A stretch of 64,000 bases of DNA from an uncultured Gemmatimonadales bacterium (GTDB lineage: Bacteria > Gemmatimonadota > Gemmatimonadetes > Gemmatimonadales > GWC2-71-9): positions 45,598-109,597 of the forward strand of contig CAVVKJ010000011.1 in assembly GCA_963748815.1 (NCBI GenBank). The letters run 5' to 3'. Positions 1 through 64,000 of the stretch are shown here, piece by piece (the first letter of the stretch is position 1; the number at the start of each line of letters is the position of its first letter). Both the position numbers and the translations under genes were made by a program. The notes beneath the pieces are model-generated. The model worked only from the letters and a program-made list of their open reading frames with translations. It was not told where the DNA came from and made no database searches.

Positions 1-543
1 GCCGCTCCCGGCACCTCCGGACGCAATCGGGGCCAACAGGTCGCCCAGTCGCTCAATACCACCGGTCCCTACTCGGTGGTGCGGCACCCCCTCTACTTCG
101 CCAACGCCGTGATGTGGCTCGGGCCGGCCCTCTACCCCCAGCGCGCCTGGTTCGTCGCCGTCTTCGCCCTGGCGTTCTGGCTGTACTACGAGCGGATCAT
201 GTTCGCCGAGGAGGAGTTCCTCCGGGGCAAGTACGGGAAGGAGTTCACGGAGTGGGCAGCCCGCACCCCCGCCTTCCTGCCCCGGCTCCGACTCTGGCAA
301 CGCTCGCGGCATCCGTTCGGCCTCCGGATCGTCCTGCGTCGGGAATACACCGGGCTGCTCCTGCTGGTGGTGCTCTTCGCCGCGCTCGATTCACTCCACT
401 TCTGGGCCGCCGCACGGGAATGGGAAATCGAAAGCTTCTGGGAATGGAGCCTCATCCTCGGCGCGGCCCTGGCGATGGGCCTGCGCATGCTGCGCCGGCA
501 CTCGACGCTCCTCGAAGACCGGCCCTCGAAGGCGAAGAGCTGA
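1..543 (+). CDS. Isoprenylcysteine carboxylmethyltransferase / phospholipid methyltransferase family membrane protein (LmtA-like), 5'-truncated by window edge
   Basis: Frame open from base 1: PGTSGRN..QVAQSLNTTGPYSVVRHPLYFAN...EEEFLRGKYGKEFTEWAARTPAFLP, the ICMT/PEMT signature. Confidence 0.75.
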   Translation, partial: AAPGTSGRNRGQQVAQSLNTTGPYSVVRHPLYFANAVMWLGPALYPQRAWFVAVFALAFWLYYERIMFAEEEFLRGKYGKEFTEWAARTPAFLPRLRLWQRSRHPFGLRIVLRREYTGLLLLVVLFAALDSLHFWAAAREWEIESFWEWSLILGAALAMGLRMLRRHSTLLEDRPSKAKS

Positions 544-547
544 CCCC

Positions 548-585
548 GAAACGAAAGGGCCGGCCCGACAGAGTCGGACCGGCCC
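548..585 (-). terminator. Intrinsic terminator after cspA
   Basis: Minus strand GGGCCGGTCCGAC-TCT-GTCGGGCCGGCCC followed by TTTCGTTT. Confidence 0.65.
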
Positions 586-623
586 AGGCTCGGTAGCCGG
601 CGACGCCGGCGTCCCCTCTCGAC

Positions 624-833
624 TTACTTGAGCTTGACGACGTTCTCGGCCGCGGGCCCCTTGGCGCCCTGGACGATGTCGAATTCAACCCGCTCGCCTT
701 CGGCAAGCGACTTGAAGCCCTGGCCCGAGATGGCCGAGTGGTGGACGAAGCAGTCCTTCTGGCCGCCTTCGGGGGTGATGAAACCGAAGCCCTTGGCGTC
801 GTTGAACCACTTCACGGTGCCGGTCGTACGCAT
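624..833 (-). CDS. cspA: Cold-shock protein (CspA family), 69 aa
   Basis: [19 protein letters not shown] (RNP1)...CFVHHS (RNP2)...[18 protein letters not shown] upstream of ATG at 833. Confidence 0.97.
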
Positions 834-944
834 GCGGTACTCCTGATGGTGTGGTGTAATCGGAGTCCGGGCATGCCGTCCTGGCCGACTACGGTTGTTC
901 CGGGCACACCGCCGGACGGCGGGGACCCATGCGGACCGGGAACC

Positions 945-1052
945 AAAAAAGGGCACCGCGAATGCGAGCCCTTGAGTGAAACCCGGCACTAATCCACGCC
1001 GAAAGACGTGTTTCCGCAGAGCCAAGCTAAGACACGCCCGCTGAACGCACAA
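945..1052 (-). promoter_or_regulatory. Putative cspA sigma70 promoter and leader terminator/attenuator
   Basis: Minus strand TTGTGC-17nt-TAGCTT (1052-1024); hairpin GGGCTCGC-ATTC-GCGGTGCCC-TTTTTT at 971-945. Confidence 0.5.
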
Positions 1053-1104
1053 GACCGGAAATCGACCATACCGAATAAATCCCGAATCGAGGCAATATTG
1101 CCGG

Positions 1105-1805
1105 ATGCCTGACATCGGCCACGCCCTCGCCTACTACGCCGTCTTCCTGGTGTCCGTCACCGTGCACGAGGCGGCCCACGCCTGGGCGGCCCTGCTCGGC
1201 GGAGACAAGACCGCCTACCACGGGGGACAGGTCACCCTCGACCCCCGTCCCCATATCCGGCGGGAACCGATGGGGTTGCTCTGGATTCCCCTCATCAGCG
1301 CCCTGATTTCCGGCTGGCCGATCGGGTTCGCCAGCGCGCCCTATGATCCCGCCTGGGCCCGCCGGTACCCGAAGCGCGCCGCCTGGATGGCGCTCGCCGG
1401 CCCGGCCTCCAACCTGCTCCTCGTCCTCCTGGCCTTCGCCGCCCTTCGGATCGGGGCGAACGCGGGCCTCTTCTTCCCGCCCGAGCGCGCCGGCTTCGAC
1501 CGCCTCGCCGCGACCGACGCCGGCGCCACCTGGTCGGCGATCGTCTTCGTCCTGAGCGTGGTGCTTTCGCTCAACCTCCTGCTGGCCGTCCTCAACCTCT
1601 TTCCCTTCCCGCCCCTCGACGGGAGCGGGGTGGTCCCGCTCTTCCTGGGCGACCGCGCCACCGTGAAGTACCAGGACTTCATCTGGCACAACCGCGGCCT
1701 CGGCATCATCGGCATCCTCATCGCCTGGCAGCTCTTCAGCTACGTGTTCGACCCGGTGTTCCGCTTGACCCTCAATCTTCTCTACCCCGGAGCGGGGTAC
1801 CACTG

Positions 1806-1806
<1 letters not shown>
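1105..1806 (+). CDS. Site-2 protease (peptidase M50)
   Basis: HEAAH zinc motif, [17 protein letters not shown]. Confidence 0.93.
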
Positions 1807-3864
<2,058 letters not shown>

Positions 3865-3962
3865 GTCGGGTATGTCCGGCAGGACCGTGTACCGCACGCT
3901 ATATTCCCAGAGTACGTCCCATTTCTCTGGCCGCCCTCGACGGGCGGAAGGCGCGGTTCCCG

Positions 3963-5060
3963 ATGTCCACAATTCGAGTCACCTTTCCCAGCCGCGACGC
4001 TGCGTCGTTCTCGGATGACGTGAAGGCGCGGGTCTCCGACTACTTCACCTCCCGCGGCCTCTCCGACAAGGCCGACTGGCGCATGGTCCTGAAGGGGCTG
4101 ATCCTGCTCGCGGTCACCTTTGTCCCCTACGGATTGATTCTCAGCAACAACTTCGGCCCCTGGACCATGCTCGGCCTGGCGGTGGTGATGGGCGTGGGCG
4201 TGGCCGGCATCGGCTTCAGCATCTCGCACGACGCCCTGCACGGCGCCTACTCGAACAACGCCACGGTCAACCGTGTCATCGGCTGGTCGTTCGACATCTG
4301 CGGCGCCAACGGGTACATGTGGAAGGTCACGCACAACGTGATCCACCACACCTACACCAACATCGAGGGACTCGACGAGGACCTCACCGTCTCGCCCCTC
4401 CTCCGGCTCTCGCCGCACACCGAGTGGAAGCCGATCCACCGCTTCCAGCACCTCTACGGTTTCCTGGCCTACAGCTTCTCGACACTCTTCTGGGTGTTCG
4501 TGAAGGACTACAAGTACTTCCTCCAGAAGGACATCGGACCGTTCCTCGACCGGAAGAATCCGCGGAAGGAAGTCGCCGGACTCTTCATCGGGAAGGCGAT
4601 CTACTACAGCTGGGCCATCCTCATCCCGTTCTTCGTGGTGAACGTGCCGTGGTGGCAGTTCGTCATCGGCTTCGTGGTGATGAACCTCGTGGCCGGCACC
4701 ATCCTCGGCGTGGTGTTCCAGCTGGCGCACGTCGTGGAGGACATCACCTACCCGACGCCCGACGCGGCCGGGGCCATGGGCTCGGCCTGGATGCAGCACG
4801 AGATGGAGACGACCTCCGACTTCGGCCCGAAGAACTGGCTGCTCTGCTGGTATGTCGGCGGACTCAACTTCCAGGTGGAACACCACCTCTTCCCGAAGGT
4901 GTGCAGCATTCACTATCCCGCCATCAGCGAGATCGTGAAGCAGACCGCCCTGGCGCACGGCCTGCCGTACAACCAGCACGCCACACTGCGCGAGGCGGTC
5001 GCGTCGCACTACAAGTCGCTCAAGCGTCTCAGCCTCGAACCGCTGGCCGCCGCCGCCTGA
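3963..5060 (+). CDS. Acyl-CoA / fatty acid desaturase
   Basis: Three His boxes HDALH, HNVIHH, QVEHH plus TM segments; ATG at 3963. Confidence 0.92.
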   Translation: MSTIRVTFPSRDAASFSDDVKARVSDYFTSRGLSDKADWRMVLKGLILLAVTFVPYGLILSNNFGPWTMLGLAVVMGVGVAGIGFSISHDALHGAYSNNATVNRVIGWSFDICGANGYMWKVTHNVIHHTYTNIEGLDEDLTVSPLLRLSPHTEWKPIHRFQHLYGFLAYSFSTLFWVFVKDYKYFLQKDIGPFLDRKNPRKEVAGLFIGKAIYYSWAILIPFFVVNVPWWQFVIGFVVMNLVAGTILGVVFQLAHVVEDITYPTPDAAGAMGSAWMQHEMETTSDFGPKNWLLCWYVGGLNFQVEHHLFPKVCSIHYPAISEIVKQTALAHGLPYNQHATLREAVASHYKSLKRLSLEPLAAAA

Positions 5061-5076
5061 CGGGCGCCCGATCGGC

Positions 5077-5595
5077 GTGAGACGGTTCTGGTACTGGCGG
5101 TGGCGGCTCCTCGGCCGGGAACCGGCGGCCTGCCTCGGATGCGGCGGGCCGCTGACGCAACAGGCGGTGGCGTGGTGCCACGCCGCCGCCGGCCAGGTGG
5201 AACTTTCCCTGCAGGGACTTCCCTTCCGCGTCTGCGGCAACGGCTGCACCGACCGGCGGCAACCGCGGGCCGGATTCGTCGCCGAACTCGAGGCGGCACT
5301 TCTCGACGGCGGCCACATCCCGATGGCCCACCCGACCGGACAGGCGGGAGCCCTCAGCTGCTACGCCTGCGCCAACCGGGTCTGGCAACCGGACAGCGGC
5401 AGCGGCGAGGTGCACGGCACCCTCCCCTTCCCCGGCCTTCCCGCCATGAACGCCACTGTGCGCGGCCCGGTCCGGACCTGCAACGGGTGCGGGCGGATGC
5501 AGCTGCTCCCCTCGGAGAGCATCCGCGCCGATCTCATCGCGGCGCTGGCCGAGGCGATCGAGGCCGCCGGCGTGCGGTCCAGCTTCCGCAAGTAA
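5077..5595 (+). CDS. Hypothetical protein with tandem zinc-ribbon-like repeats
   Basis: CLGC...CGNGC and CYAC...CNGC pairs; fills gap between desaturase and nitroreductase. Confidence 0.6.
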   Translation: MRRFWYWRWRLLGREPAACLGCGGPLTQQAVAWCHAAAGQVELSLQGLPFRVCGNGCTDRRQPRAGFVAELEAALLDGGHIPMAHPTGQAGALSCYACANRVWQPDSGSGEVHGTLPFPGLPAMNATVRGPVRTCNGCGRMQLLPSESIRADLIAALAEAIEAAGVRSSFRK

Positions 5596-6213
5596 TCAGC
5601 GCCGCATCAGCACCCGCTCCACCGAGTGCCGAGGCGACTCGAATCCCTCCTCGGCGGGGTACCCCACCGCCACCAGCGCCGGCACCCGGGCGTATTCGGG
5701 CAGTCCGAGCACCGACTTCACCTTGTCCGGGTCGAAGCCGAGCATCGGCGAGGTGCCGAGTCCCATGCTCTCGGCGATCAGCAGCAGGTACCCCAGCGCG
5801 ATGTAACTCTGTTCCGCCCCCCACTCCTCCCGCTCCGCATTCGACTTGGCGCCCAGGGTGCCAAGGAGATGCGCCTTGGTGCCGGCGGCCTTGTCGGCCG
5901 GCAGCGTCGCGGCAAAGGTTTCCTCGATGGTGTCGAGGGCGTCGCGTGTGTCGGTGTACAGCACCAGCAACACCGGCGCGGCGCCGACCTGCGCCTGGCC
6001 GTAGGCCGCGGCCTGCAGTTCGTCCTTGAGTTGCTGGTCGCGGACCGCCACCCAGCGCCAGGGCTGGACGTTGAACGCCGAAGGGGCCTGACCGGCGCTT
6101 CCAACCAGGTGCGCGAGTTCGGCGTCGGGGACTGGGGCATCGGTGTACCGCCGAATGGAGCGGCGCGATTCGGCGGCGTCGACGACGGCCTGCGCGAGCG
6201 GGGTGGTAATCAT
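5596..6213 (-). CDS. Nitroreductase family protein
   Basis: RRSIRRY, APSAFNVQPWRWV, GLGTSPMLGFD; AAGGAG RBS before ATG 6213. Confidence 0.93.
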   Translation of the reverse strand: MITTPLAQAVVDAAESRRSIRRYTDAPVPDAELAHLVGSAGQAPSAFNVQPWRWVAVRDQQLKDELQAAAYGQAQVGAAPVLLVLYTDTRDALDTIEETFAATLPADKAAGTKAHLLGTLGAKSNAEREEWGAEQSYIALGYLLLIAESMGLGTSPMLGFDPDKVKSVLGLPEYARVPALVAVGYPAEEGFESPRHSVERVLMRR

Positions 6214-6232
6214 ATCTGTGTGCTCCTTATTA

Positions 6233-6246
6233 ATGTGATAACACAT
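6233..6246. promoter_or_regulatory. Putative MarR operator 1
   Basis: ATGTG-ATAA-CACAT inverted repeat upstream of nitroreductase; matches site at 6776. Confidence 0.65.
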
Positions 6247-6284
6247 ATTGATTTCAAACAAAGCCCCGGAACCCGGGGCCAGGC

Positions 6285-6764
6285 CTACGCGGAGTTCCGC
6301 GGCATCAACCGACGCACCTCGTCCAGGACGGAAATCAGCTGCCGCAGGCGGGCGGCCGAGATGGTGCCCACTTCGCGTTCCTCGATTTGCCTGAGTGGCA
6401 CGGCCGCCTGCTCCAGCACCGCGAGGCCACGCGAGGTGATGGTGGAGGTCACCACGCGCCGGTCGTCGGTGTCCCGCGCCCGCGCCACGAACCCCATCTT
6501 CTCGAGTCGATCGAGCAGCCGCGTGGTGTCGGCCACCGGCGCCACGAGACGGGCCTGGACCTCGCAACGCGGCAGCCCGGCCGGGCCGGCCCCGCGCAGG
6601 ATCCGAAGCACGTTGTACTGCGTTGGTGTGATCCCAAGCGGACGAAGCAACTCGGCGAGGCGCAGGTCCAGCAACGCCGCCGTGCGCTTGATGCTCACCA
6701 CCGCCTCCTGCACCGGGGAGGGGAAAGGCCTGGTCTGCTTCAGTTCCCTTGCGAGTTGGCTCAT
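6285..6764 (-). CDS. MarR family transcriptional regulator
   Basis: GITPTQYNVLRILRG...TRLLDRLEKMGFVARARDTDDRR. Confidence 0.93.
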   Translation of the reverse strand: MSQLARELKQTRPFPSPVQEAVVSIKRTAALLDLRLAELLRPLGITPTQYNVLRILRGAGPAGLPRCEVQARLVAPVADTTRLLDRLEKMGFVARARDTDDRRVVTSTITSRGLAVLEQAAVPLRQIEEREVGTISAARLRQLISVLDEVRRLMPRNSA

Positions 6765-6775
6765 GGGTGAATATT

Positions 6776-6789
6776 ATGTGTTGTCACAC
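6776..6789. promoter_or_regulatory. Putative MarR operator 2 (marR/pirin divergent region)
   Basis: ATGTGTTGTCACAC, 12/14 identical to reverse complement of site 1. Confidence 0.65.
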
Positions 6790-6829
6790 TAAATGTCAAG
6801 TGTCGTATCTGATACGGAGGATATCCCCG

Positions 6830-7727
6830 ATGCCACATCCCGCCACGGCGGCCAGCCGCCCCACCGCCGGCATTCTCCCCGGCGTCGCCACCCCGGAAGG
6901 GGAGGGGATCACCGTCTACCGGCCCTTCCCTTCCGCTGCCGCCCGCGAAATCGATCCCTTCCTCCTCCTCGACCGCCTGGGCCCGGTGACGATCGCTCCC
7001 GGCGCCGGCGCCGGCGTCCCCCCGCACCCGCATGCCGGGTTCGAGGTGGTGAGCTACATCCTCCAGGGCGGGCTGGAGCACCGCGACTCGGCGGGCCACC
7101 ACGGCCGCCTCGGCGCCGGCGACGTGCAGTGGATGACCGCCGGGTCCGGCATCGTCCACTCCGAGATGCCTGCCGAGGACCTCCGCGCCCGCGGTGGAAC
7201 GCTCGAGGCCATCCAGCTCTGGATCAATCTCCCCGCCCGCGACAAGCAGATGCCGCCGCGCTACGGCGACGTGCCGGCGGCGAACATCCCCGTGGCGACC
7301 TCGGCCGACGGCCTCGCCACCGTGCGTGTCATCGCCGGCGAGGCGCTCGGCGCCAGCGCCACTCTCCCGCTCCGCACCGCCATCACCTACCTGCACTGGA
7401 CGCTGGAGCCGGGCGCCGTCGTCACCCAAGCCGTTGCCCGACGGCACCGAGGCCCTGGCCTATGTGCTCGACGGCGGGGCGCGTTTCGGCAGTGATGCCG
7501 CCAGAGCGGGACGGGATGAACTGGTTCGGTTCGCCGGGGAGAACGGTCCCGTCACCGTCCGCGTGCCGACAGACGGCGCGCGCACCGAGGTGCTCCTGCT
7601 GGCCGGCCCGCCGACCGGCGAGCCCGTCGCGCGCTCGGGGCCGTTCGTCATGAACACGATGGCGGAGATTCGGGAGGTGATCGGGAGGTACCGAGGGGGC
7701 GCGCTGGGGGACATTCCGTCGGATTGA
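6830..7727 (+). CDS. Pirin family protein, frameshift near 7435
   Basis: DPFLLLD, HPHAGFE, WMTAGSGIVHSE, QLWINLP; C-terminus GPFVMNT in ORF 7194..7727. Confidence 0.9.
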
Positions 7728-7736
7728 GGTGGCGCG

Positions 7737-8372
7737 CTACGCGCCGGGCCGACTCCGGAGCCGGAGGAGGTGCTTGAGCCGGGTGTGATCCTCCCGCTCC
7801 CGTTCCTCGAGCAGCGCGCGAACCCGGTGGATCTCACCGGCGAGTCCGGGGGCGACGCGGTTCTCCAGCGTGTTGACCTGGCGTGACGTGCGGCGGAGCG
7901 CCTCCGCCAGTCGGCGCAGCAGCAACTCGGTGGACGCCGCGTCGAGCAGGAGTTCCACCATCTGTTCAAACTCGTTCGCCGCCGTCGCCGCGGCCGGCCC
8001 GGTCAGCGGCGCCGCCTGTCCCCGGGCGTCAAGCGTCCGGCGGAGTGGCGTCAGTCGCTGCACCGCCCCGCTCGCCACCCCCCACGATTCCATGACCGTC
8101 AATTCCACCTCGACCTGTCGCGTCGGCCACCCCATCGCGTCCAGACCGGCGGCACCGTGGATGGCGGCCGCGCCGAGGAGGGCCGGGTAGGCGCGCGCCG
8201 CGCTCGCCTCCACCCGGCCCCGCGCCTCGATGGCGGGCGTGGCCACCTTGAAGAGGTCGGCCACCAGCGCCTGTCGCTTCCGGGTAAGCAGGTCGATACC
8301 CTTGCGCACCCGCTCGAGCCGGCGGCGATGCCGGATCAGGTTCGACCTGGTCGGGGGACCGAGGACTTTCAC
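7737..8372 (-). CDS. atpD: V/A-type ATP synthase subunit D
   Basis: PTRSNL...GIDLLTRKRQAL...TSRQVNTLE...LEEREREDHTRLK; GTG start overlaps subunit B stop. Confidence 0.92.
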   Translation of the reverse strand: MKVLGPPTRSNLIRHRRRLERVRKGIDLLTRKRQALVADLFKVATPAIEARGRVEASAARAYPALLGAAAIHGAAGLDAMGWPTRQVEVELTVMESWGVASGAVQRLTPLRRTLDARGQAAPLTGPAAATAANEFEQMVELLLDAASTELLLRRLAEALRRTSRQVNTLENRVAPGLAGEIHRVRALLEEREREDHTRLKHLLRLRSRPGA

Positions 8373-9751
8373 GTGGCCCCCTCGCGCCCTGCCCGCCGCG
8401 CCCACGCCTCCTCCGGAATTCGGTGGAGGTCCTCGCGGGGGAGCGTCTCCAGCAGGGTCCATCCGATTTCGAGCGTTTCCGCGATGGTGCGGCGCGCCCC
8501 ACCCTGGTCGATGAATTCCTTCTCGAACCGCTCCGTGAACTCCAGCGCCCGGCGATCGGCGGGGGGCAGTCCCGACTCGCCGACGATGGCCGCGGTGAGC
8601 CGCGCCTCGCGCCCCTGGGCATAGACGGCATAGAGCTGGTCCGACCAGCGGCGGTGATCGGGCGCGGTGCCCGCCCCGATTCCGGCCCCCATCAACCGCG
8701 AGAGGGACGGCAGCACGTCGATCGGCGGGAAGACACCGCGCCGGTCGAGTTCACGGCTCAGCACGATCTGTCCCTCGGTGATGTACCCGGTCAGGTCGGG
8801 AATCGGGTGCGTGATGTCGTCGTCCGGCATGGAGAGGATAGGGAGCTGCGTGATCGAGCCCGCCGAGCCGCGCACCACGCCGGCGCGCTCGAAGATGGAG
8901 GCGAGGTCGGTATACATGTAGCCCGGATAGCCGCGGCGGCCGGGAATCTCCTCGCGCGCGGCGCCGAGTTCGCGCAGCGCCTCGCAGTAGTTGGTGGCGT
9001 CGGCCAGGACGACCAGCACCTGCATTCCGCGCTCGAAGGCGAGGTACTCCGCCTGCGCCAGCGCGAGCCGGGGCGCCAGCAGCCGCTCGATGGTGGGATC
9101 GCCGGTCCGGTTGAGATAGAACACGCTCCGGGCGAGCGCTTCGCTCGACTCGAACCGCCGCAGGAAGTGTTGGGTTTCCCGCTGCGTCAATCCGATCGCG
9201 ACGAAGATGACGGCAAACGGTTCACCGTGCGTGGTCCGCGCATCGGCCACGACGCGCGCCGCCAGCTCCAGGCCCGGGAGTCCGGCGCCGGAGAAGATCG
9301 GGAGCTTCTGCCCGCGCACCAGCGTGTTCATCCCGTCGATGGCGGAGATGCCGGTCTCAATGAAGTCGGCGGGCTTGCGGCGGCAGACCGGGTTGAGGGG
9401 CGCCGCCCACGCCGCGCGGCGCGCCGAGCCCACCGGCGCCGGCAGTCCGTCGAGCGGCGCACCGGAGCCGGCAAAGACCCGGCCCAGCAACTCCTCGCCC
9501 ACCACCGCGCGCGCCATGTCGCCGGTGAGAGTGACGGCGGTGCCGGCCGGCGCCAGCCCCACCGTGTCCTCGAACACCTGCACCACCGTGGCGCCGCGGC
9601 TGACGTCGATGACCTGGCCACGCCGGGCCGGTTGTCCCGGCGCGGCGATGCGCACCCACTCGCCCAGGACGGCGCGGTGCGCGTTCGACACGGTGAGCAG
9701 CGGGCCGGCGGCCGCGTCGGCGCCGGCGTAGGTGCGGGGGGTGCCGCTCAC
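8369..9751 (-). CDS. atpB: V/A-type ATP synthase subunit B
   Basis: [48 protein letters not shown]. Confidence 0.97.
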
Positions 9752-11436
9752 GGTGTCGCTCCTTCCGGCGAGGCCCGCAGCGCCACCAGGGCCCGGCGGA
9801 CTTCGGTGACGTCGATGGCCGCCATCGTCCCGCCGGCCGAGAGCGCCTCGGCGCCGCCGCGGTGAAAGCGGTGGATCGTGTCCGCGAGCCGCCAGGTCTT
9901 CGTCACCGGCGAGCTCGCGTCCGCGGGGTCATAGGCGCTCTGGCCGATGAGGAACTCGCGCAGCAGCCGCGCCGTCTCGAGAATCAACCGGTCCTGGTCC
10001 TCCAGCGCGTCCGGCCCGACGAGCCCGGCCACCTCCCGAAGCTCCCGGTCCCGCTGCAAGAGCGCGAAGGTCTCGCGCCGAAGCGTGGTCCACTCGGCGC
10101 CGCCGTGCTCCTCGAACCAGGGCATCACGTCAGCGGCCTGCAGGCTGTAGCTGGTTTCCCAGTCCACGGCGGGAAACTGCCGCTGGTGGGCCAGCGAGGC
10201 ATCGAGCGCCCACAGGGCGCCCGCCACCCGCAGCGCGGCCTGCGTCACCGGCTCGGAAAAGTCGCCGCCCGGCGGCGAGAGGGCGTTGATGAGAGTGACG
10301 GCACCTTCGCGCTTGCCGGCGCCCAGCGCCTGCGCCCGCCCCGCCCGTTCGAAGAGCTTGCCGAGTCGGTTGCCGAGCGACGTGGGATACCCTTCCTCTC
10401 CGGGCATTTCGCGGAGCAGCGACCCGATTTCCCGAAGCGCCTCCGCCCACCGGCTGAGCGAGTCGGCCATCATCGCCACGCGGTACCCCATGTCGCGGTA
10501 GTACTCCGCGATGGTGAGCCCGAGGTAGACCGACGCCTCACGGGCCGCCACCGGCATGTTGGAGGTGTTCACCACGAGGACGGTCCGGTCCATCAGCGAG
10601 CGGCCGGTGCGCGGGTCCTCCAGCGAGGGAAACTCCTCGAGCACGTCGGCCATCTCGTTGCCGCGCTCGCCGCAGCCCACATACACCACGATGTCGGCCA
10701 TGGCGTACTTGGCCAGGGACTGCTCGATGACCGTCTTCCCGGTGCCGAATCCGCCCGGCACCGCGACCGATCCGCCCTCCGCCACCGGAAAGAGGAAATC
10801 GAAGACCCGCTGGCCGGTGATGAACGGCCGGTCGGCGGGGAGCCATCGTTCCACGGGCCGGGGGACGCGCACCGGCCACCGCTGCATCAGGGTCAGGACG
10901 GTTCCGTCCGCCAGCCGCCCGATCGGCTCGTCCACCGCGTACACCCCGGCCGCGAGTTCGGCGAGCACGCCCTCCAACGTCGGCGGCAGGAGCACCCGGT
11001 GCGTGACACCCGCGTTCTCCTCGACGGTGCCGAGTTCGTCGCCTGCGCCCACCCGGTCCCCCACCTTCGCAGACGGGGTGAAGGCCCAGCGGCGGGACCG
11101 GTCGAGGGTCGGCGCGACGGTGCCAGTGGAGAGAAAGTTCCCTTCCTGATCGGCGAGCCGGCTCAACGGTCGCCCGGTGCCGTCGAGCACCGAGCCGAGG
11201 AGCCCGGGGCCGAGTTCCGCCTGGAGCGGCGCGCCGGTGGCCTCCACCGGCTCCTCGAGCGCCAGGCCGGTGGTGTCTTCAAACACCTGCGCCGTGGCGG
11301 TCTCACCCTGGATGCGGATGACCTCGCCGAGCAGCCGTCGGTGCCCGACCCGCACGATTTCGTAGAGCGCCGCCTGTGGCAACGGGGCCACCTCGACCAG
11401 CGCGCCGGCAGCGCGCACGACACGGGCGCCGATCAC
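9748..11436 (-). CDS. atpA: V/A-type ATP synthase catalytic subunit A
   Basis: P-loop [46 protein letters not shown] start overlaps subunit F stop. Confidence 0.97.
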
Positions 11437-11759
11437 CGGAGCCTCACGCGATAGCCGATGGCCCGGCGAAGGAGTTCGACCACCTGCTCTTCGGCCGACG
11501 CCGTGGCGCGCCACGCCGGCCCCGGAAAGGGCACCACGATCGGCTGGGCCACCCGATCGACCGTCGTCCGCAGGTCCGGCGCGAGCGTGTCGTAGAGCGA
11601 CTCCTCGAGGAGCACCACCCCGACTTCAGGTCGCTGCAGCAGCGCGCGCAGCATGGTGTCCGCCACGCTCTCGTCGTCGGTCATGTCGGCGGCGAGCCCC
11701 GCGAGCCCGAACCCGGCCGCGGTAGTGGGTCGACAGAGCACACGCACGCCGTGGGTCAT
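11433..11759 (-). CDS. atpF: V/A-type ATP synthase subunit F
   Basis: GFGLAG motif, PIVVPFP, LLRRAIG; position between C and A. Confidence 0.88.
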
Positions 11760-12778
11760 GCGGCCTCCGGCATCAGCGAGGCAAGCGTGGACGCCGGTGC
11801 GCCGAACGCCGCCCCCCAGGCGATGGCGCGCAGGGCACGCGCTTCGGCACGAATCCGCTCGAGGACGGCGAGCACCAGCGCCGGTCCCAGCGGATCGCGC
11901 CGCGCGAGCGAGCGCAGCCAGACGATGCGCGCCGCCGCCGCGCGGGACTCGACGGCGGGCCAGTCCACCGGCGCTTGCGCGAGAGCGGAGCCGAGTGCGG
12001 TGCCCTCGAAGAGATGGCCCAACTCCGCCACCACCCGGTCGCCATCGCGCTCCCCCCGGAGGCGGCTGAACTGGTCACGCGTCAGCAGCGCGCCGCCCGC
12101 CAGGAAGGCCTCGTCACCCGCCTCGCCGGGAATCGGGGGTGCCGCCAGCAACAGGGTCCAGACGTTCTCCTGGTCCACCAGTTCGGCCGCGAAGCGGCGC
12201 ACGACCGGTCCGCCGGCGCGGGCGGCCCGGACGGCGCGCGCACTGAAGAGCCGGGCGAGTCCCCATTCGAGATCGCGCAGCCCGGGTGACGGAGTCCGTC
12301 GCAACATCTCCTCGAGCACCCGACCGGCGGGGTGTCCGGCCCGCACGAGGTCGCGCGCCAAGTCGGGTACAGAGGCCGCGCGCGCCAACCGCTCGAGTGT
12401 GCGCGGCGGAAGGGCCGGCGTCGGGGTCGCCGCCCGGAGCCGTGCGCCGGGCGAGGCGCCCTGCGCGGCCCCGCGCAACAGCGCCCGGACGGTCCGGCGC
12501 TCCTCGTCCTCCAGCACGACGGCCAGCACGGCGCCGCGCCCGGCGAGCCATCGGCCGAGGAGGTTGAGCCGGTCGGCCGCCAGCAGGGTCACGGCGCGGT
12601 CGAACGCCGGCGGATCGACCACGGCGCCCAACCCCGGGTCGAGGGGATACCCGAGTGCCGAGAGTCGCGAAAGGAAGGCGGGCCAGTCGGGAGCGGAGGC
12701 GAGCGTCGCCAGCGCGTCCCGGTCGAGCAGGTGGGTGGCGAGGCCGCGGGCGCGGGCGTTCACGTCGTCCCAGCGCAT
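11756..12778 (-). CDS. atpC: V/A-type ATP synthase subunit C (d/AC39-like)
   Basis: N-terminal VNARARG, C-terminal EARALRAIAWG; 340 aa; operon position. Confidence 0.85.
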   Translation of the reverse strand: MRWDDVNARARGLATHLLDRDALATLASAPDWPAFLSRLSALGYPLDPGLGAVVDPPAFDRAVTLLAADRLNLLGRWLAGRGAVLAVVLEDEERRTVRALLRGAAQGASPGARLRAATPTPALPPRTLERLARAASVPDLARDLVRAGHPAGRVLEEMLRRTPSPGLRDLEWGLARLFSARAVRAARAGGPVVRRFAAELVDQENVWTLLLAAPPIPGEAGDEAFLAGGALLTRDQFSRLRGERDGDRVVAELGHLFEGTALGSALAQAPVDWPAVESRAAAARIVWLRSLARRDPLGPALVLAVLERIRAEARALRAIAWGAAFGAPASTLASLMPEAA

Positions 12779-12780
12779 GC

Positions 12781-13356
12781 TCAGCTCCCCTCGATCCGGG
12801 CGCAGAGCCCGATGGCGAGCTCGGCCCGGCGCCGCGCCAGGATAGCCGCGAGGGTGTTGTCCACGGTCACGCGCCCGTCGGCGGAGCGTCCGGTGACGCC
12901 CGCCGAGACGTCGGCGGACTCGATCGAGAGGTTCGGCCGATCACGAACCGCGGCGGCCACCGCCGTGGCCGCATCGGCGGGGCTCTGCAAGACGGCCGGC
13001 GCCCGCTCCAAGTACCGTGCGGCGTCCACCGCGAGGGCCCCGATGCTCGGCGCGTACCGCGCCACGGCCATCCGGTCCAGCGCCGCCGTCGCGGCCTCGA
13101 AGACCTGATCGAGGACGCGCACCCGCACCGTGAGGAAGCGGTCTCTCGCCTGGGCCCGGGCCGCGGCGACCTGGCGCTCGACGTGGACCCGCCGCTGTCC
13201 GGCCACCCGCTCGAGGTGCAGGGCGCGCGTCCGCGCCGCGTCCGCCTCGGCGCGCGCGATCACCTCCGCCGCCTGCCGCTCCGCGTCGTGCCGGATCCTG
13301 GCCGATTCGCGAATCGCGTCCTCCTCCAGGTGGAGGAGCAGGGCGTCGACGCTCAT
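12781..13356 (-). CDS. atpE: V/A-type ATP synthase subunit E
   Basis: Coiled-coil N-terminus, GV...DGRVTVDNTL motif. Confidence 0.85.
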   Translation of the reverse strand: MSVDALLLHLEEDAIRESARIRHDAERQAAEVIARAEADAARTRALHLERVAGQRRVHVERQVAAARAQARDRFLTVRVRVLDQVFEAATAALDRMAVARYAPSIGALAVDAARYLERAPAVLQSPADAATAVAAAVRDRPNLSIESADVSAGVTGRSADGRVTVDNTLAAILARRRAELAIGLCARIEGS

Positions 13357-13360
13357 CCGC

Positions 13361-13582
13361 TCAGCCGCCGGCGCGCAGCATGATGAGGACCGCCACCACG
13401 AACCCGAGGATGGCCATCGTCTCCGGGATGGCGACCAGGAGAATGGCCGTCGTGCTGAGTTCAGGCTTCTCCGCCAGGCTGGCGGAGATCGCCGGCCCGA
13501 TGCGCGACTGCGCCCAGCCGGTGGCCAGCGCCGGGATGCTGACGGCCAGTGCGGCGCTGAGGGGAATCAGGAACGCTTCCAT
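13361..13582 (-). CDS. atpK: V/A-type ATP synthase proteolipid subunit K (c), single hairpin
   Basis: AQSRIG...IPETMAILG with ion-binding Glu; 73 aa. Confidence 0.92.
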   Translation of the reverse strand: MEAFLIPLSAALAVSIPALATGWAQSRIGPAISASLAEKPELSTTAILLVAIPETMAILGFVVAVLIMLRAGG

Positions 13583-13597
13583 GCGACCTCCGTGGGT

Positions 13598-15475
13598 TCA
13601 GCCGGCGTGCCCGCTGGGACGCCAGTGCGCAAAGGGGCGGTACGCCTGCCCGCCAGGACTGTGGAACTTTCCGAAGAACTCGACATAGTGCAGCCGCAAT
13701 CCGTGGATGGTCGGGGCAAAGATGCCGAGCGCGAAATTGACGAGATGGAACAGCAGCGCGAAGAGCACGCCGACGAGCACGCTGCCGACGCTGCCGGCCA
13801 GTTCGTTCGCCACCACCGCCATCATCACCGACGCGGTACCGAGCGCCATGATGCGGGCGTAGGAGAGGATGTTGCTCAGGGTGGAGAGGAACTCGATCGG
13901 CGCGATGATCCCCTCCGCCAGGATCAGCACGGGAAAGAGCACCAGCAGGCCGATGACCGCGGGCGTCAGGAAGCCGTGGGGGAGGACTTCGAGGGCCGCC
14001 AGCAGCACCACGACGATCAGGAGCACCATGACCAGCGAGGCGCCCTTCCCGACCGCCTGCCGCGGGTGGCCGCGGCTGGCGTTGTACACGCCGAGCGCCA
14101 GGCCGAGGACGATGTGGACGGCGCCGATGGCGATGGCCAGGCCGAGGAAAGCGAGGAGTGAATGTTCGCGGTCGAGGAGGAGGGGCCGCAGGCCGAACCA
14201 CCGCGCGCCCAGGTCGCCGAAGAACTCCCCGAAGGCGAAGCCGAACGCGACGGTGAACGCCGCGCCCGCGCCAAGCACTTCCGCGACGGCGCGCCGGGTG
14301 CTGCCCGGGGCGCCACCGCGCCGGAGCCAGAGCGCGATGATCGCCAGGACGAGCCCATAGCCGATGTCACCGAGAATCAGGCCGAAGAACATCGGAAAGA
14401 AGACGGCGACGAACGGCGTGGGGTCGATGGTGCCATACGCGGGCAGGGGGACCATCCGGGTGATGGTCTCGAACGGCCGGAAGAGGCGCGGATTCTGGAG
14501 CACGACGGGCGCCGACTCCCCCACCCAATCCTCGCGCGCCACCGACTCGATCACGACCCCGTCGCCGAATCGTCTCGCGAGCGTCTGGGCCAACCGGGGG
14601 TAGCCGGCGGCGGGAATCCACCCTTCGACCACGAAGCTGCGCGGCGTCGCCGCGACCTTCTCCAGCGCGGCGAGCCCCAGCAGCCGGTCCTCCACGGCGG
14701 CGCGCGCCTCACCCAATCGGGGAGCGAGCTCCATCGAGATGGCGCGGCGTTGCTCTTCCAGCTCCGCCAATTCCGCGTCGATCGCATCACGGCGCGCCGT
14801 AAGCGTGGGCCCCAGCTGTCCGAGGGTCTTCCCGCCGCTCCCGTCCGGCATCGGAAGCTCGTGCACGCCGGCCTGGGCGAGCAGGCGCTCGACGCGGGGC
14901 GCGTCCGCGGGCGACACCAGGAGGACGGCGGCGAGTTCCCCGGAGGAGAGCGGCGCCGTCTCGAGCACAAACTCGTCGCCGATGGCCTGGGCCAGCCCCT
15001 CCCGCAGGCGAGCGACGACGCTGGTCTCCTGGCCACGCAGGACCAGGTGGTAGCCGTGGGTTCGGGTGCCGCTGCTGGCGGGGAGCAGTCCGCGGAAGGC
15101 GCCAATGAACTCGAGGAGCCGGCTCGTCTCCGTACGTGCGTCTTCGAGGGTCCGCTGCTTCGCGCCTATCCGGTCGGCGTCCCGACGGGCCCGGCGGAAT
15201 TGTCGGAGCCAGGCGGCAAAGGCGGGAGCGTCGGGAAGAGGTGCTGTCGGGGAGCCAGTACCGAACCGTGCGGTGAGGGCGTCGACATCGCGGAGCAGCG
15301 CGCGGAGCCGTCTCGCCTCCCGCGCCTCCCTCGGCTGTGGTTCAACGGGACGGAGCGCGCCGGTCGGGTGGGCCTCCGAGAGCTGGAGGAGGCCGACGTC
15401 CTGCACGGCGTGGAGCACCGCATCGAGCTCGTCGCGGGGTCCGAGAATGCGGGCACGCACCATCGGGAGGATCAT
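13598..15475 (-). CDS. atpI: V/A-type ATP synthase subunit I (a)
   Basis: PAYGTIDPT, FFGLILGDIGYG, LSYARIMAL, RLHYVEFF; start MILPM at 15475. Confidence 0.95.
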   Translation of the reverse strand: MILPMVRARILGPRDELDAVLHAVQDVGLLQLSEAHPTGALRPVEPQPREAREARRLRALLRDVDALTARFGTGSPTAPLPDAPAFAAWLRQFRRARRDADRIGAKQRTLEDARTETSRLLEFIGAFRGLLPASSGTRTHGYHLVLRGQETSVVARLREGLAQAIGDEFVLETAPLSSGELAAVLLVSPADAPRVERLLAQAGVHELPMPDGSGGKTLGQLGPTLTARRDAIDAELAELEEQRRAISMELAPRLGEARAAVEDRLLGLAALEKVAATPRSFVVEGWIPAAGYPRLAQTLARRFGDGVVIESVAREDWVGESAPVVLQNPRLFRPFETITRMVPLPAYGTIDPTPFVAVFFPMFFGLILGDIGYGLVLAIIALWLRRGGAPGSTRRAVAEVLGAGAAFTVAFGFAFGEFFGDLGARWFGLRPLLLDREHSLLAFLGLAIAIGAVHIVLGLALGVYNASRGHPRQAVGKGASLVMVLLIVVVLLAALEVLPHGFLTPAVIGLLVLFPVLILAEGIIAPIEFLSTLSNILSYARIMALGTASVMMAVVANELAGSVGSVLVGVLFALLFHLVNFALGIFAPTIHGLRLHYVEFFGKFHSPGGQAYRPFAHWRPSGHAG

Positions 15476-15834
15476 GCCGATTCCTCTCCCGCGATCCGAA
15501 GCACTTCCTCGACGACCCAGGCGGCGTGACCCTGGAGATCCGCCGACCCCACGGTTTCGTATCGGTGCCGCCGCGCAGCGAGCGCCGCCTCCTCCTCCGC
15601 GATCCTCGCTTCCGTCTCGATCGTCAAGCGGGCCGACAACTCGGCGTCGGCGGACGCCAGCTCCACGGCGAGCGAACTCGCCCGGGCCTCTGCCCGCGCT
15701 TTTCCTCGCTCCAGGACCTCCTCGGCGTCGAGGCGCGCCTGTGCCAGCATCGCCTCGAGGCGGGACTCCACATCGAGAAGACGGGCGAGGGCGCTCCGAG
15801 GCGCCGGATCGGGAGCTGACGTCGTGCGTCGCAT
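15472..15834 (-). CDS. Probable V/A-type ATP synthase subunit G/H (peripheral stalk)
   Basis: 120-aa Ala/Glu/Arg coiled coil, first in operon, stop overlaps atpI start. Confidence 0.7.
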   Translation of the reverse strand: MRRTTSAPDPAPRSALARLLDVESRLEAMLAQARLDAEEVLERGKARAEARASSLAVELASADAELSARLTIETEARIAEEEAALAARRHRYETVGSADLQGHAAWVVEEVLRIAGEESA

Positions 15835-15930
15835 GGCTCATCCCGTCGGCCCAAGGGTTGGTAGGCCGTGATGAATACTGCCGGTCTCCGTGTGAAGAGA
15901 GGGGGAGTGGGTTCTGAAGGGACCTTTAGG

Positions 15931-15992
15931 GCGGGGAAGCAGGGAAGCGGGGAAGCGGGGAAGCGGGGAAGCGGGGAAGCGGGGAAGCGGGG
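15931..15992 (+). repeat. Tandem 8-mer (GCGGGGAA)n, about 8 units
   Basis: Directly visible; related tracts at 19494, 22244, 30436, 47365, 50058, 52737. Confidence 0.95.
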
Positions 15993-16034
15993 TCGACGAT
16001 AGCGTCTTCCCAAGCGCTGCGCTAGCATTGAGAT

Positions 16035-16371
16035 ATGACTGTCCCGCGGGTCCCGTCACCCAGATATCAGGCCATCTACTCGACCGTCCGTCGCATCCCG
16101 CGGGGGCGGGTGGCGAGTTACGGACAGGTGGCGCGCGAGGCCGGGCTCACCAACGCTGCCCGCCAGGTGGGGTACGCCCTGCACGCCCTGGGGGCCGGGT
16201 TCGACCGTGCCCTGGCACCGGGTGGTCAACGCCCAGGGGGCCATCAGCCTGCGGGATCACCACGCGCTGACCCAGCACATGCTGTTGCGGCGCGAGGGGG
16301 TCCGGTTCGATTCCAAGGGCCGTGTGGAGCTCGCCCGGTTTCGATGGGCGCCCCGTCGGCGGGCCTCCTGA
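16035..16371 (+). CDS. Alkyltransferase-like protein (ATL/YbaZ, MGMT family), frameshift near 16200
   Basis: IPRGRVASYGQVA...AARQVG, then in a shifted frame VPWHRVVNAQG...LRREGV; PWHR (Trp replacing Cys) marks ATL. Confidence 0.85.
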
Positions 16372-17321
16372 CGGCGTGGCGGGCGGCAGCGTGCGTCGCG
16401 GCGCTCCACCCGCTGTTCGCAGCGGGACTGGAGGCACAAAGTGCGCCGCCCACCGAGGCCGGGTTCGTGCTGGTGCAGCACACTGAGCTCGCCGGAGCCA
16501 ATGCAGGCATGATGTTCCGGTATCAGCGCCCCGACGGCGTCGGGGTGGAACTCTTCGTCACGCCGCTCCCGCCGTCGTTCGACCCGTGCACCGAGCTGTG
16601 CGCCGAGCGAGCGGTCGAATTGCTCTCGAGCCAGTTTACCCGGGCGCTCATGATTGACCTGGAGCACACTGCCGCCGACAGCGTCCGCCGCGTGGGGTCC
16701 ATCACCGTGGCGCCGCCGCCGGGGAGCTGGCTCGAGCACGGTCAGCTCACGGCCCTGCGGGAGTATCACGGCGATCGCGCCGCGGATTCCTACGTCTGGC
16801 TTTTCCTGGGACGGGAGACGCTGGTCCAGGTCCGGGGCGCGTACCCGGCCGGCGGACTCGATTTCAACGCGCTCGAGCGGTTCGTGCAGACCATCGTCCT
16901 GGCGGTGCCCGCGCCTTATGATTGTCCGTGGGGGGTGAGCACGGACCCCGCGCTCCTGAAACTCTATCCGCTCGACGTCCCGATGGCGCGGCTGCCGTTC
17001 CTGGTGGATTCCACGCTCGCGGCCCTCGGGTACAACTTTGACTTTCGGAGCGAGGCCACCGGACTCTGGCGCACCGTGCCGCGGTACGCCTGGCCCGCGG
17101 GATCGACCCTCGACGCGACCGCTGGCACGACTCGACCGGGCATCGTCCTGGTGGTGGTGGTCGCCTTCGACGAGGGGCATTCGGTCGTGGGTATTTCCGC
17201 CCGCGGCGTCTGCCAGGTTCCGGTATCGCCGGAGCACCCGGGCGCCACCGCCCAGCTCGTACGGATGGCGACCGACTCCGCGCTGGATGCGATCCTCGGC
17301 GCGGCAGGCCACATCCGATGA
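16344..17321 (+). CDS. Hypothetical secreted protein
   Basis: Signal-like N-terminus ending LEA-Q; the ORF track fuses it to ATL only through the frameshift. Confidence 0.6.
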   Translation: MGAPSAGLLTAWRAAACVAALHPLFAAGLEAQSAPPTEAGFVLVQHTELAGANAGMMFRYQRPDGVGVELFVTPLPPSFDPCTELCAERAVELLSSQFTRALMIDLEHTAADSVRRVGSITVAPPPGSWLEHGQLTALREYHGDRAADSYVWLFLGRETLVQVRGAYPAGGLDFNALERFVQTIVLAVPAPYDCPWGVSTDPALLKLYPLDVPMARLPFLVDSTLAALGYNFDFRSEATGLWRTVPRYAWPAGSTLDATAGTTRPGIVLVVVVAFDEGHSVVGISARGVCQVPVSPEHPGATAQLVRMATDSALDAILGAAGHIR

Positions 17322-17821
17322 GTGACGACCGGACACCGTCTCGCCCCCTCGACCCGCGGGTGGACATCGGGCATGTTCACCTGAAAGTGGCCGACCTCGA
17401 GCGGGCGCTCGCCTTCTACTGCGGCGTCCTTGGCTTCGAGTTGACCCAGCGCTACGGCGACGGCGCCGCGTTCGTGAGCGCGGGCGGCTATCATCATCAC
17501 ATCGGGCTCAACACCTGGGAGAGCCTGGGCGGCGCGCCACCACCCGCCGGCAGCACCGGCCTCTACCACACCGCCATCCGCTATCCCGACCGGGCGTCGC
17601 TGGGCGACGCCCTCCGCCGGGTGCTCGACGCCGGCATCCGACTGGACGGCGCCAGCGACCACGGGGTGAGCGAAGCGCTCTACCTCCGCGATCCCGACGA
17701 CAACGGCGTCGAGCTCTATCGAGACCGTCCCCGAGAGGAATGGCCGCGGGACGCCACTGGTGCGCTGGTCATGGGCACCGGCCCCTTGGACATCCGGGCA
17801 CTGCTGCGCGAGGCGCCATGA
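17318..17821 (+). CDS. VOC family protein (CatE-like glyoxalase/dioxygenase)
   Basis: IGHVHLKVADLER, GGYHHHIGLNTW, DHGVSEALYLRDPDDNGVELY. Confidence 0.92.
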   Translation: MSDDRTPSRPLDPRVDIGHVHLKVADLERALAFYCGVLGFELTQRYGDGAAFVSAGGYHHHIGLNTWESLGGAPPPAGSTGLYHTAIRYPDRASLGDALRRVLDAGIRLDGASDHGVSEALYLRDPDDNGVELYRDRPREEWPRDATGALVMGTGPLDIRALLREAP

Positions 17822-17846
17822 CCGGCATCAACGCGGGAGGGGAGCG

Positions 17847-18413
17847 ATGAGTTCCGCACACACGCCCGACGGGCTTCCGCACGGACTGCCCGCCCTCTGG
17901 GAAAAGCTCACCGGCCCGCAGCGCCGCGCCGTCGCCCGGGTGCTCACGGCGCACAGCGTGGCTCGCGACGTCAACACCGAGTTCGCCGATACGCGCACCT
18001 TCGGCCAGCGGGTGTCCGACCGGATCGCGGCGTTCGGCGGATCCTGGCCCTTCATCGGCCTCGCGTTTTTCACGCTCGCCTGCTGGGTCGTGCTCAACTC
18101 GGTCCTCCTGGCGCGCCGCGGCGCCGCATTCGACCCCTATCCGTATATTCTCCTCAACCTGATCCTGTCGATGCTGGCCGCGCTCCAGGCGCCGATCATC
18201 ATGATGTCACAGAACCGGGCGGCGGCGCGAGACCGGCTGGAGGCCGCGCACGACTACGAAGTGAATCTCAAGGCCGAACTCGAAATCCAGTCGCTCCACG
18301 AGAAGCTCGACGCCCTGCGCGAGCGCGACTGGGCCGCGCTGGTCGCGATGCAGCAGCAGCAAATCCAGCTGCTCCAGCGCCTGCTGGAGCGCGCCACGGG
18401 AGAGCCCGCATGA
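17847..18413 (+). CDS. DUF1003 membrane protein
   Basis: [42 protein letters not shown]. Confidence 0.92.
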
Positions 18414-18763
18414 GCAGCAGCCACGAAATGACCACCACCACCTTCGAACTCGACGGCTTCCGGATCGCCCAGAGCCTCGGCGTCGTCCGGGGCATCAGCG
18501 TCCGGTCGCGCAACATCTTCGGATCGATCGGGGCCAAACTCGAAACGCTGTTCGGCGGCAACATCACCATCCTCACGACCCTCTGCGAACGAACTCGGCA
18601 GGAGGCGTTCGACATCATGCTGACCCACGCCCACCAGATGGGCGCCAACGCCGTGGTCGGCGTCCGGTACGATGCCACGGAACTGATGGCCGGGGTGACG
18701 GAAGTCCTCTGCTACGGCACCGCGGTCGTGGTGCGCGAGCAGCTGACCAGCGGGGAAGATTGA
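18410..18763 (+). CDS. YbjQ/UPF0145 family protein
   Basis: [26 protein letters not shown]. Confidence 0.92.
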
Positions 18764-19026
18764 CCGCGGTGGCCCGGCGCGATCCACTCCAGGAGATTCC
18801 CGGGGTCGGCCCCAGCATCGCCGCCGATTTGCGGGCGCTGGGCATCCGGTCGGTGACGCAGCTGAAGCGCCGGGACCCGCAGCGCCTCTATGACCGGCTG
18901 AGCGAGCTCCAGGGACCGCAGGATCCCTGCGTGCTCTATGTGTTCCGCTGTGCGGTGTACTACGCCAGCACCCCGAAGCCGAAGCCCGAGCTCCTCCAGT
19001 GGTGGAACTGGAAGGACCGTTCGTGA
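18760..19026 (+). CDS. Helix-hairpin-helix protein (Cdd1 / mitomycin-resistance-like)
   Basis: [30 protein letters not shown]. Confidence 0.85.
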
Positions 19027-19494
19027 CCATCGCCCGCCGAGGCGCCCAGCCCGACCTGCTCCGCGCATTGCGCACGAAGCTTCGGCGCGACATGCCGATC
19101 ACCAAGGCGCTCGGCCTCCGCGTCGTGGGCCGGGAGGGAGCAGGGCTGATTCTCGCCTCCCCTCTGGCGCCGAACATCAACCACAAGGGGACAGCGTTCG
19201 CCGGCAGCCTCAACGCCACCGCCACACTGGCGGGTTGGGGGACCATCTGGCTGGTGTTGCGGGAACATGGTATCAAGTCGCATGTGGTCATCCAGGACAG
19301 CGCCGTGCACTACTTCCGACCGGTGACCGGGGACTTCACCGCCCGCTGCAAGGCGCCGTCGGCCCATGCCGTGGAGCGGCTGGTCAAGGCGGTGGAGAAG
19401 AAGGGGCGGGGCCGTCTGGAGCTCGACGTGATGATCTCGGATGAAGGCGGGGACGCGGTGCAAGTTTCATGGGAGGTATGTGGCGATGGCGTAG
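19023..19494 (+). CDS. Hotdog thioesterase (YiiD C-terminal domain), frameshift near 19461
   Basis: PLAPNINHKGTAFAGSL; removing one base gives KFHGRYVAMA* ending at TAG 19494. Confidence 0.85.
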
Positions 19495-19590
19495 CGGGGA
19501 AGCGGGGAAGCGGGGAAGCGGGGAAGCGGGGAGCGGGGAAGCGGGGCCAAAGGTGCAAATCGCTGTCATCCCGGCGCAAGCCGGGATCCA
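19494..19590 (+). repeat. (GCGGGGAA)n tract plus REP-like hairpin
   Basis: About 7 units at 19494-19546; GTCATCCCGGC-GCAA-GCCGGGATCCA at 19565-19590. Confidence 0.9.
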
Positions 19591-19654
19591 TGTTCTCGAC
19601 GCGATCGCCAACGCGGCCGGACACCGATCGTGACTCCAGCGAAGGTCGGGTTCC

Positions 19655-22160
19655 CTACTGTGGTGGCGACGATGTCCCTGGCCCCCCGTGCTGAACCCCA
19701 TCCATGCTGAACCCGGAACGACGGGCCGCTGGGGCGGCATATTGGACGCCACGCGAACCATTCAGCTGATCGCTTAGGCGGGCAAAGTCCTCGTAGGTTG
19801 GTCCTGGATCAGGAAACCGGACGACGTATGCCCCCCCATTCGGTGCCCCTCCGATAATCTCGCCCCGATTCTCGCTGAAGAACGTGCGAACCGTCGTCCC
19901 ACTGGTGGAGTCATCAAATCTCACGCGAAAAATGTTGCGGTAGTAAATGGTGACGGTGTCGCCAGGCGGCACCACCGTGAGCATGGTATCGCGGGGAAAG
20001 TCGAACGTACCGGTCGTCGGGATCGGCGGCCGAGTGGTGTCGCTCACCGCGTGCCTCGACGACTTTTCCCCATACGAACCGACATGAACAGTCGGCGGCG
20101 GACTCCTGACGAGCGAGCAGCAGGACGAACTGCACCCCGGGCTCCGCACTCATGCGCTCCCGGAGGGCGGTGAGCGACTCGATCGACGCTCCAGGATCCG
20201 GCGCCTGGATGACATAGGCCCCGGACGTAGGGAAGCCCGCCGACGATGACCGCCGAGTACTTCTTCAAGAGCTGTCGAATCTCGGTCCCGGTGGCCGTCG
20301 GCAGGAAGGAGACCGAGAGCAGCCGTCGATAATAGACCCAGCCGCCCTCGAGCTCCTTCGTGACATACATTGCTGTCGTCGGGGTACTCGTAGTCCGGAA
20401 CTGGCGGGCGTGTGTTCCGAATCCGACACTCGGGTGCGGGCTCCGTGGAGGGCGCGCCCGACTTTCGCAGGTAGTCGCACGGGGGATCGTCCCACCCCGG
20501 AATCCGCCCCAAAACCTGTCGCCGAGGGAAGGCAGCGGCAGGAGTTCGACCGTCGGCACGAGCCCGCTCGACTGAATGGCCTCGCGCAGGGAATCCACGG
20601 CACGGAGCCCGATGCCCGGGTCCGGGAAGCGCACCATGTACCAGCTGGCTGAAACCGCCGATGATGTCGCCCCGAAGCTCGGTCAGCAGGGCGCGGACGT
20701 CTGTTCCGCTGGCCGATTCCCGAAACCGGATCAGGAAGACGTTCCGGTACGCATACGACCCGGTGACCTCCTCGGTGGTCACGGCCAGCATCGAATCCAC
20801 GGGGGCCACCAGGTACTTCCCGGGAAGCGGCGGGCGTGCCGTGTCGCCGCTCAGCAAGCCCGGGCGGCGGACTCCCGTTCGCCTCGACCTGCAGGATGCC
20901 GCCGTCGCGGAAGAGGCGGACCGTCCCTCGGTTGCGCGTGGTGAAGACCGACTCGGTGCATGATTTCCCAACCGTCCTGGGAGGGAGCACCAGCGCACCC
21001 GTTTCGGTGGTGGCGTAGACCTCCCACTCCATCCGGTCCTCCGTCGGCAGCGTATTGCAGACGGCGAAGGTGTTCCCTTCCACCCATCGCAGCGCGCGCG
21101 CGGAGTCGGCTGGATTCGGCGGAAGCGGGGCACCTACCCGGAGCAGGATCGGCGTGACGTGGCCTACCCCGGGATAGCCTGCAATCCAGCGCTGCAGCGA
21201 CATCACGGCATCGTAGGATGCGCCGGGATCGGCGAATCGGACGATGTACTCGCCGGCCTCTGGATTCCCGCTGATGATCTCGCCACGTGACACGCGGAGG
21301 ACGTCGCGCACCGTCGACCCGCTGGTCGAGTCATCGAAGCGGACGGCAAAGATGTTCCGGTACACTGGTGCACCGGGAAGGGGGACCACGATCGAGGTAT
21401 CGGTCAGCCCGGCCAATCCACGCGCTGGCGGGATGGGGGGACGACTCCAGCCCAAGCCAACCCGCCTCGTCGTCCGGCCGGGAGGGAGCGGCGGCAGTGG
21501 ATGATTGATGAGCCGCGTCCCAGCGATGAAGGGGTCGGCCTCCAGGCGCTGCCGAAACGCCAGAAGGTGGGTCCAGGCGATCCCCGGATCTTGGATCGCG
21601 ACGATAAACATGTTCGACCACTGAAGGCCGACCATCGTCAACCCGTACCGGCCCACCAGGACACGGATGATCGAATCCGTGGCCTCGCGCTCGAACCTCA
21701 CTCCGATGCGGGTCCGGAAGAATTCCTTGCCATCCTCGGGGTTGACGACCACCAGGGTCGTGTCGAAGGGGGGGAGTCGGGTTCCCAGGAGTGGCCAGGG
21801 CGAGGGAGGTTTGTTGCCGTTCGCGGCGCTCTGAATGTTGAGCCCCTGGAAGTAGAGCCGCACCGGTCCATGCTTCCGGGTGGTGAAGTAAGCAGTGCTC
21901 ACCCGCACCTGCTCGTTCGTCGCGGGCAGCACCAGCGACCCCGAATCGCGCGTTCCGATCACGTCCCAGGTGACCTGCACCGCGAACGGGAGCGTGTTCT
22001 CCACCCGGAAGGTGTTGCCTGAGGCGTAGCGCAGCTGGATGTACCCGGGTTCCATCGCCCGCCGGAACTGCCAGCTGGTGGCCGGCCACACCGGGGGCTG
22101 GGCGGCAGGAGAGGGCCCCCCAGCCACCTGCAACACCGCGAGGACCAGCGGAATGAGCAT
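19655..22160 (-). CDS. Large secreted multi-repeat protein (five prodomain-like repeats, two beta-rich domains), several frameshifts
   Basis: Signal-like MLIPLVLAVLQ; recurring RPP...YRN(I/V)FxVRF...SGxxVRx...GxIIGG...YxVRFPDPG across ORFs 20265..22190, 20150..21133, 20044..20637, 19655..20149. Confidence 0.7.
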
Positions 22161-22243
22161 CGGATGCTCCGAGGAGGACAAGGCACCCACCCAACCGGGC
22201 GGCCACCAGCCAAGCCCAATCCGGCAAAGGGCGTGCCTTGGAA

Positions 22244-22520
22244 GCGGGGAAGCGGGGAAGCGGGGAAGCGGGGCCGAATGTCCGATCGACCCACCGGACT
22301 TTCAAGCGGTCTGGCGGCGCCGATTAACCGAAATGGACTCCTCATCTGGCACGTTGGGTTGAATTCGTTCGAATAGGGGTGGGCATATGCCCACCCCGGT
22401 GGGTCCGTCCGCGCATGGGCAGGTTGGTCGATCCGGACATCGCGCCCGAGCTGGTCCAACGACGCGGAACCTGGACCCCCGCTTTCGCGGGGGTGACGGC
22501 CGGGTGATCACCTTCGCGCC
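22244..22520 (+). repeat. Composite intergenic repeat element, copy A
   Basis: 8-mer tract, ~70-bp core with palindrome GGGGTGGGCATATGCCCACCCC (22376-22397), REP-like hairpin (22472-22498), GGTGATCACCTTCGCGCCT; same layout at 30436. Confidence 0.85.
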
Positions 22521-22605
22521 TTCGCGTGTTCGCGTGAGTCCCCATCGACCCCCAGGCCTTCGCCGAGGTGCCGATCCATCGACACTCATCGCTTAGATTC
22601 CCCCC

Positions 22606-23023
22606 ATGCCCCCCATCACCCGCTGGTTCGTCCGCTCCGCCCTGCTCTGGTTCCTGCTGGCCCTGGCCACCGGAGTCCTGCTGGCCGGCGGCGTCTCCGC
22701 CGACATCCCGGGCACCGGCTGGACCCTTCCCTACCCCACCTATCTCCATCTCCTCACCGTCGGCTGGCTCACCAATCTGATTTTCGGCGTCGCCTTCTGG
22801 ATGTTCCCCCGCTACACCGCCGAGCATCCGCGCGGCAGCGACCGCCTCGGCTGGCTGGCCTACGCCGGACTCAACTGCCGGACTGGTCCTGCGGCTGGTC
22901 GGCGAACCGCTCCAGATCTCCGGCGGAGGGACCGGGACGCTCCTGCTGCTCTCCGCCGGCCTCCAACTCCTCGGCGCGTGGGCCTTCGTGCTCAACACCT
23001 GGCCCCGCGTGAAGGTGAAATAG
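22606..23023 (+). CDS. 4-TM membrane protein (heme-copper oxidase subunit I / NnrS-like module), frameshift near 22878
   Basis: HLLTVGWLTNLIFGVAFWMFP; shifted frame continues GLVLRLVGEP...AFVLNTWPRVKVK*. Confidence 0.65.
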
Positions 23024-23024
23024 C

Positions 23025-23432
23025 GTGCCGTTCCTCAGCACACTCCTGGTCCGGAGCGCCCTCTGCTGGCTCGCCGCCGGCGCCGCGATGGGTGCACTCC
23101 TGCTCTCCGCTAAGGCGGTGCCGATGCCGGCGGCGGTGTTTCGCCTGTTCGCGCTGCACGCCGAGGCGCTGCTGATCGGGTGGATGGTCCAGCTGGCGAT
23201 GGGCGTGGCGTGGTGGATCCTGCCCAAGTATCCCCGCCTGCCGGAACGGGGACCAGCCGCACCAATCTGGGCGGCGTGGCTGCTGTTGAACGGGGGCGTA
23301 CTGCTGGCGGGAATCGGGCGCTCGCTCGGCGCACCGGAGGCGACGGTCCTCGTGGGGCGGCTGGCGGAACTGCTCGCCGCGCTGGCGTTTGCAGCGGCCG
23401 CCTGGCCAAGAGTCAAACCATTTGGTCGGTGA
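23025..23432 (+). CDS. 4-TM membrane protein, paralog of 22606..23023
   Basis: VRSAL..., HAEALLIGWMVQLAMGVAWWILP, ...WPRVKPF. Confidence 0.7.
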   Translation: MPFLSTLLVRSALCWLAAGAAMGALLLSAKAVPMPAAVFRLFALHAEALLIGWMVQLAMGVAWWILPKYPRLPERGPAAPIWAAWLLLNGGVLLAGIGRSLGAPEATVLVGRLAELLAALAFAAAAWPRVKPFGR

Positions 23433-23439
23433 CTTGCCC

Positions 23440-23482
23440 GAGATTGCTTCGTCGGCCCCCGTCGGGGCCTCCTCGCAATGAC
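23440..23482. repeat. Palindromic element between convergent genes
   Basis: GAGATTGCTTCGTC-GGCCCC-CGTC-GGGGCC-TCCTCGCAATGAC; resembles dispersed bacterial palindromic repeats. Confidence 0.45.
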
Positions 23483-23490
23483 AGAGGCTT

Positions 23491-24282
23491 CTAGAAGTCT
23501 TTCCTGCGGAACACCCGGCTCGCCAGCAGCAGCGGTACCGTCGCCTGCACTACCAGCACGCCGAGCACGGTCACCCGACCCAGTGACGTCCCGAAGAACC
23601 GCTCGAAGACCGCCCCGGTGTACCCCATCAGCGCCGCTGTGTCGAACTGCAGGAGCAGGAGCACCCGCCCCAGGTCGATGGGGTTGAGCATGGTGAGCGC
23701 CAGCACCGGCCGCTCGAGTGGGTAGTGGCGGAACATGGTGATCAGCAGGAGCACCACGCCGTCATAGAGCACCGCGCACCCGAGCCAGATCAGGATGGCC
23801 CCGCCGAGTCCCTTGGCGCGGTCGTCGAAGAGAATGGCGAGGAGCACCGCCACGGCGGTAAAGACCAGCGTGAGCAGCACCCCGGCGGTGAGCAGCATCG
23901 CGAGGGGCACGAAGAGCGCCGCCTCCGGCCGGGCGTGGATCAGGAACGGCACCCCCACGCCCGCCAGGAACGCCCCCGCCAGCGGGAGCGCGAGGCCGAG
24001 GTAAAGTCCGGCAAAGAGTGAGCGCCGTCCCACCGGCTGGGCCAGCAGCAGCTCCGTGAACTCGCGGGCGCCGTAGACGTACATGGTGCCGAAGACCACG
24101 CTCACCAGCGGCACCAGCAGCAGCACCACGTTCAGCAGCGAAATCACCACCCGTGCGCCCTCGCCGCCGAACCGGAAGAGGACGTCGGTCAGCAGGAAGA
24201 GGAGCAGGGTGTATACCAGCACGGCGCGGCTCCGCACCACGTTGTGCAGCTCGTACTTGAGGATGCGCATCGTGGTCCTCAT
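23491..24282 (-). CDS. nosY: NosY ABC transporter permease
   Basis: REFTELLLAQP, NPIDLGR, ALMGYTGA; last gene of nos operon. Confidence 0.88.
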   Translation of the reverse strand: MRTTMRILKYELHNVVRSRAVLVYTLLLFLLTDVLFRFGGEGARVVISLLNVVLLLVPLVSVVFGTMYVYGAREFTELLLAQPVGRRSLFAGLYLGLALPLAGAFLAGVGVPFLIHARPEAALFVPLAMLLTAGVLLTLVFTAVAVLLAILFDDRAKGLGGAILIWLGCAVLYDGVVLLLITMFRHYPLERPVLALTMLNPIDLGRVLLLLQFDTAALMGYTGAVFERFFGTSLGRVTVLGVLVVQATVPLLLASRVFRRKDF

Positions 24283-25016
24283 GCGCCCCCCCGCCGCAGC
24301 ATCGCCGCCATCGCCCGCTCGAGCCCGGTTTCGCCGGCCCGCTCCTTGAGCCCCTCGATCGACCCGGCGTACCGCACCCGGCCGTCCACCAGGAACACGA
24401 GGTCCTCCGCCAGCTCCTCCAGCTCCGCCATCAGGTGCGAGCTCAGCACCACCGTGGCGCCGCCGTCGCGCACCCGGCGGATCTTGTCCTTCAGGATGCC
24501 GCTTGCCACCGGGTCGAGTCCCGCCGTCGGCTCGTCGAGGATGATCAGGCTGGGCAGGAAGAGAAACGCGATGGCGGCGTTGAGCTTCTGCCGCGTGCCG
24601 CCCGACAGCACCCGCACCGGCCGGTCGAGCGCCCCCGATTCGCCAAACCATTCCAGGAGTTCCTCGTCGGTGCCCGCGCCCCGCCCCCGGAGGTCGCGCA
24701 GCATCTCCACCACCTCGCGTCCGGTCAGGTTGTCCGGAAAGCTGGGCGCCTGCGGCATGTACCCGACATTGCGTCGGTACGCCCATCCGCCGTCCAGCGC
24801 GGCGCCCGCCAGCACGATGCTTCCCTCGTCGGGGCGCACCAGGCCGAGGAGGCACTTGATGAGGGTGGACTTGCCGGCGCCGTTGGGGCCGACCAGCGCG
24901 GTGATGCGCCCCGGCGCCACCTGGATATCCACGGCATCGAGCGCCGTCAGCCGGCCGAAGCGCTTGCGCAGGCCGCGGAACTCGACGGCGGGCGTGGTCG
25001 ATGCGGCGGCCGTCAT
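24279..25016 (-). CDS. nosF: NosF ABC transporter ATPase
   Basis: GPNGAGKST, LSGG, ILDEPTAGLD, SSH; between nosD and nosY. Confidence 0.9.
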   Translation of the reverse strand: MTAAASTTPAVEFRGLRKRFGRLTALDAVDIQVAPGRITALVGPNGAGKSTLIKCLLGLVRPDEGSIVLAGAALDGGWAYRRNVGYMPQAPSFPDNLTGREVVEMLRDLRGRGAGTDEELLEWFGESGALDRPVRVLSGGTRQKLNAAIAFLFLPSLIILDEPTAGLDPVASGILKDKIRRVRDGGATVVLSSHLMAELEELAEDLVFLVDGRVRYAGSIEGLKERAGETGLERAMAAMLRRGGA

Positions 25017-26257
25017 GCCGGCGCCTCCATCAGCGGGCGTTCATCGATCAGCATGGCGGGGGTCAGGACCGGCATCACCCGTTCCGCCGCGTCGAGCAGG
25101 TCCACGAAGAAACTCCGGAGGAGGATGAGCGCCGGCTCGTGCTGCGCCACCAGGAGGGAAAAGAGCCGCACCGGGTGGTAGGGCACGTCGCCGTAGCCGT
25201 CCCGGTCGAGGTCGTATCCCTCGTAGTGGTCCCAGTAATTCTCGCGGAAGAGGCTCACGTTCCTGCTGCTGTTGGTGGTGACGTCGAAGGAGTTCCGGAG
25301 AAAACTGTTGCCGGCAAAGGTGTTTCCCTCGGCGTTGGCCAGCACCCGCACCGCCCAGCCGTTCGCCTCGAAGGTGTTGCCCATGACCTCGTTGCGGGCG
25401 GAACCCTCCATGTAGAGGCCGACGCTGTTCTGACGGAAGGTGTTGTGCACGAGGCGGCTGTCCCGGATCTCCTTGAGGAGCAGCCCGTACGAGGCCGGCC
25501 CCCAGTTGTCGGCAAATGTGTTCCCTTCCATGACCATCTGCCTGGTGTACATCACCGCGACGCCGGCGCCGTTCCGCTCGAACCGGTTGCGGCGGTACTC
25601 GCACTCGTGCGAGAACATGAAGTGCAGGCCGTACCGCAGGTTGCCGACGCTCTCGTTGTCGAGCACCCGGGCGCGTTCCACGAACTCCAGGTAGATCCCG
25701 TCGCGATGCCCCGTCACCCGGTTGCCGTCGATGGTCACGTCGGTGGAGTGGAAGAGATGGATGGCGTTGCCCGCGGTCATCTCGATCTCGGCGGCCCCCT
25801 GTACCACGTTGCGGGAGATCCGGCACCCGCGGCTTCGCGAGAGGTAGATCGCAAAGAAGGTGCCTTCCAGCCGGCTGTCCTCGAGAACGCAGTTGGCGAC
25901 GCTGTCGAAGAGGATGGCGGCGCGATCCTCGATGAAGCTCGACTCTCCCCCGCGCACCGTGAGGCCCCGCAGGGTCACGTCGTCTGCCGAGACCACGAAG
26001 ACCTGATGATCGGCACCCAGGAAGACCGCGCCCGGCTCCCCGACGATGGTCACCGGCACCGCGACGCGGATGACCGGCTCCGCGTAGCTCCCCGCCCTGA
26101 CGGTGATGCGTCCGCCGGGGCTCACGAGCGTGAGTGCCTCGGTGACGGTCCGCACTGGGCCGGCGGGATCGACGACCACGAGTGATTGGGCGGTGGCCAC
26201 CGTTGGCGCGGTGAGGAGGAGCCCGGCGGCGAGGCCGGCGCGAAGGATTCGCATCAT
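25013..26257 (-). CDS. nosD: NosD maturation protein
   Basis: Beta-helix repeats, GHRDGIY, RYGLHFMFS, NYWDHYEGYDLDRDGYGDVPY. Confidence 0.95.
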   Translation of the reverse strand: MMRILRAGLAAGLLLTAPTVATAQSLVVVDPAGPVRTVTEALTLVSPGGRITVRAGSYAEPVIRVAVPVTIVGEPGAVFLGADHQVFVVSADDVTLRGLTVRGGESSFIEDRAAILFDSVANCVLEDSRLEGTFFAIYLSRSRGCRISRNVVQGAAEIEMTAGNAIHLFHSTDVTIDGNRVTGHRDGIYLEFVERARVLDNESVGNLRYGLHFMFSHECEYRRNRFERNGAGVAVMYTRQMVMEGNTFADNWGPASYGLLLKEIRDSRLVHNTFRQNSVGLYMEGSARNEVMGNTFEANGWAVRVLANAEGNTFAGNSFLRNSFDVTTNSSRNVSLFRENYWDHYEGYDLDRDGYGDVPYHPVRLFSLLVAQHEPALILLRSFFVDLLDAAERVMPVLTPAMLIDERPLMEAPA

Positions 26258-26269
26258 GGGGAGGGAAAA

Positions 26270-26726
26270 CTACGCCGGATCGCGAGCTTCGGCGAGGATC
26301 TGCGACCAGTCCAGGAGCGTCCCGCCCAGCGCGGCCTGCAGGCTGTCCCCGGCCGAGCGCGGCACCGCGAGGAGATTGCTGGACATCGGCGTTCGGATCG
26401 AGTCGGTCCGGAGGAAGATCGCGTCCTGGGCGGGAATGAGCGTCCCCGGCAGGCGGAAGTCGGTGACCCAGGCCGAATGCACCTGCGCCGGCTCCACCGA
26501 CCCGCCCGCGGTGAAGGTGGCGAGGCATCCGGCGTCATCGAACGCGAAGACCTTGCCGGTGCGGGTGACGAGTTCCGCGGCAAACCGCTGGTCCACGATC
26601 GTCATGTGGCAGTGCGTCGCAGGCCGCCTCCCCGAAGGCGATCGGGGTCGGCCCGGGGCTGCCGCACGCCAGCGCGGCCGCACCCAGGAGCGCGGCCGCG
26701 TGGCGTCGACGGAGCGTCCGGCTCAC
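26270..26726 (-). CDS. nosL: NosL copper chaperone lipoprotein, frameshift near 26618
   Basis: Lipobox ALAC, ACD/HCHMTIVD, FDDAGCL, RTPMSS. Confidence 0.88.
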
Positions 26727-27310
26727 GCGGGCACGACGACCGGCGTTCGCCAGGCCCGGATGGCCAGCACCGCCACCAGCGTGACCGCGGCGATCAGGAC
26801 CCAACCGCCCGCGGCGGGCCAGCTGGTCGCGTGAAAGTTCAGCAGTTGCTTGCTCCCGATGAGTGGGGGCTGATAGGTCATGCCCGGAATCTTGAGGATG
26901 GCGTCCGGACTCAGGTTGTGGCCGTAATCGTACGACCACTTGTAGAAATCCGCGAGTCCCGCCAGCGAAAAGAGCAGCAGCACCGCCGCGTAGGCCATCA
27001 GGAGCCCCCGCTTGCCCAACACCGCAACCAGCAGCCCCAGCACAATCAGCCCTGCGACGATCTTGGGCATGTACTGCAGTTCGGGGATGTCGTCCGGCGA
27101 GATGACCTTCATCCCGATGTAGTGGTTGAGGCCGTTGATGCTGTTGAGGTCCTGCGGCTGCTGCCCAGTAATCTTGTCAACGGCGATGTAGAGCCCCAGC
27201 CCCTCCGGATATTGCGGGGCCTCCAGCCCGATTTGCCAAAGCGGCTGGACGTACACGATGGCCATGGAGAGGGCGGCGAGCGCGACGAGGATGCGGGTGA
27301 TGCGGGACAT
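26723..27310 (-). CDS. nosB: NosB clade II membrane protein
   Basis: PLWQIGLEAPQYPEGL, NGLNHYIGM, DYGHNL, YQPPLIGSKQLLNF. Confidence 0.88.
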   Translation of the reverse strand: MSRITRILVALAALSMAIVYVQPLWQIGLEAPQYPEGLGLYIAVDKITGQQPQDLNSINGLNHYIGMKVISPDDIPELQYMPKIVAGLIVLGLLVAVLGKRGLLMAYAAVLLLFSLAGLADFYKWSYDYGHNLSPDAILKIPGMTYQPPLIGSKQLLNFHATSWPAAGGWVLIAAVTLVAVLAIRAWRTPVVVPA

Positions 27311-27374
27311 GGCAAGAACCTCGGTGGACGGTACGGGAGGGGAACCGTTCCCCTCCCGCCCGCCGGTGAGCTGT

Positions 27375-29342
27375 CTACTTGGTCGGCTTGTTGGCCCACA
27401 TCGCGACATCGCTGCCGCGCGGAGACACCCGCACCCATCCCGACATCTCCTGGTGGAGCGCGGAGCAGAAGTCGGTGCAGTAGTACGGGAACACGCCGAC
27501 CTTCTGGGGCACCCAGACGATCGTGCGGGTCTCGCCCGGCATGACCAGGAGTTCGGAGTTGTTCAGGCCGGTGATGGCGAAGCCGTGCGGCACATCCCAG
27601 TCCTGCTCGAGGTTGGTGATGTGGAAGTACACCGAGTCGCCCACCTGCACGCCCTCGATGTTGTCGGGCATGAAGTGGCTGCGGATGCTCGTCATCTTGA
27701 CGTGCACCACGCGCCCGTTCCGGGTGACCCCGGTGGCCGCCTCGCTGAGCGCCGCGTACGGATCCTTGTTCTGGGCCAGGTCGTAGGTGCGGATCTGCTT
27801 GCCTGGTCAGCATCGTGGCCGGAATGATCTGCGCATAGTGCGGCTCGCCCGATGGTCGGGAAGTCGAGCAGCAGCTGCATCTTCTCGCCGGAGATGTCGT
27901 AGAGCTGCGCCGACTGCGTCAGCTCCGGCCCGGTCGGGAGGTAGCGGTCCTTGGTGATCTTGTTCAGCGCGACCACGTACTTGCCCCACGGCTTGCGGGT
28001 GTCGCCGCCGGGGATCGAGAGGTGGCCGATCGAGTAGTAGGTCGGGACCTTGTCGATCACCTTGAAGTCGGTGAGCGACCACTTGGTGATTTCCGACGTC
28101 AGGAACATCGAGGTGTAGGCGTTGCCCTGGCCGTCGAACTCGGTGTGGAGCGGGCCGAGACCCGGGTCGGCCACTTCGCCGGCCACGATGGCTTCGTACT
28201 TCAGCACCGGCATGCCCTCGACCTCACCCTCGAAGGCCTTGTCCTCGATGGCCTTGATCATCTTCGAGAACGAGTGCACCGGGATCACCGACGCCAGCTT
28301 GCCGCCGCCGACGATCAGTTCGCCCGACGGGTCGACGTCGACGCCGTGCGGCGACTTCGGGGTCGGGAGGTAGTACACCACGCCGGGGCAGTCCTTCGCG
28401 TCCAGGAAGTTGGTGGAGGTCTTCCATTCCGTCGTGGCGACGTTGGTCTCGTGGTTCAGCACGTTGTGGGCGTAGCGCGCCGGCACCTGCTTCGCCTTGC
28501 CCGCCGCCACGCACTGCTCGGCCACCGTCCAGTGGACGGCGGCGATGTAGTCCTTGTCGCGCTGCGAGGCGTTCACCTCGAGGAGGGTGTTGGCCTGCTC
28601 GACGTTGTACGAGGTGAAGAACGACCACTCCGCCGACGGGCCCTTGCCCGAGTGCGACAGGTCGTAGTTGTAGCCCGGCATCAGGATCTGGAAGGCGATG
28701 CTCATGTGCCCCGTGGCGCTGTCCACCTTGATGAAGGTGAGGAGGCCGCGGAAGTTCTCCTTGTAGGAGGCGATCGGCACGTCCGCCTGCGGGGTCGGCA
28801 CGCTGAAGCGCGTGGCCGCCACCGAGTACTCGGTGTTCTGGGTCACGAACGGCGAGGCGTGGTTGCCGGCCGAGTGCGGAATCTCGATGATCTCGGTCGG
28901 TCACGAAGTCGGTCAGGTCGATCCGCGCCACGCGCGGGGTGTTGTTGCCGTTGATGAAGATCCAGCGGCCGTCGGGCACGCCGTCGGTCATCGAGAGCTC
29001 GGGATGGTGCGAGTCGTCCCACGGAATGAAGCCGTAGGAGGTGTTCAGCATCGCCTTGGTCTCTTCGCTGTAGCCGTAGGCGTTCTCCGGGTTCTGCGAG
29101 AAGACCGGGAGCACCTTGAGGAGCCGTCCGGACGGGAGGCCGTAGACGCCGAGCTGGCCGCTGAAGCCGCCCGAGGTGAACATGTAGAACTCGTCGTACT
29201 GGCCGGGTGCCACGTACACCCGCTGCGCCGCGTCGGTCGCACCTGCGGCGGGGGCGTTGCCCGAACCGCAGCCGGCCAGCGTCAGCACGGCAACGGCGGC
29301 GCCCAGCATCATGTGGGACCGGACTCTCGAACTGCGCGACAT
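27375..29342 (-). CDS. nosZ: Sec-dependent (clade II) nitrous-oxide reductase, frameshifts near 28897, 27850, 27805
   Basis: Lipobox LAGC, no Tat motif; CuZ His motifs DDSHH, GNH, SPHG, GPLH, IGH, EPH; CuA PHG...CTDFCSALHQEM. Confidence 0.96.
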
Positions 29343-29382
29343 GGTCACTCCTCCTGGAACGGTGGGGCCCGGGTGGGCCGTG

Positions 29383-29871
29383 TTACTGCGCAGGGGGTGG
29401 GGCCGTGGTGGTTCGCAGGTACTCCACCACCTCGCGGGCCTCGTCCTGCGTCAGGCCCTGGTTCGGCATCTGGGTCATGTACTCCCCGAGGAGCTTCTTC
29501 ACGACCGGGTGCCGGGTGTACATCTCCTGGGGATTCAGGATCATGTTCATCGCGAACGCCGGCGTCACCTTGTCGAGGATGCCGCCGAGGGGCGGTCCGA
29601 CATAGCGTTCCCCGAGCTTGTGGCAGGCGGTGCACTTCGCCTCGAAGACCTTCTGGCCCTCGGCCGCCTCATCCTTGTCCACGGGACCGAGGGTGATCGC
29701 CTCGGTGACGGGTCCGATGCCGTTCTCGAGCTGGAAGGGAGTGAGGTCGCTGGCGGCTGCGGCCGGCGCGCCGCCCGCCGCGGGTGGCGGTGCCTTCTCC
29801 CCACCGCCGCAGGCCGCGAGTGCGACGAGGGAGGCGGTGACGAGGGAATGAATTGCGCGCGGTCCCGACAT
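29383..29871 (-). CDS. Monoheme cytochrome c lipoprotein (nos-associated)
   Basis: Lipobox LAAC, CTACH, distal Met in TQMPNQ. Confidence 0.92.
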   Translation of the reverse strand: MSGPRAIHSLVTASLVALAACGGGEKAPPPAAGGAPAAAASDLTPFQLENGIGPVTEAITLGPVDKDEAAEGQKVFEAKCTACHKLGERYVGPPLGGILDKVTPAFAMNMILNPQEMYTRHPVVKKLLGEYMTQMPNQGLTQDEAREVVEYLRTTTAPPPAQ

Positions 29872-29943
29872 GGTGCACTCCGGTCAGATATTGTGAACTC
29901 CCCTTCACGGCGGGGAGGGTGGTGGCGTCATCAACGCTTGTTA

Positions 29944-29967
29944 AATTATCATAGCAATATGATAATT
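29944..29967. promoter_or_regulatory. Perfect inverted repeat in nos/Rrf2 divergent promoter
   Basis: AATTATCATA-GCAA-TATGATAATT within an AT-rich island. Confidence 0.7.
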
Positions 29968-30015
29968 ATAACTATTAATCGTGAAGCCGTCTTCACACTT
30001 TCCTAATGGTCGGCG

Positions 30016-30435
30016 ATGCTCTCTCAAACGGCTGAATACGCGCTCCGCACGGTGCTCTATCTTGCTGCCAGGCAAGGAGATGGGCTGCTCCGAGTGAGCG
30101 AAATTGCCGAGGACCTGGGGATTCCCCAGAATTACCTCTCGAAGACCCTGCATCTGCTGGCGAGGGCGGGGGTCCTTCATTCAAGCCGGGGGAAGAACGG
30201 CGGATTCCGGCTCGCGAAGCCGGCATCAGAACTCTCGCTCGCCGAGGTCGTCGCGCCGTTCAACGGGCCGAGCGGGGAGCGCATCTGCCTGCTGGGACGA
30301 GTCGCGTGCAGCGACAGCGATCCCTGCCCCGCCCACGTAAAATGGAAATCTGTGTCCGGCCAGGTCTCGACCTTCTTCCGGGAGACGAAAGTCAGCGATC
30401 TGGAGGAGAGTCCGGTGGCGAGGGTGGGGCGGTAA
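30016..30435 (+). CDS. Rrf2 family regulator with Fe-S ligands
   Basis: SQTAEYALR, YLSKTL, SSRGKNGGF, C-x6-C-x5-C-x2-H. Confidence 0.93.
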   Translation: MLSQTAEYALRTVLYLAARQGDGLLRVSEIAEDLGIPQNYLSKTLHLLARAGVLHSSRGKNGGFRLAKPASELSLAEVVAPFNGPSGERICLLGRVACSDSDPCPAHVKWKSVSGQVSTFFRETKVSDLEESPVARVGR

Positions 30436-30740
30436 GCGGGGCAGCGGGGCAGCGGGGCAGCGGGGCGACGAACGGCCGTCAAGCGCAAGCCGGAGCCATG
30501 CAACCACTGCACCCTGCTCGTCCGGCACGTTGGGTTGGAGTTCGCTTCAATAGGGGTGGGCATATGCCCACCCCGGTGGGTCCGCCCGCGCACGGCGATG
30601 CATGGGCGCATCGGATGCCGGCGCGTATCGGAACACGAACATGGACCCCGGCTTTCGCCGGGGTGACGATCAGGTGATCACCTTCGCGCCTCGCACATTG
30701 GCGTGAGCCAACCTGGACCCCGGCTTTCGCCGGGGTGACG
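30436..30740 (+). repeat. Composite intergenic repeat element, copy B
   Basis: (GCGGGGCA)x4, same core and palindrome (30553-30574), REP-like hairpins 30642-30668 and 30714-30740. Confidence 0.85.
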
Positions 30741-30787
30741 ATCCCAATCAGCCACGGCTAGCAGGCTGGCCTCGTTACATTCCATCC

Positions 30788-31257
30788 ATGCCCGATCCCG
30801 CAACCGAATCCGCAGCGCCTGGGGCACGCTCTCCCCGCTCCCCGGCGGCACCTGGCTCTTCAGCCGCCTCCTCGGCTGGTTGGTGCCCTACACCGGCACC
30901 GTCGGCGCGCATGTCCGCGAGCTCCGCGCGGGATACGCCCGTGTCACCCTCCGCGACCGCCGCAGGGTCCGCAACCACCTCCGCTCCATCCACGCCGTCG
31001 CCCTCGTCAACCTCGGCGAGGTGACCAGCGGGCTGGCGATGATCACCGGACTGCCCACCGGCATCCGGAGCATCGTCACCCGCCTCGAGATCACCTACCT
31101 CAAGAAGGCGCGCGGCACGCTGACCGCCGAGGCGACGGTGACCATTCCCGACGTGAAAGAATCGATCGACTACGTGGTGACGGCCGACATCCGCGACGCC
31201 GCCGGCGACGCCGTCGCACAGATCGCCGTGACCTGGCGGCTCAGCCCGACTGATTAG
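30788..31257 (+). CDS. Hotdog-fold thioesterase (DUF4442/PaaI-like), frameshift near 30806
   Basis: [37 protein letters not shown]. Confidence 0.85.
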
Positions 31258-31419
31258 ACGTCACCGCGCCAGAACAATACGCGGGAAACACGGAAGAAGT
31301 GGAAGGGCGGAAGCAACTGCCATGGGAATGAGATCACATTCAAGCGGTTTTTCCGTGTTTCCGGCTTTCTTCCGCGCTTCCCTCGTCTTCTGGACCAGCA
31401 ATGGGAAGGGTGTGAGACA

Positions 31420-32391
31420 GTGACCAGCACCGCGTTCACGAAACACGCCGGCGTCGAGGTGCCGCTCATCTGCGGCGCCATGTACCCCTGCAGCAATCCC
31501 GAGCTCGTCGCGGCGGTGTCCGATGCCGGCGGCCTCGGCATCGTGCAGCCGATTTCGCTCACCTATGTCCATGGCCACGAGTTTCGCGAAGGGCTCCGCC
31601 TCATCAAGCGGCTGACCAGCAAACCGATCGGCATGAACGCGCTCATCGAGGCGTCCTCGAAGACCTATCACCAGCGGATGGTGAACTGGGTGGATGTGGC
31701 GCTCGAAGAAGGGGTCCGCTTCTTCGTGACCTCCCTCGGCAACCCGAAGTGGGTGGTCGAGAAGGCGCACGCCGTCGGCGGCATCGTGTACCACGACGTG
31801 ACCGAACGAAAGTGGGCCGACAAGGGACTCGCCGCCGGCGTGGACGGACTGATTGCGGTGAACCGCCGGGCGGGCGGCCACGCCGGCCCCAAGGGGGTCG
31901 AGGAACTGTGGGAGGAACTGGGCGGGCTCGGCGTCCCGCTCATCTGTGCCGGGGGAGTGGGTGACGAATCGCACTTCGTCGAGGCGCTCCGCATCGGCTA
32001 CGCCGGCGTCCAGATGGGGACCCGCTTCATCGCCACGCCGGAGTGCAAGGCGAGCGAGGTGTACAAGCAGGCCATCGTGAACGCACACGCCGACGACATC
32101 GTGCTCAGCGAGCGGATCACCGGCGTGCCGGTGGCGGTCATCAACACCCCGTACATCCAGAAGATGGGGCTCCACGCCGGTGCCTTCGCCAAGTGGATGC
32201 TCCGCGGCCGGAAGCGGAAGCACTGGATGCGGACCTTCTACGCCCTCAAGTCGCTCTTCCAGCTCAAGCGCGCCTCGCTCGACGAGTCGGGGAGCAAGGA
32301 CTTCTGGCAGGCCGGGAAGAGCGTGGACGGCATCACCGCCATCGAACCGGCAGGAAGCATCGTCAAGAGGTTCGCCGCGGCGGCCCCATGA
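31420..32391 (+). CDS. Nitronate monooxygenase / FabK-like flavoenzyme
   Basis: LVAAVSDAGGLG, AGGHAG, LICAGGV, VQMGTRFIAT. Confidence 0.9.
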   Translation: MTSTAFTKHAGVEVPLICGAMYPCSNPELVAAVSDAGGLGIVQPISLTYVHGHEFREGLRLIKRLTSKPIGMNALIEASSKTYHQRMVNWVDVALEEGVRFFVTSLGNPKWVVEKAHAVGGIVYHDVTERKWADKGLAAGVDGLIAVNRRAGGHAGPKGVEELWEELGGLGVPLICAGGVGDESHFVEALRIGYAGVQMGTRFIATPECKASEVYKQAIVNAHADDIVLSERITGVPVAVINTPYIQKMGLHAGAFAKWMLRGRKRKHWMRTFYALKSLFQLKRASLDESGSKDFWQAGKSVDGITAIEPAGSIVKRFAAAAP

Positions 32392-33107
32392 ACATCCTGG
32401 TGGATCCCGCCGCCTTCCCCCTCGTGGCGCACCGCGGTGCCTCCGCCGAGGCACCCGAAAACACCATGGCCGCCTTCGAGCGTGCGGCCGCCCTGCATGT
32501 GGATGCCTTCGAGTTCGACGTCCGCCTCACCGCCGACCACCAGGTGGTGGTGCACCACGATCCCACACTCAACCGCACCACCGACCTGACGGGCCCGCTC
32601 ATTGCGCGGACTCTTGCGGAGCTCCAGGGCCGCACCAACGTGCCCACCCTCGATGCCGTCCTCGGCGCCTTCCCCTCGATGCCGATGCTCATCGAGCTCA
32701 AGGAAATCGCGGGACAGGAGCGGGTCCGTGACGTGATCCTCCGGCACGACGCCGCCGGCCGCTGCGTCGTCGCCTCCGAACACCACGACGCGCTGGCGTG
32801 CTTCCGGGACGGCCGCTTCCTGGTCGGAGCCAGCCGGAAGGACATCCTCCGCCTCCTGGTCGGCGCCGCCACCGGCACCCGCCCGAAGACCGTCGGCTAC
32901 CACGCCCTCTCGGTCCCCGACCGCCATCACTTCCTCCCCGTGGCCACCCGCCGTTTCATTGCCGACGCCCACCGCCTCGGCTGCCCCGTCCATATATGGA
33001 CGGTGGATGATCCCGCCGAAGCCGCCGAGCTCCGCGCCCGTGGAGCCAATGGCATCCTGACCAACGATCCGGCCCGGCTGGCGAAGTTCGGGACCCAAAG
33101 CGCGTAA
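32388..33107 (+). CDS. Glycerophosphodiester phosphodiesterase
   Basis: AHRGASAEAPENT, EFDV, HHD, WTVD, GILTN. Confidence 0.92.
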   Translation: MNILVDPAAFPLVAHRGASAEAPENTMAAFERAAALHVDAFEFDVRLTADHQVVVHHDPTLNRTTDLTGPLIARTLAELQGRTNVPTLDAVLGAFPSMPMLIELKEIAGQERVRDVILRHDAAGRCVVASEHHDALACFRDGRFLVGASRKDILRLLVGAATGTRPKTVGYHALSVPDRHHFLPVATRRFIADAHRLGCPVHIWTVDDPAEAAELRARGANGILTNDPARLAKFGTQSA

Positions 33108-33125
33108 CGCTCTGGAACCGGGCTC

Positions 33126-33314
33126 ACACGAAGCCACGAAGGACACGAAGGAACTGGCGACCCGCGTCGCCCCTCTCCACATGGTGGAGAGGGGGACAGG
33201 GGGTGAGGGGTAGAAAAGCGGTGCAACGGGGCCGAAGCGCACAACCTCGTCATTCCCGCGCAAGCGGGAATCCAGAGGCCGACTCACTGGACCCCCGCTT
33301 TCGCGGGGGTGACG
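33126..33314. repeat. Cluster of short repeats and hairpins
   Basis: CACGAAG x3 (33126-33150); CCCCTCTCCAC-ATG-GTGGAGAGGGG (33170-33194); inverted REP-like doublet 33249-33274 / 33288-33314. Confidence 0.8.
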
Positions 33315-33326
33315 GCGACTCCTTAC

Positions 33327-33379
33327 TTGACGAAAGGGGCACATTCGCACTATCTTATTATCCGGCTGAAAGGATAATA
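33327..33379 (+). promoter_or_regulatory. sahR-ahcY promoter with overlapping operator
   Basis: TTGACG-18nt-TATCTT; perfect TATTATCC-N8-GGATAATA at 33356-33379. Confidence 0.7.
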
Positions 33380-34368
33380 CATAGTGCCTGCCGTGCTCGA
33401 CCGTCTCAGTGCCCTCGCCGACCTCACCCGGAGCCGCCTGCTCCTGGTGCTGGAGCGGGACGCCCTCACGGTCGGCGAACTCTGTCGGGTGCTGCGGCTC
33501 CCGCAGTCCACGGTCAGCCGGCACCTGAAGCTGCTGGCCGACGAGGGATGGGTGGCGGTCCGCGCCGAGGGCACCAGCAACCGGTATCGGGCGGCCCTGC
33601 GGGACCTCGATCCGGGGGCCCGGCAGCTCTGGCAGCTGGTGAGCGGCGAGATCGCCGAGGCCCCCGCCGCCAAACAGGACGCGACCCGGCTCCGCAGTGT
33701 GCTCGCCGAGCGGAGCACCAGGTCGCGCGAATTCTTCGCGACGTCGGCGGGTCAGTGGGACAAGCTCAGGAGCGACTTGTTCGGCAGCCGCGCCGAACTG
33801 GCCGCCCTCCCTGCCCTGCTCGACGACACATGGGCGGTGGGCGACCTCGGCTGCGGCACCGGACAGGTGGCGGCGTCGCTGGCGCCGTTCGTCCGGCTGG
33901 TCGTGGCGGTGGACGGCTCGGCGCCGATGCTCACGGCGGCCCGCAAGCGCCTCGCCTCGTTCCGCAACGTGGAACTCCACCGCGGTGATCTCGAGGCGCT
34001 GCCGCTGGAAGACGCCTCGCTCGATGCGGCGGTGATTTCCCTGGCGCTGCACCTGGCGCCGGAACCGGCCCGGGTCCTGGCCGAGGCGGCGCGGGTGCTG
34101 AAACCGGGCGGCAAGCTGTTGATCGTGGACATGATGCCGCACGACCGGACCGACTTCATCGAATCGATGGGTCATCTCTGGCCGGGATTCGATGCCGAAG
34201 CAATCAGCACCTGGGGACGCGACGCCGGCTTCGCGTCCATCACTTACCACCCCCTTCCCGCCGATCCGGCGGCGAAGGGACCGACACTATTCGCCGCGGT
34301 AGCGTCCGCCGCGGATACTGACAATCGACCGACTTTCCCGCTTCCCCGCTTCCACGCCGAGGTTCGTC

Positions 34369-35856
<1,488 letters not shown>

Positions 35857-35897
35857 GACGCGCCGCGGGGCGCCCGTCCACCGGGACCTGGACGCAA

Positions 35898-35930
35898 CGA
35901 GGGCGGCCGCTGGGGCCGCCCTCGCTCGTT
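35898..35930 (+). terminator. Hairpin after ahcY
   Basis: CGAGGGCGGCC-GCTGG-GGCCGCCCTCG; weak U tail. Confidence 0.45.
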
Positions 35931-36002
35931 CGGAGGGCGGGTTACGGCCCGTCGACCCCCGGCGTATTATTCGAGCGACGATCCATTCACCCCCGGGGAC
36001 CC

Positions 36003-36581
36003 ATGCGCCGCTTCTTCCTGCCGCTTGCCGCCGTCGCGCTCTTCGCCTGCGGCCCATCCATCACCGTCACCCAGGATCCGGCCATTCCGATGCCCGGCGC
36101 CGCCACCTACGTGTGGGGTCCGCCCCCGCAGAACGTCCCCAACGCCGAGGGGGTCGTGGCGCAGAGCCCCGTCATCCACCAGCGTGTCAAGACGGCCATC
36201 GACACGGAGCTCAAGGCGAAGGGCTACCGGCTGACCGATTCCGCCCAGGCCGCGTTCGTGGTCCGGTTTGCGGTGGGGTCAAAGGTCGAGCAGACCCAGG
36301 TCACGAACAACGCCTCCACCGGGTCCGGCGTCGTCAATTCCAACGCCTGCGGCGGCGCCTCCTGCTGGAGCGGCTGGGACTACGGCTGGTATGGCACCCA
36401 GACCACCGACGTCCAGCAACGGCAGTCGGGCGTGGTGGTGGACCTGCTCGACCTGAAGACCAGTACCCTCGCGTGGCGCGGCATCTACAAGCACGACGCG
36501 ACCGGCAAGGTGCCCACGCAGGAGGCGGTCCAGAAGGCCGTGAACGAACTGTTCAAGAAACTTCCGGTGGCCGGGAAGTAG
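36003..36581 (+). CDS. DUF4136 family lipoprotein
   Basis: Lipobox LFAC, LKAKGY, VVDLLD..LAWRG. Confidence 0.85.
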   Translation: MRRFFLPLAAVALFACGPSITVTQDPAIPMPGAATYVWGPPPQNVPNAEGVVAQSPVIHQRVKTAIDTELKAKGYRLTDSAQAAFVVRFAVGSKVEQTQVTNNASTGSGVVNSNACGGASCWSGWDYGWYGTQTTDVQQRQSGVVVDLLDLKTSTLAWRGIYKHDATGKVPTQEAVQKAVNELFKKLPVAGK

Positions 36582-36612
36582 ATCGCCGTCACCCCCATTC
36601 TCTGGAGTCGTC

Positions 36613-37185
36613 ATGTCATTCCGCCCACTGACCCTCGCCGGCGCCGTGCTGCTGGTCTCCTGCGGCCCGTCGATCACCAGCCAGGTCAACCCGAATTTCA
36701 GCACGATCCCTGCCGGAGCCACCTACGCCTGGGTCGGGACCGACAACGTGAACGGCGGCGACCCGGTCGTCTCCAATGAAATCGTCCATTCGATGATCAA
36801 GCAGTCCATCCAGACGCAGATGGCCGCGAAGGGCTACAAGCTGGTGGCCGACAACGCCGACGCGAAGTTCTACGTCCGGTACTACTTCGGCACCCAGACC
36901 CAGACCAGCTACGTGACCACCACCACCGGTGGCGGGTACGGCCCGGGGTGGGGGTACGGCTGGGGCTACGGCGGGATGGGCATGTCCACCACGCAGCCGG
37001 TGGAAACCACCCAGGGCAACGCGATCATCGACCTTGTCCAGATGGGCACCAACGATCTCGTCTGGCGCGGCACGAAGACCGGCGACATCAGCAACAAGGC
37101 ACCGACCCAGCAGAAGGTGGATCAGTCCGCCGCTCAGATCATGGCGGGCATGCCCTCCGCCGGTCCGCCACCCGCGAAGAAATAG
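36613..37185 (+). CDS. DUF4136 family lipoprotein (tandem paralog)
   Basis: Lipobox LVSC, MAAKGY, GWGYGWG, IIDLV..LVWRG. Confidence 0.85.
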   Translation: MSFRPLTLAGAVLLVSCGPSITSQVNPNFSTIPAGATYAWVGTDNVNGGDPVVSNEIVHSMIKQSIQTQMAAKGYKLVADNADAKFYVRYYFGTQTQTSYVTTTTGGGYGPGWGYGWGYGGMGMSTTQPVETTQGNAIIDLVQMGTNDLVWRGTKTGDISNKAPTQQKVDQSAAQIMAGMPSAGPPPAKK

Positions 37186-37203
37186 TCCAGTCCACTGGAT
37201 GCG

Positions 37204-37236
37204 AAACGGGCCCGCGCGATCTGCGCGGGCCCGTTT
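37204..37236. terminator. Bidirectional terminator
   Basis: AAACGGGCCCGCGC-GATCT-GCGCGGGCCCGTTT between convergent genes. Confidence 0.75.
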
Positions 37237-37241
37237 GCCGT

Positions 37242-38765
37242 TCAGGGTGTCGAAGGCGCGGGTTTCGGTCCGGCTGATGTCGGGCGGGCCGGTGCCGAGG
37301 CGGCGGGAGTGGAATCGGGTGGCGCCGTGCCGCCGGGATCGAGGGTGAAGATCATCGACCCCTGACCCTTCACGATCACGCGCGCCACGAGGGCGTCGGA
37401 GGCGGCCCACACGCCGACGGGCACCGCGCTCGTCAGGGTGGTCTGGAGGGAAAGCCCCGGCACCAGTTCGCGATTCATGTTGTCCTCCGCGAGGACGCGC
37501 GCCTTCTCGATCGTGGGCGCCAGGTTGACCCTGATCGCCTCCCGGAGCTTCTCGGTCACGGCGTCGGTGCTGGCGAGCCAGGCCAGGGCGCCCGTCAGGG
37601 CGTCGGTGGTGCCCGCGTCGATGATGAGGTCGGGCATGGTGAGCACCCCTGCCGAGTCGATCTGCGGGCGACCGACGGCGTAGAGCGTGCCGTTGGCCGC
37701 CCCCGAGACCGTCAGCGCGACCACCACCCGGCCGTCGCCGAGGGGCGTTGGCTTCAGGTGGCGGATAAACATCGTGTGCTTGCCCACCTTGATCTTGGTC
37801 TTCGCGAGCGCCTTCGACAGGATGTCTTCGGCCACGTCGTAGGGGAGACGCCCTTCACTGAGAATCAGGAGCTCGGCCGGGGGCGCCTCACTCCGATCCG
37901 GGGGAAGGAGCGGATTGCTCGAGGAGTCGGGACGCGCGCCGCCGACGATGCGGGGATTCGCCTCCAGCCCCACCTGGAAGAGCAGCGTGTCGCCCGCCGC
38001 CGTCGGGGGGAGGAAGCGCATCGACACCGGGTTGATCAACAGCCAGAGGCTGTCCGTCAACCGGAGGGGCTTCTGGATGGTGCCCCACACGGCTTCGACG
38101 TTGGCACGAAGCGGGAAGGCTGCGAGTTTCTTGTCCACCTTGATGAGCTCACCCTGGAGCGCCCCTTCCGCCGCCGAAAGCACCTTCTCCGTGACGTCGA
38201 TGTGCGCGGCCGTCACCTCGCACTGGTCCCGCTCGGTGTCGGTCAGGGGAGATGCATGGACGACCGATTTGGTGCGGAACATCCAATTGTCCTCAATGCG
38301 CGCCGTGACCTTCAGCGTGACCCGGGCGCGCGGCTGCGCGTCGCCCTCCCCGGTGCCGCAGGAGGCGCTCACCTCCGGGATGATCGGCGCATTGTACCAC
38401 CCGCGGCCCTGGTAGTGCAGCACCGCAGACATCGTGACCGTCCGGCCCTCGATGCCGAGATGGAAGGGTTCGCGCATGATCTGGTAGGCGATGTGCAGCC
38501 GGTCGTTTCCCTTGACGGCGAGCTTCTCATCGATGTTGCCGATGGTGCCCGGCACCTCCGCCTCGAGCCACTCGAGCCCCGGCGTGAGGTCGTAGCGGAC
38601 CGGGATCTCGAGCCGCGACGGCGGCACCGGCGGTAATGACTCCTCAACCACGCCGGTCACCAGTACGGGTGGCGGGGCTTCGAAGCTGTCGCCGCCGCAC
38701 GACACGGTGGTGAGGAGGAGGGCGGCGGCAACGGCAGCGGGTAACAGCCGGGTGGGGTTGGTCAT
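37242..38765 (-). CDS. DUF4403 family lipoprotein
   Basis: Lipobox TVSC; SRLEIPVRY, VWGTIQKPLRL..LWLLINP. Confidence 0.7.
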   Translation of the reverse strand: MTNPTRLLPAAVAAALLLTTVSCGGDSFEAPPPVLVTGVVEESLPPVPPSRLEIPVRYDLTPGLEWLEAEVPGTIGNIDEKLAVKGNDRLHIAYQIMREPFHLGIEGRTVTMSAVLHYQGRGWYNAPIIPEVSASCGTGEGDAQPRARVTLKVTARIEDNWMFRTKSVVHASPLTDTERDQCEVTAAHIDVTEKVLSAAEGALQGELIKVDKKLAAFPLRANVEAVWGTIQKPLRLTDSLWLLINPVSMRFLPPTAAGDTLLFQVGLEANPRIVGGARPDSSSNPLLPPDRSEAPPAELLILSEGRLPYDVAEDILSKALAKTKIKVGKHTMFIRHLKPTPLGDGRVVVALTVSGAANGTLYAVGRPQIDSAGVLTMPDLIIDAGTTDALTGALAWLASTDAVTEKLREAIRVNLAPTIEKARVLAEDNMNRELVPGLSLQTTLTSAVPVGVWAASDALVARVIVKGQGSMIFTLDPGGTAPPDSTPAASAPARPTSAGPKPAPSTP

Positions 38766-38847
38766 GCCCGAAAGGTACGCTTGGGATGACAGTCCGGGAG
38801 GGGCTGGCTAGGTTCCAAGCTGGCATCCCCCCACTGGAGATACGACC

Positions 38848-40827
38848 ATGGCGTTCGTGATTCGCCGCCTGCACCTCGCACCGCTCCTCGCCACCGGCCT
38901 CGTGGCCGCCTGCGCCTCCAGCACGCCGTCGGCCACCCCGGTACCGGCGGCGGTCCCAGCGGCGGTGGTCCAGGAACGCCCCGTGCCCTACCCGATGGAG
39001 GAATCGGCGTGGTTCCGGCGGGCCGTGACCAACGAGACCCGGACCCGCACCGGCGTCCCCGGCGCCAAGTACTGGCAGCAGTGGTCCAAGTACGACCTGG
39101 CCGCCACCTACGACCCCGCCAGCGGCCGACTCACCGGCACCGGCACCATCCGCTACTACAACCGCTCCCCCCGGCAACTCACCACCGTCTACGTCCACCT
39201 GCACGACAATCTCTTTGGCGACAGCGCGGTGCGGAACGAGACGGTGCCGATCACCGGCGGGGTCGCCCTGTCACGCGTGGCGGTGCGGGGCGTCGACGTG
39301 CCCGAGGCGACCGGCAAGGCCCGGGGCTACAAGGTCAACAGCACCGTGATGTCGGTGCCGGTGTCCCCCGCCCTGGCCGCCGGCGACAGCGTGGACCTCG
39401 CCTTCAGCTGGAGCCTCACGGTGCCGCCGGACGGCGCCCCGCGCGGCGGCCGCACGCCGGACCTCGCCTTCATCAGCTACTGGTACCCGCAGATGGCCGT
39501 GTACGACGACGTGGTCGGCTGGCAGAACGATCCCTACATGGGGAACGCCGAGTTCTACATGGGCTACGGGACCTATGACGTGGCGCTCACCGTGCCGGCC
39601 GGCTACCTGATCGGCTCCACCGGAAGCCTGGTCAACCACGCGGAGGTGCTCCCGCCCGCCATCATCCAGCGGGTGGGGATGGCGCTCACCTCGGACACGG
39701 TGGTGCACATCGTGACCGAGGCCGACCGCGGCGCCGGCACCGCCACGCTGACCGGCCCCTCACTGACCTGGCGGTTCCACGCCGACACCGTGCGCGACTT
39801 CGCCTGGGGGGTGTCCGACAAGTACGTGATGGACGCGGCCCGCGCCAACGTCGGCGACCGCGACGGGAACGGCACGCCGGACTACACCCTGATCCACACC
39901 TTCTGGATTCCCGGCAACGCCGCATCGAAGTGGGCGGAGGACGCCCGCTACGCCCGGCATTCGATCGAGTTCCTCTCCGGTTATCTCTGGCCCTATCCCT
40001 GGCCGGTGGCGACCGCGATGCAGGGGCCGGAGTCCTGCGGCGGGATGGAATACCCGATGATCACCTGCATCGGCGGGTTCCAGCCCGACAGCTTCGCGCT
40101 CTATGGCGTCACGGTGCACGAGCTGGCGCACATGTGGTTCCCGATGCAGGTGGGCTCGGACGAAAAGCGCCACGCCTGGCAGGATGAGGGGCTGACGGAA
40201 TTCAACGGCTTGCAGGGCGAGGGAGACTTCTTCCCGGGCCGCGACGCCGAGGCGCAGGACCGGGGCATGTACGGGCAGGTGGCGCACATGGGGCTCGAGG
40301 AGCCGATGATGCGGCACGGCGACCGGTACGACACCGGGATCGGGTACGGCGTGGCGAGCTACATGAAGCCCGCCAACATCCTGATGATGCTCCGCGGCAT
40401 GCTGGGGCCGGACCTCTTCCTGCAGGCGTATCGGACCTATGGCGCCCGCTGGCAGTACCGGCACCCGACGCCCTGGGACCTCTTCTACAGTTTCGAGGAC
40501 GTGACCGGCCAGGACCTCGGCTGGTTCTGGCGCACCTGGTTCTGGGAGACGTGGACCATCGACCAGTCGGTGGGCAGCGTGACCGCCGGGCCGGACGGCA
40601 CCACCATCGTCATCGTCGACAAGGGGCTGGCACCGATGCCCGGCGAGGTGAAGGTGACGCGGAGCGACAGCACTGCCGTCCTCGAGAAAATTCCGGTCAA
40701 GTACTGGCTGGACGGCCACGCGAGCTACACCTTCAGGGTGACCGGCGCGCCGGTCGTCCGGGTCGAAGTGGATCCGGAGCAGAAACTCTCCGACGTGGAC
40801 CGGAAGAACAACAGCTGGAGTCCGTGA
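38848..40827 (+). CDS. M1 family metallopeptidase (lipoprotein)
   Basis: VAAC lipobox, YWQQ, GGMEYP, HELAHMW...DEG. Confidence 0.93.
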   Translation: MAFVIRRLHLAPLLATGLVAACASSTPSATPVPAAVPAAVVQERPVPYPMEESAWFRRAVTNETRTRTGVPGAKYWQQWSKYDLAATYDPASGRLTGTGTIRYYNRSPRQLTTVYVHLHDNLFGDSAVRNETVPITGGVALSRVAVRGVDVPEATGKARGYKVNSTVMSVPVSPALAAGDSVDLAFSWSLTVPPDGAPRGGRTPDLAFISYWYPQMAVYDDVVGWQNDPYMGNAEFYMGYGTYDVALTVPAGYLIGSTGSLVNHAEVLPPAIIQRVGMALTSDTVVHIVTEADRGAGTATLTGPSLTWRFHADTVRDFAWGVSDKYVMDAARANVGDRDGNGTPDYTLIHTFWIPGNAASKWAEDARYARHSIEFLSGYLWPYPWPVATAMQGPESCGGMEYPMITCIGGFQPDSFALYGVTVHELAHMWFPMQVGSDEKRHAWQDEGLTEFNGLQGEGDFFPGRDAEAQDRGMYGQVAHMGLEEPMMRHGDRYDTGIGYGVASYMKPANILMMLRGMLGPDLFLQAYRTYGARWQYRHPTPWDLFYSFEDVTGQDLGWFWRTWFWETWTIDQSVGSVTAGPDGTTIVIVDKGLAPMPGEVKVTRSDSTAVLEKIPVKYWLDGHASYTFRVTGAPVVRVEVDPEQKLSDVDRKNNSWSP

Positions 40828-42467
40828 CGCGACGATCGCTGCCGGCATTTCTCGGCGCGTGCCTCCTGCTGGCCGCGCCGATGGCGGCCCAGGACGCGGG
40901 CGGGGTGGCCGAGTCCATCCGCGTCCGCGTCGACGCGCTCCAACTGTCCGGTGGGGACGTGACGGTGCTCAGCGTGCGGCTCCAGACCGGCAACATTCTC
41001 TCCCAATTCTATGCCGCCCGGAACTACCAGCCGGCGTGGACGGCGCCCGCCCGGGTCGACGCGCTGCTGCAGGCCATCGCGGCGGCGCGGGATGACGGGC
41101 TGGAGCCGCGCGACTATTTCCTCGAGACGCTCCAACGACTGGCGCCCTTCGCGCTGGGCCCGACCTCGTCGCCCACACTCCGCGCCGACTTCGACCTCCT
41201 GGCCACCGAGGCGCTGATTCGCCTCTGGGCCTCGCTCACCGTGGGCAAGGTCGATCCTGCCACCCTCGACACCACCTGGCACATTCCGGTCGCACCGCTC
41301 CCTCCCGACGGCGCGGCCACCCTGGAGATGATCGCCTCCTCGGACACCCTGGGAGGGGCAGTCGCGGCACTGGCCCCGCGCCACCCGCTCTACCTCCGCC
41401 TGCGAGGCGAACTCGCCCGCTACCGGGAGCTGGAGGCCACGGGCGGATGGGAGCGGGTTGTCGGCGGGCCGAATCTCGAGGCGGGAGACATCGACCCGCG
41501 CGTCCCCCCACTGCGGCGACGACTCGCCACCTCCGGGGACCTCGACCCGACCGACGCCACCGACACCAGCGACGTGTTCACCCCCCACCTCGCCTCGGCG
41601 CTGGTCCGCTTCCAGTCGCGTCACGGCCTCTACCCCGACGGCGTCCTCGGCGCGCGCACGCTGGCCGAACTGAACGTGCCGGTGTCCGCCCGGATCGAGG
41701 CGCTGCGGGTCAATCTCGAGCGGGGGCGGTGGGTCCTGCGGGAGCTCGGCGGGACGTTCGTGGCGGTGAACATCGCGGGATTCGAGTCGTACTTCGTCCG
41801 ACGCGACACCCTCGTGTGGCGAGCATCCTCCATCGTGGGGCAGCCCTTCCGGCAGACGCCGGAGTTCCGCGCCACGATGACCTACCTCGTGGTCAATCCG
41901 ACCTGGACGGTGCCGGAGCTGCTCCTCGACGAGGATGTCTTTCCCGCGGTCCGCCGCGACTCGAACTATCTCGCGGCGCACGCCATGGAGGTCCTCGACC
42001 GGCAGGGCGCGTCGGTCGACCCCGCGACGATCGACTGGAACTGGTACCGGGGGCGGAGCTTCCCCTATCGCATCGTCCAGGCGCCGGGCGGCAGCAACCC
42101 GCTGGGCCGGATCAAGTTCATGTTTCCGAATCCCTACGCGGTGTATCTCCACGACACGCCGGCGCGAGAGCTCTTTCGAAAGCCGCAGCGCACCTTCAGC
42201 TCGGGCTGCATCCGGATCGAGCATCCGCTGACGTTGGCGGAACTCCTCCTCGAGGGGTCCCGGTGGACTCCCTCGACGCTCGACAGCGTCGTGGCCGCCG
42301 GCGCCGAGCGAACCATTTCCCTCCCGCGCGGCATTCCCGTGGTGGTGCTCTACTGGACCGCGTGGTCGGCGGAGGACGGCACGGCCAACTTCCGGTCCGA
42401 TGTCTACCAGCGTGACGCCGCGGTCCTCCGCGCCCTCGACGCCCCGTTTCACTTCCGGAGCCCATGA
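40824..42467 (+). CDS. L,D-transpeptidase (YcbB/LdtD type) with PG-binding domain
   Basis: FQSRHGL..DG, VNPTWTVP, NPLGRIKFMFPN, YLHDTP...SSGCIR; GTG overlaps upstream stop. Confidence 0.93.
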   Translation: MTRRSLPAFLGACLLLAAPMAAQDAGGVAESIRVRVDALQLSGGDVTVLSVRLQTGNILSQFYAARNYQPAWTAPARVDALLQAIAAARDDGLEPRDYFLETLQRLAPFALGPTSSPTLRADFDLLATEALIRLWASLTVGKVDPATLDTTWHIPVAPLPPDGAATLEMIASSDTLGGAVAALAPRHPLYLRLRGELARYRELEATGGWERVVGGPNLEAGDIDPRVPPLRRRLATSGDLDPTDATDTSDVFTPHLASALVRFQSRHGLYPDGVLGARTLAELNVPVSARIEALRVNLERGRWVLRELGGTFVAVNIAGFESYFVRRDTLVWRASSIVGQPFRQTPEFRATMTYLVVNPTWTVPELLLDEDVFPAVRRDSNYLAAHAMEVLDRQGASVDPATIDWNWYRGRSFPYRIVQAPGGSNPLGRIKFMFPNPYAVYLHDTPARELFRKPQRTFSSGCIRIEHPLTLAELLLEGSRWTPSTLDSVVAAGAERTISLPRGIPVVVLYWTAWSAEDGTANFRSDVYQRDAAVLRALDAPFHFRSP

Positions 42468-43423
42468 TGCGCTGCTTCGCTCGTTCGGTGTCCCTCCCCT
42501 GGCTGCTGGCAGCGCTCGCCGGTTGCGCCACCGCCCCGGTCGCCCTCACCGCCCCCCCGGCCGCACCGAAGCCCGACGCGACCCTGCAGGCACGGCTCGA
42601 GCAGGCGGTGCAGGGATTCCACGGTGACGTCGGCGTCTACGTCCGCAACCTCCGCACCGGGCAGACGGCGGCCATCCGGCCGGACGAACTCTTCCCGACG
42701 GCGAGCATGATCAAGGTGCCGATCCTGCTGACCACCTTCCAGGCGATGGAGGACGGCACGCTCGACTTTCATCAGGCGCTCACCTATACCGACTCGCTCG
42801 CCTATTCCGAGGAAGACGACCTCCTCGCGCTGCTCCAGGACAGCAGCCGCATCGAACTGTCGAAGGTCGCGATGCTGATGATCACCATGAGCGACAACAC
42901 GGCGTCGCTCTGGCTGCAGGCGCTGGCCGGCACCGGGGTGCAGATCAACGCATGGCTGACCCAGCACGGGTTTGACTCGACGCGGATGAATTCGCGGACC
43001 CCAGGGCGGCAGGACAACTGGAAAGCGTACGGGTGGGGGCAGACGACGCCGAGGGAGATGGCGGAATTGCTGGTGCTGATCCGGGAGCAGAGAGCGGTGA
43101 GCCCCGCCGCGGATCAGCAGATGTACCGGATCTTGACGCGGAGCTACTGGAACGGCGAGGCGCTGAGCCAGCTTCCGCCGTGGGTGCAGGCGGCGTCGAA
43201 GCAGGGCGCGGTGGACCGCTCGCGCTCCGAGGTGGTGCTCGTGAACGCCCCGGCGGGCGACTACGTGTTCTGCGTGATTACCAAGAACCAGGAAGACGAG
43301 AGCTGGGTGGCGTCCAACGAGGGGTATGTGCTGCTGCGGAAGGTCTCGGCGCTGCTCTGGACGTACTTCGAGCCAAACACGCCGTGGACCCCGGCGGTGG
43401 GCGCCGCGCGCTTTACTCCCTGA
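42464..43423 (+). CDS. Serine hydrolase, class A beta-lactamase-like lipoprotein
   Basis: LAGC lipobox, ASMIK (SxxK), SDN, KQG. Confidence 0.88.
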   Translation: MMRCFARSVSLPWLLAALAGCATAPVALTAPPAAPKPDATLQARLEQAVQGFHGDVGVYVRNLRTGQTAAIRPDELFPTASMIKVPILLTTFQAMEDGTLDFHQALTYTDSLAYSEEDDLLALLQDSSRIELSKVAMLMITMSDNTASLWLQALAGTGVQINAWLTQHGFDSTRMNSRTPGRQDNWKAYGWGQTTPREMAELLVLIREQRAVSPAADQQMYRILTRSYWNGEALSQLPPWVQAASKQGAVDRSRSEVVLVNAPAGDYVFCVITKNQEDESWVASNEGYVLLRKVSALLWTYFEPNTPWTPAVGAARFTP

Positions 43424-43441
43424 GCGCGGCGCCCCACCGGC

Positions 43442-44170
43442 TTACTGCGCGACCGCCAGCGCGAAGTTGCTGCTGGTGATCGTCACGACGACTCCCTTGG
43501 CCGAGGCCGTCAGCACCTTCTTCAAGGGAAAGCTGACGCCGTTGGCCAGGGTGGTGAACCCGACGTCCAGCATGACCTTGGCGCTGGGGTCGTTCAGCCA
43601 GGTGGCGATGGTCAGGGAGCCCAGGTGGTGGTCTTCATTGTACACCACGATGGCGACGGCGTCGCCCTGCTCGACGTAGTTGCTGACCGTCACCTTGTAG
43701 GTGTTGTTCGAGGGGTTCGGCGCTACCGCCACGTCACCCCGCTGCTGCGCCTTCTGCACCAGCTCCTGCTGCGGCGGCACGTACCTGGCCACCAGCGTCT
43801 TCACGCTGTCCATGTAGGCCTTGAGGTCGTCGATCTTCCCTTTCGCGATCTTCTTCCGGAGCGGCCCACGCACCTTTTTCGGCTGCGGCGGCGCGCCGAT
43901 CTGCGTGCACTGCGGCTTGTTGTCGTTGGCGACGTACTGACACGACATGGAGTTGGTCTCCTTGACCTCGCCATTGAGCGCCAGCTCCGTGGTCTCGATC
44001 CAGGTGTACCGCCGCTGCTCCGCCGCATTCTCGGCGAGCGTCCGCTTCAGCGCCGCGACCTGCTCCGTGACGCCGCCCTGCGCATGCGCGACTGACGTCG
44101 CGGCCATCAGTGCCACCCCTACCAAGGCACCGGCGATGCTCCATGGTACGATCCGGGTCGTCGTGTTCAT
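43442..44170 (-). CDS. Hypothetical secreted protein
   Basis: Signal peptide AHA-Q; paralog of 44219..44935. Confidence 0.8.
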   Translation of the reverse strand: MNTTTRIVPWSIAGALVGVALMAATSVAHAQGGVTEQVAALKRTLAENAAEQRRYTWIETTELALNGEVKETNSMSCQYVANDNKPQCTQIGAPPQPKKVRGPLRKKIAKGKIDDLKAYMDSVKTLVARYVPPQQELVQKAQQRGDVAVAPNPSNNTYKVTVSNYVEQGDAVAIVVYNEDHHLGSLTIATWLNDPSAKVMLDVGFTTLANGVSFPLKKVLTASAKGVVVTITSSNFALAVAQ

Positions 44171-44218
44171 GTCCAAAGACCTCCAAACGATGGAGCAGGC
44201 GCTCCGTGGGCCCAGGGA

Positions 44219-44935
44219 TTATTGCGCGACGGCCAGCGCGAAGTTGGCGTCGGTGATCGTCACCACGATCTCCTTGGCAGTGGCGGTCAGGGTCTTGGTC
44301 GAGGCGAAGCTCACGCCGTTCGGCAGGGTGGTGAACGCGACGTCGAGCGTCACCGTGGCGCTGGGGTCGTTCAACCAGGTGTTGACGGCCACGTGCGCCA
44401 CCTGCTTGGTCGCCCCGTTGATGGTGATGATGACGGCGTCACCCTTCTGGATGTAGTTGCTGATGGTCAGCTTCATGGTGCCGTTCGACGGGTCCTGCGC
44501 GACGGCCACATCGCCCCGGCCCTGCGCCGCCTGGATCAGCTCCGACTTCGTGGGCACATACTGGGCGACCAGCGTCTTGACGCTGTCCATGTACTCCTTC
44601 ATCCCCTCGACCTTCGAGTCCTTGACCGACCGGCGCACCGGACCGCGCTGCTTCTGCTCTTCCGGGGGGGCGCTGGTGACGGTGCAGGTCGGCTTCGTGC
44701 CGCCGGCCATGTACTGGCAGGAGGAGGTCGACGTGGACTTCACCTCTCCCTTGTACGCGACCGCGGTCGTTTCCATCCAGGTATAGTTGCGCTGGGCGGC
44801 GGCGTTGGCGCCCATGGCGGCCTTGATGGCTTCCACTTCCTGCTGCGCTCCTGCCTGGGCCTGCGAAACCGACACGACCCCAAGGACGGCCAGGGCCGAG
44901 AGCGTCGAGCGGAGCAGCAATGTCTTGCGGTTCAT
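44219..44935 (-). CDS. Hypothetical secreted protein (tandem paralog)
   Basis: Signal peptide SQA-Q; shared YTW.ET, YMDSVKTLV..YVP, TWLNDPSA, NFALAVAQ. Confidence 0.8.
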   Translation of the reverse strand: MNRKTLLLRSTLSALAVLGVVSVSQAQAGAQQEVEAIKAAMGANAAAQRNYTWMETTAVAYKGEVKSTSTSSCQYMAGGTKPTCTVTSAPPEEQKQRGPVRRSVKDSKVEGMKEYMDSVKTLVAQYVPTKSELIQAAQGRGDVAVAQDPSNGTMKLTISNYIQKGDAVIITINGATKQVAHVAVNTWLNDPSATVTLDVAFTTLPNGVSFASTKTLTATAKEIVVTITDANFALAVAQ

Positions 44936-45029
44936 GGGACGGTTTCCTCAGAAGGGATGAAGACCAGTCAGCGCCACCAGTATACTCATAAAATCGTCGA
45001 GGAACAGCCACCTTCCATTCAGGCGGAGC

Positions 45030-45096
45030 CCTTTGCGCCTCTTCGCGACTTTGCGGTGAAGAGCTTTTGCCGCCAAGTCGCAAAGAGGCGCCAAGG
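45030..45096. repeat. Long imperfect hairpin with ~9-nt periodic arms
   Basis: CCTTTGCGCCTCTTCGCGACTTTGCGG...CCGCCAAGTCGCAAAGAGGCGCCAAGG. Confidence 0.7.
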
Positions 45097-45113
45097 CCGC
45101 AAGCGAAGCGAGG

Positions 45114-46292
45114 TCACCTCGCCACCTGGCCCAGCAGGTCCATGGCTTCATCCAGTTGCGAATCGGAGAGGTATGGTGCCGGCCCAAACCGAAGGGCGTC
45201 ACCCCGGAAATCCGTCAGGACACCACGTTCCCGCAGCCCTCGGCAGAGCTCACCGGCCCTCGGGGAGCGCAGTGCGAGGAAGCCGGCCAGCTGGTGCAGG
45301 GGAACCCGGTCCCGTGTCACCACCTCTGGGGGGAGGTCGAGCGAATCGAACCGCTCCGCCAGCCGCCCGACCTGGTGCTGGCTCACCTCCCGGAGGAACG
45401 GGGGGGTGAGGCCTTGAGCGCCGAAGAAGTCGAACACCGCCGCGGCGCGGTAGTGGCTGGTCGGATCGTAGGTGGAGCCTGCAAACCGGTCGGCCCCCGT
45501 ACCATAGACCACCGACTGGGGGCGTGACTCGGCGAGCGCACTGAACTCACTGAACCACCCGGTGATGACGGGGCGGAAGGACCGCCCGGGAGGGATCCGG
45601 AGGAAGCAGTTCCCCTCCCCCAGCTGGCAGTACTTGTAACCGCCCCCGGTCACGAACGCCCCCTCCAACCCCTGCCCCTGCACCGACATCGGCACCACGC
45701 CGAGCGCGTGATAGGCGTCCACCAGGAGTTCCGCCCCGTGGCGGGCGCAGGAGGCCGCGAGCCTGTCGAGGCCGGAAACAATGTGGGCGTTGTGGAAGAA
45801 CACCGCCGACACCAGCACCCCGGCCGTGCGGTCATTGAGGGCGGCCGCCAGCCGCTCCGCCACCGTGGCCGCCGGGTCGGCGGCAACCTTCACCACCTCA
45901 ATCCCTTCCTCGCCGAGCCGGTCCAGCTGCCGCCGGATGGTGTGGAACTCCCCGTCCGTCGTGATCAGCCGGGGGCGGTCTCGCAGCGACAGCACCGAGA
46001 GGAACCGGAGGAGCAGGTCGTGGGTGTTCGACGCGAGGGCGTACTCACCGTCGGGGTCATCGAGCAGCTGTGCAAATCCCTGCCGCACCCGGTCGGCCCG
46101 GGCAAAGGCACGCTCCCACTTCTCATCGACCAGTTCGGCGGCATCCTCCCAGGCGCGGAGCTGCCCGTCGCGGGCGCAGTCGGGCCAGGCCTGGTGGGAA
46201 TGCCCTGTCAGGAGGAGGCGGTCGGCGACCCGGAAGGCGGAGTAGTGGGGAGCCAGCTGATTCGGCGCGCGGAAGAGGTCGTCAGTCCGCAC
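45114..46292 (-). CDS. kynU: Kynureninase-like PLP-dependent enzyme
   Basis: LLTGHSHQAW, DAYH, GGYKYCQLGEG (PLP Lys), TGWF; near tryptophan 2,3-dioxygenase. Confidence 0.8.
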   Translation of the reverse strand: MRTDDLFRAPNQLAPHYSAFRVADRLLLTGHSHQAWPDCARDGQLRAWEDAAELVDEKWERAFARADRVRQGFAQLLDDPDGEYALASNTHDLLLRFLSVLSLRDRPRLITTDGEFHTIRRQLDRLGEEGIEVVKVAADPAATVAERLAAALNDRTAGVLVSAVFFHNAHIVSGLDRLAASCARHGAELLVDAYHALGVVPMSVQGQGLEGAFVTGGGYKYCQLGEGNCFLRIPPGRSFRPVITGWFSEFSALAESRPQSVVYGTGADRFAGSTYDPTSHYRAAAVFDFFGAQGLTPPFLREVSQHQVGRLAERFDSLDLPPEVVTRDRVPLHQLAGFLALRSPRAGELCRGLRERGVLTDFRGDALRFGPAPYLSDSQLDEAMDLLGQVAR

Positions 46293-46361
46293 AAGGGGCT
46301 CCCTTGACGAACTGATAGCCATATGATATCATAGCGGTATCACCTTTCCCGTGAGGACGCT

Positions 46362-47228
46362 GTGATTCGCGAAACCAAGTACCAGGCCTCCAATGGCCTG
46401 CTGGCCCTGCTGCTCATCCTGCTCGTTGCCGCACTCGGGTTCGGCTTCGGCGCCCGCAACGCTGCGCAGGAGCTCCCCGCCTTGGCCATTCTCGGCTTCC
46501 TGGTCTTCGGCGTGGCCATGGTGTGCCTCGGCGGACTTTTCGTGGTCAATCCGAACGAAGGCCGGGTCCTCACGCTGTTCGGGAAGTACTCCGGCACGGT
46601 CAAGATTCCGGGGCTCTGGTGGGTGAACCCCTTCATGGCCAAGAAGAAGGTATCGCTGCGCATCCGGAACTTCGAGACCACCAAGCTGAAGGTCAATGAC
46701 GCCAACAGCAACCCGATTGAGATCGCGGCGGTGGTGGTCTGGAAGGTCATCGACACCGCCGAGGCGATGTTCGAGGTGGATGACTACGAGCACTACGTGA
46801 AGGTGCAGAGCGAGTCGGCGGTGCGGACGCTGGCCACCGCCTATCCGTATGACGCCCACACCGACGGCGAGGAAGCGCTCAGCACCCACACCGCCGAGGT
46901 GTCCAAGCAGCTCAACGTCGAAGTGCAGGAGCGCCTCGGCAAGGCGGGGGTGGAAGTGACCGAGGCAAGGATCAGCCATCTGGCCTATTCACCGGAGATT
47001 GCCTCGGCCATGCTGCAGCGTCAGCAGGCCAGCGCCATCATCGCGGCGCGTCAGAAGATCGTCGAGGGCGCCGTCGGGATGGTGGAGACCGCGCTCGAGA
47101 TGCTCTCGTCGAAAAAGATCCTGGAGCTCGACGGCGAGCGGAAGGCACAGATGGTCAGCAATCTGCTGGTGGTGCTCTGCTCGGAACGGGGCACGCAGCC
47201 GGTCGTCAACTCCGGCTCGCTCTACTAA
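46362..47228 (+). CDS. SPFH/band-7 membrane protein
   Basis: [45 protein letters not shown]. Confidence 0.92.
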
Positions 47229-47233
47229 GCCTC

Positions 47234-47401
47234 GTGGCTGAACGCAAAGCGTTTCTGCTCCGACTCGACCCCGCCGTCCACGCCGCGCTGGAGCGGTGGG
47301 CGGCGGACGAGTTGCGCAGCCTGAATGGGCAAATCGAGTTTTTGTTGCGGGAGGCGATGGTCAAGGCGGGGAGGCGGGGAAGCGGGGAGGCAGGGAAGTA
47401 G
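47234..47401 (+). CDS. Small Arc/ribbon-helix-helix DNA-binding protein, 55 aa (absent from ORF track)
   Basis: Hand translation: [47 protein letters not shown]... Confidence 0.85.
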
Positions 47402-47446
47402 GCTCTACGCGGACGCGACCCCTTCCCCGCTGGCCCGCCTCCGCTC

Positions 47447-48244
47447 CTACAGATCCGCCCGTATAGCCCACAAGTCTGGAAAGAGCGGACGATTCAAGGT
47501 CCGCAGCAGATATTCCGCCCCGTCCGACCCTCCTGTCCCCCGCTTCGTCCCGATGGTGCGCTGCACCATCTTCACGTGGCGGTATCGCCATTCCTGCACA
47601 CCCTCGTCCAGGTCGACCAGCCGCTCGCAGACCTGCGCCGCCAGGCCACCCTTGCGGTACACCGCCACCAGCGCCGACTGCACGCCGGCCGATGCCACGA
47701 TCGGCTGCGTGACGTCCCGCGTCTGGGCCTCGGCGGGAATGCCGGCGCCCTCGCGCGCAAGGTAGGCAAGGAATCCATCCCACAGCGTCGTGGCGGCGAA
47801 GCGCCGCTCCAGCAGCGCGCGGTGCGCCGAACCGGCGGGATAGCGCTCCAGGGCGGCGGGCTGCTTGTGCCCCAGCGCAAACTCGAATTCCCGGAACTGG
47901 AACGACTGGAAGCCGCTGCCCGACTCGAGCCGGTCGCGGAAGGAGAGAAACTCCAGCGGCGTCATCGTTTCCAGCACGTCAATCTGGGAGACCAGCACCT
48001 TCAGGATGGTGAGGATGCGCTTGAGGGCGCCGAGCGCGGCCAGTCCGTCGCCGGTCTCGAGCAGCCGCTGCAGACGCCCGACTTCGTGGAGAATCTGCTT
48101 GAACCAGAGCTCGTAGACCTGGTGAATGACGATGAAGAGCATCTCGTCGTGTTCGGGCCCGTCGCTCAACGGCTGCTGCAGTTCCAGGAGTTCATCCACC
48201 TTGAGATAGGTGGCGTAGGTGAGCGGTGTGGCGGATCGGCTCAA
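47447..48244 (-). CDS. kynA: Tryptophan 2,3-dioxygenase
   Basis: HDEMLFIVIHQVYELWFK, SGFQS, WRYRH, GTGGSDG, FPDLW. Confidence 0.96.
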   Translation of the reverse strand: MSRSATPLTYATYLKVDELLELQQPLSDGPEHDEMLFIVIHQVYELWFKQILHEVGRLQRLLETGDGLAALGALKRILTILKVLVSQIDVLETMTPLEFLSFRDRLESGSGFQSFQFREFEFALGHKQPAALERYPAGSAHRALLERRFAATTLWDGFLAYLAREGAGIPAEAQTRDVTQPIVASAGVQSALVAVYRKGGLAAQVCERLVDLDEGVQEWRYRHVKMVQRTIGTKRGTGGSDGAEYLLRTLNRPLFPDLWAIRADL

Positions 48245-48882
48245 AAGGGTTCCTGCCTGGTGGGGGGCGCGTTGACGGCCGGATCGGGGCGGAACATCGT
48301 GTCCACCAGGACGCGCGGCTTGACGCTCTGCCCCGGGAGCATCGACATCCCCGGCTTGCAGGGGCGCGCATTGCGCACGGTCCAGCCGCTCGGCGCGCCG
48401 GCGGAGTCGAAGCGGACGTCGCCCCGCTGCAGCAGCGCCACCCGCCGGACGCCGATCGGCGTGGCCAGCTCGACCCGGCCATTCAGTTCGTACTTGACCG
48501 TGAGGTAGTCGTCGCCCTTGGCGTGCACCCGGGGTTCATCTTCTCGGGGGATATGGAGGACTACGGTGACGTCCACCGAGTCCCGCATCTTCATCGTGAA
48601 GCCCCTGGGGCTCTGGAGCACGCCGACGGGCGCACCGTCCACCAACAGCTGGCCGTCGATGGTCAGCCCGTCCAGGTTGAAGTCGTTCAGGTTGCAGCCG
48701 GTGAGGATGACCTGGAGGGTGTCCGCGGGGGAGCCGCGGAACGTCGTGCGGACCCCGCTCAGCGCGAAGGTCGGATCCGAGTAGAGCCACCCGCCGAGGG
48801 GCGTACAGGCGACGACACCGAGCCCCAGCAACAGGAGACCGGTGACGATGGCCGTCGGTGACGCGAGCGGGCGAATCCGCAT
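48241..48882 (-). CDS. LEA type 2 / WHy-domain lipoprotein
   Basis: VVAC lipobox, NLNDFNL, LLVDG. Confidence 0.65.
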   Translation of the reverse strand: MRIRPLASPTAIVTGLLLLGLGVVACTPLGGWLYSDPTFALSGVRTTFRGSPADTLQVILTGCNLNDFNLDGLTIDGQLLVDGAPVGVLQSPRGFTMKMRDSVDVTVVLHIPREDEPRVHAKGDDYLTVKYELNGRVELATPIGVRRVALLQRGDVRFDSAGAPSGWTVRNARPCKPGMSMLPGQSVKPRVLVDTMFRPDPAVNAPPTRQEPF

Positions 48883-48907
48883 GGGTGCTGGTGACTCCTG
48901 ACGATGC

Positions 48908-49999
48908 TCACGGCGACTCACCCCGCGCCTCGCGCGCGAGCAGAGCCCGCTTCCGGTCTTCTCCCCATCGATATCCACCGCCCGATCCGTCGGCCCGCAC
49001 CACCCGGTGGCAGGGAATGACGACCGCGACCGGATTGGCGGCGCAGGCGCTGCCCACCGCGCGGGCCGCCCCGGGGTGACCGGCCGCCTGCGCCACCTCC
49101 GCGTAGGTGCGGGTTTCCCCGTACGGAATCTCACGCAGGCTCTTCCACACCGCCCGGGCAAATGGGGTGCCCCCGATGTCCAGCGGCACCCGGCCCAGCG
49201 GCGCACCCGCTGCCAGATAGTCGCGCAAGCTGGCGGCCAATCGGGCCAGCGCGCGGTCATCGCGCCGCAACTCCGCCTTCGGAAACTCTTTCGCCAGCGC
49301 CCGGCCCAACGCCGCTTCGTCCTTGCCGAACCAGGCCGCACAGAGCCCCCGGTCGGAGGCAGCCAGCAGCAGCGGGCCTGCGACCGTCTCGGTGACCGTG
49401 AACCGAAGCGTGACCCCCTGGCCTCCCGCTCGATAGGATGCCGGGGTCATGCCGAGGGCATCGGCCCCCTGTTCATAGAGCTGGCGGCTGGAGCCGTAAC
49501 CGGCGTCCCACCCGGCGCGGCTCACGGTCTGCCCCCGCCGCAACCCCGCCTTCAATCGTTCACGGCGGAGCGCCTGTGCGTAGGCCCGGGGACTGACCCC
49601 GACCAACCGGGAGAAGTTGCGTTGCAAATGCGCCGGACTCAAGCCCGAGGCCTTGGCGAGCTCGGCCAGGGGGGGGACCTCCCCAGCCCGGTCTTCAATA
49701 TACGCCAAGGTCCGCCGGACCGCCTCATCCCCCGAACGGGGGGCGGTCCCGGCCACCGCCTGGTCGGGCTTGCACCGTCGGCAGGCCCGGAAGCCCGCCT
49801 CAGCGGCCGCGGAGGGGCTGCCGTAAAATGTTACGTTTTCACGGTTTGGCCGGCGCGACCCGCAGGAGGGGCGGCAGAACACCCCGGTCGTGCGAACGGC
49901 GTAGACGAACTGGCCGTCGAACGCCGCGTCGCGGGCGGCCACGGCGGCCCAGCGGGTGGCGTCACTGAGTCGGGCCCGGATGGCAGGTGAGTTGGTCAT
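48908..49999 (-). CDS. ada: Bifunctional Ada regulator / O6-methylguanine-DNA methyltransferase
   Basis: FCRPSC...RACRRC Zn site, AraC HTH, IPCHRV. Confidence 0.95.
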   Translation of the reverse strand: MTNSPAIRARLSDATRWAAVAARDAAFDGQFVYAVRTTGVFCRPSCGSRRPNRENVTFYGSPSAAAEAGFRACRRCKPDQAVAGTAPRSGDEAVRRTLAYIEDRAGEVPPLAELAKASGLSPAHLQRNFSRLVGVSPRAYAQALRRERLKAGLRRGQTVSRAGWDAGYGSSRQLYEQGADALGMTPASYRAGGQGVTLRFTVTETVAGPLLLAASDRGLCAAWFGKDEAALGRALAKEFPKAELRRDDRALARLAASLRDYLAAGAPLGRVPLDIGGTPFARAVWKSLREIPYGETRTYAEVAQAAGHPGAARAVGSACAANPVAVVIPCHRVVRADGSGGGYRWGEDRKRALLAREARGESP

Positions 50000-50137
50000 G
50001 GCAACAAGGTAGGCCGAGGGGCGGGACGGGGCTATCCGATTCATGTGATGAATCACAGGCGGGGCAGACGGGCAGCGGGGCAGCGAGGCAGTAACTGCCC
50101 TGCTGCCCCGCGGCCCCGCGGCCCAATCCGCACCGTC

Positions 50138-52267
<2,130 letters not shown>

Positions 52268-52397
52268 GGGGTTCCTCGCGCGGGCGGTCGGGAGAGACGA
52301 GCGGCGGACGGCAGGAGTCTAGCGCAGGGGGCGGGCCGGGGGTAGTTTTTTCCATAGACGGTCTATGGGAACGAGACTGAGGACTGCGCGGAGATAA

Positions 52398-52733
52398 ATG
52401 ACGCTGCTGCCTGGGACGCTGGATCTTCTCGTCTTGCGCGCCCTCGCCTGGGAGCCGACGCACGGCACCGGCGTGGGTGACTGGATCAAGCTGGTGACGG
52501 GGGGCGTGCTGACCATCGAGGAGGGGTCGCTCTATCCCGCGCTCCAGCGGCTGGAACGGCAGGGGTGGATCACCTCGGACTGGGGGCGGTCGGACGCGAA
52601 CCGGAGGGCACGGTTCTACCAGCTCACGACGTCAGGGCGTCAGGAGCTTCGCCGCCTGGCGGCGGAGTGGAATCGCTATGCCGAGGCGATGGGGTCGGTG
52701 CTGCGGCACGGGGCGCCGAGGCCATGGATGTAA
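52398..52733 (+). CDS. PadR family regulator
   Basis: GTLDLLVL, EGSLYPALQRLE, NRRARFYQLT. Confidence 0.93.
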   Translation: MTLLPGTLDLLVLRALAWEPTHGTGVGDWIKLVTGGVLTIEEGSLYPALQRLERQGWITSDWGRSDANRRARFYQLTTSGRQELRRLAAEWNRYAEAMGSVLRHGAPRPWM

Positions 52734-52736
52734 ACA

Positions 52737-52871
52737 GCGGGGAAGCGGGGCCGAGGGTCGTCATCCCGGCGCAAGCCGGGATCCATGTTCCCGGGCCAAC
52801 AATGGACCCCGGCTTTCGCCGGGGTGACGATTGGTGTGACTGCCCCCCTGCCCCGCTGCCTCCCGCCCCGC
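52737..52871. repeat. Inverted REP-like doublet flanked by G-rich 8-mer remnants
   Basis: GTCATCCCGGCGCAAGCCGGGATCCA (52760-52785) and TGGACCCCGGCTTTCGCCGGGGTGACG (52803-52829). Confidence 0.85.
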
Positions 52872-52880
52872 CGGCCAGCG

Positions 52881-53539
52881 CTAGCTGGCCCTCGCCCACA
52901 CCTTCAGGAACGGAATCCGACTCGGTGCCGGCGAGATGACCACCGCCGCGGCCTGTTCCACCGGCGCGTCGAGTTCGACGTCGGCCATCGCGGCGAGCGC
53001 CTGCTGGTAGACCATCTGCGCCTGGTGCGCCGGCAAATCCATGGTGCGGATGTAGTGCCGCACGCCGTCTTCCGACGAGCCGCTGCGCGTCCCGGCCAGC
53101 ATCAGCGCATTCGACTTGTGAGTGGCGGCCAGCCCTTCGAGCGCGCGGGCGGCGGCGAGGGTCATCCGGCGCCGCGCCTCCTGGGTCGCGGAGGCCATCC
53201 GGCGAGTCACGCCGAGGAAGGTGCCGGGGTTGAGGAGTGCCCAGCCACTTGGAGTCCCCTCCGCGGCGGGGCCATCGAGCGCGGCAAAGTCCAGCCGGAG
53301 GAAGGTGCCGGTCCGGACGGCGTCGCGCATGCCGAGAGGAACGGGCACTTCGCGGAAATAGGCGTCGAGCGCTTCGTCCACCGACACCAGCGGGGCGAGG
53401 GCTTCGACGAAGCTGGCGGCCTCGGCGCGATGGGTCTCGACCAGCGCCTCCCAGGCGCGGGCGTAGGCCACCTGCACCCGGCGGTCGGCCGGGGTCGCAG
53501 CGGGGGTCAGCGAAGGTATCGGCGTTCGGGACCTGCATC
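52881..53539 (-). CDS. Hypothetical helical protein; start uncertain
   Basis: Protein-like frame RRVQVAYARAWEALVETH...; two similar halves ending ALDAYFR / GVRHYIR; ATG at 53539 needs an indel. Confidence 0.5.
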
Positions 53540-53822
53540 GTTCGGCACTCCGGAAAGAGGTCGACTTCCGGAAGGGGAAAGAGCAGGAGCGGTGCCAGCC
53601 TGGCCTGGACCCGCTGTAACTTCTTATGACGACAATGGGTTGGCGCGTCTGTCCCGCAACCAATTGCAGTACCTTGGCATCCGGGGCGCCGATTCTGTGC
53701 GCTCGGCACACAGCGCTGAGGGATGGACGCGACAGCCGGGCGGGCGGTCGGATGTTTCAGAGTAGATTTGGCCGGACGGGAAGCGTCGTCGTTCGCACGC
53801 CGACAGCGAGCGAAGCAGTATC

Positions 53823-55514
53823 ATGACCTGGCTGATTGAGACTCTCCGCGCGCACCCGGAAATCGCGCTCTTCCTGACCCTCGCGCTTGGGTACGCCCTC
53901 ACCAAGCTGCGGGTTGGCCCCATCCAGTTGAATGCCGTCGTCGCCGTGCTGATCGCGGGCGTCGCCGTCGGACAGTTGCAAATCGAGGTGCCCGCCTCGC
54001 TCCAGTGGGTGTTCTTCGTCCTGTTTCTCTACTCCATCGGGTACCAGACCGGGCCGCAGTTCTTCCGGGGGCTGGGGCGGAGCGCCCTGCCCCAGGTGGG
54101 ACTCGCCCTCCTGCTCTGCGGAACGGTGCTCGCCAGCGCGCTGGCGCTGTCGAGGATCTTCGGGTTCGACGCCGGCGCCGGCGCCGGCCTGCTTGCCGGC
54201 GGGTTGAACGCCTCAGCGGCCATCGGCACGGCCGGTGACGCCATCACCCGTCTCCCGTCGAGCCCGCGACGACCCAGGCCCTCTCTACCAGCCTCACGGT
54301 GGCCTTCGCGGTCACCTACCTGGTCGGGCTGCTGACGGAGATCTTCACGCTCACCATCGTGGGGCCGTGGCTGATGCGCTCGGACCTGGCCGCCGACTGC
54401 AAAAAGCTCGAGGCGGAGATGGGCGTGGGCAGCGGCGACGCCGGCGTCAGCTCCGGGTATCAGGGTGTCGTGGTGCGCGCGTACGGCGTGCCCGCCCGGC
54501 TCGACGGGCGGACGGTGACGGAGGTCGAGCGATCGTTCGCTCCCGCCCGGGTCTTTGCCGAGCGGCTCCGGACCCCGAAGGGATCGTCGACCCGACTCCC
54601 TCGACGGTGCTGCGGACGGGCCACGTCCTCGCGCTCTCGGGCGCCTGGCGACGCAGGTCGGGCCCGGGAATCCGCTGGCCGGCACCGAGGTCGACGATCC
54701 GGAGCTGCTGGACATTCCCACCGGCACCGTTGATGTGGTGCTCGCCGCGAAGGAGCTGGTCGGGCGGACGCTCAGGGACGTGGCGGAGACAGTCGGGCGG
54801 GATGAGGTCAGTCGAAGCGTGTTCATCCGGCAAATCCTGCGGGGAGGGAAGCAGGTGCCGTTCGGGCCTGGCACCGTCGTGGAGCGCGGCGACGTCTTCA
54901 CGCTCGTCGGCCCGGCGGCGCACCTCGGGCGGGTGACTCCCCTCATTGGCCGGGCGTTGCCACCCGCGGCCAGCACCGACTTCCTCAGCATGACAGTGGC
55001 GATCGCCCTCGGCGGGCTGGGCGGCCTCCTGACCGTTCGCCTCGCCGGCCTCGAGGTGGGCCTCAGCATGCCGGTCGGCGTTCTGCTCGGCGGGCTCCTC
55101 GCGGGGTGGCTGCACTCGGTGCGTCCCGCGGTGGCGGCGATGCCCGAGCCGGTGCTCCGCGTCTTCGACTCGATCGGGCTCACCGGCTTCCTGGCGGTGG
55201 TCGGCATCAACGCCGGCCCCGGGTTCATCACGGGCCTGGCCACGTCCGGCGTGCCGCTCGTCATCGCCGGCTTCCTGGTGTGTCTCATCCCGAACGTGGT
55301 GACGATCCTGGCGGGGCGGTACCTCCTCAGGCTCCACCCCGGCGTGCTCCTCGGCATCTGTGCCGGCGCCGGCACCTCGCCGGCGGGGCTGGCCGCGGTG
55401 CAGGACAAGGCCGGGAGCAAGGTCCCGACCCTTGGATACGGTGTGAGCTACGCGGTGGGCAACCTGCTGCTGGCGCTCTGGGGATCGGTGCTGGTCATGG
55501 CCCTCGCCGGCTGA
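53823..55514 (+). CDS. aspT: AspT/YidE family antiporter (aspartate:alanine exchanger-like), frameshifts near 54270, 54580, 54650
   Basis: PEIALFLTLALGY, FLYSIGYQTGPQFF, TrkA-C-like middle, VVGINAGPGF, SKVPTLGYGVSYAVGN. Confidence 0.85.
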
Positions 55515-55532
55515 GACGCAGGGCACTTCCGC

Positions 55533-57038
55533 TCAGAAGTTGACCTCGACGCTGGTGTAGAAGACGTTGCCGTTGCCGCCCACCGGGTAGGGGAGCGAAA
55601 GGGCGCCGACGGGTGAGTGGTTCAACTTGAGCACCTCGGCGTTCCACCGGACGATCTGGTTCTTCCAGGGAAACCAGCTGGCGCCGATCCTGACGTCCGA
55701 GGGGTCACCGTACTGGCCGTAGATCTTGGAGCCGGCGACGTACACCTGCAGCGTCTTCTGAATCGCCATGGCGGAGGCCAGCACCTGGAATCCGTCGTCC
55801 CGGAGGCTGGGGAGCCCGGTGGTGCCGGGCCCCTGGAAGTCATCGATCCAGCGCCCGTAATACGCCGCATCCAGCGAAAATCCGTGATACTTGAGGCCCG
55901 CGTCCACGCTTGTCATCTGGTAGCGTGCATCCTGGACCCGGATCCCCGGGCCGAAGATATCGGGCGCGAAGATGATCCCGCCGTTCGACAGACGGATCTG
56001 GACGTTCTCGAAGTTGTCCGTATTGGGCTGGCCCTGGTAGTTCTCCAGGCTGTAGGTGTAGTGCGCCGCGAATCGCGTCGCGAGCTTCTCGTGATCCTGG
56101 AAGTCGCCGAAGGGGCTTCGCGGCCCTCCGAACTCGCCGGTGGTCGGCAGCCAGACGAGGGACGCCGAGACGGTGTTGAGCCCGTTGTCCAGCTGGCCGG
56201 CGTCCACGCCCAGTTGACTGAGGTTGTTCCCCAGCATGACGGTGTAACTGAGACGATCGACCACCTCGCCGAGGGCCCAGATGCCGGTGGTGTAGGACGG
56301 CCGGAAGTACTCGTCGGCGATGAGGCGGTTGTCGACCGGGAGCCAGGCGGGGAATTGACCCTCGGTCGAGCGCACGCCGGGCAGGCCGAAGATCCCGCCG
56401 CCGACGGTGAGGTGGCTGTTGATGTTGTACATGAGGTTGCCGGCGACGACGACCTGCGCGGACAGCCCCTGGCTGGTGTTCGTGCTCCAGACGTAGGTCA
56501 GGTATCGAAAGCGCGGACTCAGGATCCAGCCGCGAAAGTACAGGATGACCTTCTGGAACTGGACATCCTGCCGCTGCTGCACCGGGACGGTGTTGCCGAA
56601 CGCGTCGGTGTAGGTCGGATCGAGGCCCATCTGGTTGAGGTAGCGGACGTAGGTGTAGAGGCTGAAGTTGAGGTCGCCCTTGTCGGTGTTCACTACCTTG
56701 AACCCGGTACCGGGCGTGTACGTCCCCCACGAGTCTCTCTTGGCCTTGCCGAGCGCAAACTGGCCGCTGCAGCCATCCGTGACCCAGATGCTCTGCTGAT
56801 CGTAGCCCCAGGTCACGCCCAATACGCACGCCAGGCTGCCCGTCTCCCGGAGCAGGGTGACCCCCGCGCCGGTGTTGGCCGCGCAGCTCTGGCGTTCGCC
56901 CGGTTTCGACGCACAGACGACATCCGGAACGCGCGCGGTGCTGTCCTGGGCCGCCGCGGCGGTCGCCCCGACTGAAGAGGCGAGCACGATCACCGCGAGA
57001 CTTCCCGCCAGGCGCCGCCTCGGTATGCGCACGAACAT
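55533..57038 (-). CDS. Outer-membrane beta-barrel protein with N-terminal DUF3011-like Cys domain
   Basis: Signal AAA-Q; C...C..GVTWGYD..IWVTDGC; C-terminal YTSVEVNF beta-signal. Confidence 0.7.
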   Translation of the reverse strand: MFVRIPRRRLAGSLAVIVLASSVGATAAAAQDSTARVPDVVCASKPGERQSCAANTGAGVTLLRETGSLACVLGVTWGYDQQSIWVTDGCSGQFALGKAKRDSWGTYTPGTGFKVVNTDKGDLNFSLYTYVRYLNQMGLDPTYTDAFGNTVPVQQRQDVQFQKVILYFRGWILSPRFRYLTYVWSTNTSQGLSAQVVVAGNLMYNINSHLTVGGGIFGLPGVRSTEGQFPAWLPVDNRLIADEYFRPSYTTGIWALGEVVDRLSYTVMLGNNLSQLGVDAGQLDNGLNTVSASLVWLPTTGEFGGPRSPFGDFQDHEKLATRFAAHYTYSLENYQGQPNTDNFENVQIRLSNGGIIFAPDIFGPGIRVQDARYQMTSVDAGLKYHGFSLDAAYYGRWIDDFQGPGTTGLPSLRDDGFQVLASAMAIQKTLQVYVAGSKIYGQYGDPSDVRIGASWFPWKNQIVRWNAEVLKLNHSPVGALSLPYPVGGNGNVFYTSVEVNF

Positions 57039-57066
57039 CAGATCTCACCTTGTCATTGGAGTGACA

Positions 57067-57840
57067 CTACTTGCTGCTGCACCCGCTGATGCAGAAGAAG
57101 GGCGGCGTGAACAGCATCATGCCGGCCTGGAGTCCCGCGCCCAGGCAGCTCGTGAACTCCTGGCCGTAGGTGAAGGCGAAGGTGGTGTACTGGTTCGGCT
57201 CCCAGCGCACGCCGGCCTTGTATTCCGCCGGCGTCTCCACGTCGCCGACGCCGCCGAAGACTTCGCCCACGATGGCGAGCTTCGGGCCCTTGGGATACCA
57301 GGCCAGCCGGGTGGAATAGGTGAACGCCCAGCCGACTTCCGAGGCTGGTCCCGCTGTCGTTGGTGTAGCTCGCCCCGGCATCAGGTCCCACGAGAGCCTG
57401 TTGTCGAGGAAGGGAAGCGTCACCGGCGCGTTCACCCACCAGGTCTGGAACGCATCCTCAAGCCCCACGCTCGTCAGGTAGCCCGGATCGAGGCCGGTGC
57501 CGCCCTTGAACGCCACGCCGCCGGTCTTGGCGGCGTTCTCGTCGATCATGTACTTGAAGTAGAGGCTCGTCGAGTAGCCGTCGTCCGTCGAGCGGTCGTT
57601 GTCGCCATTGATGATGTACGCGGCGTAGGTGAACTCCCAGCGGGGCAGCAGGGAGAAGGTGGTCATCACCATGTCGCTCTGCTGGCCGGCGGTCAGGATG
57701 ATGGTGGCCACGCCGGCGGGCTTCGACAGGTAGTTGTCGGAATTGAACTGCTGGGCGCTGGGCGGGCGTCCAGGACGACGGCCAGCGCCACTGCCAGGGC
57801 GCCGGCCATCGCGTGTGCCGAATCCGGGGGATGCTCGCAC
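57067..57840 (-). CDS. Hypothetical exported / outer-membrane protein, frameshifts near 57770 and 57370
   Basis: Signal-like ALAVALAVVL..SA-QQFNSDNY; amphipathic beta strands; YKAGVRWEP. Confidence 0.6.
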   Translation of the reverse strand: MRASPGFGTRDGRRPGSGAGRRPGRPPSAQQFNSDNYLSKPAGVATIILTAGQQSDMVMTTFSLLPRWEFTYAAYIINGDNDRSTDDGYSTSLYFKYMIDENAAKTGGVAFKGGTGLDPGYLTSVGLEDAFQTWWVNAPVTLPFLDNRLSWDLMPGRATPTTAGPASEVGWAFTYSTRLAWYPKGPKLAIVGEVFGGVGDVETPAEYKAGVRWEPNQYTTFAFTYGQEFTSCLGAGLQAGMMLFTPPFFCISGCSSK

Positions 57841-57890
57841 GGCGTGCCAATCGTTGGTGTCAGGCCTGCGTCACGGCGTTCGGTGGCCTG

Positions 57891-59270
57891 CTAGAACAGG
57901 ATGTCCGTGCCGAGCGAGTAGGTCCACCCGGTCTGGCCGGCGGCGTAGTACCCGAAGCTGGACCCAGTCGGGCTCTTGTAGACGTTGATGGTGTGCAGGT
58001 TGAGCCGCCAGCTCCTGGTGCCCATCGGGTACAAGCTGACGCCGGGCGAGATCTCGTACGGATGCCGCTCGAACTGGTCCCAGACGTAGCCGCCCGACGT
58101 GTACAGCATGACGTGACTCGGCACCACCATGTACCCGAGCTGGGCCTGGAAGCCGCGGTCGGTGACCGAGCGTCAGCGGCAGCGGTCCATCGGCGACGAA
58201 GTCGGAGAGCTTGCGCTGGTAGTACTCCGACTGGAAGCTCCAGCCCCGGTACTTGAGCCCGGCATCGATGGCGAATTCGTTGTAGGCCAGGTACTCGACC
58301 GTCACGCCTGTCGGCCAGCGCCCCGGTCTCGAAGGCGTAGCACGCCGTCGGAAAGTCGGAATTGGGTCTCGTTGGGGTTCGGCTGGGTGAGCGGGGCGGC
58401 GCGGTACTCGTCCGGGGCATAGGCATACGACGACCCCGAACCGCGTGGCGAGCTTCTCGTGGTACTCCAGGTCGCCGAAGCCGCCGCGGGGCCCGAACTC
58501 CCCGGTGGTGGGCATCCACTGCACGCTGGCGCTGTAGGCCATGCCGCGCCCGTCGTTCGCCGCCGTCACACCGAGCTGGCTGAGGTTGGTGTTGACGCCG
58601 GCGGTGTACCAGAAGCGCGACAGCGGCTGCCCGGTGATGAAGACGCCGGAGGAGAAGCCCGCCCGCATGAACTCCTCCGTCATCTGCCGGTCGCTGCCGG
58701 CCCAGAAGGGCCAGGAGCCCTGCATCGAGCGCACGGCGAGGTTCGGGGCCATGCCGACCGCCGAGCGTCAGGGCCGGGCTCACCCGGTACTGGAGGTTGC
58801 CGAACACCAGCGTCTGCTGCGTGGCCCCGAGCGACCAGACCGTGAGGTTGTAGCGCAGGTCGGGAGTGCCGAAGAATCCGGTGAACCAGATCATCGACCG
58901 CTGCCAGTACATGTCGTTCGCGGGCCGCGACGTCGCGCGTACGGCCGAGGTGGTCGGTGAAGGTCTGGTCGCCGGGCGTCTGGTCGATCCAGCGGAACAG
59001 GCCGTACACGCTGATGTTCAGGCTGGCCTCGCCTGGAGGTGAAGAGCTGGAAGCCCTTGCCGGGCGTGAACTCGCCCGCGGTGGTGTTCGCCATCGGCTT
59101 CCGAATGGCGGCCGTGTCGGCGGCGCTGATCCTGGCGGCGTGCTGTCGCGCGGGGTCGGCGACGACTGATGTCCTGCGCGGTAGCCGCGCGAGGGCAGCA
59201 GCCACGAGCGCGGCGAGGAGCGCGCGCCAGGGACCAGAGCAAGCGTACCGACCGACCCGGGATGTGTCAT
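57891..59270 (-). CDS. Outer-membrane beta-barrel protein, paralog of 55533..57038, multiple frameshifts
   Basis: FTPGKGF vs YTPGTGF; WMPTTGEFG..GDLEYHEKLATRF vs WLPTTGEFG..GDFQDHEKLATRF; ends LGTDILF. Confidence 0.7.
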
Positions 59271-59367
59271 GCTGCGGTCTCCTGGCTGGAGGTGCTGAGT
59301 GAGACCGACCCGGCCCGCGCGGGGACGAGGCATGCGCGCCCCGCCCCCGACACGGAGGGGGCCCTGC

Positions 59368-60428
59368 TTACTTGGCACCGAACTGGGCGTAGGGATTCCC
59401 GCCCAGCGCGTTGGAGATGTCCGCGATGGCCAGCTGGGCGCGGACGCTGTTGCCGGCGGCGTCGACCGGCGGCGAGATCACGGCGATGCCGAACTTGCCG
59501 GGCGAGACGGCGATGATGCCGCCGCCCACGCCGCTCTTGGCGGGCAGGCCGGTGTTGAAGAGCCACTTGCCGGCGTCGTCATAGAGGCCGGCGGTGGCCA
59601 TGACCGCGAGCACTTCGGGAACGTCGGCCGACTTCATCACCTGCTTGTTGGTGACCGGGTTCTTGCCGCCGAAGGCCAGCATGGCGGCCATCATCGCCAG
59701 GTCCTTGGCGTTGACGCCGACCGAGCACTGCTCGGTGTAGATGTCCACGGCCTGGAGGGGGTTGTCCTTGATGTAGCCGTAGGCGTACATCAGCATCCCG
59801 ATGGCCTGGTTCCGCTGGTTGGTGGCGGCCTCGGAGTCGTACACGTCCTTGAGGACCGTGAGCTGCCGGCCGGCGGCGGCGTTGTAGAAGTTGGAGATGC
59901 TGCCCCAGATCTCCCCGCGGCTGCTCCCCTTCACCATGCTGGTGGCGGTGATGGCGCCGGGGTTGACCAGCGGGTTCATTTCCGCGGCGCTCTCGAGCTT
60001 CGACCCGCCGAGGCCCTTGTACGACCATTCAATCGAGACGATCGAGTTGAACCGCATGCCGGTCGCGTCCGCCCCGATGGTCGTCAGGATGGCGTCGGGA
60101 CTCTGCTGGTCCATGACCAGCGCCATGGTGAAGACCTTCGAGATCGACTGGATCGACACCTCGGTCTTCAGGTCGCCGGCGGTGTACACCTTGCCGTCGG
60201 CCGTCACCACCGCGATGCCGAACACCTTCGGGTCCACCTTGGCGAGCGCCGGGATGTAGTCGGCGACGGCGCCGTCATTGTTGTTCTTGTACTTGGCGTA
60301 CGCGGCGTCCACCGCCGCCTGGATCTGCGCTGGCGTCTGCGCCGACGGCCGGCCACGGCTGCAGCAGCGTGCGCCGCGAGCGCGAGTCCGAGGGCGCCGC
60401 GGCCGAGTCGGGTCATGAAGCGGGACAT
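59368..60428 (-). CDS. glsA: Glutaminase A with N-terminal signal-like sequence (indels in the 5' region)
   Basis: ADYIPALA, SIQSISKVF, NPLVNPGAI, GLYDDAG, GLPAKSGVGGG; start overlaps upstream stop (TGATG). Confidence 0.93.
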
Positions 60429-61650
60429 CAGTTGCCTCCGAAGGTCTGCTTGAAGGAGTACTTGAACGAGACGGCGACCCGGTTGTCGTTGAAGGTCCAG
60501 TCGTCGGAGAAATTCTCCCGCTGGCCGTAGGTGTACTCGATGCCGGCCAGGACGTTCGGGACCGGGTAGTAGATCAGGTTGACCGCCACGTAGGAGCCGG
60601 CGTGGAAGGCGTCGGCCGACTGCCCGTCGCTGTTGTCGATGTTCGAGGTAGGAGTACCCGAGCGAGCTGGTGAACTTCTCGCTCCAGGTGTGGTCGTAGA
60701 ACGCCACCATGCTCCACATCGGGAGCGCCACGCCGATGATCGGGGAGACCGGATCCGAGAAGTTGTTCTGGATCCCGATGTCCACCGGGGCGTCGTTCAT
60801 GTAGTTCTGGATCCCCTCGCCGTACACGCCCTGCAGCCGGAGCACGTCGGCCTTGCCGATCTTGATGTTGGAGCTCAGGCTGAGGCCCCAGCCGGTGGCG
60901 TCGCCCGACAGGTCGAAGGCGTCGGTGTTCTGGTCTTCCCACTCGATCCGCCGCAGGATGCCGCCGAGCTGGATGTAGCCCCAGTCGTGCGCCGGAGCGG
61001 TACTGGGCGGTCAGGTCGGGCAGCGGGAACTTGGCCGCGACGCCGTCGAGCTCGACGCGGTCGGCGTACTCGCCCTGGTCGGCGCTGGCGCCGGGGTTCT
61101 CCAGCGCGATGTTCAGGAACGACTCCCCCTGGATCGGCGTGTAGCGCACCTGGAGGTTCCGGAAGAAGACCATGCCGTTCGGGCCCCAGTACTCGAGCGT
61201 GTTGGGGAAGACGTCGATGTCCATGAAGGCGCTGTTGTTCTGGCCCGCGCCGAACTTGCCCAGCTGGCCGTAGGCCTTGCGGAGCCGGATGGTGGTCTGG
61301 CCGGCGTCGGACCCGACGCCGAACATGTCGAACTCGAAGATGGTGTAGAGCTCCCCGGCCTTGGTCGGCACCCACGACTGGACGCCGAACCGGCTCTGCC
61401 GGACGCTCATGAACGCGTTGCCGTCCGTCCCGAACTCATCCTCGAAGGCCGGGAGCTTGGTGGGCCGCATCACGTCGTACCAGTCGGGATTGATCCGGTC
61501 GATCTGGAAGCCGAAGTCGAGCTGGGCGAACCCGTAGACGTCGAACTTCGGCTTGGTGGGCGCGTTCTGCGCCGCCGCCGGGACGGCGAACAGGACCAGC
61601 GCCGCGAGGAGCCAGCCCATGGACTGAGGAACACGACGCAGGTATGTCAT
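60428..61650 (-). CDS. DcaP family outer-membrane channel, frameshifts near 60990 and 60650
   Basis: Signal AAA-Q; VYGFAQLD, SVRQSRFG, RLRKAYG, GAGQNNSAFMD, EYWGPNG, ends VSFKYSF. Confidence 0.8.
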
Positions 61651-61819
61651 CTGACCCCTCCGAAATGGTGTGACTAGCTGACGGCGGCGGACGCACCCCG
61701 CGCTCACGGGGTGCCCTCACGCTCCCTTGGAGAGTAGTGCGACCCGGCAGGGCGGTAACCTCGGGATTTTACGGGGCTTGGGGCGGGGAAATTACGAGTG
61801 GCGCGGGGGGGGAAGGGCC

Positions 61820-62470
61820 TCAGAACTCGACCAAACCCTGCTTGATGGCAAAGTGAATCAATTCGGCGTTGGTGTGCACGCCCAGCGTCTCCATCATCTG
61901 GTACTTGTGAAATTCCACCGTCCGGGCCGAAATCCCCATGCTCGATGCGATTTCCTTGGCGGACCGACCCTCGGCCAGCAGCTGGAGGACTTCCCGCTGC
62001 CGCGGGGTGAGCGACGCCACCGGGTCGACGGGCTGGTCGGGCCCCTTCTTGAGCGCGGAGAGGACCTCCCCCGCCATCTGGGGAGTGATGTAGGTCTCCC
62101 CCTTGAGCGCGGCCCGGATGGCCGTGACCAGCTCGTCCGAGGCGGAGTGCTTGAGGACAAACCCGGCCGCCCCCGCCTCCAGCGCGCGCCGCGCGAAGGT
62201 CACGTCCCGATGCATCGTGAGAAACACGACCGGGACGTCGTCTCCCCCCTGCCGCAGCTGGACCAGCGCCTCGATGCCGTTGAGGTGCGGCATCGTGATG
62301 TCCGCGACGATCACGTCCGGTCGCAATTTCGCCGCCGCCGCGACCAGTTCGCGGCCGTCTTCCACCATGCCCACGAGGTCGAACTCCGCGGTCAACAGGC
62401 TCTTCAGCGCCTCGGCCACCAGCAGGTGGTCGTCGGCGAGGAGCAGGCGCGGACGACGTGCGTCGGTCAC
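61820..62470 (-). CDS. NarL/LuxR family response regulator
   Basis: LLADDH, VADITMP, LTPRQREVLQLLAEG, TVEFHK. Confidence 0.95.
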   Translation of the reverse strand: MTDARRPRLLLADDHLLVAEALKSLLTAEFDLVGMVEDGRELVAAAAKLRPDVIVADITMPHLNGIEALVQLRQGGDDVPVVFLTMHRDVTFARRALEAGAAGFVLKHSASDELVTAIRAALKGETYITPQMAGEVLSALKKGPDQPVDPVASLTPRQREVLQLLAEGRSAKEIASSMGISARTVEFHKYQMMETLGVHTNAELIHFAIKQGLVEF

Positions 62471-64000
62471 GACGCCCCCTCCAGCGCCGGCACCCAGGCG
62501 ACGACGGTGGTGCCCTGGCCCGGCGCGCTCTCGATGTCCAGCGTCCCGTTGACCAGTCGGATGCGTTCCCGCATGCTCGCGAGGCCAAGGCTTCTTCCCG
62601 CGCCGCGCCGGTTGGTCACGAACCCCGCGCCGTCGTCCCGCACGGCGAGGAGACAGCCCCCGTCCATGCGGCGAAGCGTCACGCTCGCGGAGCGGGCCTG
62701 GGCGTGACGGGCCACGTTGCTCAGCGCCTCCTGCGCAATGCGAAAGAGACAGAGCGCCGCGTCCTTGCCGAGATCCGCCGAAGGGGCCTCGATGTCCAGC
62801 GCCAGCACCAGCGGTCCCCGGCGCCCGACCCGTTCACATTCGGCGCGCAGCGCCTCGGCCAGCCCGAGTTCCTCCAGGACCGAGGGATGGAGCTGATACG
62901 CGAGGGAGTGGACGTCCTCGCTCAGCCGGATGAGCCCGTCCCGGATGTCGCGCATCGCCTGCGCGTGGGCCGAATCGGGGGCCTCCTTCTCGGCGCGCCC
63001 GGCATCGATCGCCAGCACGGCAAGCCGCTGGGTCACGTCGTCGTGCAGTTCGCGCGCCAGGAGGGCGCGCTCCGCCTCGTGCGCCGCGATGAGGCGCCGG
63101 CTCAGGTGGCCCAGTTCGGCTTCGGCGAGCTTGCGGTCGGTAATGTCGCGCAGGACGCCGAAGGTACGAACGGAGACACGGGTCGCATCGCGTTCGGCCA
63201 CCCGGGCCAAATGGTGAATCCATCGTTCTCCCTTGACCGGATGACGCAAGCGGTACTCGACGGAGACCTCTTCCAGCCTCCCGTCGTGCATCTGGTCCCG
63301 CATCGACAGCACCCGCGGCCGATCCTCGGGATGCAGCTGCTCCATCCAATAGGCCACCGCCTCCAGTCCCCCCTCCCGCTCCGGGGGAATGCCGCACAGC
63401 CGGCGGAACTGTTCGTCGACAAAGGTGGTTCGGGCCGCAAAGTCGACCGTGTAATAGGCCAGGCCCGCCAGCTCGGCACCCGAGGCCAGGCGCTGCTCGG
63501 CCTCCAGGAGCCCGGAGAACATCTCCTGTCGCACCTGTGCCCCGACGATCAATTCGCCGAGCACGCGGAGCCGTGGAATGAGAGCATCCGGCCACTGATT
63601 CTCGTGATGGACGGTGTTGAGAACGATCACGTGCCGGATGATCCCGCCGGACCCGATGGGGAGTGACAGGGCGGACCGGATCGGCATCTGCAGCCACATG
63701 TCCCGTTCGACGGCCGCCTCGGGGGGCAGGTCCTCGATCTTCTCGATCCGGACCGGCACGCGCTCCACGAGGAGCATCCGGCGCGACCAGGGAAAGACCT
63801 CCGCGATGTTGAGTTCCGACGGCACCGGCGGGACGCCCTCGGAATAGGACCCGACCCGGGCGTGGGCCGCCCGATGGTCGGCGCTGACGGAGAGGAGCAC
63901 GCACCGGTCGGCACGAAAGAACTGGCGCACGGCGTCGAGGACGCGCTCGATGACGGCGTCCAGCTGTTCTGGCGGGGCGGAGAGGAGGGAGGCGGATGCG
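62467..64000 (-). CDS. Sensor histidine kinase (GAF-PAS-HisKA_3-HATPase), 5'-truncated by window edge
   Basis: LHPEDR PAS, LARELHDD, QEALSNVARH, DDGAGF, GLASMRER, PGQGT. Confidence 0.93.
   Translation of the reverse strand, partial: ASASLLSAPPEQLDAVIERVLDAVRQFFRADRCVLLSVSADHRAAHARVGSYSEGVPPVPSELNIAEVFPWSRRMLLVERVPVRIEKIEDLPPEAAVERDMWLQMPIRSALSLPIGSGGIIRHVIVLNTVHHENQWPDALIPRLRVLGELIVGAQVRQEMFSGLLEAEQRLASGAELAGLAYYTVDFAARTTFVDEQFRRLCGIPPEREGGLEAVAYWMEQLHPEDRPRVLSMRDQMHDGRLEEVSVEYRLRHPVKGERWIHHLARVAERDATRVSVRTFGVLRDITDRKLAEAELGHLSRRLIAAHEAERALLARELHDDVTQRLAVLAIDAGRAEKEAPDSAHAQAMRDIRDGLIRLSEDVHSLAYQLHPSVLEELGLAEALRAECERVGRRGPLVLALDIEAPSADLGKDAALCLFRIAQEALSNVARHAQARSASVTLRRMDGGCLLAVRDDGAGFVTNRRGAGRSLGLASMRERIRLVNGTLDIESAPGQGTTVVAWVPALEGAS

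Follow-up and report, generated by a model that had tools for sequence, protein, structure and literature searches.

Glutaminases of the GlsA family are generally regarded as cytoplasmic enzymes. A coupled periplasmic deamidase-transport system of the same type as that of Campylobacter jejuni is reportedly present in Helicobacter pylori. In C. jejuni, an acquired Sec signal moves the deamidase to the periplasm, and the acidic amino acid is imported instead of the amide; the available text on such coupled systems names secreted AnsB, GGT and Dcu/Peb/GltS as components (PMC4178425). In Pseudomonas, the aauSR, ansB, aatJQMP and ggt genes place a two-component system beside a glutamate importer and an enzyme that deamidates glutamine in the periplasm; according to the sections available to us, AnsB has the asparaginase fold, the importer is of the ABC type, and regulation is of the sigma-54 DctBD type with proposed sensing of outside glutamate (PMC7962211). 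The E. coli YbaS-GadC system (AR2_Q) and the gadB-glsA-gadC operons of Bacteroides and Brucella use glutaminases that, as far as these accounts go, lack a signal peptide and act together with GadC and GadB (PMC3641589, PMC5695133, PMC6250119). YbaS is inactive at pH 7-8 (PMC3641589), and Ser66, Lys69, Tyr244 and Ser260 have been named as catalytic or substrate residues (PMC5695133). Among possible partners, the Acinetobacter baumannii porin DcaP (PDB 6EUS; bioRxiv 10.1101/306035) has a long N-terminal coiled coil and belongs to a dicarboxylate-degradation locus, and the AspT-AspD system of Tetragenococcus halophilus includes a carrier of the AAEx fold with a TrkA-C domain, a group whose members are reported to transport succinate or glutamate (PMC12462496).

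Gene content of the locus and its described counterparts

We analyzed a window of 64,000 nucleotides of an uncultured Gemmatimonadales bacterium, at the end of which an earlier note had recognized eight genes as a candidate envelope module for glutamine hydrolysis. Gene calls and Pfam searches recovered all eight in place; they are listed here together with a sequence box:

62467..64000, minus strand: sensor histidine kinase (GAF-PAS_3-HisKA_3-HATPase by Pfam), 5' end cut by the contig end
61820..62470, minus strand: NarL/LuxR-type response regulator, overlapping the kinase stop as GTGA
61755..61797, minus strand: conserved 43-bp direct-repeat box, candidate regulator binding site, two CGTAAWWYCC-like halves 23 bp apart
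60428..61650, minus strand: DcaP-family porin (PF19577) with signal peptide; one frameshift near 60980 and another near 60650
59368..60428, minus strand: glsA, encoding a glutaminase A of the YbaS-like group (PF04960) with a Sec-type signal of 29 aa; a frameshift falls in the signal region
57891..59270, minus strand: OprP-fold porin from an unnamed family and paralogue of the gene at 55533-57038; eight or more frameshifts
57067..~57840, minus strand: exported 254-aa beta-type protein without a Pfam match; start region frameshifted
55533..57038, minus strand: exported protein with DUF3011 (PF11218) and a predicted OprP/OprO-like porin barrel; reading frame intact
53823..55514, plus strand: AspT/AAEx-family transporter gene with an altered substrate pocket; three frameshifts

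The glsA start codon overlaps the dcaP stop as TGATG, and the aspT-like gene converges with the minus-strand operon across a gap of 18 bp. Compared with a related locus, L022, the kinase misses about 26 aa at the contig end. An exported amidohydrolase, which the earlier note overlooked, is a core module member that in relatives sits past the end of this contig; no solved relative was found for it by sequence, and the Atlas gave only Amidohydro_2 clusters.

One-base indels relative to all, or nearly all, of the relatives that cover the site occur at matching positions in dcaP, the 59-kb porin gene, aspT and also the housekeeping gene glnA. From this pattern, the frameshifts are most likely long-read assembly errors. 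One of them interrupts the glsA signal peptide in the window, and therefore the case for export rests on intact relatives. None of the public sequencing runs contained half of the sequence words, and four yielded only short contigs of relatives.

The locus differs from the Pseudomonas cluster in combining a GlsA-family enzyme with an AAEx carrier, a soluble GAF-PAS kinase with a NarL-type regulator, and three or four outer-membrane barrels, whereas the available Pseudomonas text mentions no porin (PMC7962211). The coupled system of C. jejuni relies on other enzyme families (GGT, AnsB), and clustered dedicated porins or a regulator are not mentioned in the parts of that account at hand (PMC4178425). 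The AR2_Q and gad-operon enzymes belong to the same enzyme group (44% and 43% identity) and have the same catalytic residues, but the enzyme studied here carries a signal-type N-terminus, no GadB turned up in the genomes searched, the annotated window genes include no GadC-like gene, and Gln precedes the catalytic Ser; the locus thus falls outside AR2_Q, which pairs a cytoplasmic enzyme with GadC/GadB. The claim that no such system had been described holds for these parts, of which we found no description in the literature, while the logic is that described for P. aeruginosa aauSR-ansB-aatJQMP in the text available (PMC7962211): the outcome, periplasmic deamidation followed by uptake, is known from other bacteria.

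A predicted exported glutaminase and outer-membrane proteins

The window glutaminase scores 330 bits against PF04960 and 331 against TIGR03814 (cut-off 255). Against NF009020 the window ORF, which lacks its N-terminus, reaches 394.6 versus a cut-off of 395, and the intact L022 protein 417.8. The best PDB match is YbaS (E 7e-76), all of whose residues S66, K69, N117, E161, N168, Y192, Y244, S260 and V262 are identical in the window protein; N117, E161, N168, Y192 and V262 presumably also have roles in glutaminase. By our own hydropathy rule for signal peptides, a Sec-like N-terminus is present in 119 of the 120 closest homologues, the sole miss being an N-terminally cut fragment, and in the alignment the predicted mature enzyme begins exactly where E. 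coli YbaS starts. The enzyme is thus predicted to be periplasmic, as the earlier note had proposed.

The phylogenetic trees omitted 24 of 150 representatives whose matches were short, 15 that had internal domains, and roughly three quarters of the long non-exported forms. In these trees the gad-operon GlsA of Bacteroides and Parabacteroides form the sister group of the exported clade (SH-aLRT 96.9), inside the YbaS-like group. Gln precedes the catalytic Ser in every exported member checked, where YbaS and two gad-operon GlsA proteins have Glu, a position that might, hypothetically, be linked to acid activation; the available literature on acid-active glutaminases gave no sequence signature for them. 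As to activity only at pH 6 or below, the phylogeny points towards it and the Gln/Glu difference possibly away from it.

In 26 of 29 loci from genomes and 46 of 55 from metagenomes, spread over several phyla, dcaP is the gene directly upstream of glsA, and linkage of the exported glutaminase to porins is conserved across phyla. Outside this pair the gene order is shuffled among loci. The aspT-like gene is found in both orientations; 13 of 31 loci from genomes and 3 of 80 from metagenomes contain it, many of the loci being short. An unbiased scan of the glutaminase family found the exported type beside module porins in 10 of 13 other glutaminase-positive genomes, and four non-exported glutaminase genes with no DcaP or porin within 1.5 kb. 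A plasmid search returned only cytoplasmic-type glutaminases at below 60% identity. Within the genus, glsA, the amidohydrolase gene and aspT are gained and lost together, and module-negative relatives retain a lone divergent DcaP gene in the same slot. In distant loci the partners are catabolic (AnsB, aspartase, Tat-like serine dehydratase, Dcu and malic enzyme), and the module aspartases have a signal-type N-terminus in 11 of 15 copies with a visible start. Exported aspartase and asparaginase were also considered for this genome and rejected, as its copies have no signals and lie on another contig.

The DcaP assignment is supported by PF19577 scores of 54 bits for the window fragment and 79 bits for intact L022 (cut-off 27), and by whole-length homology to A. 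baumannii DcaP (PDB 6EUS, E 8e-9; bioRxiv 10.1101/306035, available in part). All four constriction arginines (R114, R148, R150 and R189 of 6EUS) are present, and they are conserved in 26-28 of the 29 alignments from genome loci and in all 38-43 from metagenome loci. The genus protein differs from its A. baumannii counterpart in lacking the long coiled coil and in belonging to an amino-acid amide locus. Entry of glutamine through DcaP, as first suggested, was not borne out, since four anion-selecting arginines fit glutamate or dicarboxylates at least equally. A predicted complex of DcaP with the glutaminase scored 0.00, which speaks neither for nor against such a complex.

An alignment-based AlphaFold model of the DUF3011 porin reached pLDDT 90 (30 for the single-sequence fold), with OprP (2o4v) as its top Foldseek match (E 9e-14, TM 0.58). 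The OprP/OprO family PF07396 had no match among window proteins, and one distant paralogue was weakly positive; the model thus suggests a protein built like OprP but outside that family by sequence. The two porins at 57891-59270 and 55533-57038 are paralogues with 32% identity in intact relatives. Their family comprises 4407 proteins at E <=1e-10 among 7998 scored, and profile searches found no solved structural relative for it. The exported 254-aa protein matched unnamed Atlas clusters at 0.98 and a PF13557 cluster at 0.96; it is likely a small outer-membrane barrel, which we treat as a lead only.

Two-component system and AspT-like carrier

The 43-bp box upstream of dcaP is present only where the kinase-regulator pair is present, and it is found again ahead of the module's amidohydrolase gene; a -10-like TACTCT begins at 61736. 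This distribution makes the box a likely binding site of the regulator and supports regulation by the adjacent two-component system. As a part of the module, however, that system is optional: 6 of 10 genus genomes with glsA have it, and a transmembrane segment is absent from its kinase (maximum 19-aa hydropathy 1.41; 1.52 for full-length L022). Scans for sigma-70 promoters and terminators stayed at chance level. Across 16 upstream regions, searched with general consensus sequences, no FNR-like or sigma-54-like site was shared (one sigma-54-like and three weak FNR-like sites). In this genome, where aspT stands on the opposite strand, no box precedes the aspT-like gene.

The AspT-like protein keeps Ser132, Tyr167, Leu431, Thr496 and the Phe gate of the pocket; Thr130 is changed to Asn, Gln131 to Ala, Ser498 to Pro, Arg76 to Gln and Asp67 to Val. 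Every one of 46 homologues with >=68% identity has the Asn at position 130. Although the gene belongs to the AAEx/AspT family, its product is not a standard Asp:Ala exchanger: unlike the T. halophilus system as described in the available text (PMC12462496), it has an altered pocket, intact genus copies score 494-527 against TIGR03802 (cut-off 547), and AspD (aspartate 4-decarboxylase, TIGR03801) is absent from all 41 genomes searched, the Bacteroides thetaiotaomicron control being positive. A second candidate importer, a GltP/DctA-type (SDF) symporter, is encoded in 17 of 17 genus genomes. The sole polar-amino-acid binding-domain match in this genome is, by our reading of the sequence, an MltF-like protein; as the genome is 86% complete, a glutamine transporter could be absent from the assembly. 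Among the glsA-negative genus genomes, 2 of 7 encode a polar amino-acid binding protein of normal length; among the glsA-positive ones, judged by match length, 0 of 10 do. Both samples are too small to carry weight.

Possible roles of the locus

The reading we prefer, with a probability of about one half, is periplasmic deamidation of glutamine followed by uptake of glutamate, which would supply the cell with carbon and nitrogen. The anion-preferring DcaP and the two OprP-fold porins would pass small amino acids and acids across the outer membrane, and the glutaminase would split glutamine into glutamate and ammonium in the periplasm. Glutamate may then be imported by the AspT-like carrier, the GltP-type symporter or both, with ammonium mostly lost. 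The soluble kinase would sense an internal signal, and the regulator, via the box, would activate both the amidohydrolase gene and the dcaP-glsA-porin operon. A glutaminase placed outside the cytoplasm would not enter a futile cycle with glutamine synthetase. The exported aspartase, AnsB and serine dehydratase partners of distant loci count for such feeding; against it, an enzyme with a retained YbaS-like pH profile could not feed the cell at neutral pH.

In a less likely alternative, an acid-activated glutaminase responds directly to the pH outside and takes up protons as a periplasmic buffer, and the anion porins vent glutamate, so that no GadC-type antiporter is needed. The nearest characterized relatives of the enzyme are indeed acid-resistance glutaminases (YbaS and the sister group in gad operons), the DcaP arginines are retained, every partner enzyme in distant loci releases ammonia, and one of 31 loci (L042) has AdiA-like and AdiC-like genes nearby; the lack of AmtB discussed below is compatible as well. 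However, deamidation yields Glu- and NH4+ with no net proton uptake near pH 7, and buffers only near pH 4-5. The Glu of YbaS and gad-operon GlsA is replaced by Gln in the exported members checked, with only a hypothetical link to acid activation, and the kinase has no periplasmic sensor. GadB was found in 0 of 5 genus and 0 of 5 distant module genomes, and this genome has neither AspD nor an Orn/Lys/Arg decarboxylase. Should the enzyme nevertheless have kept YbaS-like acid activation, the locus would represent a new acid-resistance design wholly outside the inner membrane.

Two further explanations appear less probable. The locus may be a loose island of envelope genes for another carboxylate or amide substrate, with the glutaminase as one passenger and the AspT-like carrier exporting an acid such as succinate, a substrate reported for AAEx members in the text available (PMC12462496). 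The shuffled order beyond dcaP-glsA, the two orientations of aspT, three genes without an assigned substrate and the lone DcaP of module-negative relatives fit this idea; we consider it unlikely, as the dcaP-glsA adjacency is nearly fixed with overlapping or closely spaced stop and start codons, three genes are gained and lost jointly within the genus, and one box type precedes both dcaP and the amidohydrolase gene. Nitrogen scavenging, also raised by the earlier note, would free the amide nitrogen in the periplasm and import it as ammonium, the carbon skeleton being discarded through DcaP, much as P. aeruginosa fed glutamine builds up more than 10 mM outside glutamate according to the available text (PMC7962211). 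Of the distant module genomes, 3 of 5 have AmtB, but 0 of 17 genus genomes do (14 of 14 controls positive), so that ammonium scavenging is unlikely in this genus, where the amide nitrogen would probably leave as ammonium, and the explanation as a whole is improbable. The gene of a type III glutamine synthetase is two genes away from the block; a functional link to glnA was rejected, as glnA has the same position in 5 of 5 module-negative genus genomes and the adjacency reflects the insertion slot.

Beyond this genus, we tentatively propose, as a possibility, a widespread, undescribed periplasmic deamination compartment built on a Sec-exported GlsA clade co-translated with an anion porin. Other phyla would add exported aspartase, asparaginase, serine dehydratase and amidohydrolase, and this lineage an AspD-independent AAEx carrier retooled for glutamate with its own cytoplasmic sensor and operator. 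A porin-tied exported GlsA clade spanning phyla would revise the view of how abundant uncultured environmental bacteria process amide nitrogen and amino-acid carbon. For experimental work the locus provides a candidate operator and its regulator, an AAEx subfamily that may carry glutamate, the large unnamed OprP-fold porin family, and cultured carriers, namely Steroidobacter flavus, Microbulbifer guangxiensis and Gilvimarinus algae.

Gene order and conservation of the dcaP-glsA locus

All genes that the earlier note had named at this locus were found in the window (G000:C11:45598-109597), whose right edge is the contig end in a source genome of 86% completeness. Among named genomes, Gemmatimonadales MAGs are the closest to it. 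They are arranged as follows:

62467-64000, minus strand: histidine kinase
61820-62470, minus strand: NarL-type regulator
60428-61650, minus strand: DcaP porin
59368-60428, minus strand: glsA, overlapping dcaP by TGATG
57891-59270, minus strand: porin (59-kb porin)
57067-57840, minus strand: exported 254-aa protein
55533-57038, minus strand: DUF3011-porin
53823-55514, plus strand: AspT-family gene, convergent with the glsA-side genes

Compared with the relatives that cover them, dcaP shows 2 one-base indels, aspT 3 and the 59-kb porin 8 or more, at positions shared by all or nearly all of the comparisons. Because relatives have intact copies of the broken genes, these indels are read as probable assembly errors. 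The glnA gene, unrelated to the module, likewise carries one-base indels. This glutamine synthetase gene (50138-52310; labelled type III from sequence) is broken by several of them and intact in relatives, and provides an internal check on assembly error. Region 52881-53555, which separates aspT from a PadR-like gene, encodes a conserved protein of ~220 aa with no Pfam match, found in both module-positive and module-negative genus genomes. To the eye, a short GC-rich palindromic pair at 52740-52840 resembles a REP element, but it was not returned as a pair by the inverted-repeat scan.

Among loci with more than 500 bp upstream, glsA is immediately preceded by dcaP in 26/29 cases from genomes and 46/55 from metagenomes; of the synteny that the earlier note had proposed to check, the dcaP-glsA link is kept. 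These loci span Gemmatimonadota, Latescibacteria/Krumholzibacteria, Acidobacteriota, and α-, β- and γ-proteobacteria. A family scan of 301 phylum genomes found glutaminase in 14; ten of the 13 other positive genomes carry the exported type adjoining module porins, and four non-exported glutaminase genes have no module porins within 1.5 kb.

Within the genus, glsA is present in 10 of 17 genomes. The aspT gene occurs in 9/10 glsA-positive vs 0/7 glsA-negative genomes, and an exported amidohydrolase (PF04909) in 9/9 glsA-positive relatives vs 0/7 other genomes. Since kin are not independent, these counts show the gain or loss of a unit rather than numerous events. The amidohydrolase gene, absent from the source assembly, probably lies beyond the contig end; this highly conserved exported protein (Amidohydro_2; L016:3647-4765 and relatives) is encoded in 22 of 31 genome loci and has no solved relative. 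A single divergent DcaP-like gene (27-28% identical, opposite orientation) occupies the module slot in all three module-negative genomes examined of the seven (loci L170, L171 and L172 in G008, G004 and G009).

Partners in the distant loci include AnsB (8/31), aspartase (7/31) and an OprP-family porin (5/31), with Dcu, malic enzyme, serine dehydratase and AdiA/AdiC-like genes found in one case each among the 31 genome loci. Read by eye, 11 of the 15 module aspartases with a visible start possess a signal-type N-terminus of the Sec type, one lipoprotein-like (loci L027, L028, L029, L030, L034, L037, L061, L070, L094, L115, L123); the four other copies do not. An L-serine ammonia-lyase with a twin-arginine-like N-terminus lies directly downstream of glsA in four loci (L032:12047-13654, L080, L081, L099).

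Predicted exported glutaminase, porins and AspT-family carrier

The glutaminase is of a predicted exported type, as judged from the N-termini of its closest homologues. The signal region of the window glsA is itself frameshifted, and a basic-hydrophobic-AxA N-terminus, scored by our own rule, is present in 119 of the 120 closest glutaminases. The predicted mature chain starts exactly at the first residue of E. coli YbaS, and the active-site residues are retained. In a control run on other representatives, none of the 88 long ones but 12 of the 23 short ones were flagged; therefore, signal-bearing glutaminases also exist outside the DcaP-linked clade.

In a fast tree (78 rows, midpoint root), DcaP-linked exported glutaminases form a single clade (SH-aLRT 92.9). 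Its sister group comprises Bacteroides/Parabacteroides gad-operon GlsA and one signal-bearing protein (96.9), and both are nested in the YbaS-like group (89.4). Signal-bearing representatives outside the clade (P0255, P0262, P0266, P0295, P0296, P0338, P0350, P0363) are dispersed in the tree, and this scatter suggests more than one gain or loss of export.

DcaP can be aligned along its length to A. baumannii DcaP (6EUS), a channel reported as strongly anion-selective (bioRxiv 306035), and retains the four constriction arginines. By these residues it is a predicted anion-type pore. Neither of the two paralogous porins matches a Pfam barrel family. The intact one, the DUF3011-porin, has a predicted fold of pLDDT 90, for which the nearest structure is OprP (E 9e-14, TM 0.58), with OmpF-type porins scoring close behind. 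The exported 254-aa protein gave a barrel-type lead only.

The AspT-family protein is classed by sequence as an AAEx carrier, with intact copies scoring slightly below the TIGR03802 cut-off. Compared with T. halophilus AspT, using the binding residues reported in PMC12462496, it retains Ser132, Tyr167, Leu431 and Thr496, whereas Thr130->Asn, Gln131->Ala, Arg76->Gln and Ser498->Pro are found in essentially all 46 close homologues. Acidobacterial module copies retain Thr130, and AspD was found in 0/4 of their genomes. By analogy, glutamate is a plausible substrate, because the AAEx family includes a glutamate carrier (PMC12462496). AspD was found in 0/41 genomes.

Proposed periplasmic deamidation and alternative roles

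The locus is real and conserved, and is read as a probable variant of coupled periplasmic deamidase-transport. The best-fitting reading, with a probability of about 0.5, is feeding: the exported glutaminase would deamidate in the periplasm and the product would be taken up as food. It fits best because a GltP-type symporter is present in 17/17 genus genomes, no GlnH-like protein was seen in the source genome, catabolic partner genes occur in distant loci, and periplasmic deamidation followed by uptake has reported precedent in P. aeruginosa (PMC7962211) and C. jejuni (PMC4178425). A looser island of genes is improbable. Ammonium capture, the form in which the nitrogen scavenging of the earlier note fits poorly, is more doubtful still: no ammonium transporter was found in any of the 17 genus genomes (G000-G016, 8 near-complete), AmtB being present in 14/14 controls, although 3 of 5 distant carriers of the module possess AmtB.

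Deamidation near neutrality brings no net proton uptake, which argues against acid buffering by the glutaminase, a role we consider rather unlikely. Searches of the source genome gave no GadB, AspD or Orn/Lys/Arg decarboxylase, and the residue beside the catalytic Ser, Gln in the exported clade vs Glu in YbaS and gad-operon GlsA, may also speak against it. In its favour are the position of the exported clade inside the YbaS-like group, as sister to gad-operon GlsA, and the reported activity of YbaS solely at pH 6 or below (PMC3641589).

A full-text literature search, with most subscription papers outside it, returned no description of a GlsA with a signal, of DcaP paired with a glutaminase or of a periplasmic aspartase. 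Within the literature searched, the suggestion that no system of this architecture had been described holds for the components and their coupling to porins, and the operator is likewise undescribed; the deamidase-transport logic is already known.

Candidate operator and two-component system

The stretch separating the regulator from dcaP contains a 43-bp direct-repeat box, with a -10-like hexamer after it. Three distant loci whose kinase-regulator pair is of this type, one of them acidobacterial, carry the box too, and none of the loci that lack this pair does; in locus L026 it stays by dcaP despite other genes between box and regulator. With a matrix built solely from the three distant loci, the window box scores 43.2 vs 17.6 for the next-best site in the genome. 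Second copies, not used in training, precede the amidohydrolase in 4/4 loci holding both (scores 43-58; best other site in the source genome, 14.8). A scan of 301 genomes for the pattern gave matches in 4, each of them glutaminase-positive, and a reversed control gave 0 matches. We infer that the box is a candidate site bound by the regulator.

The source genome has a single box site; therefore, its inverted aspT is probably not under box control. Relative to glsA, aspT is co-directional in four genus loci and convergent in five and in the window. The kinase, present in 6/10 glsA-positive vs 0/7 glsA-negative genus genomes, has no membrane segment. A stand-alone receiver-domain gene accompanies the kinase-regulator pair in eight loci (L016:4865-5200, L021, L022, L025, L026, L040, L044, L046); in the source organism it would fall past the contig end.
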